NCBI GenBank assembly: GCA_963726255.1
Contig: CAVSBL010000002.1
Span: forward strand, 256,001-320,000
DNA from: Candidatus Bathyarchaeota archaeon
GTDB lineage: Archaea; Thermoproteota; Bathyarchaeia; 40CM-2-53-6
Length of the DNA stretch: 64,000 nt
Direction of reading: 5' to 3'
The translations under genes and the position numbers were made by a program. The notes below the pieces were generated by a model. It searched no databases, had not been told where the DNA came from, and saw nothing but the letters and a program-made list of their open reading frames with translations. Positions 1-64,000 of this stretch are shown here, one piece after another. Within the stretch, counting starts at the first letter, position 1, and each line of letters starts with the position of its first letter.

Positions 1-1328
1 GAATCTTGTAATAGCTCTCGCTCTTGCGATATCACCGTGGATATGCTTGAGATTGTTGGCGGGGATAAAGCGATGAATGTCTGTGAAATCGAAGTCGTCT
101 CTCGTTTTGATATAGGAGATATCAAAGTCAGGTTTGTGACTAGCTGTGTTACAACATTTCTTGGCATTAACCCGTTAAGGCATTGAAACGCTTCGAATTC
201 AAGTTCCCCACTCAGTCTTGCCTTAATTGCCTCGATGTCAAAAGTGGTCTGACCACTCAGACGCCTACCAATCCACACGATAATGAATGGATTCGGATAT
301 TGGGCGACAATCTCTAACTCATCAGGCACGGTGTCCTTCCCAGCAGCAACATGCAACAGTTTGACGAGATCCTCAGAGCTCCAGTCCTCAATGCGTATGT
401 CTTCGGAAAATTCTGCCAGCCTCAGGGCATTCAGTTGCTCGTTAACGGCCTGTAGTGCCGCGCTTCGTAGTGCGATAACCAGTTTCGTCGAACGCGGATT
501 AGTCTTGCACATAGTCAATAATGATCTGAGATCGTCTGTAATCGCATCTGCCTCGTCCAGGAACAAGACGTATGCTCTGCCCGGCACAAGCTCATCTCCT
601 ATCGCCTCGGTCATTGAACGCGGGCCTAGTCGGGTAGCCCATGGCTGAAAGAGATTGTTGGTTTGATGAGCTAAGCTGGCTATCTGTCGAAGAAGATGAG
701 ATTTTCCATAACCGCCTGGAGAATGTACTAGGAGAACAGTGCGGTCAGACAACAGGAATCGCTTTGCTCTTGCCAGATATTGCTCGAACGACGAATTCAC
801 GCCGTCGATTGGTAGGAGTTGCGGCGCGTTTTCGTTGAAATACAAGTTCCAAGGAACGAATTTTGGAAATTGTGGAGCGCCAAAAAAGAAGTGTCGTAAG
901 AAAGGTTGACGCTCAATCCGAATGGTCAAGCGCTCTCGATGCCAGACTTTCAGAGAAATTGAGGTGCCCGTGTTCAGTTTTTCAAGAGTGCGTACTTGAG
1001 ACGTTTTCATTTGCGCATTTGTTGCAACTCTCAAATGGTCTGCTTTGTTTTGTTTCGCCTTGTCAAGCTCTGCTTTAATCTCCTTAGTAAGTATTCGTTG
1101 GGCCTCTTTCATCGATTTGGTTGTCCACTTTGATTGTATCGACCAATGTCCGCTGAGTTCTTCCATCGGATACTCCCCGGTGAAATCACCATCAAATCCG
1201 CCATCGGCTCCGATGTAAGGGCTGCTTGGTATGAATCCTGGGGAATTGCATTCTAACGCAAAGAGGTGATTCACCAAACGCTGAAACGTCTTCTCGTTGT
1301 CTATCCTTGACCATTCGAGCGTTGACAT
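1..1328 (-). CDS. N-terminal Mrr-like PD-(D/E)xK endonuclease fused to STAND-type P-loop NTPase (Avs-like defence protein); 3' end runs off the window
   Basis: Not in the ORF track because it has no stop in the window. Manual translation from ATG at 1328 is open to base 1: MSTLEWSRIDNEKTFQRLVNHLF...GADGGFDG...WSIQSKW (nuclease motif), VLLVHSPGGYGKSHLL (Walker A), VLFLDEAD (Walker B). Confidence 0.8.
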   Translation of the reverse strand, partial: MSTLEWSRIDNEKTFQRLVNHLFALECNSPGFIPSSPYIGADGGFDGDFTGEYPMEELSGHWSIQSKWTTKSMKEAQRILTKEIKAELDKAKQNKADHLRVATNAQMKTSQVRTLEKLNTGTSISLKVWHRERLTIRIERQPFLRHFFFGAPQFPKFVPWNLYFNENAPQLLPIDGVNSSFEQYLARAKRFLLSDRTVLLVHSPGGYGKSHLLRQIASLAHQTNNLFQPWATRLGPRSMTEAIGDELVPGRAYVLFLDEADAITDDLRSLLTMCKTNPRSTKLVIALRSAALQAVNEQLNALRLAEFSEDIRIEDWSSEDLVKLLHVAAGKDTVPDELEIVAQYPNPFIIVWIGRRLSGQTTFDIEAIKARLSGELEFEAFQCLNGLMPRNVVTQLVTNLTLISPISKRETTSISQTFIALSPPTISSISTVISQERELLQD

Positions 1329-1673
1329 ATCGGCGACGCTCTACCGTAAGTAGAATGGCCCAAACCCGTATACGTTCAATTGCTGAAGAGAACGTTGTAT
1401 CTCATCTAGTCGCTCTCTCATGGTCATTATCGGCAATTTGATTCCGAGGTATTCCCACAAGTGAGAAGGCCGTATTTGTGTTGTGGACACCCGAAGGGAT
1501 TCACTGCGGCTACGTGGTGGGTCTTCACCAAATTCCGATCAAGTGAAGACAATCTTGTTCTGACCACATTTCGATATACAATAGGCTCTGTTTCTCTTTA
1601 GCGTTTGCGTCTTAGCTGAGGCTTGCGAATTTTCTGGACGTATCGAGAATCGACTCAGGGGGTGGAGCTGAAA

Positions 1674-1700
1674 GCGTCGGGGGTGGGATTTGAACCCCCC
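1674..1700 (-). repeat. tRNA 3'-end remnant (Ser-like T-arm plus acceptor strand); probable att scar
   Basis: Minus strand GGGGGGTTCAAATCCCACCCCCGACGC: T-loop TTCAAAT followed by an acceptor 3' strand resembling tRNA-Ser CCCCGGCG; no 5' half upstream. Confidence 0.6.
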
Positions 1701-1948
1701 GTAGTTCCCGTGCTTGGCTGGATGAACACAGGACCTCTATCAGTCTGCGAGCGTTTATCATCGGGCAATCTGCTCACGTTCTTGAATAGTGTGTGAACCC
1801 AATAGGGGTCCCGTAATGATCTGGGCACGCCTTTTTCCGCTCAGCCGGAACCTAAATGTAAGGATGGTTTGAACGCCGCGGCGGAGTAACACCCTTATCG
1901 TGATCATCCCTGTGATTCATATTAGCTAGGCACCCGGATGCTTGCAAC

Positions 1949-2782
1949 TTGAGCACAGGAATTTTTGTTCAGACACGTGCTCTTCAATTTCTCAGAGGTC
2001 AGTTTAACAAAGACATTGGACTTTGCTATGAGTCGCATGATCCTTCAACCCCCACCTTTCAACAGACGTTTTGGACAATGAACGATAACGGACTGGCTGT
2101 GCGAGCCTTTGAGAGGCTGGGAGATACGAACACCGCAAATATGATCGCCCAACAGCTACAGAGTCTACCGTTACCATTTGGTCATAATTCTTTCTTCAAT
2201 AATGGATGGGCTGATTGTTTCATTCATCAAGAAATCATAACACCTTCTCCGTTTCGAGGAACGCAATGCTATAGGTTTCTGAATGAAAGTGGTGAGCTGT
2301 CACCATCGATGGACTGCAAAGGCGGCCTAGAAGGAATCATGCACGAGGAAGCAAATGGTGGGCTGATGCGCGACGAAGAAAATTACTTCTTGTTGTCGGC
2401 TAGTAAAGCGCTCAATTGCCACAAGGCAGGAGACCCCACGAACAGAGATAGACTCGTTGCTCATATCGAGCAATTCTGGGATAATGACAACACTGGCTTT
2501 CGCGATATGATAGACACACCACCAGCTTCCCTGAAGAATACGATGAAGCTTGCCGTATACATAATTCTGGGAGCAAGGTGCGGTTGGCCACCGACGTTTT
2601 CTACAACTCTTCCAACGCAAGCGAAGAGACTAATGAATAGTCTTCAACTAGCCAATGGAGGCTTTGCTACGCAGTATTTCATCCACAACGGTGCAATCTA
2701 CTGGCCTCGAACCGACACCCATGGTAATATTGAAACCACCAGTGTTTGCGTATTGGCAAACATTAATCCGAACACATACTAG
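1949..2782 (+). CDS. Hypothetical protein, possibly alpha/alpha-barrel (prenyltransferase/glycosidase-like) fold
   Basis: 277-aa ORF; LQLANGGF resembles the LQxxxGGF prenyltransferase/cyclase repeat; C-terminal NIETTS. Confidence 0.5.
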   Translation: MSTGIFVQTRALQFLRGQFNKDIGLCYESHDPSTPTFQQTFWTMNDNGLAVRAFERLGDTNTANMIAQQLQSLPLPFGHNSFFNNGWADCFIHQEIITPSPFRGTQCYRFLNESGELSPSMDCKGGLEGIMHEEANGGLMRDEENYFLLSASKALNCHKAGDPTNRDRLVAHIEQFWDNDNTGFRDMIDTPPASLKNTMKLAVYIILGARCGWPPTFSTTLPTQAKRLMNSLQLANGGFATQYFIHNGAIYWPRTDTHGNIETTSVCVLANINPNTY

Positions 2783-2938
2783 AACGAACAAAGACCACAA
2801 ACAATCGAGATCAGGATATTCTCTGCAAGTAATTACTCTGAAAAATTGGGCTAATCCAATGGGGCGCAAAAGAAATAGCGACGAAACAGCCACATTTGCA
2901 GTGCGCCAAATTCCGATTCCTTCGGTGAGGAATAGACC

Positions 2939-3230
2939 TTGATGGCTTCAACTCACATGGCTTTCGGGTTCGTGTCTAGCTATTTCCTCGCTGTCGTCCT
3001 TGCTACCCGTATTGCAAGTTGGGCCTATCCGGTTATCATGCCGGTTACTGCTGTCTTCGCTCTCGTGGGTGTCTTCGGAGGATTGTTTCCAGATATCGAC
3101 CAGTTCGAGTTCTGGGGACCAACATGGATCAGAAAGTACTTATTTCATGATTTGGTTTATCTCAGCAGTTTTCGATGTACAGATTCGAGCCAAGGACCGG
3201 CAAGCGAAAGAACTGGCGATTTCCCATTGA
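2939..3230 (+). pseudogene. Truncated YdjM-like metal-dependent membrane hydrolase
   Basis: MASTHMAFG...GGLFPDIDQ N-terminal motifs present, but the HRxxTH motif is absent and the frame degenerates after about 3150. Confidence 0.55.
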
Positions 3231-3510
3231 GTGTTTGGTCACTGGGCTTATCAAGAAACTTTTTCCTGAAACTGTCAAATATATCGACCGAGGATTTAAC
3301 ATTCAGGACTTCGGCTGGCTGGGAACTTCTCATTACAGGATCTAACACTTCAACCTCAGGGCAGCGACTATTACGTTTTGACGAGATGAGAAGTCACTAA
3401 ATTGTAGTTCGGATGATTACTTAAGACAAGGGTGAAAGATTGCGCGCAGGGTTCTTTGGGTCGTCGGCTTCCTAGGTCTGCTTTCTACTATAATTGTCTC
3501 ATCATGCCTC

Positions 3511-4575
3511 GTGTCCTTCTATGGTCAGATATCGCGGCAATACGATTTCATACCTTTCAAACTTAGAGTTAGACCTGGAACAAATGGCGACGGCGGAATC
3601 TCGTTCGCACCAGGCATCATGCCCACAAACCCTCAAAATCCAATACTCAAGTCTCCTCTAAGTCTCACCAGCCCGGGCGACCTTGGTACATCGGGTGACC
3701 TAATCACCGACTGGGACACTTCTAATTGGGCAACCCTCGCTGTCGTGGACGGACGTTCTACACCAGCAATTCTAGCAGCGAATTACGGTGAGGAGGGAGG
3801 ACAGGTCGCTTACGTTACGAATCAGTTGGCGCCTTTTCCGAAACTTGTCTATGACCTTCTGGCGTGGCATTTCGATGGATCACAGAATAGGACAATCAAA
3901 ATCGCGGTTATGATCGAAAGCATGGTGCCCCCTGAGCAGATTCTCAACGACTGGGATGGGTGCTTCCAAGAAGTCGCAACATTGGCGAGTGAGAATAGAA
4001 CTTCCTGGAATATTCAGTATAGCAGAATACGAGTCTTTCAGTTGAACAACTTGGACCTCAACCGGTTTGATGTTCTGGTTTTGGCTGTAGGTTGGGGAGA
4101 CGGCTACTTTTCTACAGGCTGGAATTGGAACATCCATCAAGGCGGCGCGGCGGCGCGTCGATTTGTTGGACGGGGCGGTCTTCTTCTGTTGCCTGAAGCT
4201 GGCTTCTACGACGATTACGGGTTTTGGCTTGGGGATCGCCAAATAGTTTTTCCAGTTGCGGCTTTAGAGGCGAGTTTGAGCAGTCAGGCGAACGCATTCG
4301 CGATGGCTGGCGCATCATTGTCCGGTATTGGATTCCTGTACACGATTAAGAAGGATTACCTTACGGAACCAAGTTATGCCTGGATCACGATGTACCTCTT
4401 CTTAGTAGGCTTCATCTGGTTCATGGTACCAATCTTCTTTTCTGGAAACTTATGGGCGCAAACTTCGGTCGTCTTAACCGCGACAGTCCTTGATGGCGTC
4501 GCAATATTCTCAGCCCTTGTAGCCATTGTCTTGAGACAGATACATTCGGGAGCAGCTAATTCCACTGATCCATAA
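3511..4575 (+). CDS. Membrane protein with class I glutamine amidotransferase-like (ThuA-like) extracellular domain and 3 C-terminal TM helices
   Basis: DLNRFDVLVL...ARRFVGRGGLLLL pattern; hydrophobic C-terminus; an in-frame signal-peptide-like stretch extends upstream to 3439. Confidence 0.6.
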   Translation: MSFYGQISRQYDFIPFKLRVRPGTNGDGGISFAPGIMPTNPQNPILKSPLSLTSPGDLGTSGDLITDWDTSNWATLAVVDGRSTPAILAANYGEEGGQVAYVTNQLAPFPKLVYDLLAWHFDGSQNRTIKIAVMIESMVPPEQILNDWDGCFQEVATLASENRTSWNIQYSRIRVFQLNNLDLNRFDVLVLAVGWGDGYFSTGWNWNIHQGGAAARRFVGRGGLLLLPEAGFYDDYGFWLGDRQIVFPVAALEASLSSQANAFAMAGASLSGIGFLYTIKKDYLTEPSYAWITMYLFLVGFIWFMVPIFFSGNLWAQTSVVLTATVLDGVAIFSALVAIVLRQIHSGAANSTDP

Positions 4576-4915
4576 TCCACAAAGGCGTTCGGTTATCTCC
4601 TTTGGCATCGCCTCAAGCATAATCACGTCGGTTCGCGTCCCGTGGAATCCCAGTAGCTTAGCTCCAAGAGCGTGTTTGGATTGGGGAGGAACTTACGTTT
4701 TGAACGAAAATGGGGGAAGGAAACACTGATCAGTACTGTTTTCCGCAGCACTTACGAGGAACGATGCTATTTTCATTATACTAAATCAGATTCAGCGTCA
4801 AGCATCACGCTGAAACGATCTCAGTGCAAACTGTTCTGTGAGTCAGTTCGATTCCTTAACCGAGATAACATTCCGTAGGGAATGCGCTTACTTTAACTGA
4901 ACCGTATCACGCTGT

Positions 4916-6391
4916 ATGACTAGTAGTAATTACCGTACATGCCTAATCGTTAAGCACGGCATGGAACACTGTGTACTAGTGGTTATTTTCCGCGTCGGTC
5001 ACGCTTTCGCGTGCGTGCTTCTTGTCTTCCTAGTTGTTGTCATCGCGCAGGGTTGCGTAACTGCTCAGACTGCTCCGACAGTTGCGCCGAAAGTTACCAT
5101 CGAGCTTTCTCCCGCCACTATTAATGCTGGGTCGAACACGACTCTTGCCGTCACCGTGAGCGATCCAGGAAACTCAAGTTTCACCTACTCCCAGTTGAAC
5201 ATCACAACAATAATTCCACCCCGCTGGAAGTGCGAGTCTGATGTTGGGGCGGATTGCTCAATCCATTCAGTCCTCAATCTCATGAAGGGGCAGTCGAACT
5301 TGACTGAGTATCGAATTTCAATACCGCCGGATGCCTCGCAAGGGGACTATATGATCCACGTGCGCGTGAGTTGGAATCAAACCTATTCCGCAATATACTC
5401 GGCGCGAGTTTCAGTTCAATACGTTCTCGGACCTTCACTTCCAGGTGAAATCCCATTCGTTCTGGCAGTCATGATTCTACCGGGATTCATCGCATTCGCA
5501 ATAGGTGTTTACCTAGGTGGGTCAAAGCTAAGTGACTGCTCGGTGCTGCAACTCGTGCTCGTCAGCATTCTCTTTGGCGCATTCATTTGGCAGACTGGCG
5601 GGCTCAGCATTATTCTGGCGACCTCTAACGCGAACGTCTTACTGAAGACGCTTTCGAACACTGACTTCTTTCAGACGGCTCCTTTCGACTGGTCGAAGTT
5701 TTGGACCATCCTGAATTTGCAGAACATCTGGGTGAGAACGGGGCTGATTGCCATCGCAATTGCAATCGCGGCTCGAATTGGTTCAGTAGCGAGTTGGGTT
5801 TGGCAGAAGTTGGGATTGACATCTCCTGGCAAGCTGTGGCAATGGTGGGATAGCTTGGTAGGAGGTCCCGAAGAAGTGCGTACTACAGCTTGGGAAACTC
5901 AGATGCGTTACTCGCGTCTGAATATACGAGGGTACCGGCGTAAGATCACGCTAACCTTGGCCCAGCAAACTAAGCCGTCAGATGCAGCTAAGCCACCAGA
6001 TCAAACTAAGACGCTAACTGGATTGTTCGTCGCGGGAGAAAAGAAGGATCCACTGAATCTGATTCTGGACCCGCAATACATCGTAGAAGATGCGTCGAAT
6101 CTACATCTTGATTTTACGAGCGCACCTTTCTGGCATAGGCTCTCGTATGTAATCAGACAACGCAAAGACATGAACCATGAATTGAGTGGACTTATCATAG
6201 AGAAAGCCCTGAAAGAAGCGAGAGAGAATAACAAGAAAATATCGACTAATGATAAACTCACAAATCTCACTGGTCGAACTCTGATCCGTGAACAGGTTCT
6301 CGAATGGGAGATATCACCGGATCCAGAACCCATAGCCAAGTTTAGGATCGGTGATGGCTATGTAACTCCCTATGATAAGTCAAAAAAATAG
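4916..6391 (+). CDS. Membrane protein with N-terminal Ig-like (NEW3-like) domain
   Basis: Signal-like segment, Ser/Thr-rich beta domain (SIPPDASQGDYMIHVRV), about 3 TM helices, soluble C-terminus; true start uncertain. Confidence 0.65.
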   Translation: MTSSNYRTCLIVKHGMEHCVLVVIFRVGHAFACVLLVFLVVVIAQGCVTAQTAPTVAPKVTIELSPATINAGSNTTLAVTVSDPGNSSFTYSQLNITTIIPPRWKCESDVGADCSIHSVLNLMKGQSNLTEYRISIPPDASQGDYMIHVRVSWNQTYSAIYSARVSVQYVLGPSLPGEIPFVLAVMILPGFIAFAIGVYLGGSKLSDCSVLQLVLVSILFGAFIWQTGGLSIILATSNANVLLKTLSNTDFFQTAPFDWSKFWTILNLQNIWVRTGLIAIAIAIAARIGSVASWVWQKLGLTSPGKLWQWWDSLVGGPEEVRTTAWETQMRYSRLNIRGYRRKITLTLAQQTKPSDAAKPPDQTKTLTGLFVAGEKKDPLNLILDPQYIVEDASNLHLDFTSAPFWHRLSYVIRQRKDMNHELSGLIIEKALKEARENNKKISTNDKLTNLTGRTLIREQVLEWEISPDPEPIAKFRIGDGYVTPYDKSKK

Positions 6392-6838
6392 AGGAAAGAA
6401 CTAACTGAACATTGATTTGAAATTTACAAGCAAGAGAGGCATCGTTGTGATAGGATGGTTCAGCGTTTCCTCTATGGTAGTAAAATAGGTAAAAAGGTAA
6501 AAAGCAAATCGTCCATTTTCCGTTGCGTCCTATATATCTATCAGTTCTTGATTCTCCCACGGTTCTCCGGGCTTTCGTTTACTTCCTGAATCGTGTGTGC
6601 TCTAATGGTGCGGGTACCCAAATTTGAACAGAGGTTTGCGCCCTAGCTTCGTGTGTGTTGGTGCTATCTGTGCGATCTAACTGAGAGTATGTGCGCTGTG
6701 TTCTGAATAGCACGTCAATGAACTTGGTGCCGCTTTCTAGGTAAAAGGTGCCGTTTTCCTTGAAGGGGCCACTTGGTAGGTAAAAATGCCTTCGAAGCAT
6801 TAAAAACATGGGAATGAGCATACGCACACGGACAAAGT

Positions 6839-7048
6839 ATGTTGGACTTACCAGAGATCGACCCTCACCATCCGTATGTTCCATACGAGGCAGAGAGCAT
6901 GCGAGAAGCTATGGTAGAAGGAGAATGGGTGAAGAGAACCCGTGTCGTTACTAGAATGTCTATTTATCCTTGGGTTAAGCGCGAGTATGTCGAAGAAGAC
7001 CCCAGCAGAATTAGAACCAGAGTTATGTACACGCTTATGTGGCAGTAG
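6839..7048 (+). CDS. Small hypothetical protein
   Basis: 69-aa ATG ORF with protein-like composition; no motif recognised. Confidence 0.3.
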   Translation: MLDLPEIDPHHPYVPYEAESMREAMVEGEWVKRTRVVTRMSIYPWVKREYVEEDPSRIRTRVMYTLMWQ

Positions 7049-7151
7049 ATTTCTTAGCGTTCTGAATTAGTGTGAGCCATTTGTTCTCTCTCCTTTGCCC
7101 TGCCGCTCTTCAGTTGAGTCGGTCTGGAAGCATTTCGAACCCTTGAAAAGC

Positions 7152-7176
7152 AGGGTTCGAATCCCTTCGACCCCAC
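7152..7176 (+). repeat. tRNA 3'-end remnant matching spliced tRNA-Trp (23/25 nt), in inverted orientation
   Basis: AGGGTTCGAATCCCTTCGACCCCAC versus mature tRNA-Trp AGGGTTCAAATCCCTTCGGCCCCAC. Confidence 0.65.
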
Positions 7177-7267
7177 GAATCAGTGTGTTTGTAGTCTTCC
7201 TGTGGGAAACCTAACTAGAAAAAATGTCCAAAATAAGGCGGGGATTCGATTCTTCGAGAAATCGGTT

Positions 7268-7352
7268 TGTTCGTTTGTTCGCTGAGCCCAAATATGTTCG
7301 CTCCTTGCGAACGTGTTCGCTAGTAGCGAACATTCATATATGATAGCGAACA
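7268..7352 (+). promoter_or_regulatory. Operator array upstream of the AbiE operon
   Basis: Seven TGTTCG(CT)/(A)GCGAAC(A) half-sites, including the palindrome TGTTCGCT-AGT-AGCGAACA at 7314-7332. Confidence 0.65.
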
Positions 7353-7363
7353 CACTCTTCCCC

Positions 7364-8044
7364 ATGCGAGTTGTTCGGAATATCTTCGAAATCAAATCGT
7401 CCAGAGCAATTAGGGTCTTGTTATCTAACCCGGGCAGAAAATGGACTATCAGGGAGCTCGCATCCGAGGCCAGGGTGGCTTTCGGATATGTTCATGCGGT
7501 GGTCGCCAATCTGATGCAGAGTGGCTACTTGCTGAGGAACCAGGTCAATCGGCTGGAACTCGTTGATCCAATTCGTCTTATCAAACGGTGGGCCGCCTAT
7601 CACCAATTCAATGCCGTTAACAAGATGCTTCCCTACTACACTTTTGAAAGAGAAATAGACACTCTGATCGGTAAATTGCAGGACGTTGAGCAGGACTATG
7701 CGCTTACCTCTTTGTCGGGTGCTTGGCTTGCGGTTCCGCAGGTCAGACCTGTAATGATCGAAGCCTACATACGCGATGCTTTGCAGGCTGAGAAACTATC
7801 CAAGCAGTTGCAACTAAAGCCGATTCCGAAGGAAGGGAACGTCCGTCTGATCGTGCCATACGATGACGGAGTCTTCTACAAGGCTCAGAAAATTGAAGGA
7901 ATTCGGATTGTCTCTAATGTTCAGCTATACGTGGATCTTTACAACTACCCGGCTAGAGGAGAGGAAGCGTCATTGGCGGTGTTGGCGCTGGTCGAGAACG
8001 CTTGGAAGCAAGCGCTAATCGGTGTGACGAAGACAATTGTATGA
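7364..8044 (+). CDS. abiEi: Type IV TA antitoxin, AbiEi family (wHTH plus AbiEi C-terminal domain)
   Basis: N-terminal wHTH (WTIRELASEARVAFGYVHAVVANL); C-terminal VSNVQLYVDLYNYPARGEEA; overlaps the toxin start. Confidence 0.8.
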   Translation: MRVVRNIFEIKSSRAIRVLLSNPGRKWTIRELASEARVAFGYVHAVVANLMQSGYLLRNQVNRLELVDPIRLIKRWAAYHQFNAVNKMLPYYTFEREIDTLIGKLQDVEQDYALTSLSGAWLAVPQVRPVMIEAYIRDALQAEKLSKQLQLKPIPKEGNVRLIVPYDDGVFYKAQKIEGIRIVSNVQLYVDLYNYPARGEEASLAVLALVENAWKQALIGVTKTIV

Positions 8045-8972
8045 CCGCAAGTTGACTGAAGCCTCAAAGGGGGCTCTCCTCGAGGTTTGTATGGCGCTCA
8101 ACGATTACAGGCATGACTTTGTTCTAGCGGGAGGATGGGCTCCCTACTTCCTAAGTAGAGACCATTTCGATCACTGCGGTTCAATCGACATAGACTTAGT
8201 CTTGAAGCCCAAGGTGATACGCAGATATGAGAGCATCAAGGAAATTGTTCTCCGATTAGGTTACAAAGAAACGAGAAATCCATTCCGGTTCAATCGTGAG
8301 ATCAGCTCCTTAGACGAAACGAACAAATTTAACGTGGGATTAGATTTCTTGACCGAACCCGATAAGGAAGCTCTTGAAGAGGTGGTCAATGTCCAGGAGG
8401 ATCTCAGAGCCTCTCTGATAAGAGGATCAAGTATCGTGTTCGATTTTAACTACCCTGAGAACCTAAGCGCAAAACTCCCTGCGGGGGGCTCGGCGTCGAC
8501 GACGCTTGATGTAGCAAACGTTGTCAGCTCTATTGCCATGAAGGGTCTCGCGTTGCTACGTCTCAAAGACAAAGATAGTTACGACATTTATGCTGTTGCC
8601 GGTTTTCATACTGGTGACCCAAATGGAGCCGCTGATGCCTTCAAGAATTTGATTGGTTCGAAAGGACATGGTTTGCCATTTGTAGTGTCTGAAGCCTTAG
8701 GTACCATCACAAACGCTTTCAACTCACCCACGAGCTACGGATGCGTTGCCGCGGCACGTTTCTTAGGATCCGACGAGGTGCGTACTGATGCTTGTCAGCG
8801 AGTCACAGCGTTCCTCGATGAGATCTCCTCCAAATTAGATAGGCCCCCCACGAGTAATGACGACGCCGTCAACACAGATAGCAGCACCCACACCAACAAC
8901 CACGCAGATGCCTACCTCCTTGTCCACTCCTTTTCCCTTGCTGCTCCCAACACCATTCCCCGCTGTCGCTAA
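8037..8972 (+). CDS. abiEii: Type IV TA toxin, AbiEii-like nucleotidyltransferase
   Basis: FVLAGGWAP...GSIDIDLV and KDKDSYDIY nucleotidyltransferase motifs; the last ~45 codons overlap an antisense ORF. Confidence 0.8.
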   Translation: MYDRKLTEASKGALLEVCMALNDYRHDFVLAGGWAPYFLSRDHFDHCGSIDIDLVLKPKVIRRYESIKEIVLRLGYKETRNPFRFNREISSLDETNKFNVGLDFLTEPDKEALEEVVNVQEDLRASLIRGSSIVFDFNYPENLSAKLPAGGSASTTLDVANVVSSIAMKGLALLRLKDKDSYDIYAVAGFHTGDPNGAADAFKNLIGSKGHGLPFVVSEALGTITNAFNSPTSYGCVAAARFLGSDEVRTDACQRVTAFLDEISSKLDRPPTSNDDAVNTDSSTHTNNHADAYLLVHSFSLAAPNTIPRCR

Positions 8973-9164
8973 TTGCTGTTCAACGATGATGCCGAAATCA
9001 ACGATGACGATGATAATAGTGCTGATCATGGTCAGGCCGATAGTGACCAAGAGAGGAAAGGTAGAGAAATCTATGGGTTGAAGCTGTGTGAAGAGGCCGG
9101 TTTCGAAGCCGTGATTGATGGCAAAACTCAGAGGGAGAGAATTGAACCCATGTTGCGAATCCAT
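8835..9164 (-). CDS. Small membrane protein
   Basis: 109 aa with two hydrophobic segments. Confidence 0.4.
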   Translation of the reverse strand: MDSQHGFNSLPLSFAINHGFETGLFTQLQPIDFSTFPLLVTIGLTMISTIIIVIVDFGIIVEQQLATAGNGVGSSKGKGVDKEVGICVVVGVGAAICVDGVVITRGGPI

Positions 9165-9174
9165 ACGGTCGAGG

Positions 9175-9426
9175 TCAATCTGGTCTGTCTTTCGGAGCGC
9201 TCCCAGCCTTGCCGGGGAGTTCGATTTTGAAATGCTGCTTGTCAGCCCATTTTCCCAGCAGGTTGCCTAGTTTCTTCTGGAGTAGTTCGTGGAGTCTTTC
9301 AGCGGTCATGTCTCCGGGGTGGAAGAGCTCGATCTGATCGAACGTGTGGCCAGCGAGATGAAGCGCAACCATGTTGAAGGCTGCTCTAGCCCGTTCGGGA
9401 TCCGGTAAATGCTCCCGTTGCTCCAT
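9175..9426 (-). CDS. Hypothetical protein
   Basis: 83-aa ATG ORF. Confidence 0.45.
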   Translation of the reverse strand: MEQREHLPDPERARAAFNMVALHLAGHTFDQIELFHPGDMTAERLHELLQKKLGNLLGKWADKQHFKIELPGKAGSAPKDRPD

Positions 9427-9463
9427 GGCGAACTCTTCATATGCCGAACCTTAAGAGGGTTTA

Positions 9464-9655
9464 ATGGTTTGTGTCTTGGCTGAAGAGAAGGATTTAGTCA
9501 GCTTTGACCTGTTGAAGACTTGGGCGAAGGCGCACCTGCGGGAGGATAGCAAGTTGCGGGCGATGATTCTTGATGAGCGTGAGAATTCCCCTCGGCAGGA
9601 GATGATTGTGAAGCTTGACATGTACAACCGTATGCTTTCCCGGGAGAAGCGTTAG
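9464..9655 (+). CDS. Small integrase-associated hypothetical protein
   Basis: 63-aa ORF convergent with the integrase and overlapping its stop; purine-rich SD-like AAGAGGG upstream. Confidence 0.55.
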   Translation: MVCVLAEEKDLVSFDLLKTWAKAHLREDSKLRAMILDERENSPRQEMIVKLDMYNRMLSREKR

Positions 9656-10692
9656 AGTGGTGATCGAATGACTGCTTGGTCGTTCGGAAGTTGGGTTACG
9701 TACTCCCAGCCCTCAGTGATTGCTTCCGCGACCTGACTCATTGGTATGATTTTCTGTCGGTTCTTGCCGTTCAGGCCGAAGAAGCTGGCTGCCTTTTGGT
9801 GGAGTAGGTCTCTGAATTGGTCGTTGGTGAGTTTGCCGAGGTCTATTTTCTGGCGTTCTTCTTCGGTGAATCCAAGCATCTCAAGCATTGTCTCCCGCAT
9901 GCTGCTTCGCACCCTTTCTGGAGTTTCTGGCCTTTTGCCGAGGGTTGTTAGGTGGGCTTCGTCCAGTCTCTCGTAAGCTTTCCTTAACCTGTCCAGGTCT
10001 TCGTTGAGGAGGCTACGGTACTCGTAGCGGCTTTTGCTGATGGTCGCTCGGCAAGTTACGAAGGTTGGGATGGCATTGAACTCGACGGTGCCGTTTGCGA
10101 TTTTCATTTCGGGAAAGTCGCTGATTTTGAGGCCGTCAACGCCGGTAAGGTCGCCGAGGGTCTGATCTCTGAACCCTGAAAACGCCATGAGGCTGATGGC
10201 GACTTTTTGCCTGATATCTGCAGCATCGAGGATTCTGCGGAGTTCCTCGTTCGTGGGGGGCTTTTCTTGGGCGTAGAGTCCTGTTTCGGGGGCCACTTTG
10301 TACTCGACTTCGACGTGCTTCCGGTTGTGTTTGAACCAGCTTTTCGCGGTCTTGAAGAGGTTGCTGATGTAGCTGCTCCGTTTGCCGTTGTCTTCGAGGA
10401 GGCTGATCATGTCCTCAGTCCAATCCTCCGCCTTCCGCTTGCTTAACCTGGCTAGTTCCTTCGGGCTGGTGTCGAAGTGTTCACAGAGCCAGCCGAGTCT
10501 GCTGAGGTTCTTTCCTGCTGACGCGGGGCTGCGCCGGAGGAGCTTCCGGAACCACCGTTGAACGTTCGGATCGTCGAGGAGGTCCTTGTATTTGGACTTC
10601 TGCATGAAGGTGGGTTTGACGCGGAGGGATGGTGCGCGGGGCGGAAGCTTCAGCGCCTTCTTAACCGGCGGCTTTGCCTGATCTGGAGTCAT
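9652..10692 (-). pseudogene. Tyrosine recombinase/integrase with internal in-frame deletion of the catalytic C-half
   Basis: Core-binding domain plus PTNEELRRIL...MAFSGFR (catalytic Arg) and SKS (Lys) present; HxxR, second His and Tyr region absent after RSLLNE. Lies directly downstream of tRNA-Trp; SD GGAGGGTG precedes ATG 10692. Confidence 0.75.
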
Positions 10693-10771
10693 TAGGCACC
10701 CTCCCCACTGCCTACCGGGACTGTTCTGTGGGTTCTGGATGTTAATTTTGCTAAGACCCACTGCGTGAACG

Positions 10772-11000
10772 TGGTGGGGCCGAAGGGATTCTCATGGTTC
10801 TGGGGTGAACCATTTTGAACCCTCGACTTCCGCCATGCCGTCATGTCTACGGGTTTCTTCGCTCCTGAAGTTCGTCATTCCGTTCAGGTCCGCAAACCCG
10901 TTAAGGTTTGGTCTTCTGGAGCCCTTGGCGGGAACGTGTCCCTGTCGTCATCCCTGGCTAGAGTCCGTCACTCCCACGTGGTCACTGTGTCTACGGCCCC
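10772..11000 (-). tRNA. trnW: tRNA-Trp(CCA) with five introns (10963-10990, 10925-10943, 10855-10915, 10828-10846, 10789-10813)
   Basis: Six exons join to GGGGCCG TA GTCT AGCCAGGGA TGAC G ACGGG CTCCAGA CCCGT AGGTC GAGGG TTCAAAT CCCTT CGGCCCC A CCA (77 nt); all stems pair; BHB or relaxed BHB motifs at the junctions. Confidence 0.9.
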
Positions 11001-11133
11001 ACATCGGAACCGACAGGGCGGCCCCAGCCCAGTCAGCATAGGTAGTTGCTATATGGATTTTGGCTACTTTCAGCCGATACGCGTAGCCCGTCAAGTAGTA
11101 ATACTGCTATGCAGGAACTCTGGCTGAAGGTTC

Positions 11134-12354
11134 TTGCTGAAGATCGGGCTCATTGGGAAAACGAACGCAGGCAAGACGACGTTCTTCAACGCCGCAACCC
11201 TACTGAGCGCTCCCGTCTCAACCTACCCATTCACGACCAAGCAGCCGAACATCGGACAGGCATACGTTAAGACAATATGCGTCTGCAGAGAACTCGGCGT
11301 GAAAGACAACCCTAAGAATTCCACCTGCATAGACGGCGCCCGCTTTATCCCCATACAGCTCATCGACTTGCCCGGCCTAATCAAAGGGTCATGGATGGGC
11401 AAAGGTCTCGGCAGCCAGTTCCTAAGCGTCGCGTCCCAGGCGGATGCACTCATCCACGTTGCCGACGCGTCAGGAAGCGTCGATGGCCAAGGCAAACTCA
11501 CGAAGCCGGGTATGGGGAACCCAGTGGCCGATGTCTACGACATTGAGGAGGAGTTGGTTCGCTGGTTCGCCAAAATCATCGAGAAGACCATCAAGAAACT
11601 TGGAAAGCATCCCAAGAAGGGTTCGTCCATTGACAGGCTCCTCACGCAAGATCTCGCGGGGTTGAAAATTACAGGCGAACATATCGCGAGAGCCCTTGAG
11701 GCCAATGCACTTGTGGACAAGGGACTTGGGCGATGGAAGCATGAAGACGTTTGGAACTTTGCGAAAAGCCTTAGACAGTTCTCAAAACCAACCGTCATAA
11801 TCGCAAACAAAATGGACCTTGCACCCGCGGATAAGAATTACGAGAAACTTGTAAAGGAATTCGGCCAGGCTTTTGTATTGCCCGCCTCCGCTGACGCGGA
11901 ATTAGCTCTGCGTCGCGCTGAACAGAAGGGATACGTTGAGTATGTTCCCGGCGAGGAAGCGTTCCGGGTGAAGAATAGGGAGAAGCTGACGGCTGAGCAG
12001 AGGGAGGCATTAACTTACGTTGAGCAGCGTGTTTTCTCAAAATGGATTCAGACTGGTGTGCAGTTCGCACTGAACACCTGTGTCTTCAAATTGATGGGCA
12101 TGAACGCAGTCTACCCTGTCGAGGATACGGAGAAATTATCAGACAAGAAGGGAAACGTGCTCCCCGATGTGTTCCTCGTTCCGTACAACGCCTCAGTCAC
12201 CGACTTGGCCGCCCAAATACATACCGAACTGGCGAAGACTATGATCTACGCGGTTGACGCGCGAACGAAGATTCGGGTGCCAGCCGATTACAAGTTGAAA
12301 GACCGTGATATCATAACAATCGTTGCGGCCGCAAAAGGAAAAAGGGTAAGCTAG
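11134..12354 (+). CDS. ychF: Obg-family YchF/OLA1-type ATPase/GTPase with TGS domain
   Basis: GKTNAGKTT, YPFTT, DLPG, NKMD motifs; C-terminal TGS domain. Confidence 0.93.
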   Translation: MLKIGLIGKTNAGKTTFFNAATLLSAPVSTYPFTTKQPNIGQAYVKTICVCRELGVKDNPKNSTCIDGARFIPIQLIDLPGLIKGSWMGKGLGSQFLSVASQADALIHVADASGSVDGQGKLTKPGMGNPVADVYDIEEELVRWFAKIIEKTIKKLGKHPKKGSSIDRLLTQDLAGLKITGEHIARALEANALVDKGLGRWKHEDVWNFAKSLRQFSKPTVIIANKMDLAPADKNYEKLVKEFGQAFVLPASADAELALRRAEQKGYVEYVPGEEAFRVKNREKLTAEQREALTYVEQRVFSKWIQTGVQFALNTCVFKLMGMNAVYPVEDTEKLSDKKGNVLPDVFLVPYNASVTDLAAQIHTELAKTMIYAVDARTKIRVPADYKLKDRDIITIVAAAKGKRVS

Positions 12355-12920
12355 GCGCCAACGACCTTCAACAGGTCGGCCTTAGTAATTATTCCTTGGA
12401 CATGGCCTCGCTTCGTGACTAAGACCGCTGGCGCGTACTGCAGCAGGGTGGAAACCATCGACAGCGGTGTCTCCTCATTTACGCTCGGAAAGGCCTCGTC
12501 CATGATCTTCTCAATCGGCTGCTTGGACACTTCATCTGGTTTCGGTGCTGAAACCAACCTCTCGAGGATGATCTTCTCCGTCAGGCTGCCCACAACCTGA
12601 TTATCGTTAAAGACTGGGAGTTGGGAGAAGCCCGTCTCACGCATTATGCGGACGCCTTTCGACACGGCATCATGCGCGTGGACGCCGACCACTTTTCCAT
12701 GGCTGATGTCTTTGGCTTTGAACTGATTTCTACGTTCCAATCCTTCTAGGGTATCAAAGATTGCTTTCGTCTTAAGGTAGGAGGGGCTGATTCGTTTGCT
12801 TTCGACCTTGGCGATCATGGACTGGCTTACCCCGGCGAGGCTAGCGAGTTTCTTCTGGCTGATCGCGAGTAGCCTTCGCCGTCTGCCAATCTCTTCGAGG
12901 CCCGGCAACATGCTCTTCAT
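12351..12920 (-). CDS. XRE-HTH plus CBS-pair transcriptional regulator
   Basis: SQKKLASLAGVSQSMIAKVE HTH; two CBS motifs (FSQLPV, GIITKADL). Confidence 0.9.
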   Translation of the reverse strand: MKSMLPGLEEIGRRRRLLAISQKKLASLAGVSQSMIAKVESKRISPSYLKTKAIFDTLEGLERRNQFKAKDISHGKVVGVHAHDAVSKGVRIMRETGFSQLPVFNDNQVVGSLTEKIILERLVSAPKPDEVSKQPIEKIMDEAFPSVNEETPLSMVSTLLQYAPAVLVTKRGHVQGIITKADLLKVVGA

Positions 12921-13070
12921 ACCTGTTTCCGAAGGTTATTCTTATGAGAATACTTTCTGTCTTAGACTTATATTATAGGAATATCGGACTTCCGCAAATA
13001 ACTTACCGGAGAATCGCCATTGAGCAAAATTCGAAGCGCTGGCGCCCCGTCTACGAATGTGGCAGTCGCT

Positions 13071-14225
13071 ATGAGTCAGAGGCCAAGGTCATTTCTGTTT
13101 ACGTCGGAAAGCGTTACTGAAGGCCATCCAGACAAAGTTGCAGACCAAATATCGGATTCCATACTCGATGCAATTCTCGAGAAGGATCCGAAGTCTCGTG
13201 TCGATATTGAGACTTTGATTATGAAAGGCACGGTAATTGTCACGGGGCAAATATCCACCAATGCGTACGTGCCCATGAACCAAATTGTTCGAAACGTTCT
13301 GAAGGACATTGGCTTCGACAACGCTAAAGTTGGTCTCGACTGGGAGGCCTGCGGAGTTCTGGTCGCCATAGAAGAACAATCCCCGGACATCGCGATGGGT
13401 GTTGACAAGGAGGATATTGGGGCTGGCGACCAGGGTATGATGTTCGGGCACGCTACAAATGAAACGCCGGAGCTCATGCCGTTACCCATAATGCTCGCCC
13501 ACAAGCTCGTGAGGAAGCTGGCCGAGGTCCGAAAACAGAAATTGCTAACCTACCTGCGACCGGATGGCAAATCGCAGGTCACCGTAGAGTACGAGAATGA
13601 CAAGCCGAAGAGGGTGGAAGCCGTCGTCATAGCAGCCCAACATGACGATCATGTGAGTAGGGAGCAGCTGAGAAAAGACATTATCGAGAAGGTAATCAAA
13701 GCAGTCATACCGAGGAATATGCTTGACGAGAACACGAAATTCTTCATCAACGAAACAGGCCGCTTTACAATCGGAGGGACCCTCGCAGACACCGGGCTAA
13801 CTGGTAGGAAAATAATCGTGGACACCTACGGCGGAATCGGTAGCCACGGTGGCGGATGCTATTCCGGAAAAGACCCGACCAAAGTTGACCGGTCTGGAAG
13901 CTACATGGCTAGGTACATTGCAAAGAACATCGTTGCCGCAGGGCTGGCCGAGAAGTGCGACATTCAAATCGCCTACGCCATCGGTGTCTCAAAGCCGGTT
14001 TCAATTATGGTCAACACCTACGGAACCGGAAAGGTACCGGATGAGAGGATTACGGAGGCTGTGAAGAAGGTCTTCGACATGACTCCGAAAGGGATAATTG
14101 AACATCTGAAATTACGTCGTCCCATATACAGAAAGACAGCCGTCTACGGCCATTTCGGCCGCGACGATCCTGAATTCACTTGGGAGCGCACCGATAAGGT
14201 GGACGAACTCAAGGCGAGTCTCTAG
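13071..14225 (+). CDS. metK: S-adenosylmethionine synthetase, bacterial/eukaryotic type
   Basis: [41 protein letters not shown] signatures. Confidence 0.97.
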
Positions 14226-14351
14226 CCTTCATCGGCTCACGCTATGGTTGCCGAGCATCCCCGTATGGATGAATTTGCAGGTCAACACCATTACGTTGAT
14301 TAAGTATCGCGGCTCGTTCCCACGCTGAAACCAAGTCAACGGCGGACATGC

Positions 14352-15440
14352 ATGTCATCAAACAAACGCCTTCAGGCAGTCCAGAATATCGGCAAGGCCC
14401 TTGCATTGATCCTTGCAGTTTTCTCCACGCTCAGTTACATAATCTCCATGACCATTGGCCCAATCCTGTTCTTCTCCACAACAGATGGCCTAACTGTTGC
14501 GGCCCGACAAATCCATCAAATCCCCATCGACGTATTCATGGTGATAACGATCCCCGTGCCAGTGGGCGTTAACTTGGGGATTTTGTTCGCTGGGATCTGG
14601 GCGTTTTTCGCGGCCTGTTTCATTTTTGCTTGGCTTAGTCGTGGTGGCTTTGTTAAGGCTGTCAGGGATGTTCTCTCGAAGTCGGTTTCGGTGGCGAAGA
14701 TGAACTTCCTTTTCATCATGCCCCTCATAGCTTGCGCTCTTCTGTACGCCACAGTCCTGATCGACGAGTTTCAGGCAACTCAGGGAGTTCAGACCGGTAG
14801 CCTAAACTTCCCCCCGGCCACCAGCCCGTACCTCATCCTGTTGGAACTTGCCTTCGCTCCGCTCCGTGAGGAGTTTGCCTTCCGCATAACCTCAATCGGT
14901 ATCCCTCTCGGAATCGCCCTCTTGTTTCTATTTCGCTCTGACCCGAAACTTGCAGGCCCACTAAACAAGGCAAAATTGTTTCTACTTGCAATGTTCAGCC
15001 CCGACCGTGCCAAGCTGAAACTCGGCTATAGAAACGTAAGCACGAATGGTTTCTGGCATGGCATAAGCCCGCTCGAATGGGCGTTGATTCTAGTAACCGG
15101 TTTTGCGTTTGGCACAGCTCACCTCCTATTCGGAGGCGGCTGGGAAGTTGGCAAAGTAACAACTGCTTTCATGGCGGGTGTAGTGTTTGGGGTAGTCTAT
15201 GTTGCGTACGGTGCCTACGCGCCTATCTTGCTGCACTGGTTCTTCAACTATTATTTCACAGTGCTCGATATGGGAGCTTCCACTTACGGGGGCGTGTTTC
15301 AAATGTTCTCAAATTTGAGCGAAGTTACAGCCCTGGCCGTAGGGCAAGTGGTGCTTGTCGTCTTCCTTCTGGTGGCAGCCCTGAAGGTATCGGATTCTCT
15401 GACGCTAAGGGCGGCAGGGATGGGCGGAAGTAGTAGTTGA
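14352..15440 (+). CDS. CPBP (CAAX/Abi) family intramembrane metalloprotease
   Basis: REEFAFR, FGTAH and LHWFFN motifs in a multi-TM protein. Confidence 0.85.
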   Translation: MSSNKRLQAVQNIGKALALILAVFSTLSYIISMTIGPILFFSTTDGLTVAARQIHQIPIDVFMVITIPVPVGVNLGILFAGIWAFFAACFIFAWLSRGGFVKAVRDVLSKSVSVAKMNFLFIMPLIACALLYATVLIDEFQATQGVQTGSLNFPPATSPYLILLELAFAPLREEFAFRITSIGIPLGIALLFLFRSDPKLAGPLNKAKLFLLAMFSPDRAKLKLGYRNVSTNGFWHGISPLEWALILVTGFAFGTAHLLFGGGWEVGKVTTAFMAGVVFGVVYVAYGAYAPILLHWFFNYYFTVLDMGASTYGGVFQMFSNLSEVTALAVGQVVLVVFLLVAALKVSDSLTLRAAGMGGSSS

Positions 15441-15582
15441 TCGAATAGTCTTATACGACTAAGCAGTTCTCAAATAAAATAGGTTAGGGGCTTGTATCAC
15501 CGCCAAGTCTAGTAACAGCAAAACAACCTAATTCTCTGAATAACAGGCGAAGAGTAAACTTCGAATTGGGTGAATACCCGGG

Positions 15583-17943
15583 ATGAGCGCTGAGAAAACT
15601 GAAACAATGAAGAGATTTCTCCCTTCGATAGGCGAAAAGCGCTGGGACCACAATCTAGAACGAGCGATGTTTGATGAGTGGCAAAAGGAAGGGATTTACG
15701 GCTTCAAACTAGGAAGAGCGGGCAGGCCGTTCGTAATCGACACCCCACCACCGTACCCATCCGGTACGTGGCACATCGGTGCCGTCGCACAATACTCCCA
15801 AATCGACATGATCGCCAGGGCCGAACGAATGTCCGGCAAACAAGTTCTATTTCCAATCGGTTTCGATCGCAATGGTCTGCCCGTAGAAATTTACACGGAA
15901 AATCTATACCACGTAAAAATGCGGGACACACCTAGAGAGAAATTCATCGAACTCTGCGCTACAGCCCTAGACGATCTTGAGAACAACATGCTCGGCATCA
16001 TGAAGCGAATCGGACTCAGCGGCGATTACGCAGGAAAGTATCGGACTGATGAAGCACAGTATAGGAAGCTGACCCAGAGCAGCTTCATCGACCTCTGGCA
16101 TCAAGGGCTTATCTACGAAGCAACCCGCCCCAACAATTACTGTAACGATTGCGGAACAACCATTGCCGACGCTGAAGTTGAATACGAGGAGTTGCCCACC
16201 CGTCTCGTGCACGTGAAATTCACGATCAAAGAGACAGGTGAACCTCTAGTAATCGCCACAACGAGGCCCGAACTCATCTGCTCTTGTCAACTGGTAATAG
16301 TAAACCCATCCGATGAAAGATACATCGGCCTTCATGGGAAACATGCTACGCTTCCAATTTTCGACCGCACGGTGGAAATAAGGCCGCACCCAAGCGCGCG
16401 GCCAGAATTCGGGACCGGCGCCGTAATGATATGCAGTTACGGTGATTACACAGATGTTCTCATTTTCAGGGAGCTAGGCCTCACGGAAATCTTAGCCGCA
16501 GGCCAAGATGGCCGATTGACTGAGGCGGCAGGACCCTACCGAGGGTTGAGAATGGAGGAGGGAAGGTCCAGAATCGTGCAGGACCTTGCGGCTAAAGGTC
16601 TTCTAGTCAAGACTGAGAGCATCGTACATCGAACGCCGATTTGCTCGCGAAGCCATACACCGATCGAAATCATACCCATGAAGGAGTACTACCTTAAACA
16701 ACTAGACTTTCTGCCGAAGCTCAAGCAGCTCGCGAAGAAGATCATTTTTCACCCCGACGCCAACCGACAGATCTTGCTGGATTGGTTAAATTCCATAGCA
16801 ATCGACTGGCCGATCTCACGGCGCAGGGTATACGCCACAGAGATACCTGTCTGGTACTGCAAGAAATGTCGGGCGCCATTTGTCCCACCGGGCGGAGAAT
16901 ATTACAGGCCATGGAGGGACCCGCCCCCCATCGAAAAATGTTCCACGTGCGGTCACACGGAATTCGAAGGCGACAGCCGAACCTTTGATACTTGGATGGA
17001 CTCGAGCGTTTCTGCCATGTTCATAGCCAAGTCTCGGAGGGACTCGAAGTTCTTCAAACGAACCTATCCTGCGAGCATTAGGGCACAGGGAAAGGACATC
17101 GTTCGGACCTGGCTCCATTACTCCATTCTTCGATGTTTCCAACTTACCCGCCAAGCTCCCTTCACGCACGCCTGGATTACCGGAATGGGAATGGATGAGC
17201 AGGGGCAGGCGATGCACAAGAGCAAAGGCAACGTCATAGAGCCAGAGCCAATCCTGGAGAAATATGGCGCGGACCCCTTCAGGTTCTGGAACGCATCCGA
17301 AGCAACCCTCGGTTCAGATTTCCGTTGTTCCGAAGCGCGAATTGCAGCCGCGCACAAGTTTCTAACTAAACTTTGGAATCTATCCAGATTCATTTCCTCT
17401 TTCCCCCAAGTCGAAAGCGCCACCTTGCTTCCCAGTGACAAGTGGATACTCGCAGAACTAGCCGTCTTAGTCCAGAAATGCTCCGCTGGATACAAAGATT
17501 ACAACTTCTTTGTCCCTGCCACAGAAATCAGAGATTTCGTGTGGGAAACCTTCGCCTCACACTATGCTGAGATGGTGAAACCAAGAGCGTACGGTCAAGG
17601 TTTTTCAAAGTCAGAACAGAGAGCAGCGTGGTTCACCCTACACACAGTGCTGAAGAACGTGCTGCTGCTGCTCGCCCCAATAACGCCGTTCTTGACGGAC
17701 CATATATGGCGGCAGCTTTACTCGCCCAAGAGCATACATGTCCAGAAGTTGTCCAAGCCGGCTTGGTCCAAGGCTCACAAACGTTACACGGAGAAGGTGC
17801 TTGCATTCAACCGAGAAGTGTGGAAAGTCAAGAAGGAAAAGAACTTGACCCTCCGCGACCCTGTAGAAATTCAGGTTCCAAGCGTCCTAGCCCCGTTCAA
17901 GGACGACCTGACCCGGATGCATTCGTTAATCCCCAAACCATAG
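15583..17943 (+). CDS. valS: Valine--tRNA ligase
   Basis: IDTPPPYPSG, HIGA (HIGH variant), DTWMDS, AMHKSKGN (KMSKS variant). Confidence 0.95.
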   Translation: MSAEKTETMKRFLPSIGEKRWDHNLERAMFDEWQKEGIYGFKLGRAGRPFVIDTPPPYPSGTWHIGAVAQYSQIDMIARAERMSGKQVLFPIGFDRNGLPVEIYTENLYHVKMRDTPREKFIELCATALDDLENNMLGIMKRIGLSGDYAGKYRTDEAQYRKLTQSSFIDLWHQGLIYEATRPNNYCNDCGTTIADAEVEYEELPTRLVHVKFTIKETGEPLVIATTRPELICSCQLVIVNPSDERYIGLHGKHATLPIFDRTVEIRPHPSARPEFGTGAVMICSYGDYTDVLIFRELGLTEILAAGQDGRLTEAAGPYRGLRMEEGRSRIVQDLAAKGLLVKTESIVHRTPICSRSHTPIEIIPMKEYYLKQLDFLPKLKQLAKKIIFHPDANRQILLDWLNSIAIDWPISRRRVYATEIPVWYCKKCRAPFVPPGGEYYRPWRDPPPIEKCSTCGHTEFEGDSRTFDTWMDSSVSAMFIAKSRRDSKFFKRTYPASIRAQGKDIVRTWLHYSILRCFQLTRQAPFTHAWITGMGMDEQGQAMHKSKGNVIEPEPILEKYGADPFRFWNASEATLGSDFRCSEARIAAAHKFLTKLWNLSRFISSFPQVESATLLPSDKWILAELAVLVQKCSAGYKDYNFFVPATEIRDFVWETFASHYAEMVKPRAYGQGFSKSEQRAAWFTLHTVLKNVLLLLAPITPFLTDHIWRQLYSPKSIHVQKLSKPAWSKAHKRYTEKVLAFNREVWKVKKEKNLTLRDPVEIQVPSVLAPFKDDLTRMHSLIPKP

Positions 17944-17995
17944 GTGAATTGCAACAGTTTAATATCACAACCATTGTTGTAGATTTTCGGTTTCA

Positions 17996-18286
17996 ATGAA
18001 GATATCCGAACTAAAGCCTGGGACTAGGAGTGTTAACGTCACGGCTAAAATCCAGGAGATGTCAGAAGCAAGAGAAGTGACGACGCGTAGGGGCGAACAG
18101 TCGCGTGTCGCGACTGCGGTAATCATCGATGATTCCGGCACCGTCAAGCTAAACCTTTGGAACGAGCAGATAGACCAAGTGAAGGTCAACGACAATATTG
18201 CAATCGAGAATGGTTACGTGGACAGCTTTCGGGGTGAGACTCAACTTAACGTGGGCCGGTATGGGAAGCTAACTGTGCAACCCTAG
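17996..18286 (+). CDS. ssb: Single OB-fold single-stranded DNA-binding protein
   Basis: KISELKPG...DDSGTVKLNLW...ENGYV...LNVGRYG. Confidence 0.9.
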   Translation: MKISELKPGTRSVNVTAKIQEMSEAREVTTRRGEQSRVATAVIIDDSGTVKLNLWNEQIDQVKVNDNIAIENGYVDSFRGETQLNVGRYGKLTVQP

Positions 18287-18328
18287 GCCAGCCTCCAAAT
18301 CCCGTTCCGTTGCGGTTGGGGCCGCATT

Positions 18329-19207
18329 ATGAGCGCAGACGACCGCTTCGAGGAAATCAAGCGGCTTCTCGACTCCACAATAAACGAATTCCAAACTCTG
18401 TTCCAGTCAGCCGGTGGTTTCGAGGATTCACGGGTTGGAAATGGCTGGGCCCATGAGAAAATAGCCCCTGAGATTTGCTATCTGCAACCGAAGCCCTTTG
18501 AAGAATTAACCAAAATTGCCGAAGGGCACAAACGAGCGTTATTCAGGAACCGGGTCTTCTCATTCGTGAAACCTAAAGACCAAGACGTGCAATCGACGAC
18601 CTCGCGGCTGAAATTGGTGCCCTTTTGGCGAATCAAAGGCTACCATGAATGCTTCTACTTCCGGGGCAATTCCTACAAGATTGATTTACCTGAAGACGTG
18701 GTCGCCGTGGAGGTTGAAGGCAAAATACGCGACCTACTAGGGCGAGAGGAAGTCGACTCGCAGGGTTTGACTAACCTCGCCAAACGCCTACTCGGAAAAA
18801 AGGAGTGGGTCACCACGAAGGCAATTCGCCTGGGCGATGTTACAGAGCTTGCATACATGTACAAGGAGGGCTCGATTTTCGTGGACGCCGACGGTAAGGA
18901 AAACCTTGAGGCCGAAGCCTTTTTCGATCGCAATTTGCCGCTTCAACAAGTGACGATTAATCAGTTGAAGAAGGAATTTCCAAACGCAGAGTTAGGCGCT
19001 GGTTCGATTACGAAGGAGGACCTGATTAGAAAGCTTCATGCTATGGTTGTGAAGCCGCCAACGGCGTTTTCGAAGATTCTTAGCAATCGCTTTCAAATTA
19101 CGCAGCTGGCGCAGTACTTGATGCCTATGTATTCATTCGTTTTTGAATGGCGCGGGCAAAGAAGGGAACTCACGGTTCACGGGTATACAGGCGGAATTCT
19201 TCAGTAG
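18329..19207 (+). CDS. Conserved hypothetical protein
   Basis: 292-aa ORF co-oriented with ssb; no motif recognised. Confidence 0.7.
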   Translation: MSADDRFEEIKRLLDSTINEFQTLFQSAGGFEDSRVGNGWAHEKIAPEICYLQPKPFEELTKIAEGHKRALFRNRVFSFVKPKDQDVQSTTSRLKLVPFWRIKGYHECFYFRGNSYKIDLPEDVVAVEVEGKIRDLLGREEVDSQGLTNLAKRLLGKKEWVTTKAIRLGDVTELAYMYKEGSIFVDADGKENLEAEAFFDRNLPLQQVTINQLKKEFPNAELGAGSITKEDLIRKLHAMVVKPPTAFSKILSNRFQITQLAQYLMPMYSFVFEWRGQRRELTVHGYTGGILQ

Positions 19208-19210
19208 AAT

Positions 19211-20659
19211 TCAACGAACCGCGCCGGGCCTGAATTTCTGAATTATCTTTCTGACACGGAAGTATACTCTTCTTCCGTAACGGTTAAGTGTCCACCGACC
19301 GAACAACGCCGCGGCTACTAGAACCACCAGTATGGCGATGAATAAGTATGGTTGCGCCGCCACGTCGTACGTAGCAGTCCCCGAATTACCAAACGTGTCC
19401 GCGGCATTGACTCTAAATGTCCAAGTTCCAACCCGCCAAAGGTCAGAGAACGAACTCGGATACGAGGCTCGCCACGCCTGTATGGTCGGGTCATAGACGG
19501 AATCTAGTTCCGAAACGGTCGATCCCGTAGAGAGTAACAATCGAACAGTTCCGTTCGTCAACAGTGTCCCATCTGGGTAAGTCACTTTCGAGATTATGCT
19601 GACCTGCCCGAAGGGGATCTGAGTCTGTGTTCCATTTACTTCGCTTTGGATGACTAAACTCGCATTTCTGACCTGGAAAGAATCTGAAAACGTATCGGTA
19701 GGCCCACCCTTGTTTCCGGAACCGTCATCAAACGACATTGCCGGTAATTCGAATCTGTATTTCCCGGCAGATGTCGCGTTTGCAAGGATCCTGGCGCTGG
19801 CCATCCACATTCCGTTCACCGAGTCAGCCAAGGAAACCGAAGCGTAAGCCACGGTAGCTTGGTCCTGCAAGAGCAGGATTGTTTGGACTCCAGGTTTTGA
19901 TTTAAGGACAGGGCTTCCGTCAGGGTATTGAAGAGCTAGCGAAAACGCTGCCTGTTCAGTACGCTGGTAAACCTGTTTCGGTTGTTGAAGGATCTTGGGG
20001 GTCAATACGGCCTCCGTCACTGTGAACTTGGATTCGGACACGTAGTCTTGTTGTGCGTTGTCGTAGATTCCCGTACCGTCTATGAAGATAGTATACACGT
20101 CTGTAATGGCATCTGCAGCCACTCTCCATGTGTGGTTGAAATCGCCAGCGGTCGTCGAGGCGAGAGTAGCTTGATGAATGTAATTCCCGGCAGCATCACG
20201 AATTGTTAGCTTAAGGCTCGTTCCAGGAAACAGGCCTCCTCCAACAATCTGTAAAGACTGCGTTCGTTGATACAGCGGCCTTAGTGGCCCCCAAACCCCG
20301 AAATGCGCGGTCGCTTGCGAAGCATCAACGATTGCGGAATTTGAGAGGCTGACTGAATAAGTTCCGAGGGAAGCATTTGCACTTAGTGCCAGGGCGATGC
20401 CCGGTGGCACCATCCCACCAGAGACAGGGGAGAAGCTAGTTCCAGTGAAACGCGTTCTGTTGTCTGCGGGGCTCATAGTCCAAATGTAGTATGTCACCCC
20501 TTGCGAAAGCCCTGACCCAAGGAGCGTAGCCTGCTTATCCCTTGTCGTGTAGAGGGGTTGATCGGTTCGTAAGCTTGCCGCGGCGTAGGCTGGGGTAGGC
20601 AGCAGCGAAATGACAGTTAGTAGACCTAGAATGATTACGAGAGCCCGTGTCTTCTTCAT
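19211..20659 (-). CDS. Secreted, C-terminally anchored multi-Ig-like cell-surface protein
   Basis: Signal peptide MKKTRALVIILG...PAYA, Ser/Thr-rich beta repeats, C-terminal TM helix plus basic tail; the track's longer start overlaps the tRNA. Confidence 0.8.
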   Translation of the reverse strand: MKKTRALVIILGLLTVISLLPTPAYAAASLRTDQPLYTTRDKQATLLGSGLSQGVTYYIWTMSPADNRTRFTGTSFSPVSGGMVPPGIALALSANASLGTYSVSLSNSAIVDASQATAHFGVWGPLRPLYQRTQSLQIVGGGLFPGTSLKLTIRDAAGNYIHQATLASTTAGDFNHTWRVAADAITDVYTIFIDGTGIYDNAQQDYVSESKFTVTEAVLTPKILQQPKQVYQRTEQAAFSLALQYPDGSPVLKSKPGVQTILLLQDQATVAYASVSLADSVNGMWMASARILANATSAGKYRFELPAMSFDDGSGNKGGPTDTFSDSFQVRNASLVIQSEVNGTQTQIPFGQVSIISKVTYPDGTLLTNGTVRLLLSTGSTVSELDSVYDPTIQAWRASYPSSFSDLWRVGTWTFRVNAADTFGNSGTATYDVAAQPYLFIAILVVLVAAALFGRWTLNRYGRRVYFRVRKIIQKFRPGAVR

Positions 20660-20702
20660 CGTTTGTCGGTTCTCCTCAATTTTCAGCAAACTGCTGGGTA
20701 AT

Positions 20703-20827
20703 TGGCGCCGGGAGAGGGATTCGAACCCCCGAGGCCCGCAAGGGCCACAGGCTTGCGTTGAATCGTTCACTCAAGGCCTGCGCCTCTAGATCGAGTTCTC
20801 ACTGTTAATCCGCTCGGCCATCCCGGC
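20703..20827 (-). tRNA. trnS: tRNA-Ser(TGA) with two introns (D-loop 20786-20805; canonical 37/38 20754-20769)
   Basis: GCCGGGA/TCCCGGC acceptor, CAGGC-CTTGAGA-GCCTG anticodon arm, long variable arm, G73 plus CCA; D-loop intron BHB helix GGAT/ATCT; TATA CTTAAATA at 20851-20858. Confidence 0.92.
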
Positions 20828-20905
20828 TAGGTACCCCTCAAGGCGATTCCTATTTAAGTTCCGAGACAACTTGCGAGCGATGAAACCTCGAAGGGGCCTC
20901 TTCTA

Positions 20906-21340
20906 GTGTCAGTTGCGGGTTACACATTCCTCCCACACACGACGGACGCATACATTCAGGCGACGGGCTCAACATTGGAGGAAGCCTTTGAGTATGCTGC
21001 AATGGCGCTTTTTGACACCATGTGCGATTTGACAACGATTTCGCCCGACCATGTTGAAAACATGGAAGTTACCGGAGCCGACGAAGTTGCACTTCTACAT
21101 AATTGGCTGGAGTCCTTGCTGCTCAAATTCGAGCTTGAAGGCAAGGTGTTTTCGAAGTTCAAAGTGACTCTGAGCAGGAGGCTGTCAAACCGACTTCAAG
21201 CGAATGCAGAGATCTATGGGGAGCCCTACAACAAGAAAAAGCACGGCGCCAAAGTTGAGGTGAAAGCCGTGACCGTTCACAAGATGGAAATCGTTCGAAA
21301 TGGGGCCGCGACGACAGCGAGGTATATCTTGGACCTCTAG
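20906..21340 (+). CDS. Archease (RtcB tRNA-ligase cofactor)
   Basis: FLPHTTDAYIQATG and EVKAVTVH motifs. Confidence 0.92.
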   Translation: MSVAGYTFLPHTTDAYIQATGSTLEEAFEYAAMALFDTMCDLTTISPDHVENMEVTGADEVALLHNWLESLLLKFELEGKVFSKFKVTLSRRLSNRLQANAEIYGEPYNKKKHGAKVEVKAVTVHKMEIVRNGAATTARYILDL

Positions 21341-22386
21341 GTGGCCCGCGCTACTTCCCTGAACCTTGGTATCAACTCTAACTCGGACGGGTCCACCCCA
21401 CGGAGTAGGGCTAAGTATGCTGACACGTAATCGCCGAACATGACAGCGGTAAGCAGCCGTTCTAGCCGATTCCCTCCTAGCCCCTCAAACTCGAGAACTC
21501 GTAATCCTAGTTCCGTCAGTAAGCCGTAGAGTTTTTCTCGGGTTCTCCGTTGCCGGTCGCCCTCGTCTTGGTCCCGGAGGAAAATTGGCTGCGGCTGAGA
21601 GAGTTTGCAAATCATCTTCAAACCTTCAATATCGTCGTGGTATGCTTCGGGCAACGTGTAATAGATCGCCGGGTATTTGCTATTTTCATTAAGTTCGTTC
21701 TTGAATCGGCGTAGTACGCTTGCAGCCTCTTCACTGCCAAAGAGCAAAGGTAACTTGCCTTGGAGCCCCATCGCCATCTGCTTGGCCTTGTTTTGAGGCA
21801 AGGAAACATTCGGCCCAATTGCGCGTACCTGAGCTTGGAGCTTTTCCGACGTGCCTCGAAGGAGGTCTGTCGGTTCTGGAATAACTCCTGCTAAGCCCAT
21901 TACGAAAATTGTCGCGGCCAAGAGTTCCGGAAGGGCGACCCTAGGAAGTAGCCCCCCGGAAACCTTCAGATAGCCTATTTTGTTGCTTATTGATTCGGAG
22001 ATGAGCTTGCCTCCGGAACTAACCGTTATCACTTTAGCGCCACTCCGTATGGCCTGGTCAAACAGGGAAATCGTCTCCTTCGTCTCGCCCGAGTAGCTGA
22101 TTGCAACAAACAATGTGTGCTCTCCAACATATGCAGGAAGTTCCAAGGCCTTACAAACTGAAACCGGTACATCGCCGGCGCTTCTCAGATAGTCGGAAAC
22201 GATGTCGCCAATTATCCCCGACCCCCCAACCCCTCCGAAGACAACGTTTCGAGGCCTTTCAAAGCGCCCCCCACAAGTTGCCGTCGCATCGATGGGAGGG
22301 TGGAGACGCGTAGGGGTCTTCTCCATGACTGAGAGCATGTGAGAGCGGTCAATGTCACTCATTGAGGAGGTATTGTCTAGGTTCAT
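21337..22386 (-). CDS. Bifunctional phosphoglucose/phosphomannose isomerase (SIS family)
   Basis: GVGGSG, ISYSGETKET, RFKNELNENSK, PEAYH. Confidence 0.9.
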   Translation of the reverse strand: MNLDNTSSMSDIDRSHMLSVMEKTPTRLHPPIDATATCGGRFERPRNVVFGGVGGSGIIGDIVSDYLRSAGDVPVSVCKALELPAYVGEHTLFVAISYSGETKETISLFDQAIRSGAKVITVSSGGKLISESISNKIGYLKVSGGLLPRVALPELLAATIFVMGLAGVIPEPTDLLRGTSEKLQAQVRAIGPNVSLPQNKAKQMAMGLQGKLPLLFGSEEAASVLRRFKNELNENSKYPAIYYTLPEAYHDDIEGLKMICKLSQPQPIFLRDQDEGDRQRRTREKLYGLLTELGLRVLEFEGLGGNRLERLLTAVMFGDYVSAYLALLRGVDPSELELIPRFREVARAT

Positions 22387-22464
22387 GCCGGCCACCATGA
22401 GAGAATGCGGTCTAGTGCAATAAGATTCATCTTCCACACGGTGCCACCCCTCCACAGAGAGAAA

Positions 22465-23328
22465 ATGACCTCTGCAGTGAAGGACCCTAGCCTAAGCGTG
22501 GCGATTCCAGCGTCCTTGGTCGCTGACACTCCACACTTACGGGAGAAAACAGCCAAATTGGGAGCAGTTGCACGAGCCTGCGCGATTTTTGGAGTCCGTG
22601 AAGTCATACTCTACCCTGATGACCTGCGGCGTGACCGGCCCGAGGACATGCAGCTTTGCGCAGAGCTATTGAGTTTTATCGAGACGCCTCAATACCTCCG
22701 GAAGAGACTCTTCAAACTGAGCCCATCACTCAAGTTCGCTGGAATCCTACCCCCGCTGCAGATTCCGTCCCATGATGTTCCTCGCTCGATTCGAGATTGC
22801 AGACAGGGCGACCTCCGGGAAGGTGTCGTGGTCGCCCAACGTGGAGAAACCTTAGCGGTAGATATCGGACTTGAGCATACACTAGAATGCCGCGGAAGAA
22901 TTTCAGTCGGAGGCAGAATCACTGTTCGACTATCCACTACCGAAAAGAGTTTGATTGGTGAAATCGTTGACCCATCCAAGATAAGCATATATTGGGGCTA
23001 CCGGGTTAGACAGCCGAAATTCAGCTTAGGAACCCTGCTCAAGAAGGAGAGATTTGATCTAAGAATCGGGACGTCCCGATACGGAACCAACATACTGGAT
23101 GTTTGGCCGCAAGTAAGCAGTTCAATGAGGAGTGTGGTTTCGGTTTTGGTTGTCTTTGGTTCGCCGCGGTTGGGGCTCACTGAGATTCTGAGCCAAGAAG
23201 GCAAGACTCACAGCGATGCTTTTGATTTCTTGATCAATACCGTTCCGGCTCAAAACGTAGCGACGGTGCGGACCGAGGAAGCAATCTTCATTTCCTTGGC
23301 GCTCTTGAACACGATGAAGTTAGGTTGA
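22465..23328 (+). CDS. SPOUT-family RNA methyltransferase (DUF171)
   Basis: ETPQYLRK, GILPPL, YWGY, QNVATVRTEEA; usual position at the head of the S10 cluster. Confidence 0.9.
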   Translation: MTSAVKDPSLSVAIPASLVADTPHLREKTAKLGAVARACAIFGVREVILYPDDLRRDRPEDMQLCAELLSFIETPQYLRKRLFKLSPSLKFAGILPPLQIPSHDVPRSIRDCRQGDLREGVVVAQRGETLAVDIGLEHTLECRGRISVGGRITVRLSTTEKSLIGEIVDPSKISIYWGYRVRQPKFSLGTLLKKERFDLRIGTSRYGTNILDVWPQVSSSMRSVVSVLVVFGSPRLGLTEILSQEGKTHSDAFDFLINTVPAQNVATVRTEEAIFISLALLNTMKLG

Positions 23329-23334
23329 TGCAAA

Positions 23335-24123
23335 TTGGCAAAGACAGTTAATGTTTATGACGTTGAAGGAAAATCAGTCGGGAAAGTTCCAGTCCCAGAC
23401 TTCTTCGAGTCACCGGTACGTGCCGACCTGATCAGGCGAGCGGTCGTCTCTCTTCAGAGCGGTGCCTTCCAACCACAAGGCCGCGACCCAATGGCTGGGA
23501 AGCGAACGACCGCGGAGTCCTACGGCGTTGGCCGTGGCATGTCCCGCATCCCAAGGGTCAAGGGGGAAAGGTACTCGAGAGGGGGCCTAGCAGGGTTTGC
23601 GGCGGGGACCGTGAAGGGCAGGCTAACCTTTCCGCCAACCTCAGCGCACTATAGTGCTAAGGGAATCAATAAGAAGGAACTCAAGTTAGCTTTTCGTTCT
23701 GCAGTGGCGGCGACATCTTCGAAAGAACTAGTCAAAGCAAGAGGGCACAGGGTCGCTTCAGACCTAGACTTACCCATTGTAGTTTCGGAGGACGCTGAAA
23801 AGATAACGACAAGTTCTGGCGCAGAAAAGATTCTGAGAAATCTCGGCCTCTGGGAAGACGTGGAACACGCGGCCAACCGAAAGGCTCGCAGCGGCAAAGG
23901 CAGCGTTCGCGGTCGACCCTACAAGCATCCGGTCAGCGCGTTGGTTGTAGTTGCAAAAAGGCAGGGTGCCGAAAAGGCCTTCAGGAACTTCACCGGTGTC
24001 AAAGTTGTCGACGTTCAAAGCCTGAACGTCAGCGACCTTGCGCCAGGCACACATGCGGGCCGACTCACGATCTGGACGCAGTCGGCGCTCAAAGGACTGG
24101 ACTCCCGGCTTGGAGGAAGCTGA
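23335..24123 (+). CDS. rpl4: 50S ribosomal protein L4 (uL4)
   Basis: QGRDPMAGKRTTAESYGVGRG, LAPGTHAGRLTIWT. Confidence 0.97.
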   Translation: MAKTVNVYDVEGKSVGKVPVPDFFESPVRADLIRRAVVSLQSGAFQPQGRDPMAGKRTTAESYGVGRGMSRIPRVKGERYSRGGLAGFAAGTVKGRLTFPPTSAHYSAKGINKKELKLAFRSAVAATSSKELVKARGHRVASDLDLPIVVSEDAEKITTSSGAEKILRNLGLWEDVEHAANRKARSGKGSVRGRPYKHPVSALVVVAKRQGAEKAFRNFTGVKVVDVQSLNVSDLAPGTHAGRLTIWTQSALKGLDSRLGGS

Positions 24124-24125
24124 AA

Positions 24126-24395
24126 ATGGCGAAGCTCGCCACGAGTGAGATCGTGAAATATCCTCTGCTGTCCGAGGATGCAGTGACACTCCTGGAGGGA
24201 GAAAACAAAATCACCTTCATCGTTGACATCAGATCCGACAAACATGACATTAAGAGGGCCATTCAAGAGCTGTATGAGGTACGCGTTCAGGATGTAAATA
24301 CCATGATAACGCCCGAAGGCGAGAAGAAGGCGTTCGTTAAGCTAGCGCCGGACTTCAAGGCCTCAGACCTCGCAGTGCGACTCGGAATACTATAG
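24126..24395 (+). CDS. rpl23: 50S ribosomal protein L23
   Basis: VNTMITPEGEKKAFVKL. Confidence 0.96.
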   Translation: MAKLATSEIVKYPLLSEDAVTLLEGENKITFIVDIRSDKHDIKRAIQELYEVRVQDVNTMITPEGEKKAFVKLAPDFKASDLAVRLGIL

Positions 24396-24473
24396 ACCGT
24401 CTTGGGGCAACTCTACTCGGGGGCGGCAACGTTAATTAGAAGATTACCGAACGGAACAGCTGTGTGTTAGAGT

Positions 24474-24875
24474 TTGCCGCGTGAATTCTCATACAGAGGT
24501 CACACAATCGACGATTTGCAGCAAATGTCCATGGACGAATTCATTAGGATACTGCCCGCGAGGCAGAGAAGGTCGTTGACGAGGGGGCTAACGGCAGATC
24601 AGCGAATCCTGATGGAACTCATCCGGAACTACAGCAGAAAGAAAGGAAAAGACGCGAAACCCATCAAGACGCATTGCAGAGACATGGTTATCCTTCCGGA
24701 AATGGTGGGGCTATCCATACTTGTCCACAGCGGAAAAGAATTCACATCGCTCGACATCAAACCAGAAATGATCGGACACTACATCGGCGAATTCATCATA
24801 ACAAACAAAAAAGTCGTACACGGAACACCAGGCATCGGAGCATCACGCAGCTCAATGTACGTACCTCTGAAGTAG
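24474..24875 (+). CDS. rps19: 30S ribosomal protein S19 (uS19)
   Basis: [32 protein letters not shown]. Confidence 0.97.
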
Positions 24876-25053
24876 CAGAACTGTTCCCGGAACCACACTT
24901 TCGCTCGACTCTCGCGATTATCTAACTCCCGCTACTACTCTAACTACGTTGCGCTTCAAATCGGAAGAGAATCGGCTCCAAACTCCTCAAACTTCAACCC
25001 ATCCACCGAGGGACGGTGAGATCGCGATCTAGGCTCTTAACGGAGTTCCTGCC

Positions 25054-25601
25054 TTGGGACGTTTAGGTCGCTATCGGCGTTGGTCTATTCGTGTTTCAAG
25101 TCTAACTTTGGCGCATGTTACACGTCTGGCGTTGAGTGAAGGATGGGAGATCAGTGACCTCACGAGGGCGCTGGTCGTTTTTGCCGCTACGGCTACTTGG
25201 CTTGCTTTAGAGAACCAGAAGAACGTGGACATACTGAGAGCAATAGGGGTTCTCGGCCGTATGCGTAACGCCCTAAGCAAACGTATTCCAGGTTCGGTGC
25301 AAAAAGACCATACCCTCTTGCTAGGGGTTCCCAAGACACGGCTGTTATGACCCTCATCCTACCGGCGGACATCGCAGAATTGCTTGAATCCTTTGCAGCG
25401 GCCAAGATAATATCGAAAACGATTTGTGCGCGACCTTCCCACGAAAGGCCTGATCATGTACTTGGCCGCGAAGCAGAGGCTTCTTCAAGCGCTTCAAAAT
25501 CAACGGCGGAGGGCGGAGATCAGCAGCCAAGTGAACATGAATGTACTACCCGGGTACTACATTCGCATTCCCTTTCCCGAGCCCTTGCATGTCATTGAAT
25601 A
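25054..25601 (+). pseudogene. Frameshifted gene, possibly a tandem ribbon-helix-helix regulator
   Basis: Coherent protein-like sequence continues across frames at short A/C runs (about 25301, 25416, 25438): ...PGSVQK/RPYPLARGSQDTAVMTLILP...SK/NDLCATF/TKGLIMYL. Confidence 0.4.
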
Positions 25602-25664
25602 GAGTGTATGTTTTTGAAAACTGAGGATACAATGATATAGAGGGTGGAGGGTCGTTCTCGGCGT

Positions 25665-25919
25665 TTAGTTGCGTTTTCTAGCCAATAGAAAGAATGGTAA
25701 TGCCACGAGGACCCCGACTAGCAGGGAGATCAAGATCACTTGGTAGGAAGGTTGGGTTGGGCGAACTAGGTTGCCCATGGTGTGTTGGGCTTCGAGAGGC
25801 TGGCTGACAAGATTCGGCTCAGGGGAGCGCACGCCCAGACTAGACGAATTAAACGGAACGTAGACTATTCCCAAGCCCAGTAGTATGCCGAGAACGGCTG
25901 CCAACCATAGTTTACTCAT
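25665..25919 (-). CDS. Small two-TM membrane protein
   Basis: MSKLWLAAVLGILLGLG... with C-terminal TM helix plus RKRN. Confidence 0.7.
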   Translation of the reverse strand: MSKLWLAAVLGILLGLGIVYVPFNSSSLGVRSPEPNLVSQPLEAQHTMGNLVRPTQPSYQVILISLLVGVLVALPFFLLARKRN

Positions 25920-25987
25920 TGACCTGGTCGGCTCCCTTGACTCTTCAAACTGGTTAAGCCTACATTTTCGAACAGCAGCCGCCCCAC

Positions 25988-26434
25988 CTAAACGACACGT
26001 TCCTTCCACATTCTGGCACACTCGTACCAAGAAACTGCGGCGCCTGCGGTTCCGAAGACAAGCCCCGCAAGCTCAATCGTGCCACTCTGAAGGACGGTAA
26101 CGATGGCATAGACAATTGTCGCCGTGGTGAGGAAGATTGCGTAGAAGAGGTATCGAGGCAAGATGAGATGTCCAACCTTCAAGAACATCTTTAGCGTTCC
26201 CACGGGGACCTGTTCTTTCAGGAAATACTGCCCCATAGCATCCTTCTCAGTCACTCCGAGCTCCCGTAATTTCTCCAGATGGTACAGGGCGGTACTCGGG
26301 CTCGACATTGAAAGTGCCCTCTGAGTCTCGCGCACTCCCACTGGTTTCGTATTCCTGAATAGGTACCAATACACTCTCAAAGTCGTCCCGTGGATTTCGC
26401 TTTCATTCCCTGAATTGGTCGCGGGAGTTTCCAT
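25988..26434 (-). CDS. Membrane-anchored winged-HTH regulator
   Basis: GVRETQRALSMSSPSTALYHLEKL followed by two TM helices. Confidence 0.85.
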   Translation of the reverse strand: METPATNSGNESEIHGTTLRVYWYLFRNTKPVGVRETQRALSMSSPSTALYHLEKLRELGVTEKDAMGQYFLKEQVPVGTLKMFLKVGHLILPRYLFYAIFLTTATIVYAIVTVLQSGTIELAGLVFGTAGAAVSWYECARMWKERVV

Positions 26435-26549
26435 TTAAACCCGAGTCAACAGCATACCCGTCATACATAGAATTTGCCTGAGTCGCTTCGAAAGAGGTGG
26501 CGGGCTGGCATCGAAAGTGTGAAAAACATGGGTGTCTGGATTATGGGGC

Positions 26550-26843
26550 ATGACTAACTGTCCATATTGTGCATCAACCGTTAGCGAGAATGCTTTCTTT
26601 TGTCACAGGTGCGGCACAAGGTTACCAGCCTCCTACCCGCCCTCGGCATACGGCTATGGTTCAACAGACGTAGTTCAGCAAGCCTTAGGTCCACTTTCAC
26701 GCCTTTGGTTCTCGCTCACTCAAGAAGAAAGAGCAATGGTGATCGGTCTGCTCCCATACGCCTTCCAAGGCTACCCCGCTGCCATTCAACGCGTCAGACA
26801 GTGGGTAGCGGATCGCTCAAGATATGATCGCCCTTACACCTGA
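26550..26843 (+). CDS. Zinc-ribbon domain protein
   Basis: CPYC...FCHRCG. Confidence 0.75.
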   Translation: MTNCPYCASTVSENAFFCHRCGTRLPASYPPSAYGYGSTDVVQQALGPLSRLWFSLTQEERAMVIGLLPYAFQGYPAAIQRVRQWVADRSRYDRPYT

Positions 26844-27030
26844 GGAAAGATAAGGCAACGAGACCGGGTCTCTTACTATCAAAGAGACAATACGGCTTGC
26901 CGAGTACAGCGTCTTCGGCGATGAGAACTAGTTAGCGCGTTTAACACCGAACGACGTCACGCAAAATTTCAGGGCTAAACAACGTTTTTTAGGGTTACTG
27001 TGCACATGCGGGCCGCACGGTGCAAAATCG

Positions 27031-27498
27031 ATGCCGAATTGGGGATACTCGGTCAAGGAGTTCGACCCAGACCGAGCTGTCCAGTGCTCTGGTAGAGAGT
27101 TGGATGTTTCCCCAAAGGCAGCGACTGAGATTTGCAGGAAGCTTCGCGGGATGAGGCTAGATTCGGCGAAGGAGCTTCTGGAGGCCGTCACGAAGAAGAA
27201 GCGTGCGATCGCGTACAGGCGTTACCATAAGGAAGTTCCACATAGAAGCCTCGACGAAGGCTGGTACGCTGGCCGTTACCCCGTGAAGGCCGCAAAGACA
27301 TTCCTGTTTCTCCTAGAGGAATTGGAGGCGAACGCCGAATACAAGGGTCTAGACGTGGACCGCTTAAGAATCGTGCACGCAGCCTCTCAAAGAGGCGTAA
27401 AGACCCAGCGGTTCATATCAAGGGCCATGGGAAGAGCCACGCCTTACCGGAATACTCTCGTACATGTCGAGCTAATGGGATACGAGGTAGCCGAGTAA
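27031..27498 (+). CDS. rpl22: 50S ribosomal protein L22
   Basis: GRYPVKAA, RAMGRATP. Confidence 0.97.
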   Translation: MPNWGYSVKEFDPDRAVQCSGRELDVSPKAATEICRKLRGMRLDSAKELLEAVTKKKRAIAYRRYHKEVPHRSLDEGWYAGRYPVKAAKTFLFLLEELEANAEYKGLDVDRLRIVHAASQRGVKTQRFISRAMGRATPYRNTLVHVELMGYEVAE

Positions 27499-27499
27499 G

Positions 27500-28204
27500 T
27501 TGCCAGTTCACAAGTATTTCGTGAGGGAAAACGCCCGTAGGGCCGAAATTGACGAGTACCTCTCCCAAGAACTGAAGCGGGCCGGTTACAGCAGGCTTGA
27601 AATGACCAAGACCCCGCTCGGCACCAGGGTTGTCGTTTACGCATCGAAACCAGGGCTTGTGATAGGCAGGCGGGGCCAAAGCATACGGGACTTGACACAG
27701 ATTCTGGAGCAGCGTTTTGGCGTTGAAAACCCGCAGATTTCAGTTGCCACGATAGACGCGCCTGAACTTGACCCGAAGGTAGTTGCTTCCCAGATTGCAA
27801 TGGCGCTCCAACGCGGCATTCATTTCAGGCGTGCAGCGTACTGGGCCCTTCAACGGACAGTGGAAGCTGGCGCCCTTGGTGTCGAGATAGCGATTCGGGG
27901 GAAGCTGACAACTGACCGGGCGCGCTATGAAAAATATCGGGCGGGTTACTTACCCTCGGTTGGTGAGGCAGTCAGCAAGATAGTGCGGACTGCTGTTGTC
28001 GATACCCAGCTGAAGCAAGGGCTGTTCGGAATAACCGTCAAACTCATGCCTCCAAACGTTTCATTGCCAGACAAGCCCGTAGTCAAGGAGATAGGCGAAG
28101 CCCCACCGATACCGAAACCGATAATCCAAGAAATTGTGGCAGAAGCTGGAACAGCTGAAACAGTTCAAGAGGTGGCCGACAGTGCCGATTCTAAGAAAGC
28201 GTGA
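27500..28204 (+). CDS. rps3: 30S ribosomal protein S3
   Basis: KH domain PGLVIGRRG; GIHFRRAAY. Confidence 0.97.
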   Translation: MPVHKYFVRENARRAEIDEYLSQELKRAGYSRLEMTKTPLGTRVVVYASKPGLVIGRRGQSIRDLTQILEQRFGVENPQISVATIDAPELDPKVVASQIAMALQRGIHFRRAAYWALQRTVEAGALGVEIAIRGKLTTDRARYEKYRAGYLPSVGEAVSKIVRTAVVDTQLKQGLFGITVKLMPPNVSLPDKPVVKEIGEAPPIPKPIIQEIVAEAGTAETVQEVADSADSKKA

Positions 28205-28400
28205 GATCAGACAGCTACTCCCCGAAGAACGCGGCAAGAAGTTAGCTGAGTTGCGAACGGAACTCGCAAAACTGCGTACGAACGTGAAATCTGGGGGCAC
28301 CGTGGAGAATGTCGGCAGAATTCACGAACTGAAGCGAACTATAGCACGCATCCTTACCATTTCAGCCGAAAAAGTTCCGCCAGAGGCGCCCAAGGCATGA
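28182..28400 (+). CDS. rpl29: 50S ribosomal protein L29
   Basis: ELKRTIARILT; GTG start at 28182. Confidence 0.93.
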   Translation: MPILRKREIRQLLPEERGKKLAELRTELAKLRTNVKSGGTVENVGRIHELKRTIARILTISAEKVPPEAPKA

Positions 28401-28681
28401 GTGAGATTACACCGCAGAACATACTCCGCCACGAACTAATCGGGCTAACCGTAAGAGTCGTGAACGCAAGAGCCTCTTCGATCAAGGGAATTCGCGGCGT
28501 AGTAGTAGATGAGACGAGGAACATGTTAACGATAAACGCTGGGAGAGAAAGAGTTATGGTTCCGAAGAATGTTGCTTCGTTTCGATTCAATCTCCCTAGC
28601 GGCGTCCGAGTAGATGTAGATGGGGATCGTTTGGTTGGTAGGCCGGAGAATCGTTTGAAAACGAAAGTGAGGCGTTGGTGA
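28397..28681 (+). CDS. rnp1: Ribonuclease P protein component 1 (Rpp29)
   Basis: HELIGL, GVVVDETRNML, GRPENRLK. Confidence 0.95.
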   Translation: MSEITPQNILRHELIGLTVRVVNARASSIKGIRGVVVDETRNMLTINAGRERVMVPKNVASFRFNLPSGVRVDVDGDRLVGRPENRLKTKVRRW

Positions 28682-29010
28682 TGTCTGACATGGGAATTGG
28701 CGCGAAAGCGCCCAAGAAATCTTGTGACGACCGTAACTGTCCCTTCCACGGTCAGCTGTCCGTGAGACGGAAATTCTTGGATGGGAAGGTGGTAAGCACC
28801 AAAATGACTAAGACGGTTACTGTGGAGAGAGATTACTTGAATTATCTACCGAAGTACACTCGGTATGAGAAACGTAGGAGCCGTATTATGGCACACAGCC
28901 CCCCATGCCTGGAAGTACACGAGGGCGATCGCGTCAAGATCGCGGAGTGCCGCCCTATTAGCAAGGAAGTCGCTTTCGTGGTTGTCGAGAAACTGACTGG
29001 GCTAACATGA
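28681..29010 (+). CDS. rps17: 30S ribosomal protein S17 (uS17)
   Basis: CDDRNCPFHG, ECRPISK. Confidence 0.96.
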   Translation: MSDMGIGAKAPKKSCDDRNCPFHGQLSVRRKFLDGKVVSTKMTKTVTVERDYLNYLPKYTRYEKRRSRIMAHSPPCLEVHEGDRVKIAECRPISKEVAFVVVEKLTGLT

Positions 29011-29085
29011 AGTAGCGTCTCCGTCTTCGCAACATAACCTTAATTTGTTTCAGGCGTGTTCTGCAGCGCCTTACGTGAGAGCAAG

Positions 29086-29523
29086 ATGCCCGCCCCTAAA
29101 ACTCGTGCTGTCAGTGCGAAAGGCATGGTAGAGTACCGGCCGCACGTTGCACGAGGATTACCCAATGGTTGCAGAATCAACTGCGCCGATAATACGGGGG
29201 CGAAGGAACTCAAGGTCATACAGGTTTTTGGTTACCACAGTCGCCTGAGACGCGTCCCATCGGCCTGCGTTGGCGATATGGTCATGGTCTCCGTTTCCAA
29301 GGGGACCCCCGACCTTCGGCGGCAGATGTTTCCAGCCGTTGTTGTTCGGCAAGTGAGGCTCTTCAAGCGTCCGGACGGAACTAGGCTCTCCTTCCACGAT
29401 AACGCTGCCGTTATCATGACCCCCGAAGGGGAATTGAAAGGGACCGAAATTCGCGGGCCTGTGGCAAGGGAAGCTGCCGAGCGTTGGCCAAGGGTATCTA
29501 ACCTCGCTAGTATTATCATCTGA
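29086..29523 (+). CDS. rpl14: 50S ribosomal protein L14
   Basis: [26 protein letters not shown]. Confidence 0.97.
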
Positions 29524-29525
29524 AA

Positions 29526-29927
29526 GTGAAGCCAATGCATCTGGTAACGGGAAAGCCCTCGAAGCAGCGTAAGATGGTTTACGAGGCCCCCTCACATCGA
29601 CTAAGAAGATTCTTAACCGCTCATCTTTCAGATGAGCTTCGGAAGAGTCAGGAAAGGCGCTCTTATCCGGTCAGGAAGGGTGACACAGTGAAAATTCTGA
29701 GGGGTGACTTTGCTGGCATTGAAGGAAAAATAAACGACATCGACACGCGCAGGCAGCGATTATTCGTTGAGGGCGTGCAGAGAGAAAAGACTTCAGGAAC
29801 AACCGCGAACGTTTCTGTAAACAGTTCGAAAGTAATGATTACAAAGCTGAACCTCGACGATAAATGGCGAGCAGAGTCCGTCAAACTGTCTCGCTCTAAA
29901 CCGGCTACCGCAGAGGCAGGGGCCTGA
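29526..29927 (+). CDS. rpl24: 50S ribosomal protein L24 (uL24)
   Basis: KPSKQRK, PVRKGDTVKILRG. Confidence 0.96.
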   Translation: MKPMHLVTGKPSKQRKMVYEAPSHRLRRFLTAHLSDELRKSQERRSYPVRKGDTVKILRGDFAGIEGKINDIDTRRQRLFVEGVQREKTSGTTANVSVNSSKVMITKLNLDDKWRAESVKLSRSKPATAEAGA

Positions 29928-29929
29928 GC

Positions 29930-30664
29930 ATGGGGCATAAAGGCGGTCTAGGACACCTCAAACGGCTAGCTTCCCCAAGCTTCTGGCCAGTGCACCGCAA
30001 GGAATCAACATGGGTCCCGAAGCCAGACCCGGGCGCACACGGCACTTCGCATTGTTTGCCATTAGAGTTGGCGATCCGCGATGAATTGGCCCTAGGTAGG
30101 AACCGAAGGGAAGTTGGCAGCATTTTGGCCGGAGGAAAAGTGAGGGTGGACGGGAGACCTAGGCACGCTAGAAATTACCCTATTGGTTTGATGGATGTTG
30201 TTGAATTCACCGACGCGAATACTGCTTACAGGGTCGTTCCCGTAGAGGGTAAAGGGCTCTCCCTCGTGAAGATAACGAAAGAAGAAGCGAAGTTCAAACT
30301 CTGTAAAGTCCTTCGCAAGGGGGTAGCCCCAGGCGGCCGCGTGCATTACGGAACGCATGATGGCCGTACCATAACACCAACAGAGGGCGAAACTGCCGAT
30401 TACTCAACGAATGATACGCTGCGGATAAGCATACCAACCCAACGCGTTCTGAACCAAATGAAATTCGAGAAAGGCAACTTTGCAGTTGTCATAGCAGGCC
30501 GTAACTTAGGTAAAAGTGGAAAGATCCTGCAGCTTCAGCCCGGAACCGCAACGAGGCCAGCAATGGTGACCCTTGAGGACGCTACGGGCAACAAGTTTGA
30601 TACCATGGTGGACTACACATTCGTTGTAGGAACAGACAAACCCGCGATTAAACTGGAGGCCTAG
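29930..30664 (+). CDS. rps4e: 30S ribosomal protein S4e
   Basis: HLKRLASP, PIGLMDVV, HDGRT. Confidence 0.96.
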   Translation: MGHKGGLGHLKRLASPSFWPVHRKESTWVPKPDPGAHGTSHCLPLELAIRDELALGRNRREVGSILAGGKVRVDGRPRHARNYPIGLMDVVEFTDANTAYRVVPVEGKGLSLVKITKEEAKFKLCKVLRKGVAPGGRVHYGTHDGRTITPTEGETADYSTNDTLRISIPTQRVLNQMKFEKGNFAVVIAGRNLGKSGKILQLQPGTATRPAMVTLEDATGNKFDTMVDYTFVVGTDKPAIKLEA

Positions 30665-30667
30665 AAA

Positions 30668-31207
30668 GTGCAAACGGTTACCGAAACATTGCACGAGAAC
30701 CCCATGCGGGAGGTCAAACTAGCGAAGGTCGTAGTGCACATAGGCGTCGGCAAGTCCGGAGAAATGCTAGAGAAGGCAAAGAAAGTCCTTCAAGAAATCA
30801 CCGGCCAAAAACCCTGCACTAAACAGGCCAAAATGACCATCAAAGAATTCGGAACTCGCCAAGGCGAACCGATCGCCTGCATGACGACCCTCAGAGGGGA
30901 AAAGGCTGCAACTTTTCTGAAGCGAGGCCTCGATGCCGTAGGAAACACTTTGAAGAGGTCGAGTTTCGATGAAAACGGGAACTTCGCATTCGGAATCAAA
31001 GAGCACATCGAGATTCCTGGAACCAAATATGTTCCCGAGCTTGGCATCTTCGGGATGGATGTCATGGCCACACTCGAACGGCCCGGATTCAGAATTAAGA
31101 GAAAGAGAATAAGGCCAGCCGCTGTCGGAAAATCACATCGAGTCTCCAAAGATGACGCCATTAATTTCATGACAGTAAAGTTCGCTGTTCAAATCCGGGA
31201 GGCTTAG
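30668..31207 (+). CDS. rpl5: 50S ribosomal protein L5 (uL5)
   Basis: [23 protein letters not shown]. Confidence 0.97.
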
Positions 31208-31212
31208 GTTAC

Positions 31213-31377
31213 ATGGCCAAACTGAAACAGAAGAAGGTCAGAAAATACGGTAAGGGCAGCCGGCCCTGTAGAAGGTGCGGCCAGTACGGCCCTGTGATTC
31301 GCAAGTATGACCTCTACCTGTGCCGGCAATGCTTCCGTGAAGTCGCCCCGAGCCTAGGATTCAAGAAATACATGTAG
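31213..31377 (+). CDS. rps14: 30S ribosomal protein S14 (Zn-binding)
   Basis: Below the ORF-track cutoff: [54 protein letters not shown]. Confidence 0.96.
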
Positions 31378-31388
31378 GATTGGAAATC

Positions 31389-31940
31389 ATGGTTCTCGTC
31401 GAGCTCGCGCAAAGATCATTGGCCATCCCAGAAGGGGTACAACTTAGCGTAGACGGAAGAAGAATCAAAGCGGTCGGACCGAAAGGAACGCTCGAAGAAG
31501 ATTTCTCACACCTCCCCGTGCAATTTGCCTTGGAGGGTAAATCCCTACGCGTATACAGCCCATGGGCTCGAAAACGCGAGGTCGCGCTCGTCGGCACGGC
31601 CCTTGCGCACGTCCGTAACATGATTCGCGGCGTAAACTCAGGATACACCTACAAACTCAAGCTCGTCTACGCTCACTTCCCAATAACCGTCAAAGTCATC
31701 GAGAAGGAAAAGAAACTCACCATCGACAACTTCACAGGTGAGAAGACACCACGAAACGCAAAGATCATCGGGGCAGCTAAGGTCAAAATTGCGGGAGACG
31801 AAATTCACGTTCAAGGAAACAGCCTCAGCGACGTAAGCCAAACAGCCGCCAACATCCAATACGCAACAAGAATTCGAGACAAGGACCAACGTGTATTCCT
31901 AGACGGCATTTACATCTTCGAGAAGTCGGAGGGCATGTGA
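31389..31940 (+). CDS. rpl6: 50S ribosomal protein L6
   Basis: YAHFPI, DQRVFLDGIY. Confidence 0.97.
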   Translation: MVLVELAQRSLAIPEGVQLSVDGRRIKAVGPKGTLEEDFSHLPVQFALEGKSLRVYSPWARKREVALVGTALAHVRNMIRGVNSGYTYKLKLVYAHFPITVKVIEKEKKLTIDNFTGEKTPRNAKIIGAAKVKIAGDEIHVQGNSLSDVSQTAANIQYATRIRDKDQRVFLDGIYIFEKSEGM

Positions 31941-31941
31941 C

Positions 31942-32454
31942 TTGTCCTATCGCAGGCCGCGGTTTGTTCGGGAAGAAAGCTGGCGCTACAAGAGGATCAA
32001 AGCGGCTTGGCGCGCCCCACACGGCAAGACGAGCCGAGTCAGGCGCAGCAAGAAAGGTTGGCCAGCGGTCGTTAAGATAGGTTACTCCAGGCCGCGGGCC
32101 ACAAGGGGCCTTCACCCATCAGGTTTCAAAGCGGTCACAATCTGGCGGCCTATAGATCTGCAGGCCCTTGACCCTAAGCTTCACGTGGGAATGATTGCCC
32201 ATACAGTAGGCGAGAACAAACGCGTCCAAATCCTCGACGAAGCAAAGAAGGCGAACATCCGGATCCTTAATCCCGGCTTGAAGAGGCCAGCGGCGCCTTT
32301 GGTACCCACCCCTACTGAGCCAACTCCTGAAACGGGAGAAGAACAGAAAGAAACCACAGAGGAAAAAGGGAAAGAGGAACCTGAACCGGCAAAACAAGAA
32401 CCCAAGAAGAGAACCAAGCCGAAAACCGCGGCAAAAAGGAAGAGTAAGAAATGA
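31942..32454 (+). CDS. rpl32e: 50S ribosomal protein L32e with low-complexity C-terminal extension
   Basis: WRAPHG, IGYSRP..RGLHPSG, ILNP; P/E/K-rich tail. Confidence 0.93.
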   Translation: MSYRRPRFVREESWRYKRIKAAWRAPHGKTSRVRRSKKGWPAVVKIGYSRPRATRGLHPSGFKAVTIWRPIDLQALDPKLHVGMIAHTVGENKRVQILDEAKKANIRILNPGLKRPAAPLVPTPTEPTPETGEEQKETTEEKGKEEPEPAKQEPKKRTKPKTAAKRKSKK

Positions 32455-32894
32455 GCTGTGTTAGCCAGAAACGCCTAGCCGCCGACCTAATGAAAGTGGG
32501 AACCACACGAGTGTGGGTCGACCCTGAAGACACCGACCGAGTATCCTCCGCAATAACTCGCGAAGAGATCAGGAAACTAATCCACGAAGGAAGCATCAAG
32601 AAGCTCCCCAAGGTTGGCATAAGCAGAGGGAGGAAACGAGTTAGACACCAAGAACTGTTAGCAGGCCGACACAAAGGGCCAGGAAGCACCAAGGGAAGCG
32701 CACATAACACCAAGAGAATTTGGGTAGTTCGCATCCGGTCGATCCGGCGTAGGTTGCGAACTTTACGCGATAAGCGATTCATCACGACGGAAGTCTACAG
32801 GAAACTATCCCTAATGGCGAAAGGCGGATCCTTCAGAGGTGCCGCACACTTGGATGAATACATAGATACGCACAAACTCGCACGGAGACGCTGA
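32451..32894 (+). CDS. rpl19e: 50S ribosomal protein L19e
   Basis: QKRLAA, RVWVDP, GPGSTKG, AKGGSF. Confidence 0.96.
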   Translation: MSCVSQKRLAADLMKVGTTRVWVDPEDTDRVSSAITREEIRKLIHEGSIKKLPKVGISRGRKRVRHQELLAGRHKGPGSTKGSAHNTKRIWVVRIRSIRRRLRTLRDKRFITTEVYRKLSLMAKGGSFRGAAHLDEYIDTHKLARRR

Positions 32895-32895
32895 T

Positions 32896-33534
32896 ATGCA
32901 AACAGCTCAAACCCAAAGGACCGAAGTAGGCTGGGTCCCCAAAACCAAGGTTGGCAAAATGGTTCAGAGCGGACAGATAGTCTCTTTGGAAGAAATCTTC
33001 ACGCAAGGATTGAAGATAAAGGAACCAGAAATCGTCGATGTCCTTCTACCCGGCCTTAGGCAGGAGGTACTCGGAATAGGGTTCGTCCAAAAGCAAACCG
33101 ATGCAGGCGAGAAATCACGGTTCAAAGCAATAGTCGCCGTCGGAAACGGAACTGGGTTCCTCGGCGTCGGAGGCGGCAAGGCTAGACAGGTGAGAAGTGC
33201 GATCGACAAGGCCACCCTAGCTGCAAAGCTCGACGTTGTCCCAATTCGCAGGGGCTGCGGCAGTTGGGAATGCGGTTGCGGTCAACCCCACTCAGTCCCA
33301 TTCAAAATTCGAGGAAAGTGCGGTAGCGTTGGCATCGAAATCATCCCAGGCCCACGAGGACTGGGTCTAGTCGGCGGAGAAACACCAAAGACGGTTCTGA
33401 CATTGGCAGGAGTCAAAGACTGCTGGACCCGAAGCTTCGGCTCAACCAGCACGCTCGGATCCATGTCTTACGCTGTGTACGAAGCCCTGCGCAGCACATA
33501 CCGAATCGTAACTCCAAAAGACTGGGTCGCGTAA
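32896..33534 (+). CDS. rps5: 30S ribosomal protein S5 (uS5)
   Basis: WVPKTKVG, RRGCGSWEC, PGPRGLGLV. Confidence 0.97.
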   Translation: MQTAQTQRTEVGWVPKTKVGKMVQSGQIVSLEEIFTQGLKIKEPEIVDVLLPGLRQEVLGIGFVQKQTDAGEKSRFKAIVAVGNGTGFLGVGGGKARQVRSAIDKATLAAKLDVVPIRRGCGSWECGCGQPHSVPFKIRGKCGSVGIEIIPGPRGLGLVGGETPKTVLTLAGVKDCWTRSFGSTSTLGSMSYAVYEALRSTYRIVTPKDWVA

Positions 33535-33553
33535 ACCGAGGCCTTCAGGCTAT

Positions 33554-34759
33554 TCAGATAACGCCTAACGATTTACCCGTCTTCTCGAAAGTCCGCAGCG
33601 CGATATCCAAATCTGCCTTCGTATGTCCGGCGTTCATGATCGTCCTAATCCTAGCTTTGTCGCGTGAAACCATGGGGTAGACTATTGGAAGTGCAAAAAC
33701 TCTTTCCTTGAAGAGCATTTCACTCATCTTGCGCGCCGTAGAGCTCTCCCCAACTATCACGGGTGTAATCGGCGTCTCGCTGGTTCCAATATTAAAGCCC
33801 AAATTGCGCAAACCTTCTTTGAAGTAACGCGTGTTCTCCCATAACCTCTGCAGGTGCTCAGGTTCGTCTTGTACAACCTGTATGCTCGCCTTGCATGAGG
33901 CGACAATGCTGGCAGGGTGCGACGCACTGAGTAGCCACGTTCTAGACTTATTCAACGCGTAATTCACCAGATCCCGTGAGCCGGCAATGTAGCCGCCGAC
34001 AACTCCAAATGCTTTCGAGAACGTGCCCATCTCAACATCAACCCTGCCTTCAACATGGAAATGTGAAGTGATACCGCGCCCAGATTCCCCGAGCACGCCA
34101 TCACCATGCGCATCGTCAATGTATGTCATCGCTCCATGTTCTTCGGCGAGTTCAACTATCCCATCGGCTGGCGCAATATCCCCATCCATGCTGAAAACAC
34201 CGTCTGTCACAATCAAGATGTGTTTGTAGTTCTTCTTTTCCGCTTCATCCAGAACCTTCTTCAAGTCCGCCATATCACGATGCTTGTACACGGTGCGCTC
34301 TGCTCTACTCAATCGCACGCCATCGATAATGCTCCCATGATTGAGCTCGTCGCTAATGATGAGGTCACCTTCCGCCGCAAGTTGCGGAATTAGGCCAGAA
34401 TTAGCCGCAAACCCCGTCGCATACGCGAGCGAAGCTTCAGTGCGCTTGTAGTGAGCGAGTGTTTCTTCGAGCTCCACGTGCGCATCCATCGTCCCTGCAA
34501 TAGCACGGACCGAACCCGATCCAGCGCCATACTTCTCGACGGCCTCTAGAGCAGCCTTCTTCACTTTGGGATGGTTGGTTAGATTCAGGTAGTTGTTGGA
34601 GCATAACATCAGACATTTCTTACCGGAAACTACAGCCCATGGCCCACTGCTACTCGCAAGGACGCGCACGCGCCAATCCAAATCTTCCTTGACAAGGCGA
34701 TCGTATTCTTCACGGAGAAATGAACGCGGGTCTCTCTTTGACTGAGCCGCTTGAACCAA
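33554..34759 (-). CDS. kbl: Glycine C-acetyltransferase (2-amino-3-ketobutyrate CoA ligase)
   Basis: SNNYL, SDELNHGSIIDG, DGVFSMDGD, GTFSKAFG; divergent from tdh; TTG start with GGAGAG SD inferred. Confidence 0.9.
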   Translation of the reverse strand: MVQAAQSKRDPRSFLREEYDRLVKEDLDWRVRVLASSSGPWAVVSGKKCLMLCSNNYLNLTNHPKVKKAALEAVEKYGAGSGSVRAIAGTMDAHVELEETLAHYKRTEASLAYATGFAANSGLIPQLAAEGDLIISDELNHGSIIDGVRLSRAERTVYKHRDMADLKKVLDEAEKKNYKHILIVTDGVFSMDGDIAPADGIVELAEEHGAMTYIDDAHGDGVLGESGRGITSHFHVEGRVDVEMGTFSKAFGVVGGYIAGSRDLVNYALNKSRTWLLSASHPASIVASCKASIQVVQDEPEHLQRLWENTRYFKEGLRNLGFNIGTSETPITPVIVGESSTARKMSEMLFKERVFALPIVYPMVSRDKARIRTIMNAGHTKADLDIALRTFEKTGKSLGVI

Positions 34760-34867
34760 AGAATTCTCTCCAGCGGCCCAGTCAACCGCCGTCACAATAA
34801 TAGGTTTGCCCGCCAGAGTCCAGCAAAACATAAAGGTTCAGTGCTTGTTAGACGGCGTGATCTAATT

Positions 34868-35896
34868 GTGAAAGCATTCGCGAAACTCCGCCCGGAGCCG
34901 GGAATTGAACAGGTCGAAGTTGAGCGGCCTAGAATCGGCCAGCATGAAGTTCTCGTGAAGGTGAAAGTCACTTCGGTATGCGGAACTGACCACCACATCT
35001 ACGCATGGGATGAGTGGGCGCAGGCACGAATCAAGCCCCCGCGCATCATTGGGCATGAGTTTGCGGGCGAAGTCGTCGAAATTGCACCCGACGTAACCGC
35101 GTGCAATGTGGGCGAAATGGTGGTTGCAGAGAGCCACATAGCCTGCGGTAAGTGTTACCAGTGCCGAACAGGAAATTCTCACATCTGTGAACGGATCGCG
35201 ATTCTGGGTGTTGATGTAGATGGGTGCTTCGCGGAGTACGTCAAAATACCGGAGAACAACGCATGGCCAGTTCCTAGCGAAGTCCCCCTCGACACCGCTT
35301 CGATTCTGGAACCCCTCGGCAACGCGGTACACGCCGCCTTCGCAGCGGATATTGCCGGCAATGACGTAACGATTTTCGGTTGTGGACCAGTAGGCCTCTC
35401 AGCCGTTGCTCTCACAAGCATCTCAGGGGCCCTATCCATCACGGCGGTCGACATCAATGACTACAGGTTGAAACTAGCTGCAGCGATGGGAGCCTCGAAA
35501 GTAATCAACTCTAAGAACAATGACCCGGTCGCGGAGGTTCACAAAGACACTGGCGGGCGAGGCGCGGGCGTAGTCTTAGAGATGTCGGGAAATGAACACG
35601 CAATCAAAGACGCCTTTCGCACAGTTCGGAACGGGGGGACGGTCATACTTTTCGGAATTCCATCAAAGGAAGTTCAACTCAACATAGCGGACGACTTCAT
35701 CTTCAAAGAAGCCCACGTCCGCGGCATAGTGGGCCGCGAGATGTTCACCACGTGGTACAAACTCGAAGCCATCCTGAAATCTGGGAAGCTCAACTTGAAA
35801 CCGTTGATAACTCACCGAATGGCACTTAACCAGCTCGAAGATGCGATGAAACTGGTTGGCTCCGGAAATTGTGGCAAGATTGTCCTCAGGCCCTGA
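34868..35896 (+). CDS. tdh: L-threonine 3-dehydrogenase
   Basis: CGTDHHIYAWDEWA, GHEFAG, EPLGNAVH, GREMFTTW. Confidence 0.93.
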   Translation: MKAFAKLRPEPGIEQVEVERPRIGQHEVLVKVKVTSVCGTDHHIYAWDEWAQARIKPPRIIGHEFAGEVVEIAPDVTACNVGEMVVAESHIACGKCYQCRTGNSHICERIAILGVDVDGCFAEYVKIPENNAWPVPSEVPLDTASILEPLGNAVHAAFAADIAGNDVTIFGCGPVGLSAVALTSISGALSITAVDINDYRLKLAAAMGASKVINSKNNDPVAEVHKDTGGRGAGVVLEMSGNEHAIKDAFRTVRNGGTVILFGIPSKEVQLNIADDFIFKEAHVRGIVGREMFTTWYKLEAILKSGKLNLKPLITHRMALNQLEDAMKLVGSGNCGKIVLRP

Positions 35897-35981
35897 GGTC
35901 TAGTTCCGGAAACGTTTATCTTGGGCACTCCCGAACCTGACAGCTTCGCGTGGTCGTCTCCAACAGAAAACTAGTGAAGGC

Positions 35982-36470
35982 ATGTCCAAGTTGGCAACCA
36001 GACTAAGAAAAGGGCGGCACCTAAGGGCCTCCAGAACACACGGATGGGGCACCTCAGGCCAGCACAGGGGAACCGGCATGCAAGGAGGAGCCGGAAACGC
36101 CGGCCGATACCGGCACAAGAGATCACGCCTCATAAGAACCGGCGAATATTCACACATGCATTACGCCGGCAAGAAAGGCTTCACCTCCATCGCGAACATG
36201 AGGCCTGCTGGAAAAACGGTCAACCTTTGGCAACTATCAGAATTGGCTGACAAGTTATCGGCTGAGCAGAAAGCTGAGAAGGCAGGCGAGAAGGTTGTTG
36301 TGGATTTGGGGCAACTCGGCTTCAGTAAGCTCCTCGGCACGGGTTCAATTTCGCGTGCCGTCCAGGTAAAAGTGGACGAGTGTTCTGAGGGGGCCCGTAA
36401 GAAGATAGAGAAGGCCGGTGGAGAAGCGGTCCTCAAAGCTCAACCTACTCCAACTGCCCCCACTAAGTGA
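35982..36470 (+). CDS. rpl15: 50S ribosomal protein L15 (uL15)
   Basis: RTHGWG...GGAGNAG, KLLGTG, KIEKAGG. Confidence 0.96.
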   Translation: MSKLATRLRKGRHLRASRTHGWGTSGQHRGTGMQGGAGNAGRYRHKRSRLIRTGEYSHMHYAGKKGFTSIANMRPAGKTVNLWQLSELADKLSAEQKAEKAGEKVVVDLGQLGFSKLLGTGSISRAVQVKVDECSEGARKKIEKAGGEAVLKAQPTPTAPTK

Positions 36471-36476
36471 CGTTGA

Positions 36477-37895
36477 ATGGTCCGTTTCATCGAACTTTTC
36501 AAGCCTATAGCGAGATTCTTCCCAGACATCAAGCCGGCCGATCGGAAAGTCGCCTTCAACGAGAAGATATTCTGGACCGCCATTGCGCTCATAATCTACT
36601 TCGTAATGTCCCAAACGCCGCTTTACGGAATAGGTACGGCAGGGCTCAACGACCCGTTAGGCTCTCTCCGGGTCATATTTGCATCAAACCGGGGCACCCT
36701 AATGGAGTTGGGTATCGGTCCCATCGTGACCGCCGGTTTGATTCTGCAGGTCCTGGCCGGGTCGAAAATGGTGAACATAGACATGTCCAATCCAGAAGAC
36801 CGGTCGCTGTTCACGAGTGCCAGCAAGATTCTCTCCGTAGTCATGACCATCTTCGAGGCATCAGCCTACATAATCGGCGGCACATACGGAGCGCTCCAAG
36901 TAACAACGGAAATCGTAATAATGTTGCAACTAGTCGCCGCAGGGATTATTGTGCTACTCCTAGACGAGATGCTTCAGAAAGGCTGGGGGTTGGGAAGCGG
37001 AATCAGCCTGTTCATCGCTGCTGGTGTTGCTTCTTCGATATGGTGGGACTCGGTGGCGCCGATGGGGCCTATGGCTGACGGGAAATACTTGGGTGCCGTC
37101 CTAGCGTTCGCCGAAAGCGTTCTTAGCAGGCAGGGCATTATGAGCGTCCTCTCCCGTACGGGGGGCCTGCCAGACATGGTGGCGTTTATGACGACGCTCG
37201 GCGTCTTCGCGATAATAATCTACTTCAACGGCATGCGCGTGGAGATTCCAGTATCATATGCTAGGTACAGAGGTTTCCGCGGAAAATTCCCATTGAAGCT
37301 CTTCTACGTGTCGAACATACCCGTGATCTTTGCAGCCGCTCTATTTGGCAACATCTACTTCATCGCACAATTACTCTGGCAGAGGTACAACAGTACAAAC
37401 ACCAATTTCTGGTTCAACCTGATAGGCACCTTTACGACGCAGGGCACTCAGTACCAACCTTCAGGCGGGCTGGTTTACTATGTGGTGCCGCCACGGAGCC
37501 TACAATTGGCGATGGCCGACCCGCTGCGAGCGCTCATGTATGCAGTCCTCCTGATCCTCGGCTGTGTCTTCTTTGCCGTAACTTGGGTTGAGGTTGGGGG
37601 GATGGATTCTAAGACTGTTGCTAGGCAGCTTTTGGATTCCGGGATGCAAATTGAAGGGTTTAGGCGGTCTGAACTCCCGATAAGGCAGATGCTTGACCGC
37701 TACATCCCGACGGTCACAATTCTCGGGGCGATAATGATTGGAGCCATAGCCGCGGGCGCAGACTTCTTGGGCGCTTTCGGCTCGGGCACGGGGATCCTGC
37801 TAACGGTCGGCATCATCGAGCAGTATTACCAAATCCTCGTACAGGAACGGATCACTGAACTCTACCCCGCGGCCAGAGGCTTCCTGGGTGAGTAG
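36477..37895 (+). CDS. secY: Preprotein translocase SecY
   Basis: MELGIGPIVTAG, YVSNIPVI, GSGTGILL. Confidence 0.98.
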   Translation: MVRFIELFKPIARFFPDIKPADRKVAFNEKIFWTAIALIIYFVMSQTPLYGIGTAGLNDPLGSLRVIFASNRGTLMELGIGPIVTAGLILQVLAGSKMVNIDMSNPEDRSLFTSASKILSVVMTIFEASAYIIGGTYGALQVTTEIVIMLQLVAAGIIVLLLDEMLQKGWGLGSGISLFIAAGVASSIWWDSVAPMGPMADGKYLGAVLAFAESVLSRQGIMSVLSRTGGLPDMVAFMTTLGVFAIIIYFNGMRVEIPVSYARYRGFRGKFPLKLFYVSNIPVIFAAALFGNIYFIAQLLWQRYNSTNTNFWFNLIGTFTTQGTQYQPSGGLVYYVVPPRSLQLAMADPLRALMYAVLLILGCVFFAVTWVEVGGMDSKTVARQLLDSGMQIEGFRRSELPIRQMLDRYIPTVTILGAIMIGAIAAGADFLGAFGSGTGILLTVGIIEQYYQILVQERITELYPAARGFLGE

Positions 37896-37898
37896 GAA

Positions 37899-38495
37899 CT
37901 GTCCCGAACGGTCGTAGTGACCGGCATACCCGGGGTAGGGAAAACTACCGTACTCAACGAATTGCAAGACCTCGCTAAGCAAAACAAGTTCAACCTCACC
38001 GTCCTCAACTACGGGACAATCATGAACGAAATCATGCGAGAACTTGGCAAAGACCTTCACCGCGACAAGATGAGGGAGCAGAACATCGGAGAACAGAAGA
38101 AGGTTCAGGAACTTGCCGCGAGCGAAATTGCCAATCGAGCGGGACAAGGCACCATCGTCGTAGATACCCACATGTTCGTTCGAACCGTTTCCGGAATGTG
38201 GGCTGGGCTCCCACAACATGTTCTGGAGAAACTCAACCCACGGCTGCTCGTCCTTGTGGAAGCAAACCCAGAACAAATAGCCGCCAGACGCACGGGCGAT
38301 TCGAGTAGAATGCGGGAGAAGGGGGTGGCTGAAGAAATCGCATTCGACCTGGAGTGGTCCCGCGCGACTGCTGCCGCTTCGGCGGTCGTGACGGGTTCAC
38401 CTGTTAAGGTTATAAGAAATGAAGAGGGTAGGCAGAAGCAAGCGGCGCAGGAGCTGTTTCAGACGATTCGAAGCGTAATGGAGGCACAAGTTTGA
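37899..38495 (+). CDS. adkA: Archaeal adenylate kinase (CTG start inferred)
   Basis: VVVTGIPGVGKTT, HRDKMR, VDTH; in-frame CTG at 37899 follows SD GGGTGAG. Confidence 0.93.
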   Translation: MSRTVVVTGIPGVGKTTVLNELQDLAKQNKFNLTVLNYGTIMNEIMRELGKDLHRDKMREQNIGEQKKVQELAASEIANRAGQGTIVVDTHMFVRTVSGMWAGLPQHVLEKLNPRLLVLVEANPEQIAARRTGDSSRMREKGVAEEIAFDLEWSRATAAASAVVTGSPVKVIRNEEGRQKQAAQELFQTIRSVMEAQV

Positions 38496-38995
38496 GTTTC
38501 ATAGATGATGTATTCGCATGGGTTGCAACCGCTATCAAACCCTATAGCAACATCCCTCAGTCCACTCTACTCACAATTGGAATTGCCTTGGCGCTTGGTC
38601 TCATGTCGTCGACTGCGGCGAAGCTTCTCGTCGACTACAATATGGTCAGGAATACGATGAAGGAGGTTTCGGCCTGGAGGAAAGAGATGGATCAGGCGAA
38701 GAAAGCTAAAGATGAGCAGACGCTTTCAAAACTCATGAAGAAAAGCCAAGCAATGATGAAGGCCCAATCGAGGGCAAGCATGGAACAAATGAAGGTCACC
38801 GCAGTAACCTTTGTCCCATTCCTCCTCATATGGTACTTGATCAACAACGCCCTCGGAGGGCACGTGGTAGCGATCGCACCGTATCCCCTCCCAATCGTCG
38901 GCACACAGCTGACCTTCTTCTACTGGTACTTCCTAAGTTCCTTCGCCGTGAACTTCCCAATCATGAGGCTGTTCGGCATAGGAATGAGTGAGTGA
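38492..38995 (+). CDS. DUF106 / EMC3-TMCO1 (Oxa1 superfamily) membrane protein
   Basis: TM helix plus coiled coil, FYWYFLSS; conserved position after adk. Confidence 0.88.
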   Translation: MSFIDDVFAWVATAIKPYSNIPQSTLLTIGIALALGLMSSTAAKLLVDYNMVRNTMKEVSAWRKEMDQAKKAKDEQTLSKLMKKSQAMMKAQSRASMEQMKVTAVTFVPFLLIWYLINNALGGHVVAIAPYPLPIVGTQLTFFYWYFLSSFAVNFPIMRLFGIGMSE

Positions 38996-39002
38996 AAGCC
39001 AA

Positions 39003-39263
39003 ATGCCTAGAAGAGCTCTCCGAAACCGAAACGTGAAGCGGAAGACCCTGCAGGTTCCAGGCGGCAGGTCCACCATCCACTACCGAAGGAAGAAGTACTC
39101 TGGCGGTAGATGCGCGTCATGCGGCCTTCCCCTTGGCGGAGTTCCACCCAGCTCCATAAGAGGCCTAACCAAATCCTCTCGGCGGCCGTCAAGGCCGTTC
39201 GCCGGCGTTCTATGCCACGCGTGCCTACGCGAAAAGGTTCGCCAAGGAACCAGAGTCGGGTAG
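39003..39263 (+). CDS. rpl34e: 50S ribosomal protein L34e
   Basis: PGGR..IHY, CASC, RPSRPFAGVLCHAC. Confidence 0.94.
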   Translation: MPRRALRNRNVKRKTLQVPGGRSTIHYRRKKYSGGRCASCGLPLGGVPPSSIRGLTKSSRRPSRPFAGVLCHACLREKVRQGTRVG

Positions 39264-39266
39264 GGC

Positions 39267-39815
39267 TTGCCGGGGCCAGTAATCACCGTGAGCGGCCCCC
39301 ATGGAACAGGCAAATCGACTTATGCAAGAGCCCTCGCGGACGCGTTGAGGTTACGGTATGTTTGCGCAGGGGAATTATTCAGGGACTTGGCGAAGGAAAG
39401 ACAACTATCCCTAGAAGCCTTCAGTAGCCTTGCGGCCAGAGACCCTACGATAGACAAGATGATTGACGACCGCACCAAAGCCGAAGCTAGGAAAGGCGGC
39501 CTTGTGATCGATGCGCAACTGGGCGCTTGGATGATTAATGGCATCGCAGACGTAAAATTACTCATGGTCGCACCCGATGAAGTCCGGTTCAAGAGAATAG
39601 CTGACAGGGACGGCATATCGCTCGAGTCCGCTAAGAAGGAAACAATAGCCCGCGAACAAATACAGAAAGAGCGTTACAAGAAATATTATGGAATCAACGT
39701 GGACGACCTAAGCATCTATGACCTTAAGATAGACACCAGCCTCCACTCAGTCGAACAGACTAAATCCCTCGTTATCGCTGAAGTCCGAAAACTCGTCGCC
39801 AAGAAACGGACTTGA
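39267..39815 (+). CDS. cmk: Cytidylate kinase
   Basis: ISGPHGTGKST-type P-loop (TVSGPHGTGKST), AGELFR, RYKKYYGI...IYDL. Confidence 0.93.
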   Translation: MPGPVITVSGPHGTGKSTYARALADALRLRYVCAGELFRDLAKERQLSLEAFSSLAARDPTIDKMIDDRTKAEARKGGLVIDAQLGAWMINGIADVKLLMVAPDEVRFKRIADRDGISLESAKKETIAREQIQKERYKKYYGINVDDLSIYDLKIDTSLHSVEQTKSLVIAEVRKLVAKKRT

Positions 39816-39891
39816 ACAACCTCCCGCTGATGGGCTACGCTTATTTATTGCCCTCGAATCTACAGCGGCGAACAAACACCGGTGAAACATT

Positions 39892-40188
39892 ATGCCAAGC
39901 ATGGAAGTCGGCCGAATCTGCGTAAAACTCGTAGGCCGTGAAACCGGAAGAAAATGCGTAGTCGTGGATGTTGTCGACAAGAACTTCGTCTTGATCACGG
40001 GCCCAAAGGCGGTTACGGGCGTCAGGCGTAGGCGAACCAACGTTGACCATTTGGAGCCCACACCTGAGAGCGTTGAAGTGAAAAAAGGCGCACCAGATGA
40101 CGAAGTCGAGAAAGCCTTAACCAAGGGTAAGAAAACAAAATTCATGAAAGAAGATCTCCTGCCGACAATGAAAGCGGCCGCAAGTTAA
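39892..40188 (+). CDS. rpl14e: 50S ribosomal protein L14e
   Basis: EVGRICVK..GRETG, NFVLITGP, HLEPT. Confidence 0.96.
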   Translation: MPSMEVGRICVKLVGRETGRKCVVVDVVDKNFVLITGPKAVTGVRRRRTNVDHLEPTPESVEVKKGAPDDEVEKALTKGKKTKFMKEDLLPTMKAAAS

Positions 40189-40325
40189 CCTCCCAACTTA
40201 TCCGATTCGGCATGCACTCTGCCGGACGCCTAACTGGGCGGACGGCTGATGGTCTTGGCTTTCTTTGGAATGTTACTCTCCTTAATAGCAGCAGGGACGT
40301 AACAAGTGTGCAAGAGGTGAATTGT

Positions 40326-41334
40326 TTGCAGACCGTCATCCCTTGGACGGTAAGTAGAGAACTTGTAGCGAAAGCGGACGATGAGACCGACCCGCGTTAT
40401 GGCTTCAAGCCTGAAGAAAGGCCAATGCCACTCCGAATCAAGTATGGGATCATGAACATCGATAAGCCTGCTGGGCCATCAAGCCATGAAGTAGTTGCTT
40501 GGATCAAACGCATGATGAAATTGTCGCACGCCGGCCACGGTGGAACCCTAGAGACGTAACAGTCGGGGTAATCCCAAGGTAACCGGCGTCCTTCCCGTAG
40601 CCCTAGAAGACGCCACGAAAGTCGTTCAAGGCTTTCTCTACTCGGGGAAGGAATACGTTTGCATAATGCAAATTCACGCCGACATCCCCGAAACAACCGT
40701 TCGCGAAGTTCTAAGCCAATTCGAAGGCGAGATTATCCAGAAACCACCGCTCAGAGCGTCCGTGAAGAGGGAACCGAGAAAACGATTCATCTACAAACTC
40801 AACGTGCAAGAAGTAGACGGGCGCACAGTCCTCTTCACCTGCTCCTGCCAAGCAGGCACCTACATGCGCAAATTATGCTCCGACGTCGGCGAAGTGTTCG
40901 GTTGCGGGGCCCACATGCGTGAGCTCAGGAGGACGCGTGCGGGGCCGTTCAGCGAAAATGATGGGATTGTGACCCTGCATGAATTGAGCGCGGCCCAATC
41001 CGACTTCGAGGCCGGCAACGAAGCCCCCCTGAAGGCGATAATCAAGCCTATGGAATTGGCACTCACTCCCCTCCCGCACATTGTAATTCGTGATTCTGCC
41101 GTCGACGCGGTCTGCCACGGAGCCGAATTAGCCCTGCCGGGCATACTGAAACTGGATTCCGCTATTGAACGCAACAAGTTTGTCGCGGTCTTCACGTTGA
41201 AAGGAGAAGGAGTCGCGCTAGCACGCGCCCTAATGACCTCCCAAGAAATGCTTGACCAGGAGAAAGGAGTGGCCGTCAAGACTGAGCGGGTCATCATGGA
41301 GCGAGGCACATACCCCGCCCTATGGAAGCATTAG
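40326..41334 (+). CDS. cbf5: H/ACA pseudouridine synthase Cbf5, split by a 19-nt BHB intron (40552-40570)
   Basis: DKPAGPSSHEV...GHGGTL-G|AT-PKVTGVLP: removing the intron restores the catalytic Asp and the frame (329 aa); PUA domain at the C-terminus; SD GAGGTGA before TTG. Confidence 0.95.
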
Positions 41335-41601
41335 AATAGCATGTTACTTTGGCGGGTTTGTGATTGGTCGTGCGCACGCTTGGAGGTACCCCCAGGGGGG
41401 GTGACTCGGTTTTCCGAGTCTGACGGGGCTGGTTTTGCAGCTTTTCCTAGGTGGTTGCTCTTCCGCGCCGAATAGTAGTGTATGACATATGTTCGACATC
41501 CTTTCGTTCCGCTAGCGCGTAGGTTGATTGTGCACTGTTTTTCTTTGCACTGGAGGCCTGAACAGGCTTAAATTGAGCTTGGAATTGTGAACTCGTTTGG
41601 A

Positions 41602-41720
41602 GCCGGGGTTCCCGAGCCTGGTACGGGGCAGATGCACCTAAGCCTAAGCCTGGAATCAAAGGAACTGAAAGCCTGTGGTCCTCACGGGCCTCGAGGGTTC
41701 AAATCCCTCTCCCGGCGCCA
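41602..41720 (+). tRNA. trnS: tRNA-Ser(GGA) with two introns (29/30: 41632-41647; 37/38: 41656-41669)
   Basis: GCCGGGG/TCCCGGC acceptor; CAGGC-CTGGAAA-GCCTG after splicing; long variable arm; CCA; first intron BHB helix GGGC/GCCT. Confidence 0.9.
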
Positions 41721-41758
41721 TAACTTTCGATTCAAGGCCATTTCCACGCAAGCAAGAA

Positions 41759-42673
41759 TCAAATGCCGCTAGTGCTAGTGTGCAATATCCTCGGTTCTTT
41801 CGTGTGGGAACGCGTGGGTCGAGCAAGGTAGATTCCCAGCAGGACGAACCCGCCTCCAAGCATAAGCGCAGGGCTAACTTGTTCGGCTAAGAAGATTATT
41901 CCCATGAGAGGAGCGAGGATGGGGACTCCAAGTTGAACGAGCCCTCCTAGCGATGGAGCGATCTTCTTCACGGTTGCATTCCAGACACTGTAACTTAGAG
42001 CCGTGCTTACCGTACCCATATACAACGCTAGTCCTAGGTCCTGAAGCGAAATGTTTGTCGAAATCGATTGACCTGAAAGCGCGAGTGTCATCGAAGCAAT
42101 GATTGCACCTGCTCCGAAAATCAGAAAGCTGTTGAATGTGTAGCTGAAGGTGATCTCGAATCTCTTGCCGTATGCAGAGTACAATCCCCATGACGTGCCT
42201 GTTGCAGCCATTAGTAATACACCAAGTAGTGTTACTGAGCCTATTTTGCTGAAAGTTATGACTAGCACCCCGAGCAAACCTGACAATTGCCCCAGTAGTG
42301 AGCGGAGGGTCAACTTTTCCTTCTCTTCTATGATGGAATAGGCAAACATCGTCAACACGACGAATGTGTAAAAGACAAAAGTTCCCGCAGCGACCGGAAT
42401 GAACAAATATCCATAAGAGATTGCGAACGCGTAAGCGCCTAGGAAAACCGCACCAGGCAAGTAAGAAAAACCTGGTCTAGCATGCCGAAAAGTTGATGGC
42501 CTCGTTGACGTTAGAATTATCAGCATAAAGAGTCCGCTGACAAACCTGATCACCGTCACGAGGAAAGGCGAAACACGACTTACTAAAACCAAGTATCTAG
42601 TTATGACACTGTTAGCCGCGAAACATGTCATGACGACTAATAACACCAACCAGACACGAAAATCAAGCTTCAA
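41759..42673 (-). CDS. DMT/EamA family transporter
   Basis: About 10 TM helices; FAANS and SWGLYS patterns. Confidence 0.88.
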   Translation of the reverse strand: MKLDFRVWLVLLVVMTCFAANSVITRYLVLVSRVSPFLVTVIRFVSGLFMLIILTSTRPSTFRHARPGFSYLPGAVFLGAYAFAISYGYLFIPVAAGTFVFYTFVVLTMFAYSIIEEKEKLTLRSLLGQLSGLLGVLVITFSKIGSVTLLGVLLMAATGTSWGLYSAYGKRFEITFSYTFNSFLIFGAGAIIASMTLALSGQSISTNISLQDLGLALYMGTVSTALSYSVWNATVKKIAPSLGGLVQLGVPILAPLMGIIFLAEQVSPALMLGGGFVLLGIYLARPTRSHTKEPRILHTSTSGI

Positions 42674-42850
42674 GCCGTTTCCGCCCTAGCATCTTCCGAA
42701 TTGATGGCGAGTATTAGATCCCCAAGAGTCTTTGAAAACTCTTGGTGGTCGCACATTCTACAAACTAACGAACTGGCGTTGCAGCGACACCGGCCCCCAC
42801 GCAACAATTAAGTTTTAGCAGATTCTACAGATGTACTCGGCACGAAGGAG

Positions 42851-43102
42851 CTAGCTGCCCTCCTTCACCTCGACGATCTCGTCCGCGACCATGCCGTGCG
42901 CCTCCTTGTGAACTGCTGCGGCAGCTTCCTTGTTGGGCGCATCAATCATGCAGAACGCTTTGCCAGTCGACTCATCGAACCAGTATTTCATATACTTCAC
43001 ACCATATTTTCCCTGAACTTGAAGATCCTTGGCATGCGCGGCCATTATCGCCTCTGCAGTTAACCCGTGAATCTTGTAGTGGATGTCCATGTAAAGTGGC
43101 AT
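42851..43102 (-). CDS. DUF4242 (SCO4226-like metal-binding) protein
   Basis: MPLYMDIH...AHAKDL...KYW...FC..DAP...VHKEAHG..ADEI. Confidence 0.85.
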   Translation of the reverse strand: MPLYMDIHYKIHGLTAEAIMAAHAKDLQVQGKYGVKYMKYWFDESTGKAFCMIDAPNKEAAAAVHKEAHGMVADEIVEVKEGS

Positions 43103-43215
43103 TCTTTGCGGCCTTCTTGCAGCCTTATACGATACGGGCACATTTATGTTTTAGCGTAACGTTCAGTTCGTCGTGTTTTTGATTCATGGATTGGGAATAT
43201 TGAGGCTTTGAACCA

Positions 43216-43941
43216 ATGCACATCGCGCTCATCGAAGATTTGCTAAAGGCGCCACTGCCGCCTGGGTCGTCGCTCCTAGTCGAATACGACCCTACATCAG
43301 CCTGGTATCAGGCTTCGATCTGTATTGCGGCAGAGTGGTTGAAAGCTGGTGGAGTTGTTACTTATGGTGTTTCCGCCCAACCCCCAGACAATATCCGTTC
43401 CCAGCTCGCACAACGCGGCCTTGATGTCAAGGATCTTGAGGCAAACGACAAGCTTAGGGTGTTTGATTGGTACACAGCGACGCTCGGCAGGAAATCAAAC
43501 GAAAAGTACGCCTTCTATTCCTTGAAAGCAGCCGACCTAAGCGTCCTCCATTCAAAATATCTAATGGCCACTGAGGTAGGAGTCGATTCGAATCCTCCAG
43601 TCCCTTCACCCGACTGGTTGAGGATATTAGATGACGCCTCCTGTCTTGGGAGGTTCAACGAAGAGAAGAGCTGGGTTGAATTTGTAAGGACCAGACTGAT
43701 TCCTATCGCTTCTCTATGGAAATCTACGGGAATTGGGGGTATTATTAAGGGAATTCACAGTGATTCGACCTACAAGAACCTGGAAGCTGCTTGTGATGGG
43801 GTGATTGATTTTAAGCTGGATGAGGCCGCGGACGAGGCTAAGAGCATGATTCGAATCAGATCAATGCGAAATGCGGGATTTGATTCGCATTGGCATAAGC
43901 TCAAAGTCGCCGAGAACTTCGAAGTTACGTTGGAAAAGTGA
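43216..43941 (+). CDS. RAD55/KaiC-like protein with degenerate P-loop
   Basis: PPGSSLLVEYDP, CDGVIDF, IRIRSMRN; Walker A GKT replaced by AWY. Confidence 0.8.
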   Translation: MHIALIEDLLKAPLPPGSSLLVEYDPTSAWYQASICIAAEWLKAGGVVTYGVSAQPPDNIRSQLAQRGLDVKDLEANDKLRVFDWYTATLGRKSNEKYAFYSLKAADLSVLHSKYLMATEVGVDSNPPVPSPDWLRILDDASCLGRFNEEKSWVEFVRTRLIPIASLWKSTGIGGIIKGIHSDSTYKNLEAACDGVIDFKLDEAADEAKSMIRIRSMRNAGFDSHWHKLKVAENFEVTLEK

Positions 43942-44002
43942 CGGATAGTTCTTCGTGTAATTGTCGCGGTAAGTTGCTTCCACGCTTTTCCTTGGTGAGT
44001 CT

Positions 44003-44806
44003 ATGGGGTTTCTGCCTACCAAGACTTATGATGATCCTGCGAATTCCCAGGGTGGGTTTCCATTGAACGCATTGGGCACACTAGTTATCGTAATTTTGCT
44101 TGGGTTGGCTAGTTTCTTCTACACGATGGCGGGCTTCGCGGGCGGGTCAACTTTCACCGCTATCCTGCTCCTAATCGGAATATCCGCCGGGCAGTCCGCT
44201 TTGGGCGGTTTACTCTTTAACGTAGTGTCTGCGTCTAGCTCGATTTTTCGTTGGCGAACTCACTTCTCACGAGGTTTCGCATGGTTCATTATTGGTTCGG
44301 TTCCAGCGGCTTACCTTGCAGGACTATTCGTCCTGCCCGAAACTTTACTGAAAATTGTTATGGGCGTGGCTATAACTGCTGGCGGTGTGAGTTTGATTGT
44401 CATCACTTTTCCTTTGGGGCACATCGTTCTGAAATGGCCGTTCAAGATTCTGATCGGCATAGTGATCGGAGCCGTTGCCGGGCTGACAGGGATTGGTGGC
44501 GGTGTCTACCTGGCTCCAGTGCTGATTTTAGCGGGTATGGCCAAGCCAAAGACGACCGCGGCTACGACGACGGTGTTCATTCTGCTCAATTCACTCTCAG
44601 GCATAGTGGCGAGAACACCGCGCCTTGGGAGTTTGATCTTGTCAACTCCAGTTTTCCTCCTGAGCATCCCAGTTCTGTTCGTGTCGGCTCAGCTTGGAAG
44701 TCATTTTGGGTCAGAAAGGCTGAGTCAAATAAATGTGAAGCGCACTATTGGCCTAGTCCTGATTTCGGTGGGAGCTTACCTCACCCTAAGCGCCTTCATT
44801 CATTAG
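44003..44806 (+). CDS. TauE/SafE (TSUP) family transporter
   Basis: GFAGGS and GLTGIGGGVYLAP motifs. Confidence 0.88.
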   Translation: MGFLPTKTYDDPANSQGGFPLNALGTLVIVILLGLASFFYTMAGFAGGSTFTAILLLIGISAGQSALGGLLFNVVSASSSIFRWRTHFSRGFAWFIIGSVPAAYLAGLFVLPETLLKIVMGVAITAGGVSLIVITFPLGHIVLKWPFKILIGIVIGAVAGLTGIGGGVYLAPVLILAGMAKPKTTAATTTVFILLNSLSGIVARTPRLGSLILSTPVFLLSIPVLFVSAQLGSHFGSERLSQINVKRTIGLVLISVGAYLTLSAFIH

Positions 44807-44898
44807 CAACCGCGTTTTGACCGGCCACATCTAAATTCGGTAGATCCTTGAAGGTGAAAACAGAAATTGGGCGACACCACCATAACCTCTGAAGTCAA

Positions 44899-46377
44899 TT
44901 GGTCGGTTCAAGAGAAGATACATCCAAAATAGAGACTCGGCACCGAGATTTACCTCCAGAGCTTTTCAGAAAATGTGCCTACCAAGCGGTTGATTGGATC
45001 GCTGATTATCTTGAGAATATGAGCAGCTATCCAGTATTGTCCCGCACTAGGCCGGGTGAAATCAAATCATGCATTCCAAAGTCCCCGCCTGAACAGCCTG
45101 AGCCCTTCGAGGATGTGGTAAAGGATTTTCAAAAGATCATTTTGCCAGGAATCACTCATTGGAATCATCCTCGATTCTTCGCCTATTTTTCCATCACAGG
45201 CTCCTATCCGGGAGTTATCGGAGAAATGTTGTCAAGTGCTTTGAATGTGAACGCTATGCTGTGGAAAACCTCTCCATCAGCCACTGAACTTGAGGAAGTC
45301 GTGTTAGATTGGCTACGACAGATGGTTGGCCTTCCGCAACAGTTTGAGGGTGTAATCAACGATACCGCCTCGGCTGGAAGCCTGTGCGCTATGGCCGCAG
45401 CACGTGAGGCCATAGGTCTGCAAGTCCGCGAGAAAGGCCTGGCTGGCAGGGGTGGTCTTCCCCGACTACGCGCTTACTGCTCAGAGGAAGCGCATTCATC
45501 AATCGAAAAGGCGGCCATTGTACTAGGCCTCGGCCAGGATGGTATTAGAAAGATTCCCACCAACGAAGCCTTCCGAATGGACATACACGCGCTGGAAACG
45601 GCTGTCAAGTCCGACCTCGATGAAGGCATACGGCCGGTTTGTGTCATCGCCACAATCGGAACTACTTCAACCACGAGCGTCGACCCGGTGAATGAAATCG
45701 CCCAGCTTTGCAAGAAATACGGGATCTGGCTCCACGTTGATGCCGCTTATGGAGGCGCCGCAGCCATCCTACCCGAAATGCGAACGCATTTCGCCGGCTG
45801 GGACAATGCCGATTCGATAATCATTAACCCTCACAAATGGCTGTTCACGCCGATCGATTGCAGTGTTCTCTATTGCAGGCGCCCCGAAACCCTCAAACAG
45901 GCTTTCAGTTTGACTCCCGAATACCTTCGAACAGCAGAGGCGGGCGAAGCGAAGAATCTCATGGATTATGGTATCTCCTTGGGCCGCCGTTTTCGTGCAC
46001 TCAAACTGTGGATGGTTATTCGCTCACTGGGACGTCAAGGAATCGCCAACGCCATAAGAGAACACATTGCCTATGCCCATCGACTGGCGGAAAGGATTGA
46101 AAGCCATCCGGACTTTCAACTTTTGGCGCCGGTTCCCTTCAGCACGTTAGTCTTCCGGCTCTGCCCCAAAAATAAGAGTGGCTCAGACTCGGAAATTAAC
46201 GACCTCAACGAAAAGCTCTTGGAAGAAATCAACAAAACAGGCCAAGTATTTCTCTCACACACCAAACTCAGAGGAAAATTCGGAATTCGATTAGCGATTG
46301 GCAACCTGAAGACCACGTGGGAAGATGTATCTCTGGCCTGGGACATATTGCAGCAAAAGGCCGCAGAACTCACGTAG
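44899..46377 (+). CDS. Group II PLP-dependent (aromatic) L-amino acid decarboxylase
   Basis: ILPGITHWNHP, SPSATELE, HVDAAY, NPHKW, LGRRFRALKLW. Confidence 0.93.
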   Translation: MVGSREDTSKIETRHRDLPPELFRKCAYQAVDWIADYLENMSSYPVLSRTRPGEIKSCIPKSPPEQPEPFEDVVKDFQKIILPGITHWNHPRFFAYFSITGSYPGVIGEMLSSALNVNAMLWKTSPSATELEEVVLDWLRQMVGLPQQFEGVINDTASAGSLCAMAAAREAIGLQVREKGLAGRGGLPRLRAYCSEEAHSSIEKAAIVLGLGQDGIRKIPTNEAFRMDIHALETAVKSDLDEGIRPVCVIATIGTTSTTSVDPVNEIAQLCKKYGIWLHVDAAYGGAAAILPEMRTHFAGWDNADSIIINPHKWLFTPIDCSVLYCRRPETLKQAFSLTPEYLRTAEAGEAKNLMDYGISLGRRFRALKLWMVIRSLGRQGIANAIREHIAYAHRLAERIESHPDFQLLAPVPFSTLVFRLCPKNKSGSDSEINDLNEKLLEEINKTGQVFLSHTKLRGKFGIRLAIGNLKTTWEDVSLAWDILQQKAAELT

Positions 46378-46537
46378 CCCTAACTCGCAAGACTAGCATG
46401 CTCGCTAAATGTTAAGTTAGGAATCCGCGCTTGTGGATCCAAGGAATCACTGCTTTCTGGTGAGCCGGGGTACTCCAATCCGGCAAGGTTTAATACAGTT
46501 CTGGCTTTCGCTACTTCGCAATCGGTGTAACTAGTAT

Positions 46538-47053
46538 ATGTCTCGAGAATTCCGGCAAATCCTCCGTGTCGCAGGCACCAACGTCGACGGCACGAAGAAG
46601 TTAGCTTACGGCCTTTTGCACATCAAGGGCGTTGGGCCAAGCTACTCCGTCGCAATAGTCCGGGCTGCTGAACTTAAGCCTGAGACGAGAATGGGCGAAC
46701 TTTCTGAGAGCGACGTTCAGAAGCTAGAGGATGTGATGAAGGACCCAGCAAAGTATGGTCTACCATCCCGCCTCTTCAATAGAAGGAAGGGTATCGAGAG
46801 TGGCCGTGACGTCCATTTGATAGGCGCTGATCTAGCGCTCAGCATCAAGACCGATGTTGATTTCATGACGGACATCCGAACCTGGAAGGGCGTAAGGCAT
46901 TCGTTGGGCCTGAAGGTTCGAGGGCAACGAACAAGGACAACGGGCCGGAAAGGTAGAGCAGTAGGTGTAGCAAAGAAAGTCGTTATGGAAGCCGCGAGGG
47001 CTGCCGCCGCTGCTGAGAAGAAAGGGGAAGAGCCCAAAGAAGAGAAGAAATAA
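46538..47053 (+). CDS. rps13: 30S ribosomal protein S13
   Basis: IKGVG, GLKVRGQRTRTTGR. Confidence 0.97.
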   Translation: MSREFRQILRVAGTNVDGTKKLAYGLLHIKGVGPSYSVAIVRAAELKPETRMGELSESDVQKLEDVMKDPAKYGLPSRLFNRRKGIESGRDVHLIGADLALSIKTDVDFMTDIRTWKGVRHSLGLKVRGQRTRTTGRKGRAVGVAKKVVMEAARAAAAAEKKGEEPKEEKK

Positions 47054-47065
47054 GGCTGATAGCAA

Positions 47066-47632
47066 ATGGGCGATCCGAAGAGGCAACGAAAGACCTACGC
47101 AACGCCTAGGCATCCCTGGCGCACCGATCAACTCGAACTCGAACTTCACTTGATGGGCGAATACGGCCTTCGCAACAAGCGCGAACTCTGGCGATACAAA
47201 ACCATGCTTTCAGAGGTCAGAGGCATCGCCAGGTCGTTGCTGGGGTCGACTGGTGAAGAGCGCGAACGCCTCGAACGCGAGTACCTCTCGAAGCTAAGCC
47301 GAATCGGTGTCCTGTCCGAGTCGGCTAACATCGATGAAGTCTTGGACTTGGAGATTAGAGACCTCCTTGAGCGAAGGCTGCAGACCATGGTATTCAGGCG
47401 GGGGCTAGCAAAAACGGTCTTTCAAGCTCGACAGCTCGTATCGCATGGTCACATATCTGTAGCAGGAAAAATCGTCTCGGTCCCTGGATATATGGTGAAA
47501 CGCGACGAGGAACAGAAGCTGAAGTATTTCTCGCATAGCCCGTTGTCGAAGGCTGACCATCCGCTTAGGAAAGTTATCACGGCAATGGCTGCAAGCCAAG
47601 CCGTAACTGAACCTGCCCCCAGCCCGTCCTAG
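47066..47632 (+). CDS. rps4: 30S ribosomal protein S4 (uS4)
   Basis: [26 protein letters not shown]. Confidence 0.97.
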
Positions 47633-47643
47633 CAACCTCTATG

Positions 47644-48060
47644 TTAGGCTCGTCTCCTAAGAACAAGGAAGAGAACGAGAACCGCAACGGTCAGGACCGC
47701 GGCCAAAGTGATTAGGCCAACTGAGTAGGGACCGTTACCCAGGATTATTGGTATCGGCCCGATCAGTATGATTGCACCGCCACTTACTCCTCCTTGGTTC
47801 GATAACGAACCGAATGTCATCAACAACGTGCCTATGAAGATCGCAGCGAATGCTATGAAAAACAACCACGTAGCCCAAGAAAATGGGGCCGGAGCCGAAT
47901 AGTTCCCGGCGGCGGGCGTCAACTTCGCCGTGCAATCAGAACAGTGCCAGCTGGCTGAATCGATACAGTTACCGCAAACGGCCTTCCCACACGCTTGGCA
48001 TATGTAAGTCGCCGGGCTCATCCGACAGATACCACAGAGAGGGGCAGCCATACTGTTCAC
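47644..48060 (-). CDS. DUF131-type membrane protein with N-terminal B-box-like zinc finger
   Basis: CGIC..CQAC..CGNC..CSDC plus GGAIILIGPIPIILG. Confidence 0.8.
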   Translation of the reverse strand: MNSMAAPLCGICRMSPATYICQACGKAVCGNCIDSASWHCSDCTAKLTPAAGNYSAPAPFSWATWLFFIAFAAIFIGTLLMTFGSLSNQGGVSGGAIILIGPIPIILGNGPYSVGLITLAAVLTVAVLVLFLVLRRRA

Positions 48061-48320
48061 CGGGTCAGAAGCGAAGGAAGGAGCATAAAAACGAAGACGA
48101 CGGCTATGAGAATTACCGCAAGAACCACGAGAGCCTTGACTGAACCACGATCCGTCCCGAATATTATGGGAATCGGGCCAACCAGCAAAATTCCTGCTCC
48201 ACGAACCTTCGCTCCGCCACTCCCCGCCCTAACCATGAGAAGAATCACCGCGACAAATGCCAGGACAAATCCAAAAATAACCAGGACGAAGCCAATCTCA
48301 GCGATAGAACTCGCGCTCAT
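48057..48320 (-). CDS. DUF131 (TIGR00304) membrane protein
   Basis: GAGILLVGPIPIIFGTD. Confidence 0.85.
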   Translation of the reverse strand: MSASSIAEIGFVLVIFGFVLAFVAVILLMVRAGSGGAKVRGAGILLVGPIPIIFGTDRGSVKALVVLAVILIAVVFVFMLLPSLLTR

Positions 48321-48558
48321 CGTTTCGCGGCCTTAACTCAATTCGAAATCACTCGCGAACATTAACTCTTCGACAACATTTTCGATTGAGAGTGTTCGAA
48401 AAGTCGTAATAGTTTATAAGCCCCGCAGAGCTACCTCCGAAAGCTCTTTGCAAAGAAGTGAAAATATCGTGGACCCCGGACCCGAACGACAAGATTCAAG
48501 TCGTAATGGCAAATGTGGCCCACGAGATGCGCCGTTTCATTCGAGGGGTCCGTAGGCC

Positions 48559-49386
48559 TTGGACGTAAAGATTCTAGAAGAGAAAGATAACACGCTCCGG
48601 TTCCTGCTGAAAGGAACGGGACATGCTTACGCCAACGCCCTGCGCCGCGCGATGATGGCCGAAGTCCCGGTAATGGCCATCGAGGACGTTATCATAATCG
48701 AAAACACATCCGTCCTCTATGATGAAGTCATAGCCCACAGGCTTGGGCTAGTACCAATCAAGACGGACTTGGATGCTTACGTTCTACCTGAGGAATGCGA
48801 CTGCAAGAGTGAACTGGGATGCAGTAAATGCAGGGCCTCGTTCACGCTTGAAGCAGAGGCAGTGGATGAGCCAGTCATGGTATACTCTTCGGCTTTGCAA
48901 GCAGAAGGCGATGCAAAACCCGTGAGCGGCGGCATACCCATAGTCAAACTGGCCCCCATGCAGAAGTTGAAAATTGAGGCTTACGCTAGGCTAGGGCGCG
49001 GATTGGAGCACGCCAAGTGGCAGCCCACCTCAGCTTGCGCCTACAAGTACCTGCCAAAAGTAACCCTAAACGCCGAAAACCTAGCTAACCCCGACGAGGT
49101 TATCCAGGTTTGCCCAACCGACGTATACGCCCAAGACCCTGAGAGCAAAATCACCGTTCGCGACGAACTTGCCTGCACGCTCTGCATGGACTGCGTTGAG
49201 AAAGCTGTCCCGGTGGATCCCAAGAAAACCTTCCCCATCAAGATCGAAGGCGACGAGACATCATACCTGTTCTACGTAGAATCAACCGGTGCCATACCAC
49301 CAAAGAGAATCACGGAAGAAGCCGCGAAGGTCCTCGACAAAAAAGCGACAACCCTCGCCGACTTAGCCAAGAAGGGTTTCGAATAG
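48559..49386 (+). CDS. rpoD: DNA-directed RNA polymerase subunit D (Rpo3) with ferredoxin-like domain
   Basis: ANALRR, HRLGLVP, HAKWQP, CTLCMDC. Confidence 0.97.
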   Translation: MDVKILEEKDNTLRFLLKGTGHAYANALRRAMMAEVPVMAIEDVIIIENTSVLYDEVIAHRLGLVPIKTDLDAYVLPEECDCKSELGCSKCRASFTLEAEAVDEPVMVYSSALQAEGDAKPVSGGIPIVKLAPMQKLKIEAYARLGRGLEHAKWQPTSACAYKYLPKVTLNAENLANPDEVIQVCPTDVYAQDPESKITVRDELACTLCMDCVEKAVPVDPKKTFPIKIEGDETSYLFYVESTGAIPPKRITEEAAKVLDKKATTLADLAKKGFE

Positions 49387-49398
49387 GAGAACAACTTC

Positions 49399-49758
49399 AT
49401 GCGCCGAATGATAACAAACCCCGAACTGCTCGATACAATCAGATTCCTTAAGGTACAGGCCAGAGAAAACAAAGCCAAGATCTGGAAGGTAACAGCCGAA
49501 TCCCTCTCCGGCCCTAGAAGAAACAGGGCGGTATTAGACCTGAATCACATATCGCGAGCTTCGAAACGTGACGCATTCATACTCGTGCCAGGCAAAGTCC
49601 TAGCAGCCGGCTACATGAAACATCCCGTAACCGTCGGAGCCCTTCAGTTCTCCCAGGCTGCGAAAACGAAGATTGAACGGGCCGGCGGCAAATGCCTAGC
49701 GATCAAGGACTTCGTCAGCAAAAACCCAAAGGGATCAAACGTTCTAATCATGAGATGA
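49399..49758 (+). CDS. rpl18e: 50S ribosomal protein L18e
   Basis: TNPEL, VPGKVL, NPKGSNV. Confidence 0.94.
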   Translation: MRRMITNPELLDTIRFLKVQARENKAKIWKVTAESLSGPRRNRAVLDLNHISRASKRDAFILVPGKVLAAGYMKHPVTVGALQFSQAAKTKIERAGGKCLAIKDFVSKNPKGSNVLIMR

Positions 49759-50195
49759 GCGCCATGTCGAAAGAACCTGTGCTACTGGACGCGAAGAATC
49801 AAATCCTCGGGCGGCTGGCCAGCTACGTCGCGAAACACGCCCTAAGCGGCGACAACATCATAGTGCTTAACGCTGAAAAGGCCGTAATTTCCGGAAGGCG
49901 AAAGAACATTGTGGAAGAAGCAAAACATCGGCTCGAAACGAGAACACTTGCAAGTCAGACAACCGCCCCCGTACACCAACGGCGGCCAGACCTATACTTC
50001 AGGCGAGTAGTTCGGGGCATGCTCCCATGGAAGAAGGCTAAAGGAAAAGCCGCCTTCCACAGGGTCATGGTGTACATAGGCGTCCCGGAAGAGTACTCAA
50101 ACAAGGAAGCGGTGAAAGTACCCGGCGCAGACGCGTCAAACCTCGCTTCACCCTACATAACCCTAGCAGACCTCGCGACGGAGATTGGAGGGTAA
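49755..50195 (+). CDS. rpl13: 50S ribosomal protein L13
   Basis: ILGRLAS, NAEKAVISG, VRGMLP. Confidence 0.96.
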   Translation: MSAMSKEPVLLDAKNQILGRLASYVAKHALSGDNIIVLNAEKAVISGRRKNIVEEAKHRLETRTLASQTTAPVHQRRPDLYFRRVVRGMLPWKKAKGKAAFHRVMVYIGVPEEYSNKEAVKVPGADASNLASPYITLADLATEIGG

Positions 50196-50201
50196 ATTTG
50201 A

Positions 50202-50684
50202 ATGAGTGAGACACTAGAAAAATTGGAAAAACCCGAGAAGGCCGAAAAACCAGAGAAAGCCGAAAAACCAGAGAAAGCCGAGAAGAAGAGACTCATACTC
50301 GTCACTGGGAAAAGGAAGACCGCAATCGCACGAGCCGTAATCAAGACCGGTTCCGGAAATGCTTTCGTAAACGGAATTCCGCTTTCAACGTTCACGCCCG
50401 AGATCGCAAGAATGAAAATAATGGAACCCTTGGCGCTGTCGGGGGAGAGGGCGAAAGGAGTGGATATCAGCGTGAAGGTAAGCGGCGGGGGTTTCATGGG
50501 ACAAGCTGAAGCAGCCCGTATGGCGGTAGCAAAAGGTTTAGTTCAGTGGTCGCGCAGCTCGGAACTTAGAAAAACGCTGACTAATTACGACCGAACAATG
50601 CTTGCAGGCGACCCGCGGAGAAAGGAACCTAAGAAGTTCGGTGGGCCTGGAGCTAGGCGCCGAGAGCAAAAATCATACAGGTAG
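50202..50684 (+). CDS. rps9: 30S ribosomal protein S9
   Basis: [32 protein letters not shown]. Confidence 0.97.
50226..50279 (+). repeat. In-frame 18-bp tandem repeat x3 (EKPEKA) in the rps9 5' region
   Basis: GAAAAACC(C/A)GAGAA(G/A)GCC three times. Confidence 0.9.
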
Positions 50685-50692
50685 AACAAGGT

Positions 50693-50917
50693 TTGATCAT
50701 ACCAGTACGCTGTTTCACTTGCGGAAAACTCGTAGCCGACCGCTGGGAAGAATTCGCACGGCGCGTCAAGGCAGGCGAGAAGCCGAAGACCGTTCTGGAC
50801 GACATGGGAATGACGAGGTATTGCTGCCGCCGCATGTTCATATCCCAAGTCGACGTAATAGACGACCTATTGCGCTACGCCCAAGTCACCGCTAAGAGAC
50901 GCGCACAATTCGAATAA
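50693..50917 (+). CDS. rpoN: RNA polymerase subunit N (Rpo10)
   Basis: [18 protein letters not shown]. Confidence 0.97.
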
Positions 50918-50934
50918 CCATAGAGCGTGCCAAC

Positions 50935-51600
50935 ATGTCTGAGATTGAAGAAAAAGAGGGAATGCCGAAGTCCGAGGACCTACTCCTCCCACTCGAAGAG
51001 CTACTCGCCGCAGGCCTACACATAGGTACCAGGATTAAGACTGGTGACATGGAACCTTACATCTACCGTGTCAGGCCCGACGGGCTATTCATACTAAACA
51101 TTGGGAAGACTGATGAGAAGATTCGCCTGGCGGCCCGCTTTATCGCACGCTTTGAGGAAGGACGTGCACTGATCGTTTCCTCTAGGCTTTATGGGAAAAC
51201 TCCCGTCGAGAAGTTCTGCGAGATAACGAAGACCGTTCCCATAATTGGCCGTTTCATGCCTGGCCTCATATCAAACCCCCTGCAACCGAACCATGCAGAC
51301 CCGCAAATCATTATGGTAACCGACCCGAGAGCGGATTGGCAGGCGATTAAGGAATCGTCCAGCGCCGGAGTTCCCGTCATTGCGCTCTGCGACACGGATA
51401 ACGTTTTCAGCGGAGTCGACCTCGCAATCCCAGTGAACAACAAAGGGCGACGCGCTTTGGCAATGGTTTACTGGTTGTTGTCACGCCAGGTGCTGCGTGA
51501 ACGAGGGGAACTCGCCCAAGACGGTACAATAACTGCTACTGTGGATGATTTCGAGACAAAGTTGGCAGCTATCGCCCCGAGAGCGGGCGGTGAGTTTTGA
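50935..51600 (+). CDS. rps2: 30S ribosomal protein S2
   Basis: AAGLHIGT, GRFMPG, PVNNKGRRAL. Confidence 0.97.
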   Translation: MSEIEEKEGMPKSEDLLLPLEELLAAGLHIGTRIKTGDMEPYIYRVRPDGLFILNIGKTDEKIRLAARFIARFEEGRALIVSSRLYGKTPVEKFCEITKTVPIIGRFMPGLISNPLQPNHADPQIIMVTDPRADWQAIKESSSAGVPVIALCDTDNVFSGVDLAIPVNNKGRRALAMVYWLLSRQVLRERGELAQDGTITATVDDFETKLAAIAPRAGGEF

Positions 51601-52448
51601 AAACTCGGAAACCATATGTGGCGAACGCCTTCTACGCCGGAACGAAAACTGAACTAACAGAACAGATAATCAGTTGCTTCACCCACCGATTTGGCCCGGG
51701 GCAAGTTCCGAGGGTCGTCGAGCATGGCCCTAGGAAGATCGTCGGGTTAGTGTCGCCGCACGCAGGGTACATGTATTCGGGACCAGTGGCGGCGAATGGC
51801 TATAGCCGACTTGCGGCTGATGGGATGCCGGAAGTATTCATAATTCTTGGCCCTAACCACACGGGGTACGGAAGCGGGGTATCTATTCTGACTGAAGGTG
51901 CATGGGAAACTCCCCTCGGCGTCACCTCGGTAGATGGCGGCGTAGCGAAACAAATCCAGAAAGGGTGCGGCATTTTGGATGTTGATGAAGCCTCGCATTC
52001 CTCTGAGCATTCCATCGAGGTTCAATTGCCTTTCATTCAATTCCTTTTCAAGGATGCTCCTAGGTTCGTACCTATCTGCATGATGATGCAAGACCTGCAG
52101 ACGAGCCGAGACATAGCGAAGAGTATAGTTGAACAGTGCAAAGGCAAGAATTTCGTCATAATCGCATCAAGTGACATGACGCATTACGAAACCCATGAGA
52201 GCGCAAGCAGGAAGGACAAAGGGGCGATCGACGCAATCATCAACCTCGATGACCGGACGCTAAATGAACTAGGGGAAAGTAGCCGAGTAACCATGTGCGG
52301 ATACGGCCCAATCACAACGCTCATAGCCGCCGCAAAAATGCTGGGAGACGTCAAGCCGGAGTTCCTGGCTTACAAGACCAGCGGCGACATAACCGGCGAC
52401 AAAGGCGCGGTCGTCGGATATTCGTCTATAGTCTTCACTCGTGAATAG
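51597..52448 (+). CDS. MEMO1 family protein (AmmeMemoRadiSam protein B)
   Basis: PHAGYMYSG, GPNHTG, EHSIEVQLPF, SSDMTHY, MCGYGP. Confidence 0.93.
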   Translation: MKTRKPYVANAFYAGTKTELTEQIISCFTHRFGPGQVPRVVEHGPRKIVGLVSPHAGYMYSGPVAANGYSRLAADGMPEVFIILGPNHTGYGSGVSILTEGAWETPLGVTSVDGGVAKQIQKGCGILDVDEASHSSEHSIEVQLPFIQFLFKDAPRFVPICMMMQDLQTSRDIAKSIVEQCKGKNFVIIASSDMTHYETHESASRKDKGAIDAIINLDDRTLNELGESSRVTMCGYGPITTLIAAAKMLGDVKPEFLAYKTSGDITGDKGAVVGYSSIVFTRE

Positions 52449-52629
52449 CCGCTGTAAGGAACGCACTCGTTACTCGATCGTACCTGAAGCTGCAGGAAGC
52501 CCCCTCTGTCGTTGATGTTTCCCGGTGAAGCGTGCTCGTAGGGAGCCTTTTGCCGGGAAAACATATATTTAAGACTAGACCTGCAGCATCGTTTTGCCTA
52601 GTGCAAATTAAGGATGAAGTGCTAATCTG

Positions 52630-53601
52630 TTGGCCAAGGCTACAGCCGTTGCTCATACTATTCAGGGTTTGTTAAAGTACCATGGCCTCAAGAACAAGAA
52701 ACTCCGGCTTCCGTTCCACGATAGCATCTCCGTTTGTGTAAAGGAACTGACGACGACGGCGACCGTTGATTTCAGCCCCCAGTACAATGAGGACATGATT
52801 CAGATTAACGGAGGCGTTGCGAAAGGCAATGAAGCGGAGCGGGTAATGGTCGTCATCGATGCCCTGCGAAGACTCGCAATGACCAAAGACCACGTGAAAA
52901 TAGTTAGTAGGAACAATCTCGAGAAGGCGAAGGGTGTCGGTTTTTCAGCGGCAGCCTTCGCATCGATTGCGTTCGCCGCAAACAATGCCCTCAACTTGAA
53001 GATTGACCTATCGCGCTTAAGCGAGATAGCACGCTTGGGAGCGGGATCTGCAAGTCGAAGCCTCGTCGGCGGTTTTTCCATCTGGTACGCCAACAAAAGA
53101 GGAAGATCGTTCGCCCAGCAGCTTGATGACGGGACGCATGTCAAGCTAGCAATGGGAATCGTGCCGTTGGCTTCACCCATAAAAACTGATATGGCGCACG
53201 ATGAGTCAACTACCTCACCTTTCTTCACCTCAAGGGTGAAATCCGTCAAAGCCGCTATCCCCAGAATGATTCACGCAATCAAGAAAGGGGACACTGCTGA
53301 AGTATGCAAGATTGCTGAAACAGATTCACTTAGCCTGCACGCAGTCACCATGACAGGTCGGCAAGGGCTTGTCCTCGTATCCCCTGAGACGATCAACGTA
53401 ATCCGAAGGGTCAGGACGTTGCGGGAAGAGAAAGGTATCCCGGTTTGGTATTCGATGGACACCGGTCCTTCAGTGTTTCTGAACACCCAGCCGGAATACT
53501 TGGACAAAGTATGCGACGATATCGAGGGCAGCCTTAACGTCCCTATCATAAGAAGTGGGGTCGGGGGCGCGGCACACGCATTTGACCAGCATCTCTTCTA
53601 G
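52630..53601 (+). CDS. mvaD: Phosphomevalonate/diphosphomevalonate decarboxylase (haloarchaeal PMD-like)
   Basis: AHTIQGLLKYHG, PFHDSISVC, ARLGAGSASRS, SMDTGPSV. Confidence 0.85.
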   Translation: MAKATAVAHTIQGLLKYHGLKNKKLRLPFHDSISVCVKELTTTATVDFSPQYNEDMIQINGGVAKGNEAERVMVVIDALRRLAMTKDHVKIVSRNNLEKAKGVGFSAAAFASIAFAANNALNLKIDLSRLSEIARLGAGSASRSLVGGFSIWYANKRGRSFAQQLDDGTHVKLAMGIVPLASPIKTDMAHDESTTSPFFTSRVKSVKAAIPRMIHAIKKGDTAEVCKIAETDSLSLHAVTMTGRQGLVLVSPETINVIRRVRTLREEKGIPVWYSMDTGPSVFLNTQPEYLDKVCDDIEGSLNVPIIRSGVGGAAHAFDQHLF

Positions 53602-53699
53602 CGGAGATACTTCGCTTCGACCGGCCAACGATGATTCTTGACAAACGTTTCGCATGATTTTTCTACTGGCTACGCAGAAAGTAATCAAGGGAGTGAACA

Positions 53700-54632
53700 T
53701 TGGGAGAAGGTGTCGGATTCGGGAAGGTCATTCTCTTCAATGAGCATTTCGTAGTGTACGGCCTCCCGGCAATAGCGTCAGCGATTGGATCTAAGACGAC
53801 CGCACTTGTTGAAAGACAAACGGGCTCAGGAGTAGAGCTGCAGGATGACAGGCCTGAGACGCCGGGTTACAAGGCAGAGAAGCTCGCTGAGCAGAAGGAA
53901 TCCTTGGACAAGATGCTCAGGTTTATGCAAGTTGACGCGGATCGCAATCATTTCAAGATCATACTAGCTGGCGATCTGATTGCTGCAAGTGGCGTCGGAG
54001 CTAGTGCCGCCTCCTGCGCCGCAATTGCGCGCGCATTTTCGGATGAGTTGGGCTTACATTTTTCTGATGAACGAATAAACGAGATTGCTTACGAGGGAGA
54101 AAAGGGGTACCATGGTACGCCATCCGGAATCGATAACACGGCAGCCACATACGGGGGTTTGATATGGTTCAAGCGAGAGCCAAATTCGCAACGAATGGAA
54201 CGCATGAAACTTAGGAAGTCGGTGGAAATTGTGATGGGCAACACAGGCATAACTGCTGACACGAAAGACGTAGTCGGAGGTGTGAAGGAGCGAAGAGAGA
54301 AGGAGCCTGAAAAGTATGCGCCCTTATTCGATGAAGCCGCCCAGCTGGTTGAAGATGCAAAGAAGCAACTCGAAGCGTTCGACCTCAACAGGGTCGGTGT
54401 CCTCATGAACAGAAACCACGAGCTGCTGCAGCAGATAGGTGTGTCATGCAATGAGCTAGACATGCTAGTGAACCTAGCCCGAGATAATGGCGCATTAGGA
54501 GCTAAGATGACGGGAACTGGACGGGGAGGCTACATGTTGGCGTTGACCCCCGGCTTAGAGCTACAACAACACGTCGCAGCTGAAATTGAGAAGAAGGGTT
54601 TTCAAGCCCTGCGCACCACGATCGGTATCTAG
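53700..54632 (+). CDS. mvk: Mevalonate kinase
   Basis: GKVILFNEHFVVYG, GVGASAA, HGTPSGIDN, GAKMTGTGRGG. Confidence 0.93.
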   Translation: MGEGVGFGKVILFNEHFVVYGLPAIASAIGSKTTALVERQTGSGVELQDDRPETPGYKAEKLAEQKESLDKMLRFMQVDADRNHFKIILAGDLIAASGVGASAASCAAIARAFSDELGLHFSDERINEIAYEGEKGYHGTPSGIDNTAATYGGLIWFKREPNSQRMERMKLRKSVEIVMGNTGITADTKDVVGGVKERREKEPEKYAPLFDEAAQLVEDAKKQLEAFDLNRVGVLMNRNHELLQQIGVSCNELDMLVNLARDNGALGAKMTGTGRGGYMLALTPGLELQQHVAAEIEKKGFQALRTTIGI

Positions 54633-54652
54633 ACGCTTAGGTACCTTTAGCG

Positions 54653-55948
54653 GTGAATCAGATGGAGATAGCGAATTTTCTCAAGACCCTTGAGGAAAGG
54701 GGTCTTCTGATTAGAATAAGCAAACCAGTTGATCCGAAGTACGAAATCTCGACGCTAATGAAGATGTTAGACGGGCGTGTTGTCCTCTTCGATCACGTCA
54801 ACGGATTCAGCATGCCAGTCGTAGCAAATGTCTGCTCTACACGCGACCTAGTCGCAATGGGGTTGGGAACGACGAGAGAGAAACTCATGTCGAAACTCAC
54901 CGACGCAATCGACCACCCCAAGAAAGCGAAGATAATCGAGGCGGAAGGCTACCAGAACATTGGAGCCGACCTTCGTCTCCTGCCCATATTGACACATTAC
55001 CCTAAGGACGGGGGTCCATACATATCCTCTGGCATCGTTGCATCCGAAGACAAAGAATACGGCGTCAACCTCTCCTACCATCGCGCCCAAGTCCTAGGAA
55101 GCGACTTGCTGGTCCTACGAATTCTTGAGAGGCATTTCGATTCTTACATCAAGCGAGGGTTGAAGGACTTTGCGTTCTGTATATCATCGCCCGTGCAGGT
55201 TCTAGTTAGCGGAGCGATATCGGTAGACGTCGGGATTAGTGAAGCGGACATTGCCAACGCACTGGAAGAGACTCCTCTCGTGAAACTTGACGGACATTTG
55301 GTTCCCCCTTCGGGCATCGTAATTATTGCCGAATTGACCGGTGAGCTTCACGAAGAAGGCCCATTCCTTGACTTAACCGAAACCTTCGACATCATACGCA
55401 AACAAAGAGTTGCTAAAGTCAAGAAGATATACGTCAAGAAAGGCGCGATGTATCACGCACTGCTTCCAGGTGGGCTCGAGCATAGAGTACTAATGGGAAT
55501 GCCGAGGGAGCCCACGATCTACAGAGAGGTCGCAAAGGTTTGCGACGTCAAAGATGTTCTGGTTACGTCTGGGGGCTGCTCTTGGCTGCATGGTGTCGTG
55601 AGCATACACAAGCGGAATCCAGACGACGCTCCAAAGGCCATAGAGGCCGCCTTCAAAGGCCACAAATCAATGAAACACGTCTTCATCGTGAACGATGATA
55701 TTAACATCCACGATCCCAACGAAATTGAATGGGCAATGGCAACTCGTTTTCAAGCGGACAAGAACATGATCATGAAAAGAGAAAAAGGGTCTTCACTCGA
55801 CCCATCCTCCGAGATGGATACACAGATGACCTGCAAAGTCGGGTTCGACATGACGATACCTGAAGGCAGCAAAAAGGAGTTCAAACGCCCCGAACTTCCA
55901 ATGAAACTAAACCTCAACGATTACGTAGGATCCGAATCCCGCAGGTGA
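54653..55948 (+). CDS. UbiD-family decarboxylase (anhydromevalonate phosphate decarboxylase)
   Basis: DGGPYI, NLSYHR, EGPFLDLT, GGCSWLH, WAMATRFQ; located in the MVA cluster. Confidence 0.88.
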   Translation: MNQMEIANFLKTLEERGLLIRISKPVDPKYEISTLMKMLDGRVVLFDHVNGFSMPVVANVCSTRDLVAMGLGTTREKLMSKLTDAIDHPKKAKIIEAEGYQNIGADLRLLPILTHYPKDGGPYISSGIVASEDKEYGVNLSYHRAQVLGSDLLVLRILERHFDSYIKRGLKDFAFCISSPVQVLVSGAISVDVGISEADIANALEETPLVKLDGHLVPPSGIVIIAELTGELHEEGPFLDLTETFDIIRKQRVAKVKKIYVKKGAMYHALLPGGLEHRVLMGMPREPTIYREVAKVCDVKDVLVTSGGCSWLHGVVSIHKRNPDDAPKAIEAAFKGHKSMKHVFIVNDDINIHDPNEIEWAMATRFQADKNMIMKREKGSSLDPSSEMDTQMTCKVGFDMTIPEGSKKEFKRPELPMKLNLNDYVGSESRR

Positions 55949-57138
55949 AAATGATGTACTTGACGAAAAATGAAGAATTGATGCTATCGGGAGGAAACGG
56001 GGAGGTTGTAGAGCGGATGTTCCGCTTGCTTGTCAGCCTCGGAGATATTTACGGCGCTGACAGGATGATTCCAGTCAGCTCGGCGCAGGTCGCGGGAGTC
56101 TCGTACAAATCCATAGGTGATCCGGGCGTAGACTTCTTGGAAGATTATGCGGAGAAAGGCGCTGTTGCAAAAATAGTGACATTCCTCAATCCGGCAGGAA
56201 TGGACATTGAAGATTGGCAACAAATGAACATTCCTCCCAGCTTCGCTGAGAAGCAGCTGCGAATCATGGACGCGTTCAAGAAGATGGGCATCGTTATCAG
56301 CGCAACCTGCACCCCCTACTTGGCCGGAAACCTTCCAAGGTTCGGAGAACACATCGCTTGGTCCGAGTCGTCAGCCATCTCCTTTTCAAATTCGGTCATA
56401 GGCGCGCGAACCAACCGGGAAGGAGGGCCATCAGCCTTAGCCGCCTCACTATGCGGAGTTACCCCAAACTACGGCCTGCACTTGGACGAGAACAGAAGAC
56501 CTCAGGTTCTTGTTGATGTCAGTGCCAAACTGGAGGACAACGCAGATTATGGCGCACTAGGCTACGTCGTAGGGAAAATTGTGAAGAACAGAATTCCTTA
56601 CTTCACAGGAATCAAAGAAGCCGACACCGACCAATTGAAGGCATTGGGGGCTGCGATGGCAGCCTCAGGCGCGGTGGCACTGTATCACATTGAGAACCTG
56701 ACTCCTGAGGCGCGAGCGATGACAACCAAGGGATTAGAAAGACTGTCGGTGACCGACAAAGACTTGGACGAAACCTTCTCGAAACTCTCGACAGGAAAGG
56801 AACCCGACATTGTGATTCTCGGATGCCCACACTCCTCATTGAAGGAAATAATGACCATTTCCCGAAAGGTAGAAGGAAAGAAGTTGAAGAAACCATTGTG
56901 GGTCTGCACATCAAGAATGGTGAAAGAAGCCGCGAACCGCATGGGATTCACTCAAACCATTGAGGCAGCGGGAGGGAGAGTAGTTGCCGATACGTGCATG
57001 GTGGTCTCACCCATCGAGGATATGGGCTATAGAACAACCGGTGTCAACTCGGGCAAAGCGGCAAACTATCTACCAGGTTTCTGCAAACAGAACGTCGTAT
57101 TCACTAGGCTAGACAAACTAGTTGAGCAGTTGACCTAG
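55945..57138 (+). CDS. Aconitase X large subunit (phosphomevalonate dehydratase, DUF521)
   Basis: GVSYKSIG, TCTPY, AWSESSA, GCPH, DTCMVVSP, NSGKAA. Confidence 0.9.
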   Translation: MKMMYLTKNEELMLSGGNGEVVERMFRLLVSLGDIYGADRMIPVSSAQVAGVSYKSIGDPGVDFLEDYAEKGAVAKIVTFLNPAGMDIEDWQQMNIPPSFAEKQLRIMDAFKKMGIVISATCTPYLAGNLPRFGEHIAWSESSAISFSNSVIGARTNREGGPSALAASLCGVTPNYGLHLDENRRPQVLVDVSAKLEDNADYGALGYVVGKIVKNRIPYFTGIKEADTDQLKALGAAMAASGAVALYHIENLTPEARAMTTKGLERLSVTDKDLDETFSKLSTGKEPDIVILGCPHSSLKEIMTISRKVEGKKLKKPLWVCTSRMVKEAANRMGFTQTIEAAGGRVVADTCMVVSPIEDMGYRTTGVNSGKAANYLPGFCKQNVVFTRLDKLVEQLT

Positions 57139-57155
57139 GACCAGCGTGAACCAGA

Positions 57156-57560
57156 ATGGAAACTCTCAAGGGAAGAACAATAAGCCCCGGGAAGGTTGAA
57201 GGCGAAAGCCTCGTATCGAAAGAGCCGATCGGGTTCTATGGCGGCGTCGATCCCAAGACAGGTCTCTTCATAGAAAAGGGGCATGAACTGGAAGGTAAAT
57301 CGGTCAGAGGCAAGATCCTAGTATTCCCGTGTGGGAAAGGCTCCACCGTGGGCTCATACGTTATCTACGGCCTCGCCAAGAACAATCAAGCCCCACTTGC
57401 AATTGTGAATAAAGAGACCGAAACCATAGTAGCCACCGGCGTAATCCTAGCCGGTGTCCCTTGCGTCGACAAAATTCCGGTTGAGAAAATAGCGACGGGT
57501 GACCATTTGATCGTCGACGCAACCGCGGGGACCGTGTCAATAATCAGGCCCGTTCAGTAA
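57156..57560 (+). CDS. Aconitase X small subunit (DUF126)
   Basis: GFYGGVDP, GKGSTVGSY. Confidence 0.92.
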   Translation: METLKGRTISPGKVEGESLVSKEPIGFYGGVDPKTGLFIEKGHELEGKSVRGKILVFPCGKGSTVGSYVIYGLAKNNQAPLAIVNKETETIVATGVILAGVPCVDKIPVEKIATGDHLIVDATAGTVSIIRPVQ

Positions 57561-57741
57561 CTGCAAGTGCTAGAACAACTGAGAGCATAGGCCGAGAGGA
57601 TGGTCGTTCATATGCTCGAACAAGTTCTGGATTCAGCAATGAGTATGATCGGATGTCAGGCTGTTGAAAGGTCGTTTCGAGAAGACTGCAATATACCTAA
57701 ACTTCAAAGCTGATGAATTGTAATCAGTAAGATGATGGCAC

Positions 57742-59010
57742 TTGGTTAAGAGTTCGGAGCTTTCCGGTTTCTACAAGCTTCCCATAGCGGAGAGGGTGCG
57801 AATGCTCAAGGAGTTCGCTGGATTGACCGAAGAGGAAGTTGGTTTGCTCCAGAAACCTGGGGCGCTTGGCTTTGACGTTGCTAACCGCATGGTCGAAAAT
57901 TTAGTGGGTGTTATGCCAGTTCCGCTCGGTGTAGCAGTTAATTTCCTAATCAACGGAAGAGACGTCGTAGTCCCTATGGCTATTGAAGAACCGTCGGTTA
58001 TAGCGGCTGCCAGCAATTCAGCCAAAATGAGCAGGCCGAAGGGCGGTTTCCATGCAACTTCCACGGACCCAATTATGATTGGGCAGATACAAATCGTCGG
58101 CGTTCAAGATGCGCATAGGGCTCGCTTCGAAATACTCGCACACAAAGCGGAGATTATGAAACATGCAAACGAACAGGATCCAGTCCTTGTCTCCCTAGGT
58201 GGGGGGGCCCGCGATTTAGAGGTACGAATCATCGACACATTCCTCGGAAAGATGGTCATCGCTGAGCTACTGGTTGACTGTCGAGACGCCATGGGTGCGA
58301 ACGCGGTGAACACCATGGTGGAAGCTGTTGCTCCCATAGCTGAGCGGGTTTCAGGCGGACGAGTTTACTTACGTATAATTTCCAACTTGGCCGTGAAACG
58401 TCTCGCCCGTGCCAAAGCAACATTTACGAAAGAGGCGTTGGGCGGCGAAGAAGTTGTTGACGGGATAGTGAACGCATACGCATTCGCTGCCGCAGACCCA
58501 TACAGATGCGCGACCCACAACAAAGGAATAATGAACGGCGCATCGGCTGTCGTACTCGCCACGGGCAATGACACCAGAGCGATTGAAGCCGGGGCCCACG
58601 CATATGCGGCTCGTTCGGGTCACTACACCTCGTTGACAACTTGGGAGAAGGACCGCAACGGTGACCTAGTCGGGACTATAGAGATGCCAATGGCGGTTGG
58701 ACTGGTTGGAGGAGCCACGGCCTCGAACCCAGTTGCAAAGTTGGGCGTGAAAATTCTCGGCGTTAAGTCGGCGAAGGAATTAGCTGAAGTAATTGTCTCA
58801 GTCGGACTAGCGCAAAACCTTGCGGCCCTTAGGGCGCTATCGGCCGAAGGGATCCAACGCGGCCACATGAATCTTCATGCCCGCAACATCGCAATTAGCG
58901 CTGGCGCGACCGGTGACCTTATCGACAAAGTCAGCGAACAAATGGTGGCTGAAAAAAAGATTCGAGTTGATCGGGCGAAAGAGCTGCTGGAAAAATACGC
59001 TAAGCGCTAG
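57742..59010 (+). CDS. mvaA: Class II HMG-CoA reductase
   Basis: ENLVG, EEPSVIAA, DAMGAN, ATHNKG, GIQRGHM. Confidence 0.95.
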   Translation: MVKSSELSGFYKLPIAERVRMLKEFAGLTEEEVGLLQKPGALGFDVANRMVENLVGVMPVPLGVAVNFLINGRDVVVPMAIEEPSVIAAASNSAKMSRPKGGFHATSTDPIMIGQIQIVGVQDAHRARFEILAHKAEIMKHANEQDPVLVSLGGGARDLEVRIIDTFLGKMVIAELLVDCRDAMGANAVNTMVEAVAPIAERVSGGRVYLRIISNLAVKRLARAKATFTKEALGGEEVVDGIVNAYAFAAADPYRCATHNKGIMNGASAVVLATGNDTRAIEAGAHAYAARSGHYTSLTTWEKDRNGDLVGTIEMPMAVGLVGGATASNPVAKLGVKILGVKSAKELAEVIVSVGLAQNLAALRALSAEGIQRGHMNLHARNIAISAGATGDLIDKVSEQMVAEKKIRVDRAKELLEKYAKR

Positions 59011-59350
59011 TTGTAGGCGTTTCTAGTTCAACGAGCGTTTCCATGCGGCGAATTTTCGGGATAGCGTCTTTCTCCATCCATTCAGAGATCGTGTCGTAGA
59101 CCTTCCTGTAATACTTCTTTGTTGCATGCTTGACTATCCCAAGCCGCTCCATTCTTCGGACGTATCGCCATTTCATGCTTCGTGAGATTTTGTCGCCCAT
59201 GAGGCGGTCGATGTCAACTTTCTTGAAAACCTTGGGCAGGTGAGCGAAGGTTCCAACGATCTCCTTCGGAAAGGCGGTCAGAGACTCTTTCGATAGTTTC
59301 CGTTTACCGCGCGAATCAATGCCGCGCAACCTACCGCCGTTAACTCTCAA
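59000..59350 (-). CDS. Hypothetical basic protein (possible wHTH)
   Basis: 116-aa ORF; KWRYVRRMERLGIV pattern. Confidence 0.6.
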   Translation of the reverse strand: MRVNGGRLRGIDSRGKRKLSKESLTAFPKEIVGTFAHLPKVFKKVDIDRLMGDKISRSMKWRYVRRMERLGIVKHATKKYYRKVYDTISEWMEKDAIPKIRRMETLVELETPTTSA

Positions 59351-59438
59351 GACAATGCCTTCTCAGTGAACGGTACGGCTCTGATATCATAAAAACGTTA
59401 TGAGCGACACTGTCACGCGAAAATGCTCGTGAACCGCC

Positions 59439-60296
59439 TCATATTGTCCCAAGTATGAAGGCTAATAGACCGAACGTCATCCACACGAGCACGTAGTTCT
59501 TGCTGCGTTTAGCGTTCTTAGGGCTGGAGTTTGCCAGTATGGAATATGCGGTTAGTAGAAACCCGATGTCACATATGGCGACCAAAGGAATGTAATAGTA
59601 TGAAACCATTCCCAAGATTAGGGGTAGTCCGCTGAGGGCTACTGCAGCAACAAATAGAGCCGCGCCGTACTTTGCGGCTTTGGCATTTCCTTTTGTCGCA
59701 GCTAACGATTTAACTCCCTTAGCGGTGTCGCCCGAGACGTCAACTATCCCCTTAACAATTTCTCGTCCTATGCTTGAGAGGAAAGCGAGGAGGGAAAAAA
59801 TTCCCAATGACCAAGTAGGACTTCCCACGACGAACCCTCCGTAAATAAAAGGAATTGCCACATTCGTGCTGACGAGGGCATTGCCCAAGAGGCCTGTCTT
59901 CTTGAGCCTCGAATTATACAAGACCATGATGATTACACTCACGGTAGCAATCACGAGTGCTCCTGATCCGGAATTCCCTGCAGACCAGAAACCGATTGCA
60001 GTTAAGATCAACGAGAACGAGAGAGCTTCAGCGGGCTTTATCACTCCGGCCGGTATGGGTCGCTCCGGTTCGTTGATGCTGTCAATTTCCCGGTCGAAGT
60101 AGTCGTTCAAAACCATTGACGCGGCTAAAAGAAGGAAACCGGTCATAAACCCATAGAATGCGGCTCTCACTGGCACAGTGGTTGAAGCCATTACTTCTCC
60201 TACGATTACGGCAAAACCAATCATGACACAGTTAGGTAGGCGCATCATGGAAAGTAGGCCCACGAGTTTTCGGGTAGGTGAAACGTACGATTGCAA
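59439..60296 (-). CDS. Digeranylgeranylglyceryl phosphate synthase (UbiA family)
   Basis: NDYFDREIDSINEPERPIPAG, REIVKGIVDVSGD. Confidence 0.9.
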   Translation of the reverse strand: MQSYVSPTRKLVGLLSMMRLPNCVMIGFAVIVGEVMASTTVPVRAAFYGFMTGFLLLAASMVLNDYFDREIDSINEPERPIPAGVIKPAEALSFSLILTAIGFWSAGNSGSGALVIATVSVIIMVLYNSRLKKTGLLGNALVSTNVAIPFIYGGFVVGSPTWSLGIFSLLAFLSSIGREIVKGIVDVSGDTAKGVKSLAATKGNAKAAKYGAALFVAAVALSGLPLILGMVSYYYIPLVAICDIGFLLTAYSILANSSPKNAKRSKNYVLVWMTFGLLAFILGTI

Positions 60297-60553
60297 TAGG
60301 CCCGCCTTCGCCGTTGAAGTTCAACCTTCAAACGCAAGCGGTCTTAATAGTATTTCAGCCACGCTTGGAATTCTAGTCCTTGCTCGTGTTTGGGAATGCG
60401 CGGATTTTTGCTTGGATTCTTGTAATGACGATCTCTGGACGCAACACCGCGAAACCCGTTCACACTGCCCGCTAGTGCGAATAGCTGTTCAAGCAGTTGA
60501 CGAAGTGGGGCGCAAAACGGAAAATGTTCGACGATAACTGCAGTTTGACGTAC

Positions 60554-60682
60554 TTAGAGTCGCGTCAGATATTCGTGCATCAGAAGGCCGCATCTTTGGC
60601 ATCTTATGAGCCTTAGTAGCCTTCCCTCTTCGTCGAAATCTTGGCCTATTTCCCGCACTTGAGCGTGCTGGCATACGTCCAT
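60554..60682 (-). CDS. 42-aa zinc-finger microprotein
   Basis: Below the ORF-track cutoff: MDVCQHAQVREIGQDFDEEGRLLRLIRCQRCGLLMHEYLTRL (CxH...CxxCG). Confidence 0.65.
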   Translation of the reverse strand: MDVCQHAQVREIGQDFDEEGRLLRLIRCQRCGLLMHEYLTRL

Positions 60683-60904
60683 CGAAACGGATTCCGTTTT
60701 GGGCGGGGCGATAGCCGTGTAGGCAATTTGTTTTGCCGTTTCTATTCACCTTCCTCAATAGTAGCTGTCCGTAAACGGACTTAACCGTTGGTGGAGCGTG
60801 TAGCAATTGGTACACGTGGTGGATAATTCCACCAAGTGGAGGTGCTTTCTTATCAAGCAGGATGGTAAGAATCAGAGTTTTGTCGATCGATGGAGGCGAC
60901 TTGA

Positions 60905-61252
60905 TTGGGTGTCTTGGTTACCGGAGCCGCGAAGGTTGAGGAGGGGATCCTACGCTTCAAACGTAATGTGCGAATGGTAACTGAACAGAAGAGGGTAAGG
61001 GCATACGCTAAGTGGAGGCCGACATGGACTCATGTAAGAAACTCGTTAGAGGGCCCTCGGGTCAAGCCTATCATACGGAGAATAGAGCCGCTGCCAAACC
61101 AAATCGAACACAAAACCAAAGTGCTCCTAAACAGAGCGGAATTTCGAGCCGGAACAGCGCTCACAGACCTCGTTGACAGAACAATCGTAGAGCTTGAGAA
61201 GGTAAAGAGAAAACTAGATCGACGTTTCCCACAGCGCTGGGTTGCAGCATAA
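60905..61252 (+). CDS. Hypothetical basic protein
   Basis: 115-aa ORF; start uncertain. Confidence 0.55.
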   Translation: MGVLVTGAAKVEEGILRFKRNVRMVTEQKRVRAYAKWRPTWTHVRNSLEGPRVKPIIRRIEPLPNQIEHKTKVLLNRAEFRAGTALTDLVDRTIVELEKVKRKLDRRFPQRWVAA

Positions 61253-61401
61253 CAGCCAACTTGCGGCCCGGACAACCCTAGAACGTTCACACAGAAACGA
61301 TGGCGATGGACCGTCACCCGACTCCCAAACCCGACGCTTTTAATAGTGTCGCGCCCAGTTTCTGAGAATACACCACTCCGTTCGATAGTGCAAGTCGGTG
61401 G

Positions 61402-62163
61402 GTGCTTCATCCTTTGGGCGATATCAGAATTGGTAAGGTAGAAAATCACCTACAGGACGTGATTAGGAAGGAAGGAGCCGCCCATCTTACCTTATTTGAC
61501 CCGGAGAAACTCACACCCTTAGCGGCACGCAACTTGGCGTCAGAAGTCAAGAAAGCTGGTACCGCTGCCGCAATGGTTGGGGGCTCGACTGCGACCTCGG
61601 TTTACGAAGTTGACGCTATCGTGAAGGCGATTAAATCTGCCGGGCTCTACGTAATCTTATTTCCAAACGATGTTGCGGGCCTGAGCCAGAACGCCGACGC
61701 CGTTTTCTTCATGTCCCTACTAAATTCAATTAACCCGTATTACCTGTCGGGCGCCCAGGCACTTGGGGCACCGTTAGTAAAGCGCTATCGCCTTGAGCCG
61801 ATCCCGCTCGCGTACCTAATTGTTGGGGAGCATGCTGGTGCGGCCGGGTTTGTTGGTAACGCAAACCCCATCCCATACGACAAGCCCGAGCTGGCAGCAA
61901 TCTATGCCCTTGCAGCCGAATATCTCGGAATGCGCTTCGTCTACCTAGAAGCAGGGTCCGGGGCGAGAAAATCAGTTTCACCCGAAATGGTGCGCGCCGT
62001 CGATCACACATGCCATATGAACATAATCGCTGGCGGCGGAATCAAAACTCCATCCCAGGCTAAGGAATTGGTTGACGCTGGAGCGAGCGTAATTGTTACA
62101 GGTACGGTAGCTGAAAAGGCGTCCGTAGCAAAGTTGCGAGCCATAATTCGAGCCATGCACTGA
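61402..62163 (+). CDS. Geranylgeranylglyceryl phosphate synthase
   Basis: HLTLFDPEK, MVGGST, FMSLLNS, YLEAGSGA, GGGIK, VTGT. Confidence 0.95.
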   Translation: MLHPLGDIRIGKVENHLQDVIRKEGAAHLTLFDPEKLTPLAARNLASEVKKAGTAAAMVGGSTATSVYEVDAIVKAIKSAGLYVILFPNDVAGLSQNADAVFFMSLLNSINPYYLSGAQALGAPLVKRYRLEPIPLAYLIVGEHAGAAGFVGNANPIPYDKPELAAIYALAAEYLGMRFVYLEAGSGARKSVSPEMVRAVDHTCHMNIIAGGGIKTPSQAKELVDAGASVIVTGTVAEKASVAKLRAIIRAMH

Positions 62164-62183
62164 ATTCTGGCTGAGGAAGCGTC

Positions 62184-63998
62184 TTGGCTCGTTCCTTTTC
62201 TAAACGCATCACTGGGACAACTCCTTACTACAACCTCATACGGCGTGTGGCCTTTCCGTCGACGAGAACAATCTTCATCGCGTCGCTGGTTCTCACAACC
62301 GTAGGAGTCGGCCTGTCCTTCTCATTCGCCGAGCGGACAATCGCATTCTTTCTAATCGGGGCGGCATGGGGGATAGTTGCCTTCACGCTGCCATCCTTTG
62401 CATCCGACATCGTACTCTATTTCACGATAATGAAACAAGACCAGTTATTCTATCTTAGAAGGTGCCTCGCACTTTCGCTCTTCACAATATTCACTTGGGT
62501 TGTAATTTTCTTGTTCGGTTCAGTGATAACGAATTTGGATCAGAGGTTCATTTTCCCTGATTTCGCGGTCATTCTGGGGCTGTTCGCCGTGATCCCACCC
62601 CGTGCCCTCGCCGTATTTTCCATGTCTAGAACCAGTTTCGCCAGGAGAGCTCTATTCACACTCATGGAACCAACCCTAACTGTATTCTCAGTGATAATCG
62701 TGTTCGGCCTGCCGCTTGCGAGAATGATAACTGGGTTGGTGCTGTCCACGATTGTGGGACTAACTTTCGCTTTCGCCCTAATTGCCATCGTCGAGGTTTA
62801 CGGCCGCGAAGCTATAGGTTTCTCACCCATCCGAATGTTCAGGGCGTTTCTTACCGATTGGCTTGAAAATGAAAATCACGAACTCGAGTCTTACCTCAAT
62901 GAACTCGGTGTCGAAGCCGAAATAAACGCGGCGGCTTTCGCGTTTCGCAGGAAAGGTTCTGACAAGATCAAGGCCGTCATGTTCGTCTCCAACTTTCATC
63001 CCGGGCCTTTCCTAAACGTCGGTAGCAGCGTACTTCCCTATCTTATGCATTCGGTAATGAGCAGAAGGTTCAATGCAGTCACTCTCGTCCCACACGGCGT
63101 ATCAGGGCATGAATTGAACTTGGTTTCCCAAGACCAGAACGCAAGAATTATCCGATGGGTACTTGCGGGGTTGGAGCATGCGCGTTACGACGGCGGCGCC
63201 AGTCGTGTTACGAGAATGAAGAACGAAATGGCCACGGCAACCTCCCAAGCCTTCGACGGATGCGCTCTCGTAACGATGACCACCTCGCCTTCTGACATGG
63301 AAGATGTCCCCTCCGAAGTAGCAAATAGGTTGACAGGCCTTACTCACGGAAGGTTCCGCCACTTGGCTTTGGTTGACGCCCACAATTGCCTTACAGGTCC
63401 CACGACCATGACATCCCAGAAAATCGGGGCTCTCGAGGAGGCGGCTTTAGCGAGTCTGCAAGTCACCGCCGAAGAGCCGTCGAGTTCGTTCAAAGTCGGC
63501 GTGGCTCGCAAAATGCCCGCTGGGTTTACGTTAAAGGATGGGTTTGGCCCTGGCGGGATCTGTGTAATGGGAATGGAGGTTTCGGGGCAACGCTTCGCCT
63601 ACGTAAACGTAGATGGTAACAACATGGTCAGTGGCCTAAGGGAGAAGATCGTGGACGCCATCAAGGACGTCGGCTTTGATGATGGAGAAGTTATGACCTC
63701 TGATACGCACATGGTGAATGGAATCGTTTCTGCCCGCCTAGGTTACCACACGGTTGGAGAGGTGGTGCCTTGGAGTAGGGTTCTTAGCGAGGTTACTGAG
63801 GCTTGCCGCGAGGCGTTAGCTAACTTGGAAACGTGCGAAGTCGGAGTAGTTTCCGGCCAAGTCCTCGTGACCACCCTCGGATCGAAGGCACTTCGTCGCG
63901 TCATGGGCGTTGTTTACAGAATCTCAAAACTTACAGCACTAACTCTCTTTCCCATTGTGGTCGCAATCACAATACTTTCGTTGCTTTTCTTGGTGTAA
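62184..63998 (+). CDS. DUF2070 family membrane protein
   Basis: HPGPF..VGSS, HELNL, VDAHN, DGNNM, TSDTH. Confidence 0.88.
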   Translation: MARSFSKRITGTTPYYNLIRRVAFPSTRTIFIASLVLTTVGVGLSFSFAERTIAFFLIGAAWGIVAFTLPSFASDIVLYFTIMKQDQLFYLRRCLALSLFTIFTWVVIFLFGSVITNLDQRFIFPDFAVILGLFAVIPPRALAVFSMSRTSFARRALFTLMEPTLTVFSVIIVFGLPLARMITGLVLSTIVGLTFAFALIAIVEVYGREAIGFSPIRMFRAFLTDWLENENHELESYLNELGVEAEINAAAFAFRRKGSDKIKAVMFVSNFHPGPFLNVGSSVLPYLMHSVMSRRFNAVTLVPHGVSGHELNLVSQDQNARIIRWVLAGLEHARYDGGASRVTRMKNEMATATSQAFDGCALVTMTTSPSDMEDVPSEVANRLTGLTHGRFRHLALVDAHNCLTGPTTMTSQKIGALEEAALASLQVTAEEPSSSFKVGVARKMPAGFTLKDGFGPGGICVMGMEVSGQRFAYVNVDGNNMVSGLREKIVDAIKDVGFDDGEVMTSDTHMVNGIVSARLGYHTVGEVVPWSRVLSEVTEACREALANLETCEVGVVSGQVLVTTLGSKALRRVMGVVYRISKLTALTLFPIVVAITILSLLFLV

Positions 63999-64000
63999 TC

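Follow-up and report, generated by a model that had tools for sequence, protein, structure and literature searches.

Multi-intron tRNA genes were reportedly described by Sugahara et al. in 2007/2008 for the Thermoproteales, a group within the Crenarchaeota. In the portion of the tRNAscan-SE 2.0 paper available to us, the archaeal maximum is three introns per tRNA gene and the richest genome has 1.54 introns per gene (PMC8450103), which agrees with the "up to three introns" given as prior knowledge in an earlier note on the DNA studied here. The accessible text of a preprint on Asgard archaea has since raised this number to "up to five in a single gene" (bioRxiv Oct 2026, 10.64898/2026.10.13.758758), and the available parts of two sources put the Asgard load at around two per tRNA gene, many being non-canonical and some overlooked by annotators (PMC11291895; 10.64898/2026.10.13.758758). 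The name Bathyarchaeia has 0 occurrences in that portion of the preprint. A precedent of another kind is the euryarchaeal tRNA-Trp intron (Clouet-d'Orval 2001; Singh 2004), as it is described in the available parts of PMC4090602, PMC7994747 and PMC11408192. Our literature search returned no paper on Bathyarchaeial tRNA introns, and a search for four or five introns in archaeal tRNA returned only a paper on C. merolae, in which those words count introns per region.

Here we describe a tRNA-Trp(CCA) locus with five introns in a Bathyarchaeia MAG (contamination estimate for the assembly, 9.3%). We consider it very likely that the locus is the one functional tRNA-Trp(CCA) gene of this genome, with introns cut at BHBs by an (alpha-beta)2 EndA and exons joined by RtcB. 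The scenario that we favor is one in which the precursor transcript would be some 230-260 nt long, a heterotetramer-type (alpha-beta)2 EndA would cut introns at 10/11, 28/29, 37/38, 45/46 and 59/60, RtcB would ligate the exons and RNase P would trim the leader, the CCA being genome-encoded.

Gene model and boundary motifs

The locus spans positions 10772-11000 of the minus strand of the window, that is, of the 64,000-nucleotide stretch of DNA that was analysed, and consists of six exons and five introns in 229 nt (Table 1). Exons of 10, 19, 9, 8, 14 and 17 nt give a 77-nt joined product, which ARAGORN, run on the in-silico spliced sequence, called as tRNA-Trp(cca) over its full length. It has an acceptor stem of 7 bp, all G-C, as well as A73 and an encoded CCA, and its D stem has one mismatch, T13.T22. 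The coordinates, the strand, the exon and intron lengths and the five central helices all came out as the earlier note had given them. Within the 229 nt the six exons follow one another in colinear order on a single strand, which distinguishes the locus from split or permuted tRNA genes.

Table 1. Features of the tRNA-Trp(CCA) locus, in window coordinates, and relatives with empty intron sites
Feature	Position	Strand	Remarks
Leader element TGGGGCCG	11019..11026	-	19-26 nt upstream of G1; exact complement of positions 66-73
Leader segment CCCTGTCG	11011..11018	-	complementary to exon 2 / intron 2 junction (CGAC|AGGG)
Exon 1	10991..11000	-	tRNA positions 1-10; invariant across same-genus loci
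Intron 1	10963..10990	-	28 nt, at 10/11
Exon 2	10944..10962	-	positions 11-28
Intron 2	10925..10943	-	19 nt, at 28/29
Exon 3	10916..10924	-	positions 29-37, anticodon CCA
Intron 3	10855..10915	-	61 nt, canonical 37/38 site
Antisense element upstream of box D'	10893..10901	-	pairs with last 2 intron nt and positions 38-43
Box D'-like CGGA (consensus CNGA)	10889..10892	-	directly 5' of 2-bp closing stem
Box C'-like AAUGACGA (consensus RAUGANGA)	10872..10879	-	
12-nt spacer	10860..10871	-	antisense to G31-G37 and first 3 intron nt
Exon 4	10847..10854	-	positions 38-45
Intron 4	10828..10846	-	19 nt, at 45/46
Exon 5	10814..10827	-	positions 46-59
Intron 5	10789..10813	-	25 nt, at 59/60, T-loop
Exon 6	10772..10788	-	positions 60-76, including A73 and encoded CCA
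Empty 10/11 site (intron 1)			loci L022, L025, L029, L030
Empty 28/29 site (intron 2)			loci L032, L049, L110
Empty 45/46 site (intron 4)			loci L031, L065
Empty 59/60 site (intron 5)			loci L032, L092, L147

On the unspliced locus ARAGORN made no tRNA call and Rfam gave no match, either at the gathering threshold or at E<=10; nor was the locus listed by a whole-genome RF00005 search (E<=10) or by intron-aware ARAGORN run on the whole genome. The expectation that ARAGORN and Rfam would miss the gene was thus borne out, and since such silence is what a gene of this kind should produce, it is no argument against one.

Introns 1, 4 and 5 have a canonical BHB. The central helix H of intron 1 is CCGT/ACGG with 4/4 pairs, flanked by an h' of 3 and an h of 2; that of intron 4 is CCGT/GCGG (4/4; h' 4); and intron 5 has a full hBHBh' with H TTCA/TGAG (4/4), h' 6 and h 5, the latter being the T stem. 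Introns 2 and 3 combine three of four central pairs with a 5-bp outer helix: in intron 2, H is GACG/CGCC (A.C mismatch) and h' is 5, and in intron 3, H is CTCC/GAAG (C34.A), h' is 0 and h is the anticodon stem (5 bp), available once the neighbouring introns are out. Under a strict 4/4 rule three of the five window introns qualify, and all five have the bulges and outer helix of a relaxed BHB. At exact random boundaries in the window, a canonical BHB occurred by chance in 0.5% of cases, a 3/4 helix with a flank of at least 3 in 1.3% and any helix of at least 3/4 in 14.9%.

We give almost no credence to the idea that the cloverleaf is a chance assembly, obtained through five freely chosen deletions in a GC-rich intergenic region. 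Such assemblies do arise: our own structure-based multi-intron finder, which allows up to six BHB-like jumps, returned 17 alternative parses of the tRNA-Trp region and about ten implausible multi-intron "tRNAs" genome-wide, and the 14.9% frequency of relaxed helices makes the weaker motifs cheap to find. Given so many parses, the assembled cloverleaf is by itself weak evidence, and it is the comparative data that carry the case. Against chance speak the following: (i) a BHB-blind spliced alignment reproduced the exons and all five insertions, lengths included, intron 5 alone being able to slide (by up to 2 nt) with no change of product; (ii) three canonical BHBs lie at the exact boundaries, each at a per-site chance of 0.5%; (iii) the locus sits between two genes, and the ORFs that overlap it have no Pfam family match; and (iv) empty-site alleles exist among relatives for each of the five insertions, and many relatives share all five introns. 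To judge from these genomic comparisons, the chance reading is already contradicted. One further parse, in which an upstream GGGGCCG copy served as exon 1 and created a sixth BHB intron, was rejected; it replaces U8 by C8, and positions 7-8 of the copy are not constant among same-genus genomes.

Relatives, RNA contigs and splicing enzymes

As far as genome comparison can tell, the five-intron structure of tRNA-Trp is kept across many Bathyarchaeia and across a whole order. Of 22 same-genus genomes, 18 have a homologous locus (E<=1e-53); 12 of the 18 genomes that represent other genera and families of the order have one too (E<=5e-13), so that it recurs in most sister families. Each of the 14 complete same-genus loci has the identical five-intron set, and four more loci are cut by contig ends. 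Exons are nearly invariant (invariant within the genus), and the introns drift with compensatory changes.

A wider survey of relatives took in 151 loci, of which 125, representing 113 distinct genes, were kept; a full-length tRNA-Trp call by ARAGORN was one criterion for keeping them, and 26 were dropped for contig-end truncation, a score <100, no Trp call, or an intron before position 9 or after position 70. The fixed-reference spliced aligner used here makes artefactual 5' "introns" in divergent genes. Intron number in relatives, which the earlier note had proposed to survey, ranges from one to five: 4, 41, 16, 20 and 32 of the 113 distinct Bathyarchaeial tRNA-Trp genes have one, two, three, four and five introns, respectively. 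A six-intron aligner parse of locus L103 was rejected, as five were counted by eye, and this gene is among the 32. Within one gene, a pair of introns is identical at 16/17 nt.

A different alternative, which we think quite unlikely, accepts the gene but holds that not all of the insertions are cut by EndA at BHBs where we place them, so that shifted sites or another route would serve, notably at 28/29 and 37/38. The incomplete central helices of introns 2 and 3 and the missing h' of intron 3 are in its favor, as are the relatives, in which H is 3/4 in 86 of 104 distinct introns at 37/38; moreover, GGAG, a perfect partner of C32-C35, is too distant from the 3' splice site to leave a bulge of 3 nt. 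Set against this are the boundaries of intron 2, which cannot slide unless the product changes, and the relatives at the same 28/29 site, where H is 4/4 (CGTC or CGTT) in 25 of 45 distinct introns and 3/4 in the other 20. Elsewhere the central helix is 4/4 in 30/30 distinct introns at 10/11, where h' pairs covary, in 28/28 at 45/46 and in 21/34 at 59/60, with 3/4 in a further 12/34; covariation of h' pairs extends across the distinct introns of relatives. Over the four non-canonical sites, pairing in the BHB register was found in 85-99% of cells, compared with 16-57% when the partner was slid by 1-3 nt. There is also precedent for leniency in the enzyme, since (alpha-beta)2 enzymes accept relaxed hBH and HBh' motifs according to the available part of PMC4090602. 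Finally, both cuts around intron 3 are placed at the predicted sites, to within 1 nt, by an RNA contig.

The RNA data are contigs of relatives (3-8 differences) assembled from metatranscriptomes, and contigs of four runs were used. They support transcription of the locus and the excision of intron 3, which appears as a circle in a relative: a 90-nt contig (run X2, record 3) is a permuted intron 3 that runs from 10882 to 10854 and then from 10914 to 10854, and its permuted junction falls at the predicted splice sites, give or take one ambiguous A (1 nt). Runs X1, X4 (depth 563) and X5 contributed unspliced precursor contigs ending 2-14 nt from the tRNA 5' end, and in X4, the most abundant RNA contig, introns 1-3 are still unspliced. 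The earlier note had looked to junction reads for confirmation; a circular junction of intron 3 is seen in one contig, and exon-exon joints across any intron are absent from the RNA contigs, which leave the leader element uncovered and are no evidence of absence. Modified tRNAs of 77 nt are rarely recovered by standard RNA-seq and contig assembly. We would expect introns 1, 2, 4 and 5 to be removed in vivo as well.

Could the locus serve mainly as host or precursor of a C/D-like RNA in intron 3, or of some other stable RNA, with the tRNA-Trp a decaying relic? The abundance of unspliced RNA, the detectable intron circle and the unseen spliced product would all suit such a role, as would the fact that intron 3 is the best conserved of the five introns. 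We nevertheless hold it to be very improbable, as exons that stay invariant in the genus while introns drift, and stems, A73 and CCA that are all preserved in the 113 distinct genes, speak against decay, and the poor capture of mature tRNAs by RNA-seq weakens the argument from the unseen product. The failure to find a second tRNA-Trp argues in the same direction. Intron-aware ARAGORN made 35 calls in the whole genome and RF00005 had 32 matches at E<=10, none of them a second Trp; when 8-mer seeds from 11 mature Trp references were used, the next-best coverage was 47/77 positions, compared with 59 at the tRNA-Trp locus; and our multi-intron finder had one Trp among 45 full-length ARAGORN-validated solution rows. 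These searches, which had been suggested as a check on the gene, have limited sensitivity, with about 20 tRNAs of the genome unaccounted for.

Consistent with a functional, spliced tRNA-Trp gene, the genome carries genes for a broad-specificity EndA and for a ligase. EndA occurs as two paralogs (188 aa and 187 aa; regions C2:748279-748530 and C2:1451759-1451998 of the genome between them), each matching PF01974 and PF02778. The best PDB match of the 188-aa protein is 3p1z_B (E 8e-41), in an alignment that includes the loop region as well as the catalytic His and Lys, and the 187-aa protein is divergent and, by reading of the translation, has no catalytic His. Going by their sequences, the two paralogs fit the heterotetrameric type, whose broad specificity had been thought necessary for such a gene, and would assemble accordingly. 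RtcB is encoded (571 bits) and an RNase P RNA gene is present. The gene model, with its five BHB introns and its need for a broad-specificity EndA, is supported by comparative data, by the enzyme inventory and, in part, by RNA evidence.

Intron 3, the leader and the order of splicing

Intron 3 resembles a box C/D guide. In the window the fifth nucleotide upstream of D' faces C39, and among distinct introns of relatives this N+5 nucleotide pairs with nt 39 in 96/100, with 8/8 pairs of the D' guide formed in 79/100. Of 104 distinct introns, 100 have a C'/D' motif (K-turn), and in 98 the closing stem is at least 2 bp long. Downstream of C', C34 lies at N+5 from the following AAGA in the window's spacer register; GGAGC sits exactly 6 nt after C' in 100/100 introns, at least 9/10 pairs form in 95/100, and it is this fixed spacing that places C34 at N+5 of the 12-nt spacer. 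There is thus a target-complementary spacer of about 12 nt with its target at the fifth nucleotide upstream of D/D'. The full set of boxes that marks a C/D guide sRNA, with C (RUGAUGA) and D (CUGA) at the two ends and C' and D' inside, is incomplete: no box C was recognisable in intron 3, no Rfam family matched it at E<=10, and the terminal D is NNGA at best, with GA in the D-box register in only 34/100 introns, the window's included. We favor the possibility that intron 3, before or after excision, guides 2'-O-methylation of C39 and C34 and persists as a circle. Two observations were set aside. A C-box-like ATGACGA in exon 2 is accounted for by D-stem pairing and was taken as coincidence, and a Watson-Crick covariation that by eye seemed to link D' position 2 with C' position 5 in the first 14 families failed in 100, where the commonest combinations were G/A (37) and T/C (20).

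As to which introns leave first, BHBs 1, 2 and 4 draw on exon nucleotides 5-8, 23-26 and 40-43 for their central helices. As these belong to the mature acceptor, D and anticodon stems, the three BHBs need a precursor fold other than the cloverleaf. BHB 4 overlaps the anticodon stem, on which the BHB of intron 3 depends, and we therefore predict that the latter forms once introns 2 and 4 have been removed. Splicing of the five introns is probably ordered.

The leader may play a part in this. The TGGGGCCG-type complement of the tRNA 3' end is conserved in 5' leaders, and 13 of the 16 same-genus leaders compared retain the CTGTC core of the segment CCCTGTCG. The MFE of the bare precursor is weakly better than that of shuffles (z -1.82), with z -2.29 when the leader is included. 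The transcript would start with the complement of its own 3' acceptor strand, followed by the complement of the D-arm / exon 2 region, and the leader might in this way prevent the acceptor and D stems from closing and allow the BHBs of introns 1 and 2 (nucleotides 5-8 and 23-26) to form, the canonical, box C/D-bearing intron 3 leaving last. We put forward only tentatively the larger picture to which this belongs, namely a tRNA fragmentation of Asgard level across the order, with at least three independent archaeal origins and a splicing that is obligatorily ordered and leader-assisted; the genome would then carry at least two introns per gene and two genes with five. The conservation across the order, the box C/D-like guide in intron 3 and the leader complement of the tRNA 3' end had all escaped the earlier note.

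Meaning and comparison with known systems

The tRNA-Trp gene is an extreme but conserved case of a known archaeal habit. Its five introns had been thought a possible record, and a unique one they are not: the available text of the Asgard preprint has up to five in one gene (10.64898/2026.10.13.758758), and tRNA-Lys(UUU) of the same genome probably has five as well. Tryptophan has a single codon, so with one tRNA-Trp gene protein synthesis hinges on each 229-nt precursor being cut accurately at ten places and ligated at five. That this structure is conserved across many Bathyarchaeia suggests that very high intron loads can be stable in the long term and are not just transient invasions. Annotation pipelines will score these abundant sediment and soil archaea as having no tRNA-Trp and as lacking many other tRNAs, so that both estimates of completeness and inferences about codon usage become distorted. 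The alleles, which range from one intron to five and include the near-identical intron pair, offer a natural series for the study of archaeal tRNA intron gain, and the five-intron precursor is a stringent natural substrate for EndA specificity and order of action.

Intron 3 taken alone recalls the euryarchaeal tRNA-Trp intron, which, in the available descriptions, is likewise about 60 nt long and located at 37/38, has antisense elements in which the fifth nucleotide from a D-type box falls opposite positions 34 and 39, and is stable and circular after excision. It differs in having no recognisable box C, a degenerate terminal D and C rather than U at position 39, and its host has four further introns and belongs to the Thermoproteota. 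In one eukaryote, BHB-type introns likewise occupy the D arm, the 37/38 site and the T loop, and there the peripheral introns have been shown experimentally to leave before the 37/38 intron, which is the order predicted here; at most three introns per gene occur in that system.

The Thermoproteales share several features with the present case. In both, a colinear tRNA gene can hold short BHB introns at canonical as well as non-canonical positions, EndA comes as two paralogs, and some BHBs form, or are predicted to form, only once a neighbouring intron is gone; here, though, there are five introns, the class is another one (Bathyarchaeia) and the set is order-wide rather than species-specific. 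The Asgard archaea, as far as the accessible sources go, are alike in intron load, in having up to five introns per gene and in the enrichment at BHB boundaries. They belong to a different phylum, and the present case adds a named isoacceptor, an empty-site allele per intron and, for one of the introns, RNA evidence of its excision.

The tRNA-Trp gene and the tRNA genes of its genome

In the tRNA-Trp(CCA) gene, an acceptor strand of seven G/C bases at the 5' end is matched by its complement at the 3' end, where A and CCA follow. When the locus was cut where an earlier note on this DNA had placed the boundaries and the six exons were joined, ARAGORN called the 77-mer as a full-length tRNA-Trp(cca); aligning the mature sequence to the locus with the bulge-helix-bulge (BHB) term off returned the identical five insertions, reproducing the coordinates and lengths of that model. 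According to the alignment and direct reading, introns 1, 2 and 4 cannot be slid without changing the product, while intron 3 can be moved by 1 nt and intron 5 by at most 2 nt. The note also expected standard tRNA finders to miss the gene, as they did: in the unspliced DNA no tRNA was called by ARAGORN, or by Rfam at gathering or at E<=10, and the locus was not among the whole-genome RF00005 matches at E<=10. It occupies part of a 370-nt gap flanked by an Obg-like GTPase gene and a 369-aa ORF; neither that ORF nor any small ORF overlapping the locus matched a Pfam family.

Features of the tRNA-Trp locus and two further tRNA genes of the window's own genome (G000; C2, its contig)
Feature	Position	Strand	Description
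tRNA-Trp(CCA) gene	11000-10772	minus	exons 10, 19, 9, 8, 14, 17 nt; introns 28, 19, 61, 19, 25 nt
Leader element TGGGGCCG	11026-11019	minus	exact complement of 3' acceptor strand and discriminator
Leader segment CCCTGTCG	11011-11018	minus	complementary to exon 2/intron 2 junction
tRNA-Met	C2:42667-42814		4 introns (heuristic finder; lead)
tRNA-Lys(UUU)	G000:C2:1440515-1440704	minus	4 BHB introns (heuristic finder), outside window

In the genome as a whole (98.5% complete), ARAGORN with one intron allowed finds 35 tRNA genes, of which just 2 lack an intron and none is tRNA-Trp, and the RF00005 cut-off is passed at only 17 places. Seeding with 8-mers from eleven mature Trp sequences found no second Trp locus, and a heuristic finder (T-loop seeds, encoded CCA, acceptor pairing, cloverleaf constraints and BHB-gated jumps) recovered the same gene model, and one Trp only, from the whole genome. 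The search for another tRNA-Trp, which the note had advised, was thus negative by all four routes. A conservative census with the finder gives 26 plausible tRNA genes with at least 54 introns, or ~2.1 per gene, and excludes ~20 further tRNAs of the genome. Since the finder also offers 17 alternative parses for the Trp locus, together with some ten genes that are implausible, we treat its calls for other tRNAs as leads and not as results. One of these, tRNA-Lys(UUU), has a further, probable 12-nt mini-intron in the variable loop, with the central helix CCCG/CGGG paired at 4/4, which would make this a second five-intron tRNA gene in the genome.

Splice sites, transcripts and the predicted order of splicing

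We used the published BHB geometry, as quoted in a 2026 preprint (10.64898/2026.10.13.758758). The central helix (H) has 4/4 pairs in intron 1 (outer helices h' 3, h 2), intron 4 (h' 4) and intron 5 (h' 6, h 5), and 3/4 in intron 2 (A.C; h' 5) and intron 3 (C34.A; h being the 5-bp anticodon stem), which agrees with the note's reading of one mismatch in each of the latter two. Exact boundaries drawn at random in the window yield a canonical BHB in 0.5% of cases; for 3/4 pairing with a flank of 3 or more the rate is 1.3%, and for any central helix with at least 3/4 pairs it is 14.9%. Among relatives, H is 4/4 in every distinct intron at 10/11 (30/30), 17/17a (30/30) and 45/46 (28/28); it is 4/4 in 25/45 at 28/29, with 3/4 in the others, and in 21/34 at 59/60, with 3/4 in 12/34. 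At 37/38 the figures are 18/104 for 4/4 and 86/104 for 3/4, and h is 5 in 102 of these introns. Covariation is seen at helix positions (intron 1 h' pair 2, for example, is A-T in 16, G-C in 7, T-A in 3 and C-G in 1). At non-canonical sites 85-99% of in-register cells are paired vs 16-57% after a 1-3-nt shift of the partner (67% vs 37-43% at 37/38), figures slightly biased toward in-register pairing by the BHB bonus used to pick boundaries among equivalent placements.

The note had held that such a gene needs a broad-specificity splicing endonuclease (EndA). Two EndA paralogs are encoded in the genome, both combining N-terminal and catalytic domains. One, of 188 aa, aligns end to end with PDB 3p1z_B (which we take to be the Aeropyrum pernix enzyme) at E 8e-41, including the inter-domain loop and the active-site His and Lys. 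The other, of 187 aa, is divergent (best PDB match E 7e-15) and, as read from its translation, has no His at the corresponding place. Judged by sequence, the pair fits the pattern of (alpha-beta)2 enzymes, the class that PMC4090602 links to non-canonical and multiple introns and that would answer the note's expectation. Genes for RtcB and archaeal RNase P RNA are also present.

Each of 20 RNA runs from 14 studies contained 10-22% of the sampled words of a 501-nt stretch. Four (X1, X2, X4 and X5) were mapped, all as assembled contigs, which come from relatives with 3-8 differences. The precursor is transcribed, since (i) a 249-nt contig of X1 covers the entire unspliced gene (10772-11004); (ii) a 165-nt contig of X4 spans 10838-11002 at a word depth of 563; and (iii) a 163-nt contig of X5 spans 10852-11014. 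The 90-nt contig of X2 runs from 10882 to 10854 and then from 10914 to 10854. Because intron 3 and exon 4 share A as their first base, this is intron 3 (10915-10855, minus one base deleted in the relative) with its end joined to its start, read 1.5 times over, and it matches exactly the k=31 unitig expected of a 60-nt circle. This single contig of a relative therefore indicates that intron 3 is excised at the predicted sites and circularised; archaeal tRNA introns are known to circularise (PMC7994747). Contigs of the four mapped runs contained no exon-exon junctions, and so we only infer the removal of introns 1, 2, 4 and 5.

The central helices of BHBs 1, 2 and 4 use tRNA positions 5-8, 23-26 and 40-43, each of which forms one side of a stem of the tRNA (acceptor, D and anticodon, respectively). 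The T arm and BHB 5 can coexist. Since the outer helix of BHB 3 is the anticodon stem itself (27-31 with 39-43), this motif cannot form together with BHB 4, and intron 2 interrupts it. The simplest scheme would be that introns 1, 2, 4 and 5 leave first, from an open precursor, and that intron 3 is removed last. This predicted order matches that of a three-intron tRNA of C. merolae, where the corresponding order was shown experimentally (PMC3728597).

Genes of the intron-rich clade also carry, 12-40 nt upstream of G1, an exact 7-11-nt complement of the tRNA 3' end. This leader element is found in the window, in L002-L018, L021, L023, L031, L052 and L054 and in others of the relatives' loci. It is present in 23/29 genes with introns at both 10/11 and 45/46, in 2/2 with 10/11 only and in 11/18 with 45/46 only; overall, 36/49 genes with either intron have it vs 0/63 with neither, counts that overstate the link because relatives are not independent. 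Shuffled leaders contained it in 20/2240 cases. Within the genus, the eight bases after the element complement the exon 2/intron 2 junction; in other families the leader instead complements the 3' part of exon 2. In RNAfold predictions that include the leader, it pairs with the acceptor strand of the 3' end, and G1-A9 fall within the intron 1 BHB. Direct reading finds a TATA-like CCATATAGC ~50 nt upstream of G1, which would set the transcription start near the element; the mapped RNA contigs start 2-14 nt upstream of G1 and do not reach it. We offer leader-assisted folding purely as a hypothesis, in which the element would keep the acceptor strands apart and thereby allow the BHB of intron 1 to fold.

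Intron 3 as a candidate guide RNA

A common plan is found in 100/104 distinct versions of intron 3: a variable 5' part, a complement to the last two intron bases and positions 38-43, CNGA, a short hairpin, RAUGANGA, exactly six bases and GGAGC. The hairpin stem has at least 2 bp in 98, and its third pair covaries. With CNGA directly 5' of the stem and GA three bases 3' of it, the arrangement has K-turn geometry (a C'/D' pair), and position 39 faces the fifth base upstream of CNGA in 96/100. Downstream of the C' box, a 12-nt spacer pairs with G31-G37 and three intron bases (at least 9/10 pairs in 95/100). C34 then falls at the fifth position counted from the box that follows; this box is AAGA in the window, and GA occurs in this register in only 34/100. 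Because a splice site is hidden within each of the two candidate guide duplexes, guide pairing and BHB are alternative folds.

Positions 34 and 39 are also the sites guided by the tRNA-Trp intron box C/D RNA of Haloferax and other Euryarchaeota, according to PMC4090602, PMC7994747 and PMC11408192. Given this agreement in positions, we lean toward reading intron 3, by analogy, as a reduced relative of the euryarchaeal guide. Unlike that guide, intron 3 contains no box C, and it therefore falls outside strict box C/D membership.

Distribution, intron gain and known tRNA genes

A pattern scan (exon 3, intron 3 motif, exon 4) over one genome per prokaryotic species matched at least 119 stretches, and Candidatus Bathyarchaeia or Bathyarchaeota MAGs account for nearly all titles among the matches listed. 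BLAST with the 229-nt locus against 40 relatives' genomes found the full locus in 18/22 of the same genus (85-98% identity), the four without a match being 67-83% complete, and matches at E<=5e-13, some of them shorter, in 12/18 genomes of other genera; near-full-length matches in sister families cover positions ~34-229 at 73-79% identity. Throughout the genus the exons are identical, and intron 1 varies in sequence and length (20-32 nt) with its helix kept. Two diverged five-intron copies (L006 and L013, at G013:C21:4858-5090 and G013:C19:73417-73649) are present in an assembly of the same genus (3.1 Mb, 7% contamination), for which two strains in a single bin are a likelier source than duplication of the gene.

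The note had proposed a survey of intron number in relatives. Filters were passed by 125/151 loci, representing 113 distinct genes, a biased sample in that all were located via the Trp gene itself; one, two, three, four and five introns are present in 4, 41, 16, 20 and 32 of them (the count for L103 corrected by eye). Five-intron genes take two forms, the window's 10-28-37-45-59 and 17-28-37-45-59. Alleles with one site empty exist for every site (28-37-45-59, 10-28-37-59, 10-28-37-45, 25-37-45 and 17-37-45), and each insertion is thereby delimited independently of any motif. Bathyarchaeia-type tRNA-Trp also occurs in MAGs titled as bacteria (L040, L055, L066 and L073: Limnocylindrales, Krumholzibacteriaceae, Methylomirabilota and Acidoferrum), with all five introns in L066 and L073; these contigs are probably mis-binned archaeal ones. 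The scan pattern was also seen in contigs titled Hermodarchaeota, Nitrososphaeria, Geothermarchaeota and Thermoplasmata (L080, L089, L042 and L077), on several of which the spliced aligner failed, and box C/D-like tRNA-Trp introns may extend far wider than Euryarchaeota.

Introns 1 and 4 are both preceded by the hexamer CCGTAG and have GCGGA- or ACGGA-type ends. Within one gene they are identical at 16/17 nt in L023 (G031:C5) and at 75% in L021 (G039:C1), a resemblance that suggests that intron 1 may be a copy of intron 4 inserted at a look-alike site. Such intron transposition was reportedly proposed for Thermoproteales by Fujishima in 2010.

Our literature search found no paper on tRNA introns of Bathyarchaeia. 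The note's statement that up to three introns were known holds for the tRNAscan-SE 2.0 paper (PMC8450103), which gives at most three introns for archaeal tRNA genes and 1.54 per gene for the richest genome. For Asgard archaea, 228 introns in three genomes were described in 2024 (PMC11291895). The note's suggestion of a possible record does not stand as a unique one: the 2026 preprint reports up to five in a single tRNA gene of Asgard archaea. The five-intron tRNA-Trp, itself well supported, equals the known maximum, adds a third lineage, and is conserved rather than sporadic.

Follow-up and report, generated by a model that had tools for sequence, protein, structure and literature searches.

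We describe here a tRNA-Trp(CCA) gene of Bathyarchaeia that is interrupted by five introns and in which, because the exons are very short, the splice motifs share bases and cannot all form together. With such overlapping motifs, maturation would pass through successive folds and follow a partial order of intron removal; the third intron looks like a guide RNA, and a sequence like that of the fourth intron appears to have been copied into the site of the first one in a relative. For this account taken as a whole we estimate a probability of about 0.7. The gene model, the overlaps and their conservation, the transcription of the unspliced precursor, and the excision and circularisation of intron 3 are the parts of it that were observed.

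The gene lies on the minus strand at positions 11000-10772 of the 64-kb stretch of DNA that was analysed (hereafter the window; Table 1). When the five introns are excised, exons of 10, 19, 9, 8, 14 and 17 nt remain, and the resulting 77-nt RNA is recognised by ARAGORN as tRNA-Trp(cca) with the cloverleaf restored. The unspliced gene was detected neither by ARAGORN nor by Rfam, and no RNA gene was called in the window. The interval 10828-10990 of the minus strand starts exactly where intron 1 starts and stops exactly where intron 4 stops; an earlier note on this DNA gave these same coordinates, and its gene model was the same as ours. That note was silent on the tRNA-Trp identity and on the pairing of the intron 3 guides with exon 4. 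The junctions of introns 1 and 4 are fixed to the base because homologues lacking these introns show the exons joined, CCGTAG running directly into TCTAGCC in 12 sequences and into GTC in 5; for intron 3, a site at 38/39 is as possible as one at 37/38 because of a run of A. A tRNA-Arg(GCG) with its anticodon loop inside the present intron 3 was rejected as a candidate, since its "anticodon" varies among the homologues (GCG, ACC, GCA, GCC, ACT, TCT and others); the GCG supposed by that reading is the degenerate D'-like box. In the genome that holds the window (2.42 Mb, 98.5% complete), ARAGORN finds only two uninterrupted tRNA genes, and no other tRNA-Trp was present among its 30 ARAGORN and 25 Rfam tRNA hits. 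Since most tRNA genes of this genome evade the detectors, a second tRNA-Trp gene is conceivable.

Table 1. Parts of the tRNA-Trp(CCA) gene in the window, with the splice motif (BHB) of each intron as found in the window
Feature	Position	Strand	Basis or remark	BHB in the window
tRNA-Trp(CCA) gene, 6 exons and 5 introns, CCA encoded	10772..11000	-	ARAGORN on the 77-nt spliced product	
Exon 1, tRNA 1-10, 3' end CCGTAG	10991..11000	-	12 homologues without intron 1, in which CCGTAG abuts exon 2	
Intron 1, 28 nt, tRNA 10/11	10963..10990	-	BHB; in 25/37 homologues	central 4/4, outer 2 bp, inner 3 bp
Exon 2, tRNA 11-28	10944..10962	-	gene model	
Intron 2, 19 nt, tRNA 28/29, interrupts 5' strand of anticodon stem	10925..10943	-	BHB; in 37/37 homologues	central 3/4 (A.C mismatch), outer 1 bp, inner 4 bp
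CCGCCA within intron 2	10931-10926	-		
Exon 3, tRNA 29-37, anticodon CCA	10916..10924	-	gene model	
Intron 3, 61 nt, tRNA 37/38, box C/D-like guide intron	10855..10915	-	relaxed BHB, architecture, circular RNA contig	central 3/4 (C34.A mismatch), outer 3 bp, inner 0; outer 5 bp once intron 2 is removed
Intron 3 guide complementary to exon 4, 8 bp	10894..10901	-	tRNA position 39 is opposite the fifth base upstream of the box	
D'-like CGGA box after the exon 4 guide	10892-10889	-		
C'-like box ATGACGA, intron 3	10872..10878	-	ATGA-N-GA in 28/29 distinct parsed intron 3 sequences	
12-nt guide complementary to anticodon loop, with degenerate D box AAGA	10856..10871	-	fifth base upstream pairs with C34	
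Exon 4, 8 nt ACCCGTAG, tRNA 38-45	10854-10847	-	strand common to several pairings	
Intron 4, 19 nt, tRNA 45/46	10828..10846	-	BHB; 5 homologues without intron 4 read CCGTAG joined to GTC	central 4/4, outer 0, inner 4 bp
TGGCGG within intron 4	10835-10830	-		
Exon 5, tRNA 46-59	10814..10827	-	gene model	
Intron 5, 25 nt, tRNA 59/60, in T-loop	10789..10813	-	strict hBHBh'	central 4/4, outer 5 bp, inner 6 bp
Exon 6, tRNA 60-76 with CCA	10772..10788	-	gene model	

The five introns would presumably be excised by the archaeal splicing endonuclease (EndA) at BHB motifs. In the published geometry, which we followed, the 5' bulge is preceded by four exon bases that pair with the four intron bases preceding the 3' bulge; both bulges are 3 nt long, and the cut falls after the second bulge base. 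Every intron of the window has at least one flanking helix of at least 2 bp. Among the homologues, the motif is canonical for intron 1 in 23/25, for intron 4 in 32/32 (all of the HBh' class) and for intron 5 in 29/37, and relaxed for intron 3 in 37/37 and for intron 2 in 28/37; the central helix of intron 2 is 4/4 in 9/37, which have CGTC or CGTT in the intron. As the null for these calls we took sites displaced by as much as 6 nt, and of these at most 0.9% were canonical. The inner helices vary in sequence yet keep their pairing, and that of intron 5, which comes in three versions, is paired in all 37 sequences. The motif of intron 3 carries the C34.A mismatch and has no inner helix in all 37, and its recognition by EndA is thus a point against our account. 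The genome contains two separate ORFs of the EndA family (200 and 192 aa), located at G000:C2:748279-748530 and 1451759-1451998, an arrangement that fits an alpha/beta enzyme. Two types of EndA are described as capable of cutting non-canonical introns, and the alpha/beta enzyme is one of them (PMC5829648).

A 251-nt query around the site had matches in 35 of the 41 genomes of the same order, including 20 of the 22 in the genus, and invariant blocks alternated with variable stretches in the 27 oriented homologues compared. When 185,579 species genomes were searched with the pattern of intron 3 and exon 4, 37 loci were found, of which 33 are titled Bathyarchaeia or Bathyarchaeota and one "uncultured archaeon"; the other three are in bacterial-labelled bins, where the gene is probably contamination. 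Introns were compared in a set that started from 69 loci, 55 of which gave full-length matches to an exon-anchored expression (the 14 unmatched ones lie mostly at contig ends) and yielded 37 distinct sequences; the exon anchors are imposed by the expression, and the invariance of the exons is thus no independent result. All five introns are present in 20 of these 37 sequences, introns 2, 3, 4 and 5 in 7, the same four together with an insertion in the D-loop in 5, and introns 1, 2, 3 and 5 in another 5. The D-loop insertion had no BHB at the boundaries set by the regular expression (0/5). Presence is patchy over the families, intron 4 being found in 32/37 sequences and intron 1 in 25/37. As judged from these sequences, the gene is kept across an order of Bathyarchaeia, in ten families, with four or five introns in each of the 37 versions.

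RNA was followed in assembled contigs from four runs of four studies; assembly loses rare forms, and uncovered parts are uninformative. A 249-nt contig over 10772-11004 (X1) contains the whole unspliced gene, and a 165-nt contig of depth 563 over 10838-11002 (X4) keeps introns 1-3. A 90-nt contig (X2) has its letters 2-30 on 10882-10854 and its letters 31-90 on 10914-10854, which means, in the RNA sense, that intron 3 runs on from its end into its own start, and the junction coincides with the predicted splice sites within the ambiguity of the A run. In this variant one base is deleted and intron 3 is 60 nt long. Because the 90-nt contig equals a 60-nt circle plus an overlap of 30, as a 31-mer graph produces, intron 3 had been excised and circularised. 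The precursor is transcribed, and its third intron is cut out and closed to a circle; circular excised tRNA-Trp introns are described for Haloferax and Sulfolobus (PMC3326292, PMC7714728). In the contigs of the four runs we saw neither a spliced exon-exon junction nor a partly spliced intermediate, and no excision of introns 1, 2, 4 and 5, and no joints were listed for them; these contigs are therefore uninformative on the order of splicing. Two contigs of X7 start at the first base of exon 2 with six unaligned letters upstream, and these letters may be a spliced exon 1 or the end of a divergent intron 1.

Intron 3 has the same architecture in all parsed versions. Its 5' part is variable and leads to an 8-nt guide to exon 4, which is separated by one base from a CNGA box; after this come a small hairpin that covaries, an ATGA-N-GA box, a 12-nt guide and, last, an xxGA element. 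Counted upstream from the CNGA box, the fifth base lies opposite position 39 in all parsed sequences. The 12-nt guide is complementary to G31-G37 of the anticodon loop, over 10 positions with one mismatch, and with a 12-nt spacer (the window's genus, L013-15, L014, L018, L021, L023) the fifth base upstream of the last box is opposite C34, while in roughly half of the lineages the spacer has 13 nt and the fifth-base rule points to position 33, not 34. The D box, AAGA in the window, is a canonical CTGA at the same place in L023, and the genome has genes for fibrillarin and Nop5. A C' box (ATGA-N-GA) and a D' box (CNGA) are thus present; no C box was found inside intron 3, although a terminal C box, forming a K-turn with the D box, is expected of a box C/D RNA. 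From these features we read intron 3 as probably the ancient intron of tRNA-Trp, whose box C/D-like guides are aimed at positions 34 and 39 and which would work like the members of this family, and call it family-like instead of claiming full membership because the intron has no C box. An exonic heptamer at tRNA 21-27 is identical to the C' box of intron 3; that it serves as the missing C box is conceivable but unlikely. Guide pairing, with the methylation predicted from it, and splicing would be alternative states of the same RNA.

The closest known counterparts of intron 3 are the box C/D guide introns of archaeal pre-tRNA-Trp (Clouet d'Orval 2001 and Singh 2004, as described in PMC4090602, PMC11408192, PMC7994747 and PMC3326292), which likewise lie at 37/38, measure about 60-105 nt, are complementary to positions 34 and 39, and are circular and stable after excision; the one of Haloferax is reported to target these two positions (PMC4090602, PMC11408192). 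Compared with these introns as the cited accounts present them, the present one is one of five in its gene, its terminal C box is missing and its D box is degenerate, and the strand with target position 39 is an 8-nt micro-exon which is also needed by the next intron. The intron that S. solfataricus has in its tRNA-Trp, given in PMC3326292 as 65 nt long, without consensus boxes and with two 7-bp complementarities, resembles intron 3 in that both complementarities are kept without consensus boxes.

Exon 4 is the place where these requirements meet. According to the BHB geometry, its bases C40-T43 make up the 4-bp central helix of intron 4 by pairing with GCGG of that intron, and its bases C39-C41 form the outer helix of intron 3, which extends to C39-T43 once intron 2 is removed. 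The earlier note had claimed this double use of exon 4, and the geometry bears it out. The lengthening of the outer helix from 3 to 5 bp on removal of intron 2 recurs in 34/37 homologues. Since the same bases of exon 4 are used twice and the outer helix is the only flanking helix of intron 3, the motifs of introns 3 and 4 cannot coexist. Exon 4 would have four possible partners, namely the split 5' strand of the anticodon stem, GCGG of intron 4, the 8-nt guide of intron 3 and, weakly, ACGG of intron 1. When the full precursor was modelled at 37 °C, exon 4 was paired with the intron 3 guide with a probability of 0.67-0.92, with the central strand of intron 4 with 0.04 and with the anticodon stem with ~0, making the 8-nt guide its dominant predicted partner.

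We folded the precursor and 30 partly spliced intermediates (31 RNAs) with RNAfold at two temperatures (37 and 75 °C), and scored each motif by the share of the ensemble in which the central helix is formed and both bulges are open. The modelled probabilities are all low (1e-8 to 0.3), as expected for motifs that are stabilised by the enzyme. The motif of intron 5 varied less than 3-fold over all contexts. That of intron 3 rose 40-fold (75 °C) to about 3000-fold (37 °C) on removal of intron 2, and was the least likely motif in all contexts in which intron 2 was present. On removal of intron 3 the motif of intron 4 gained about 70-fold at 75 °C, whereas at 37 °C the gain was only 1.5- to 5-fold, and with introns 2 and 3 both removed the motif of intron 4 was lower at 37 °C unless intron 1 was also gone. 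Because the probabilities are low and several of the context effects differ in sign or size at 37 and at 75 °C, the steps cannot be ranked in full. From the model we infer a partial order and no unique cascade: intron 5 would be independent, intron 2 would precede intron 3, introns 3 and 4 would be mutually exclusive, and intron 3 would tend to be late. Introns 3 and 4 would accordingly never be cut from the same conformer, and intron 5 could leave at any time. The earlier note had proposed a stepwise cascade and the folding of all intermediates as its check. Its exclusive pairings and a dependency of intron 3 on intron 2 stand; the other effects depend on temperature or are noisy, no intermediate was seen in the RNA contigs, and the 31 intron-containing RNAs gave one robust dependency and one independent intron instead of a complete order.

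It could be argued that there is no order at all, the overlaps being the geometric outcome of packing five introns into 77 nt, and that the precursor breathes while EndA takes whichever motif is open. Each motif does have a non-zero modelled probability in each context, introns 1, 4 and 5 have canonical motifs already in the full precursor, and the precursor in the RNA contigs is unspliced with all its introns. On the other hand, as long as intron 2 is present, the sole flanking helix of intron 3 has 3 bp, one base of which is a base of the 3' bulge of intron 2, and the modelled gain upon removal of intron 2 is 40- to 3000-fold. In published cases, moreover, closely spaced introns are described as needing iterative removal (PMC8450103), and an ordered removal is reported as demonstrated in a red alga (PMC3728597). 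We therefore consider removal in random order possible, though somewhat unlikely. That the locus is a decayed or non-functional tRNA-like relic, to which the failure of the standard detectors and a T.T pair in the D-stem of the spliced tRNA could point, is scarcely credible, since ten families keep the gene together with all its splice motifs, RNA libraries contain it in abundance and show intron 3 excised, and no other tRNA-Trp was found among the ARAGORN and Rfam hits of a nearly complete genome.

The pairing of CCGCCA in intron 2 with TGGCGG in intron 4, put forward in the earlier note as a mask over both motifs, is real as a sequence match: it comprises 6 Watson-Crick base pairs in the window, and 32/32 homologues that contain the two introns keep at least 5 contiguous pairs, compared with 11% among shuffles. 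In the model the bases pair with a probability of 0.14-0.19 at 37 °C, which becomes 0.37-0.51 at 60 °C, and 23 of the 32 sequences have CGCC, which mismatches its own exon partner and is a perfect match to intron 4. These values would be consistent with a selected lock of CCGCC and GGCGG that closes both motifs until another step (such as methylation or removal of intron 1) has taken place. Both words are, however, already dictated by their own motifs, as they consist of the closing pair of the inner helix and the central strand complementary to invariant exon bases; CGCC is retained in 4 of the 5 sequences without intron 4; and no compensatory change specific to the pairing of introns 2 and 4 was found in the homologues. 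A selected lock thus appears very doubtful to us.

Introns 1 and 4 start in the same context, CCGTAG at the exon end followed by ACA, as had been noticed before. There are exactly two occurrences of the 9-mer CCGTAGACA in the 64 kb of the window, one at 10996-10988 and one at 10852-10844, and these are the 5' junctions of the two introns; shuffled sequences are expected to contain 0.31 per window, and 5 of 100 shuffles reached two. The hexamer TGACGG, which the earlier note also listed as shared, is indeed in intron 1 (10970-10965) and in intron 4 (10843-10838), yet the window has 40 copies of it where 33 are expected, and so common a word carries no weight by itself. Its two occurrences are also not equivalent, since their structural roles differ: in intron 1 it is the end of the inner helix plus the central strand, and in intron 4 it belongs to an internal near-repeat, CATGACGG followed by CATGGCGG. 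A cross BHB that joins the 5' site of intron 1 to the 3' site of intron 4 equals the cognate motifs in form, with a central helix of 4/4 and flanks of 2/2 in the window, and is canonical in 20/20 homologues with both introns. Its modelled pair probability is ~0 because the acceptor stem holds exon 1. Of the cross-pairing and exon skipping suggested earlier, the formal motif stands, and exon skipping through these sites would be possible.

For an intragenic transposition of introns, which had also been proposed, homology of the two introns is shown in one relative only. In the window itself, the interiors of introns 1 and 4 have a similarity score of 4 against a non-cognate mean of 3.6, and the likeness is confined to the ends that are constrained by the exons. 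In this relative (G031), by contrast, 16 of 17 positions agree between the two introns, among them 10 interior bases that are unconstrained, and the interior score is 10, compared with a maximum of 6 in 380 non-self pairs. Introns 1 and 4 of its congener G039 are identical at 12 of 16 positions and are both of one A-rich type, which is suggestive. No copies of the five introns were found elsewhere in the genome that holds the window, where BLAST with 6-nt flanks gave only chance matches of 10-12 letters. We conclude from the G031 alignment that in at least one lineage sequence has moved, through duplication or conversion, between the sites of introns 1 and 4; a derivation from intron 4 would be plausible for the intron 1 of the window itself. 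A second copy of CCGTAG at 10/11 would let an intron 4-type 3' end (RCGG and two bases) form a splice motif there.

The two introns might instead be of unrelated origin, and what they have in common (A as the first base, an inner CA/TG pair, RCGG) a convergence forced by the identical hexamer and G031 a case of later gene conversion. The elements shared in the window are exactly those that take part in the motif, the interiors are unlike, and intron 1 interiors are hypervariable even within a genus, all of which would agree with convergence. What it does not account for are the 10 identical unconstrained bases of G031, the recurrence of one A-rich type in G039, and the fact that the intron 1 of this genus resembles its own intron 4 and not the intron 1 of the window's genus; and gene conversion is itself a transfer of sequence between the two sites. 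Independent origin with convergence remains to us a serious but somewhat doubtful reading, and movement of sequence between the two sites is the one we prefer.

Several features of this gene belong to kinds that are already known, namely mutually exclusive motifs, ordered removal, transposition of introns and the guide intron of tRNA-Trp. For archaeal tRNA genes, a maximum of three introns is stated in reviews and in the paper on tRNAscan-SE 2.0 (PMC4033280, PMC8450103). The multi-intron tRNA genes of Thermoproteales (Sugahara 2007/2008, as described in PMC4033280 and PMC8450103) are similar in that their introns are of the endonuclease type, lie at non-canonical positions and have a strict or relaxed BHB, and also in their crowding, where one intron must leave before the next motif forms. 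According to these accounts, they have at most three introns per gene and belong to hyperthermophiles, whereas the present gene has five, with four or five throughout an order, and belongs to Bathyarchaeia of soil, peat and groundwater. Up to five introns per tRNA gene are reported for Asgard archaea in a 2026 preprint (10.64898/2026.10.13.758758), and these share with our gene the BHB-compatible sites and the fact that many are missed by standard annotation, although they belong to a different phylum. In our literature search we found no archaeal tRNA gene with four or five introns besides those of this preprint, though supplementary tables could list others, and no paper on tRNA introns of Bathyarchaeia. 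In the red alga Cyanidioschyzon merolae, tRNAs with multiple BHB are reported to lose their introns in an order that tracks the stability of the motifs, with the intron of the anticodon arm last (PMC3728597), and our model also puts intron 3 last; the alga is, however, a eukaryote in which intermediates were seen by experiment, and the order given here comes from modelling. The known transposition of archaeal tRNA introns likewise places similar introns at different sites, with the BHB requirement thought to define the targets, but takes place between different tRNA genes, not between two sites of one gene that share a hexamer.

What is new is the combination of these features in one conserved five-intron gene of Bathyarchaeia, together with an 8-nt exon for which three partners compete and a within-gene copy of an intron behind a repeated exon hexamer. 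The pieces can be joined further. Exon 4 would then be a conserved three-way switch with an obligatory order, in which guide pairing (with methylation at 39 and 34) is followed by removal of intron 2 and then of intron 3, and intron 4 is cut only from an alternative fold; intron 1 would have arisen recurrently from an excised intron 4 that was reverse-spliced into CCGUAG of the same transcript and copied back to DNA. We consider this joined version unlikely as a whole. If it is true, the reverse-splicing origin of intron 1 would be the first traceable case of the spread of an archaeal tRNA intron.

Because five introns interrupt the gene, standard tools report no tRNA-Trp in these genomes. With an essential five-intron gene kept throughout an order of archaea that are abundant in soil and sediment, the limit of three introns is extended outside Asgard. 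With 229 nt and one enzyme, it is also a compact and tractable substrate on which to ask whether crowded EndA splicing is ordered, and how it is coordinated with guide-RNA pairing. The two near-identical introns behind the same exon hexamer in the one gene of G031 are a rare direct trace of intron gain by copying, and bear on how archaeal tRNA introns arrive.

The 8-nt exon 4 of the tRNA-Trp(CCA) gene, which can pair with the central strand of intron 4, has a second perfectly complementary partner within the same intron, namely the first 8-mer copy of a near tandem repeat, CATGACGG followed by CATGGCGG, of which intron 4 consists in the genus of the present genome. If this first copy were used as the central helix, the 3' cut of intron 4 would be moved by 8 nt. 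A short identity in the window links an exon to intron 3, the box C/D-like guide intron that carries a C'-like box and no C box: the heptamer ATGACGA is common to the exon at tRNA positions 21-27 and to the C'-like box. The exon heptamer might supply the C box absent from intron 3, but the match may equally be a coincidence, as the heptamer belongs to the D-stem and position 26 of the tRNA itself.

Homologous genes in other genomes vary in their introns. Five homologues that have no intron 1 (L016, L019, L020, L039 and L045) carry an insertion of 34-35 nt in the D-loop, which would be a sixth intron position of the tRNA-Trp gene family; with the insertion boundaries as set in our analysis, a bulge-helix-bulge motif was found at this insertion in none of the five. 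Intron 2 is 81-91 nt long in the five sequences without intron 4 (L032, L037, L059, L067 and L069) and 16-20 nt otherwise. Upstream of the gene in L013, L015 and L032, which represent two families, there is a partial copy (7-10 nt) of the 5' acceptor strand, located 4-20 nt before the point where the tRNA proper starts and ending in GAAG or GAAT in place of GTAG. This copy could have been left behind by a duplication, or it could act as a leader pairing with the 3' end. The archaeal gene was also seen on three contigs (L038, L060 and L062) of assemblies titled Acidoferrum or Acidiferrales, both bacterial; these are likely to be Bathyarchaeia DNA contaminating bacterial bins.

Positions in the window of the features discussed
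Feature	Position	Strand	Remark
Intron 4	10828-10846		near tandem 8-mer repeat
C'-like box of intron 3	10872-10878		ATGACGA
Exon heptamer	10950-10956		ATGACGA
94-aa ORF	10843-11127	+	antisense overlap with tRNA-Trp gene
Thr(cgt) tRNA with intron	20703-20827		ARAGORN call
Phe(aaa) tRNA, doubtful	41602-41720		ARAGORN call

The 94-aa ORF is most likely spurious. Across the whole genome, which is 98.5% complete, ARAGORN in its intron mode called 30 tRNA-like genes, only 2 of them uninterrupted, and 17 Rfam tRNA matches reached the cut-off. Most tRNA genes of this archaeon are probably multiply interrupted and unannotated.
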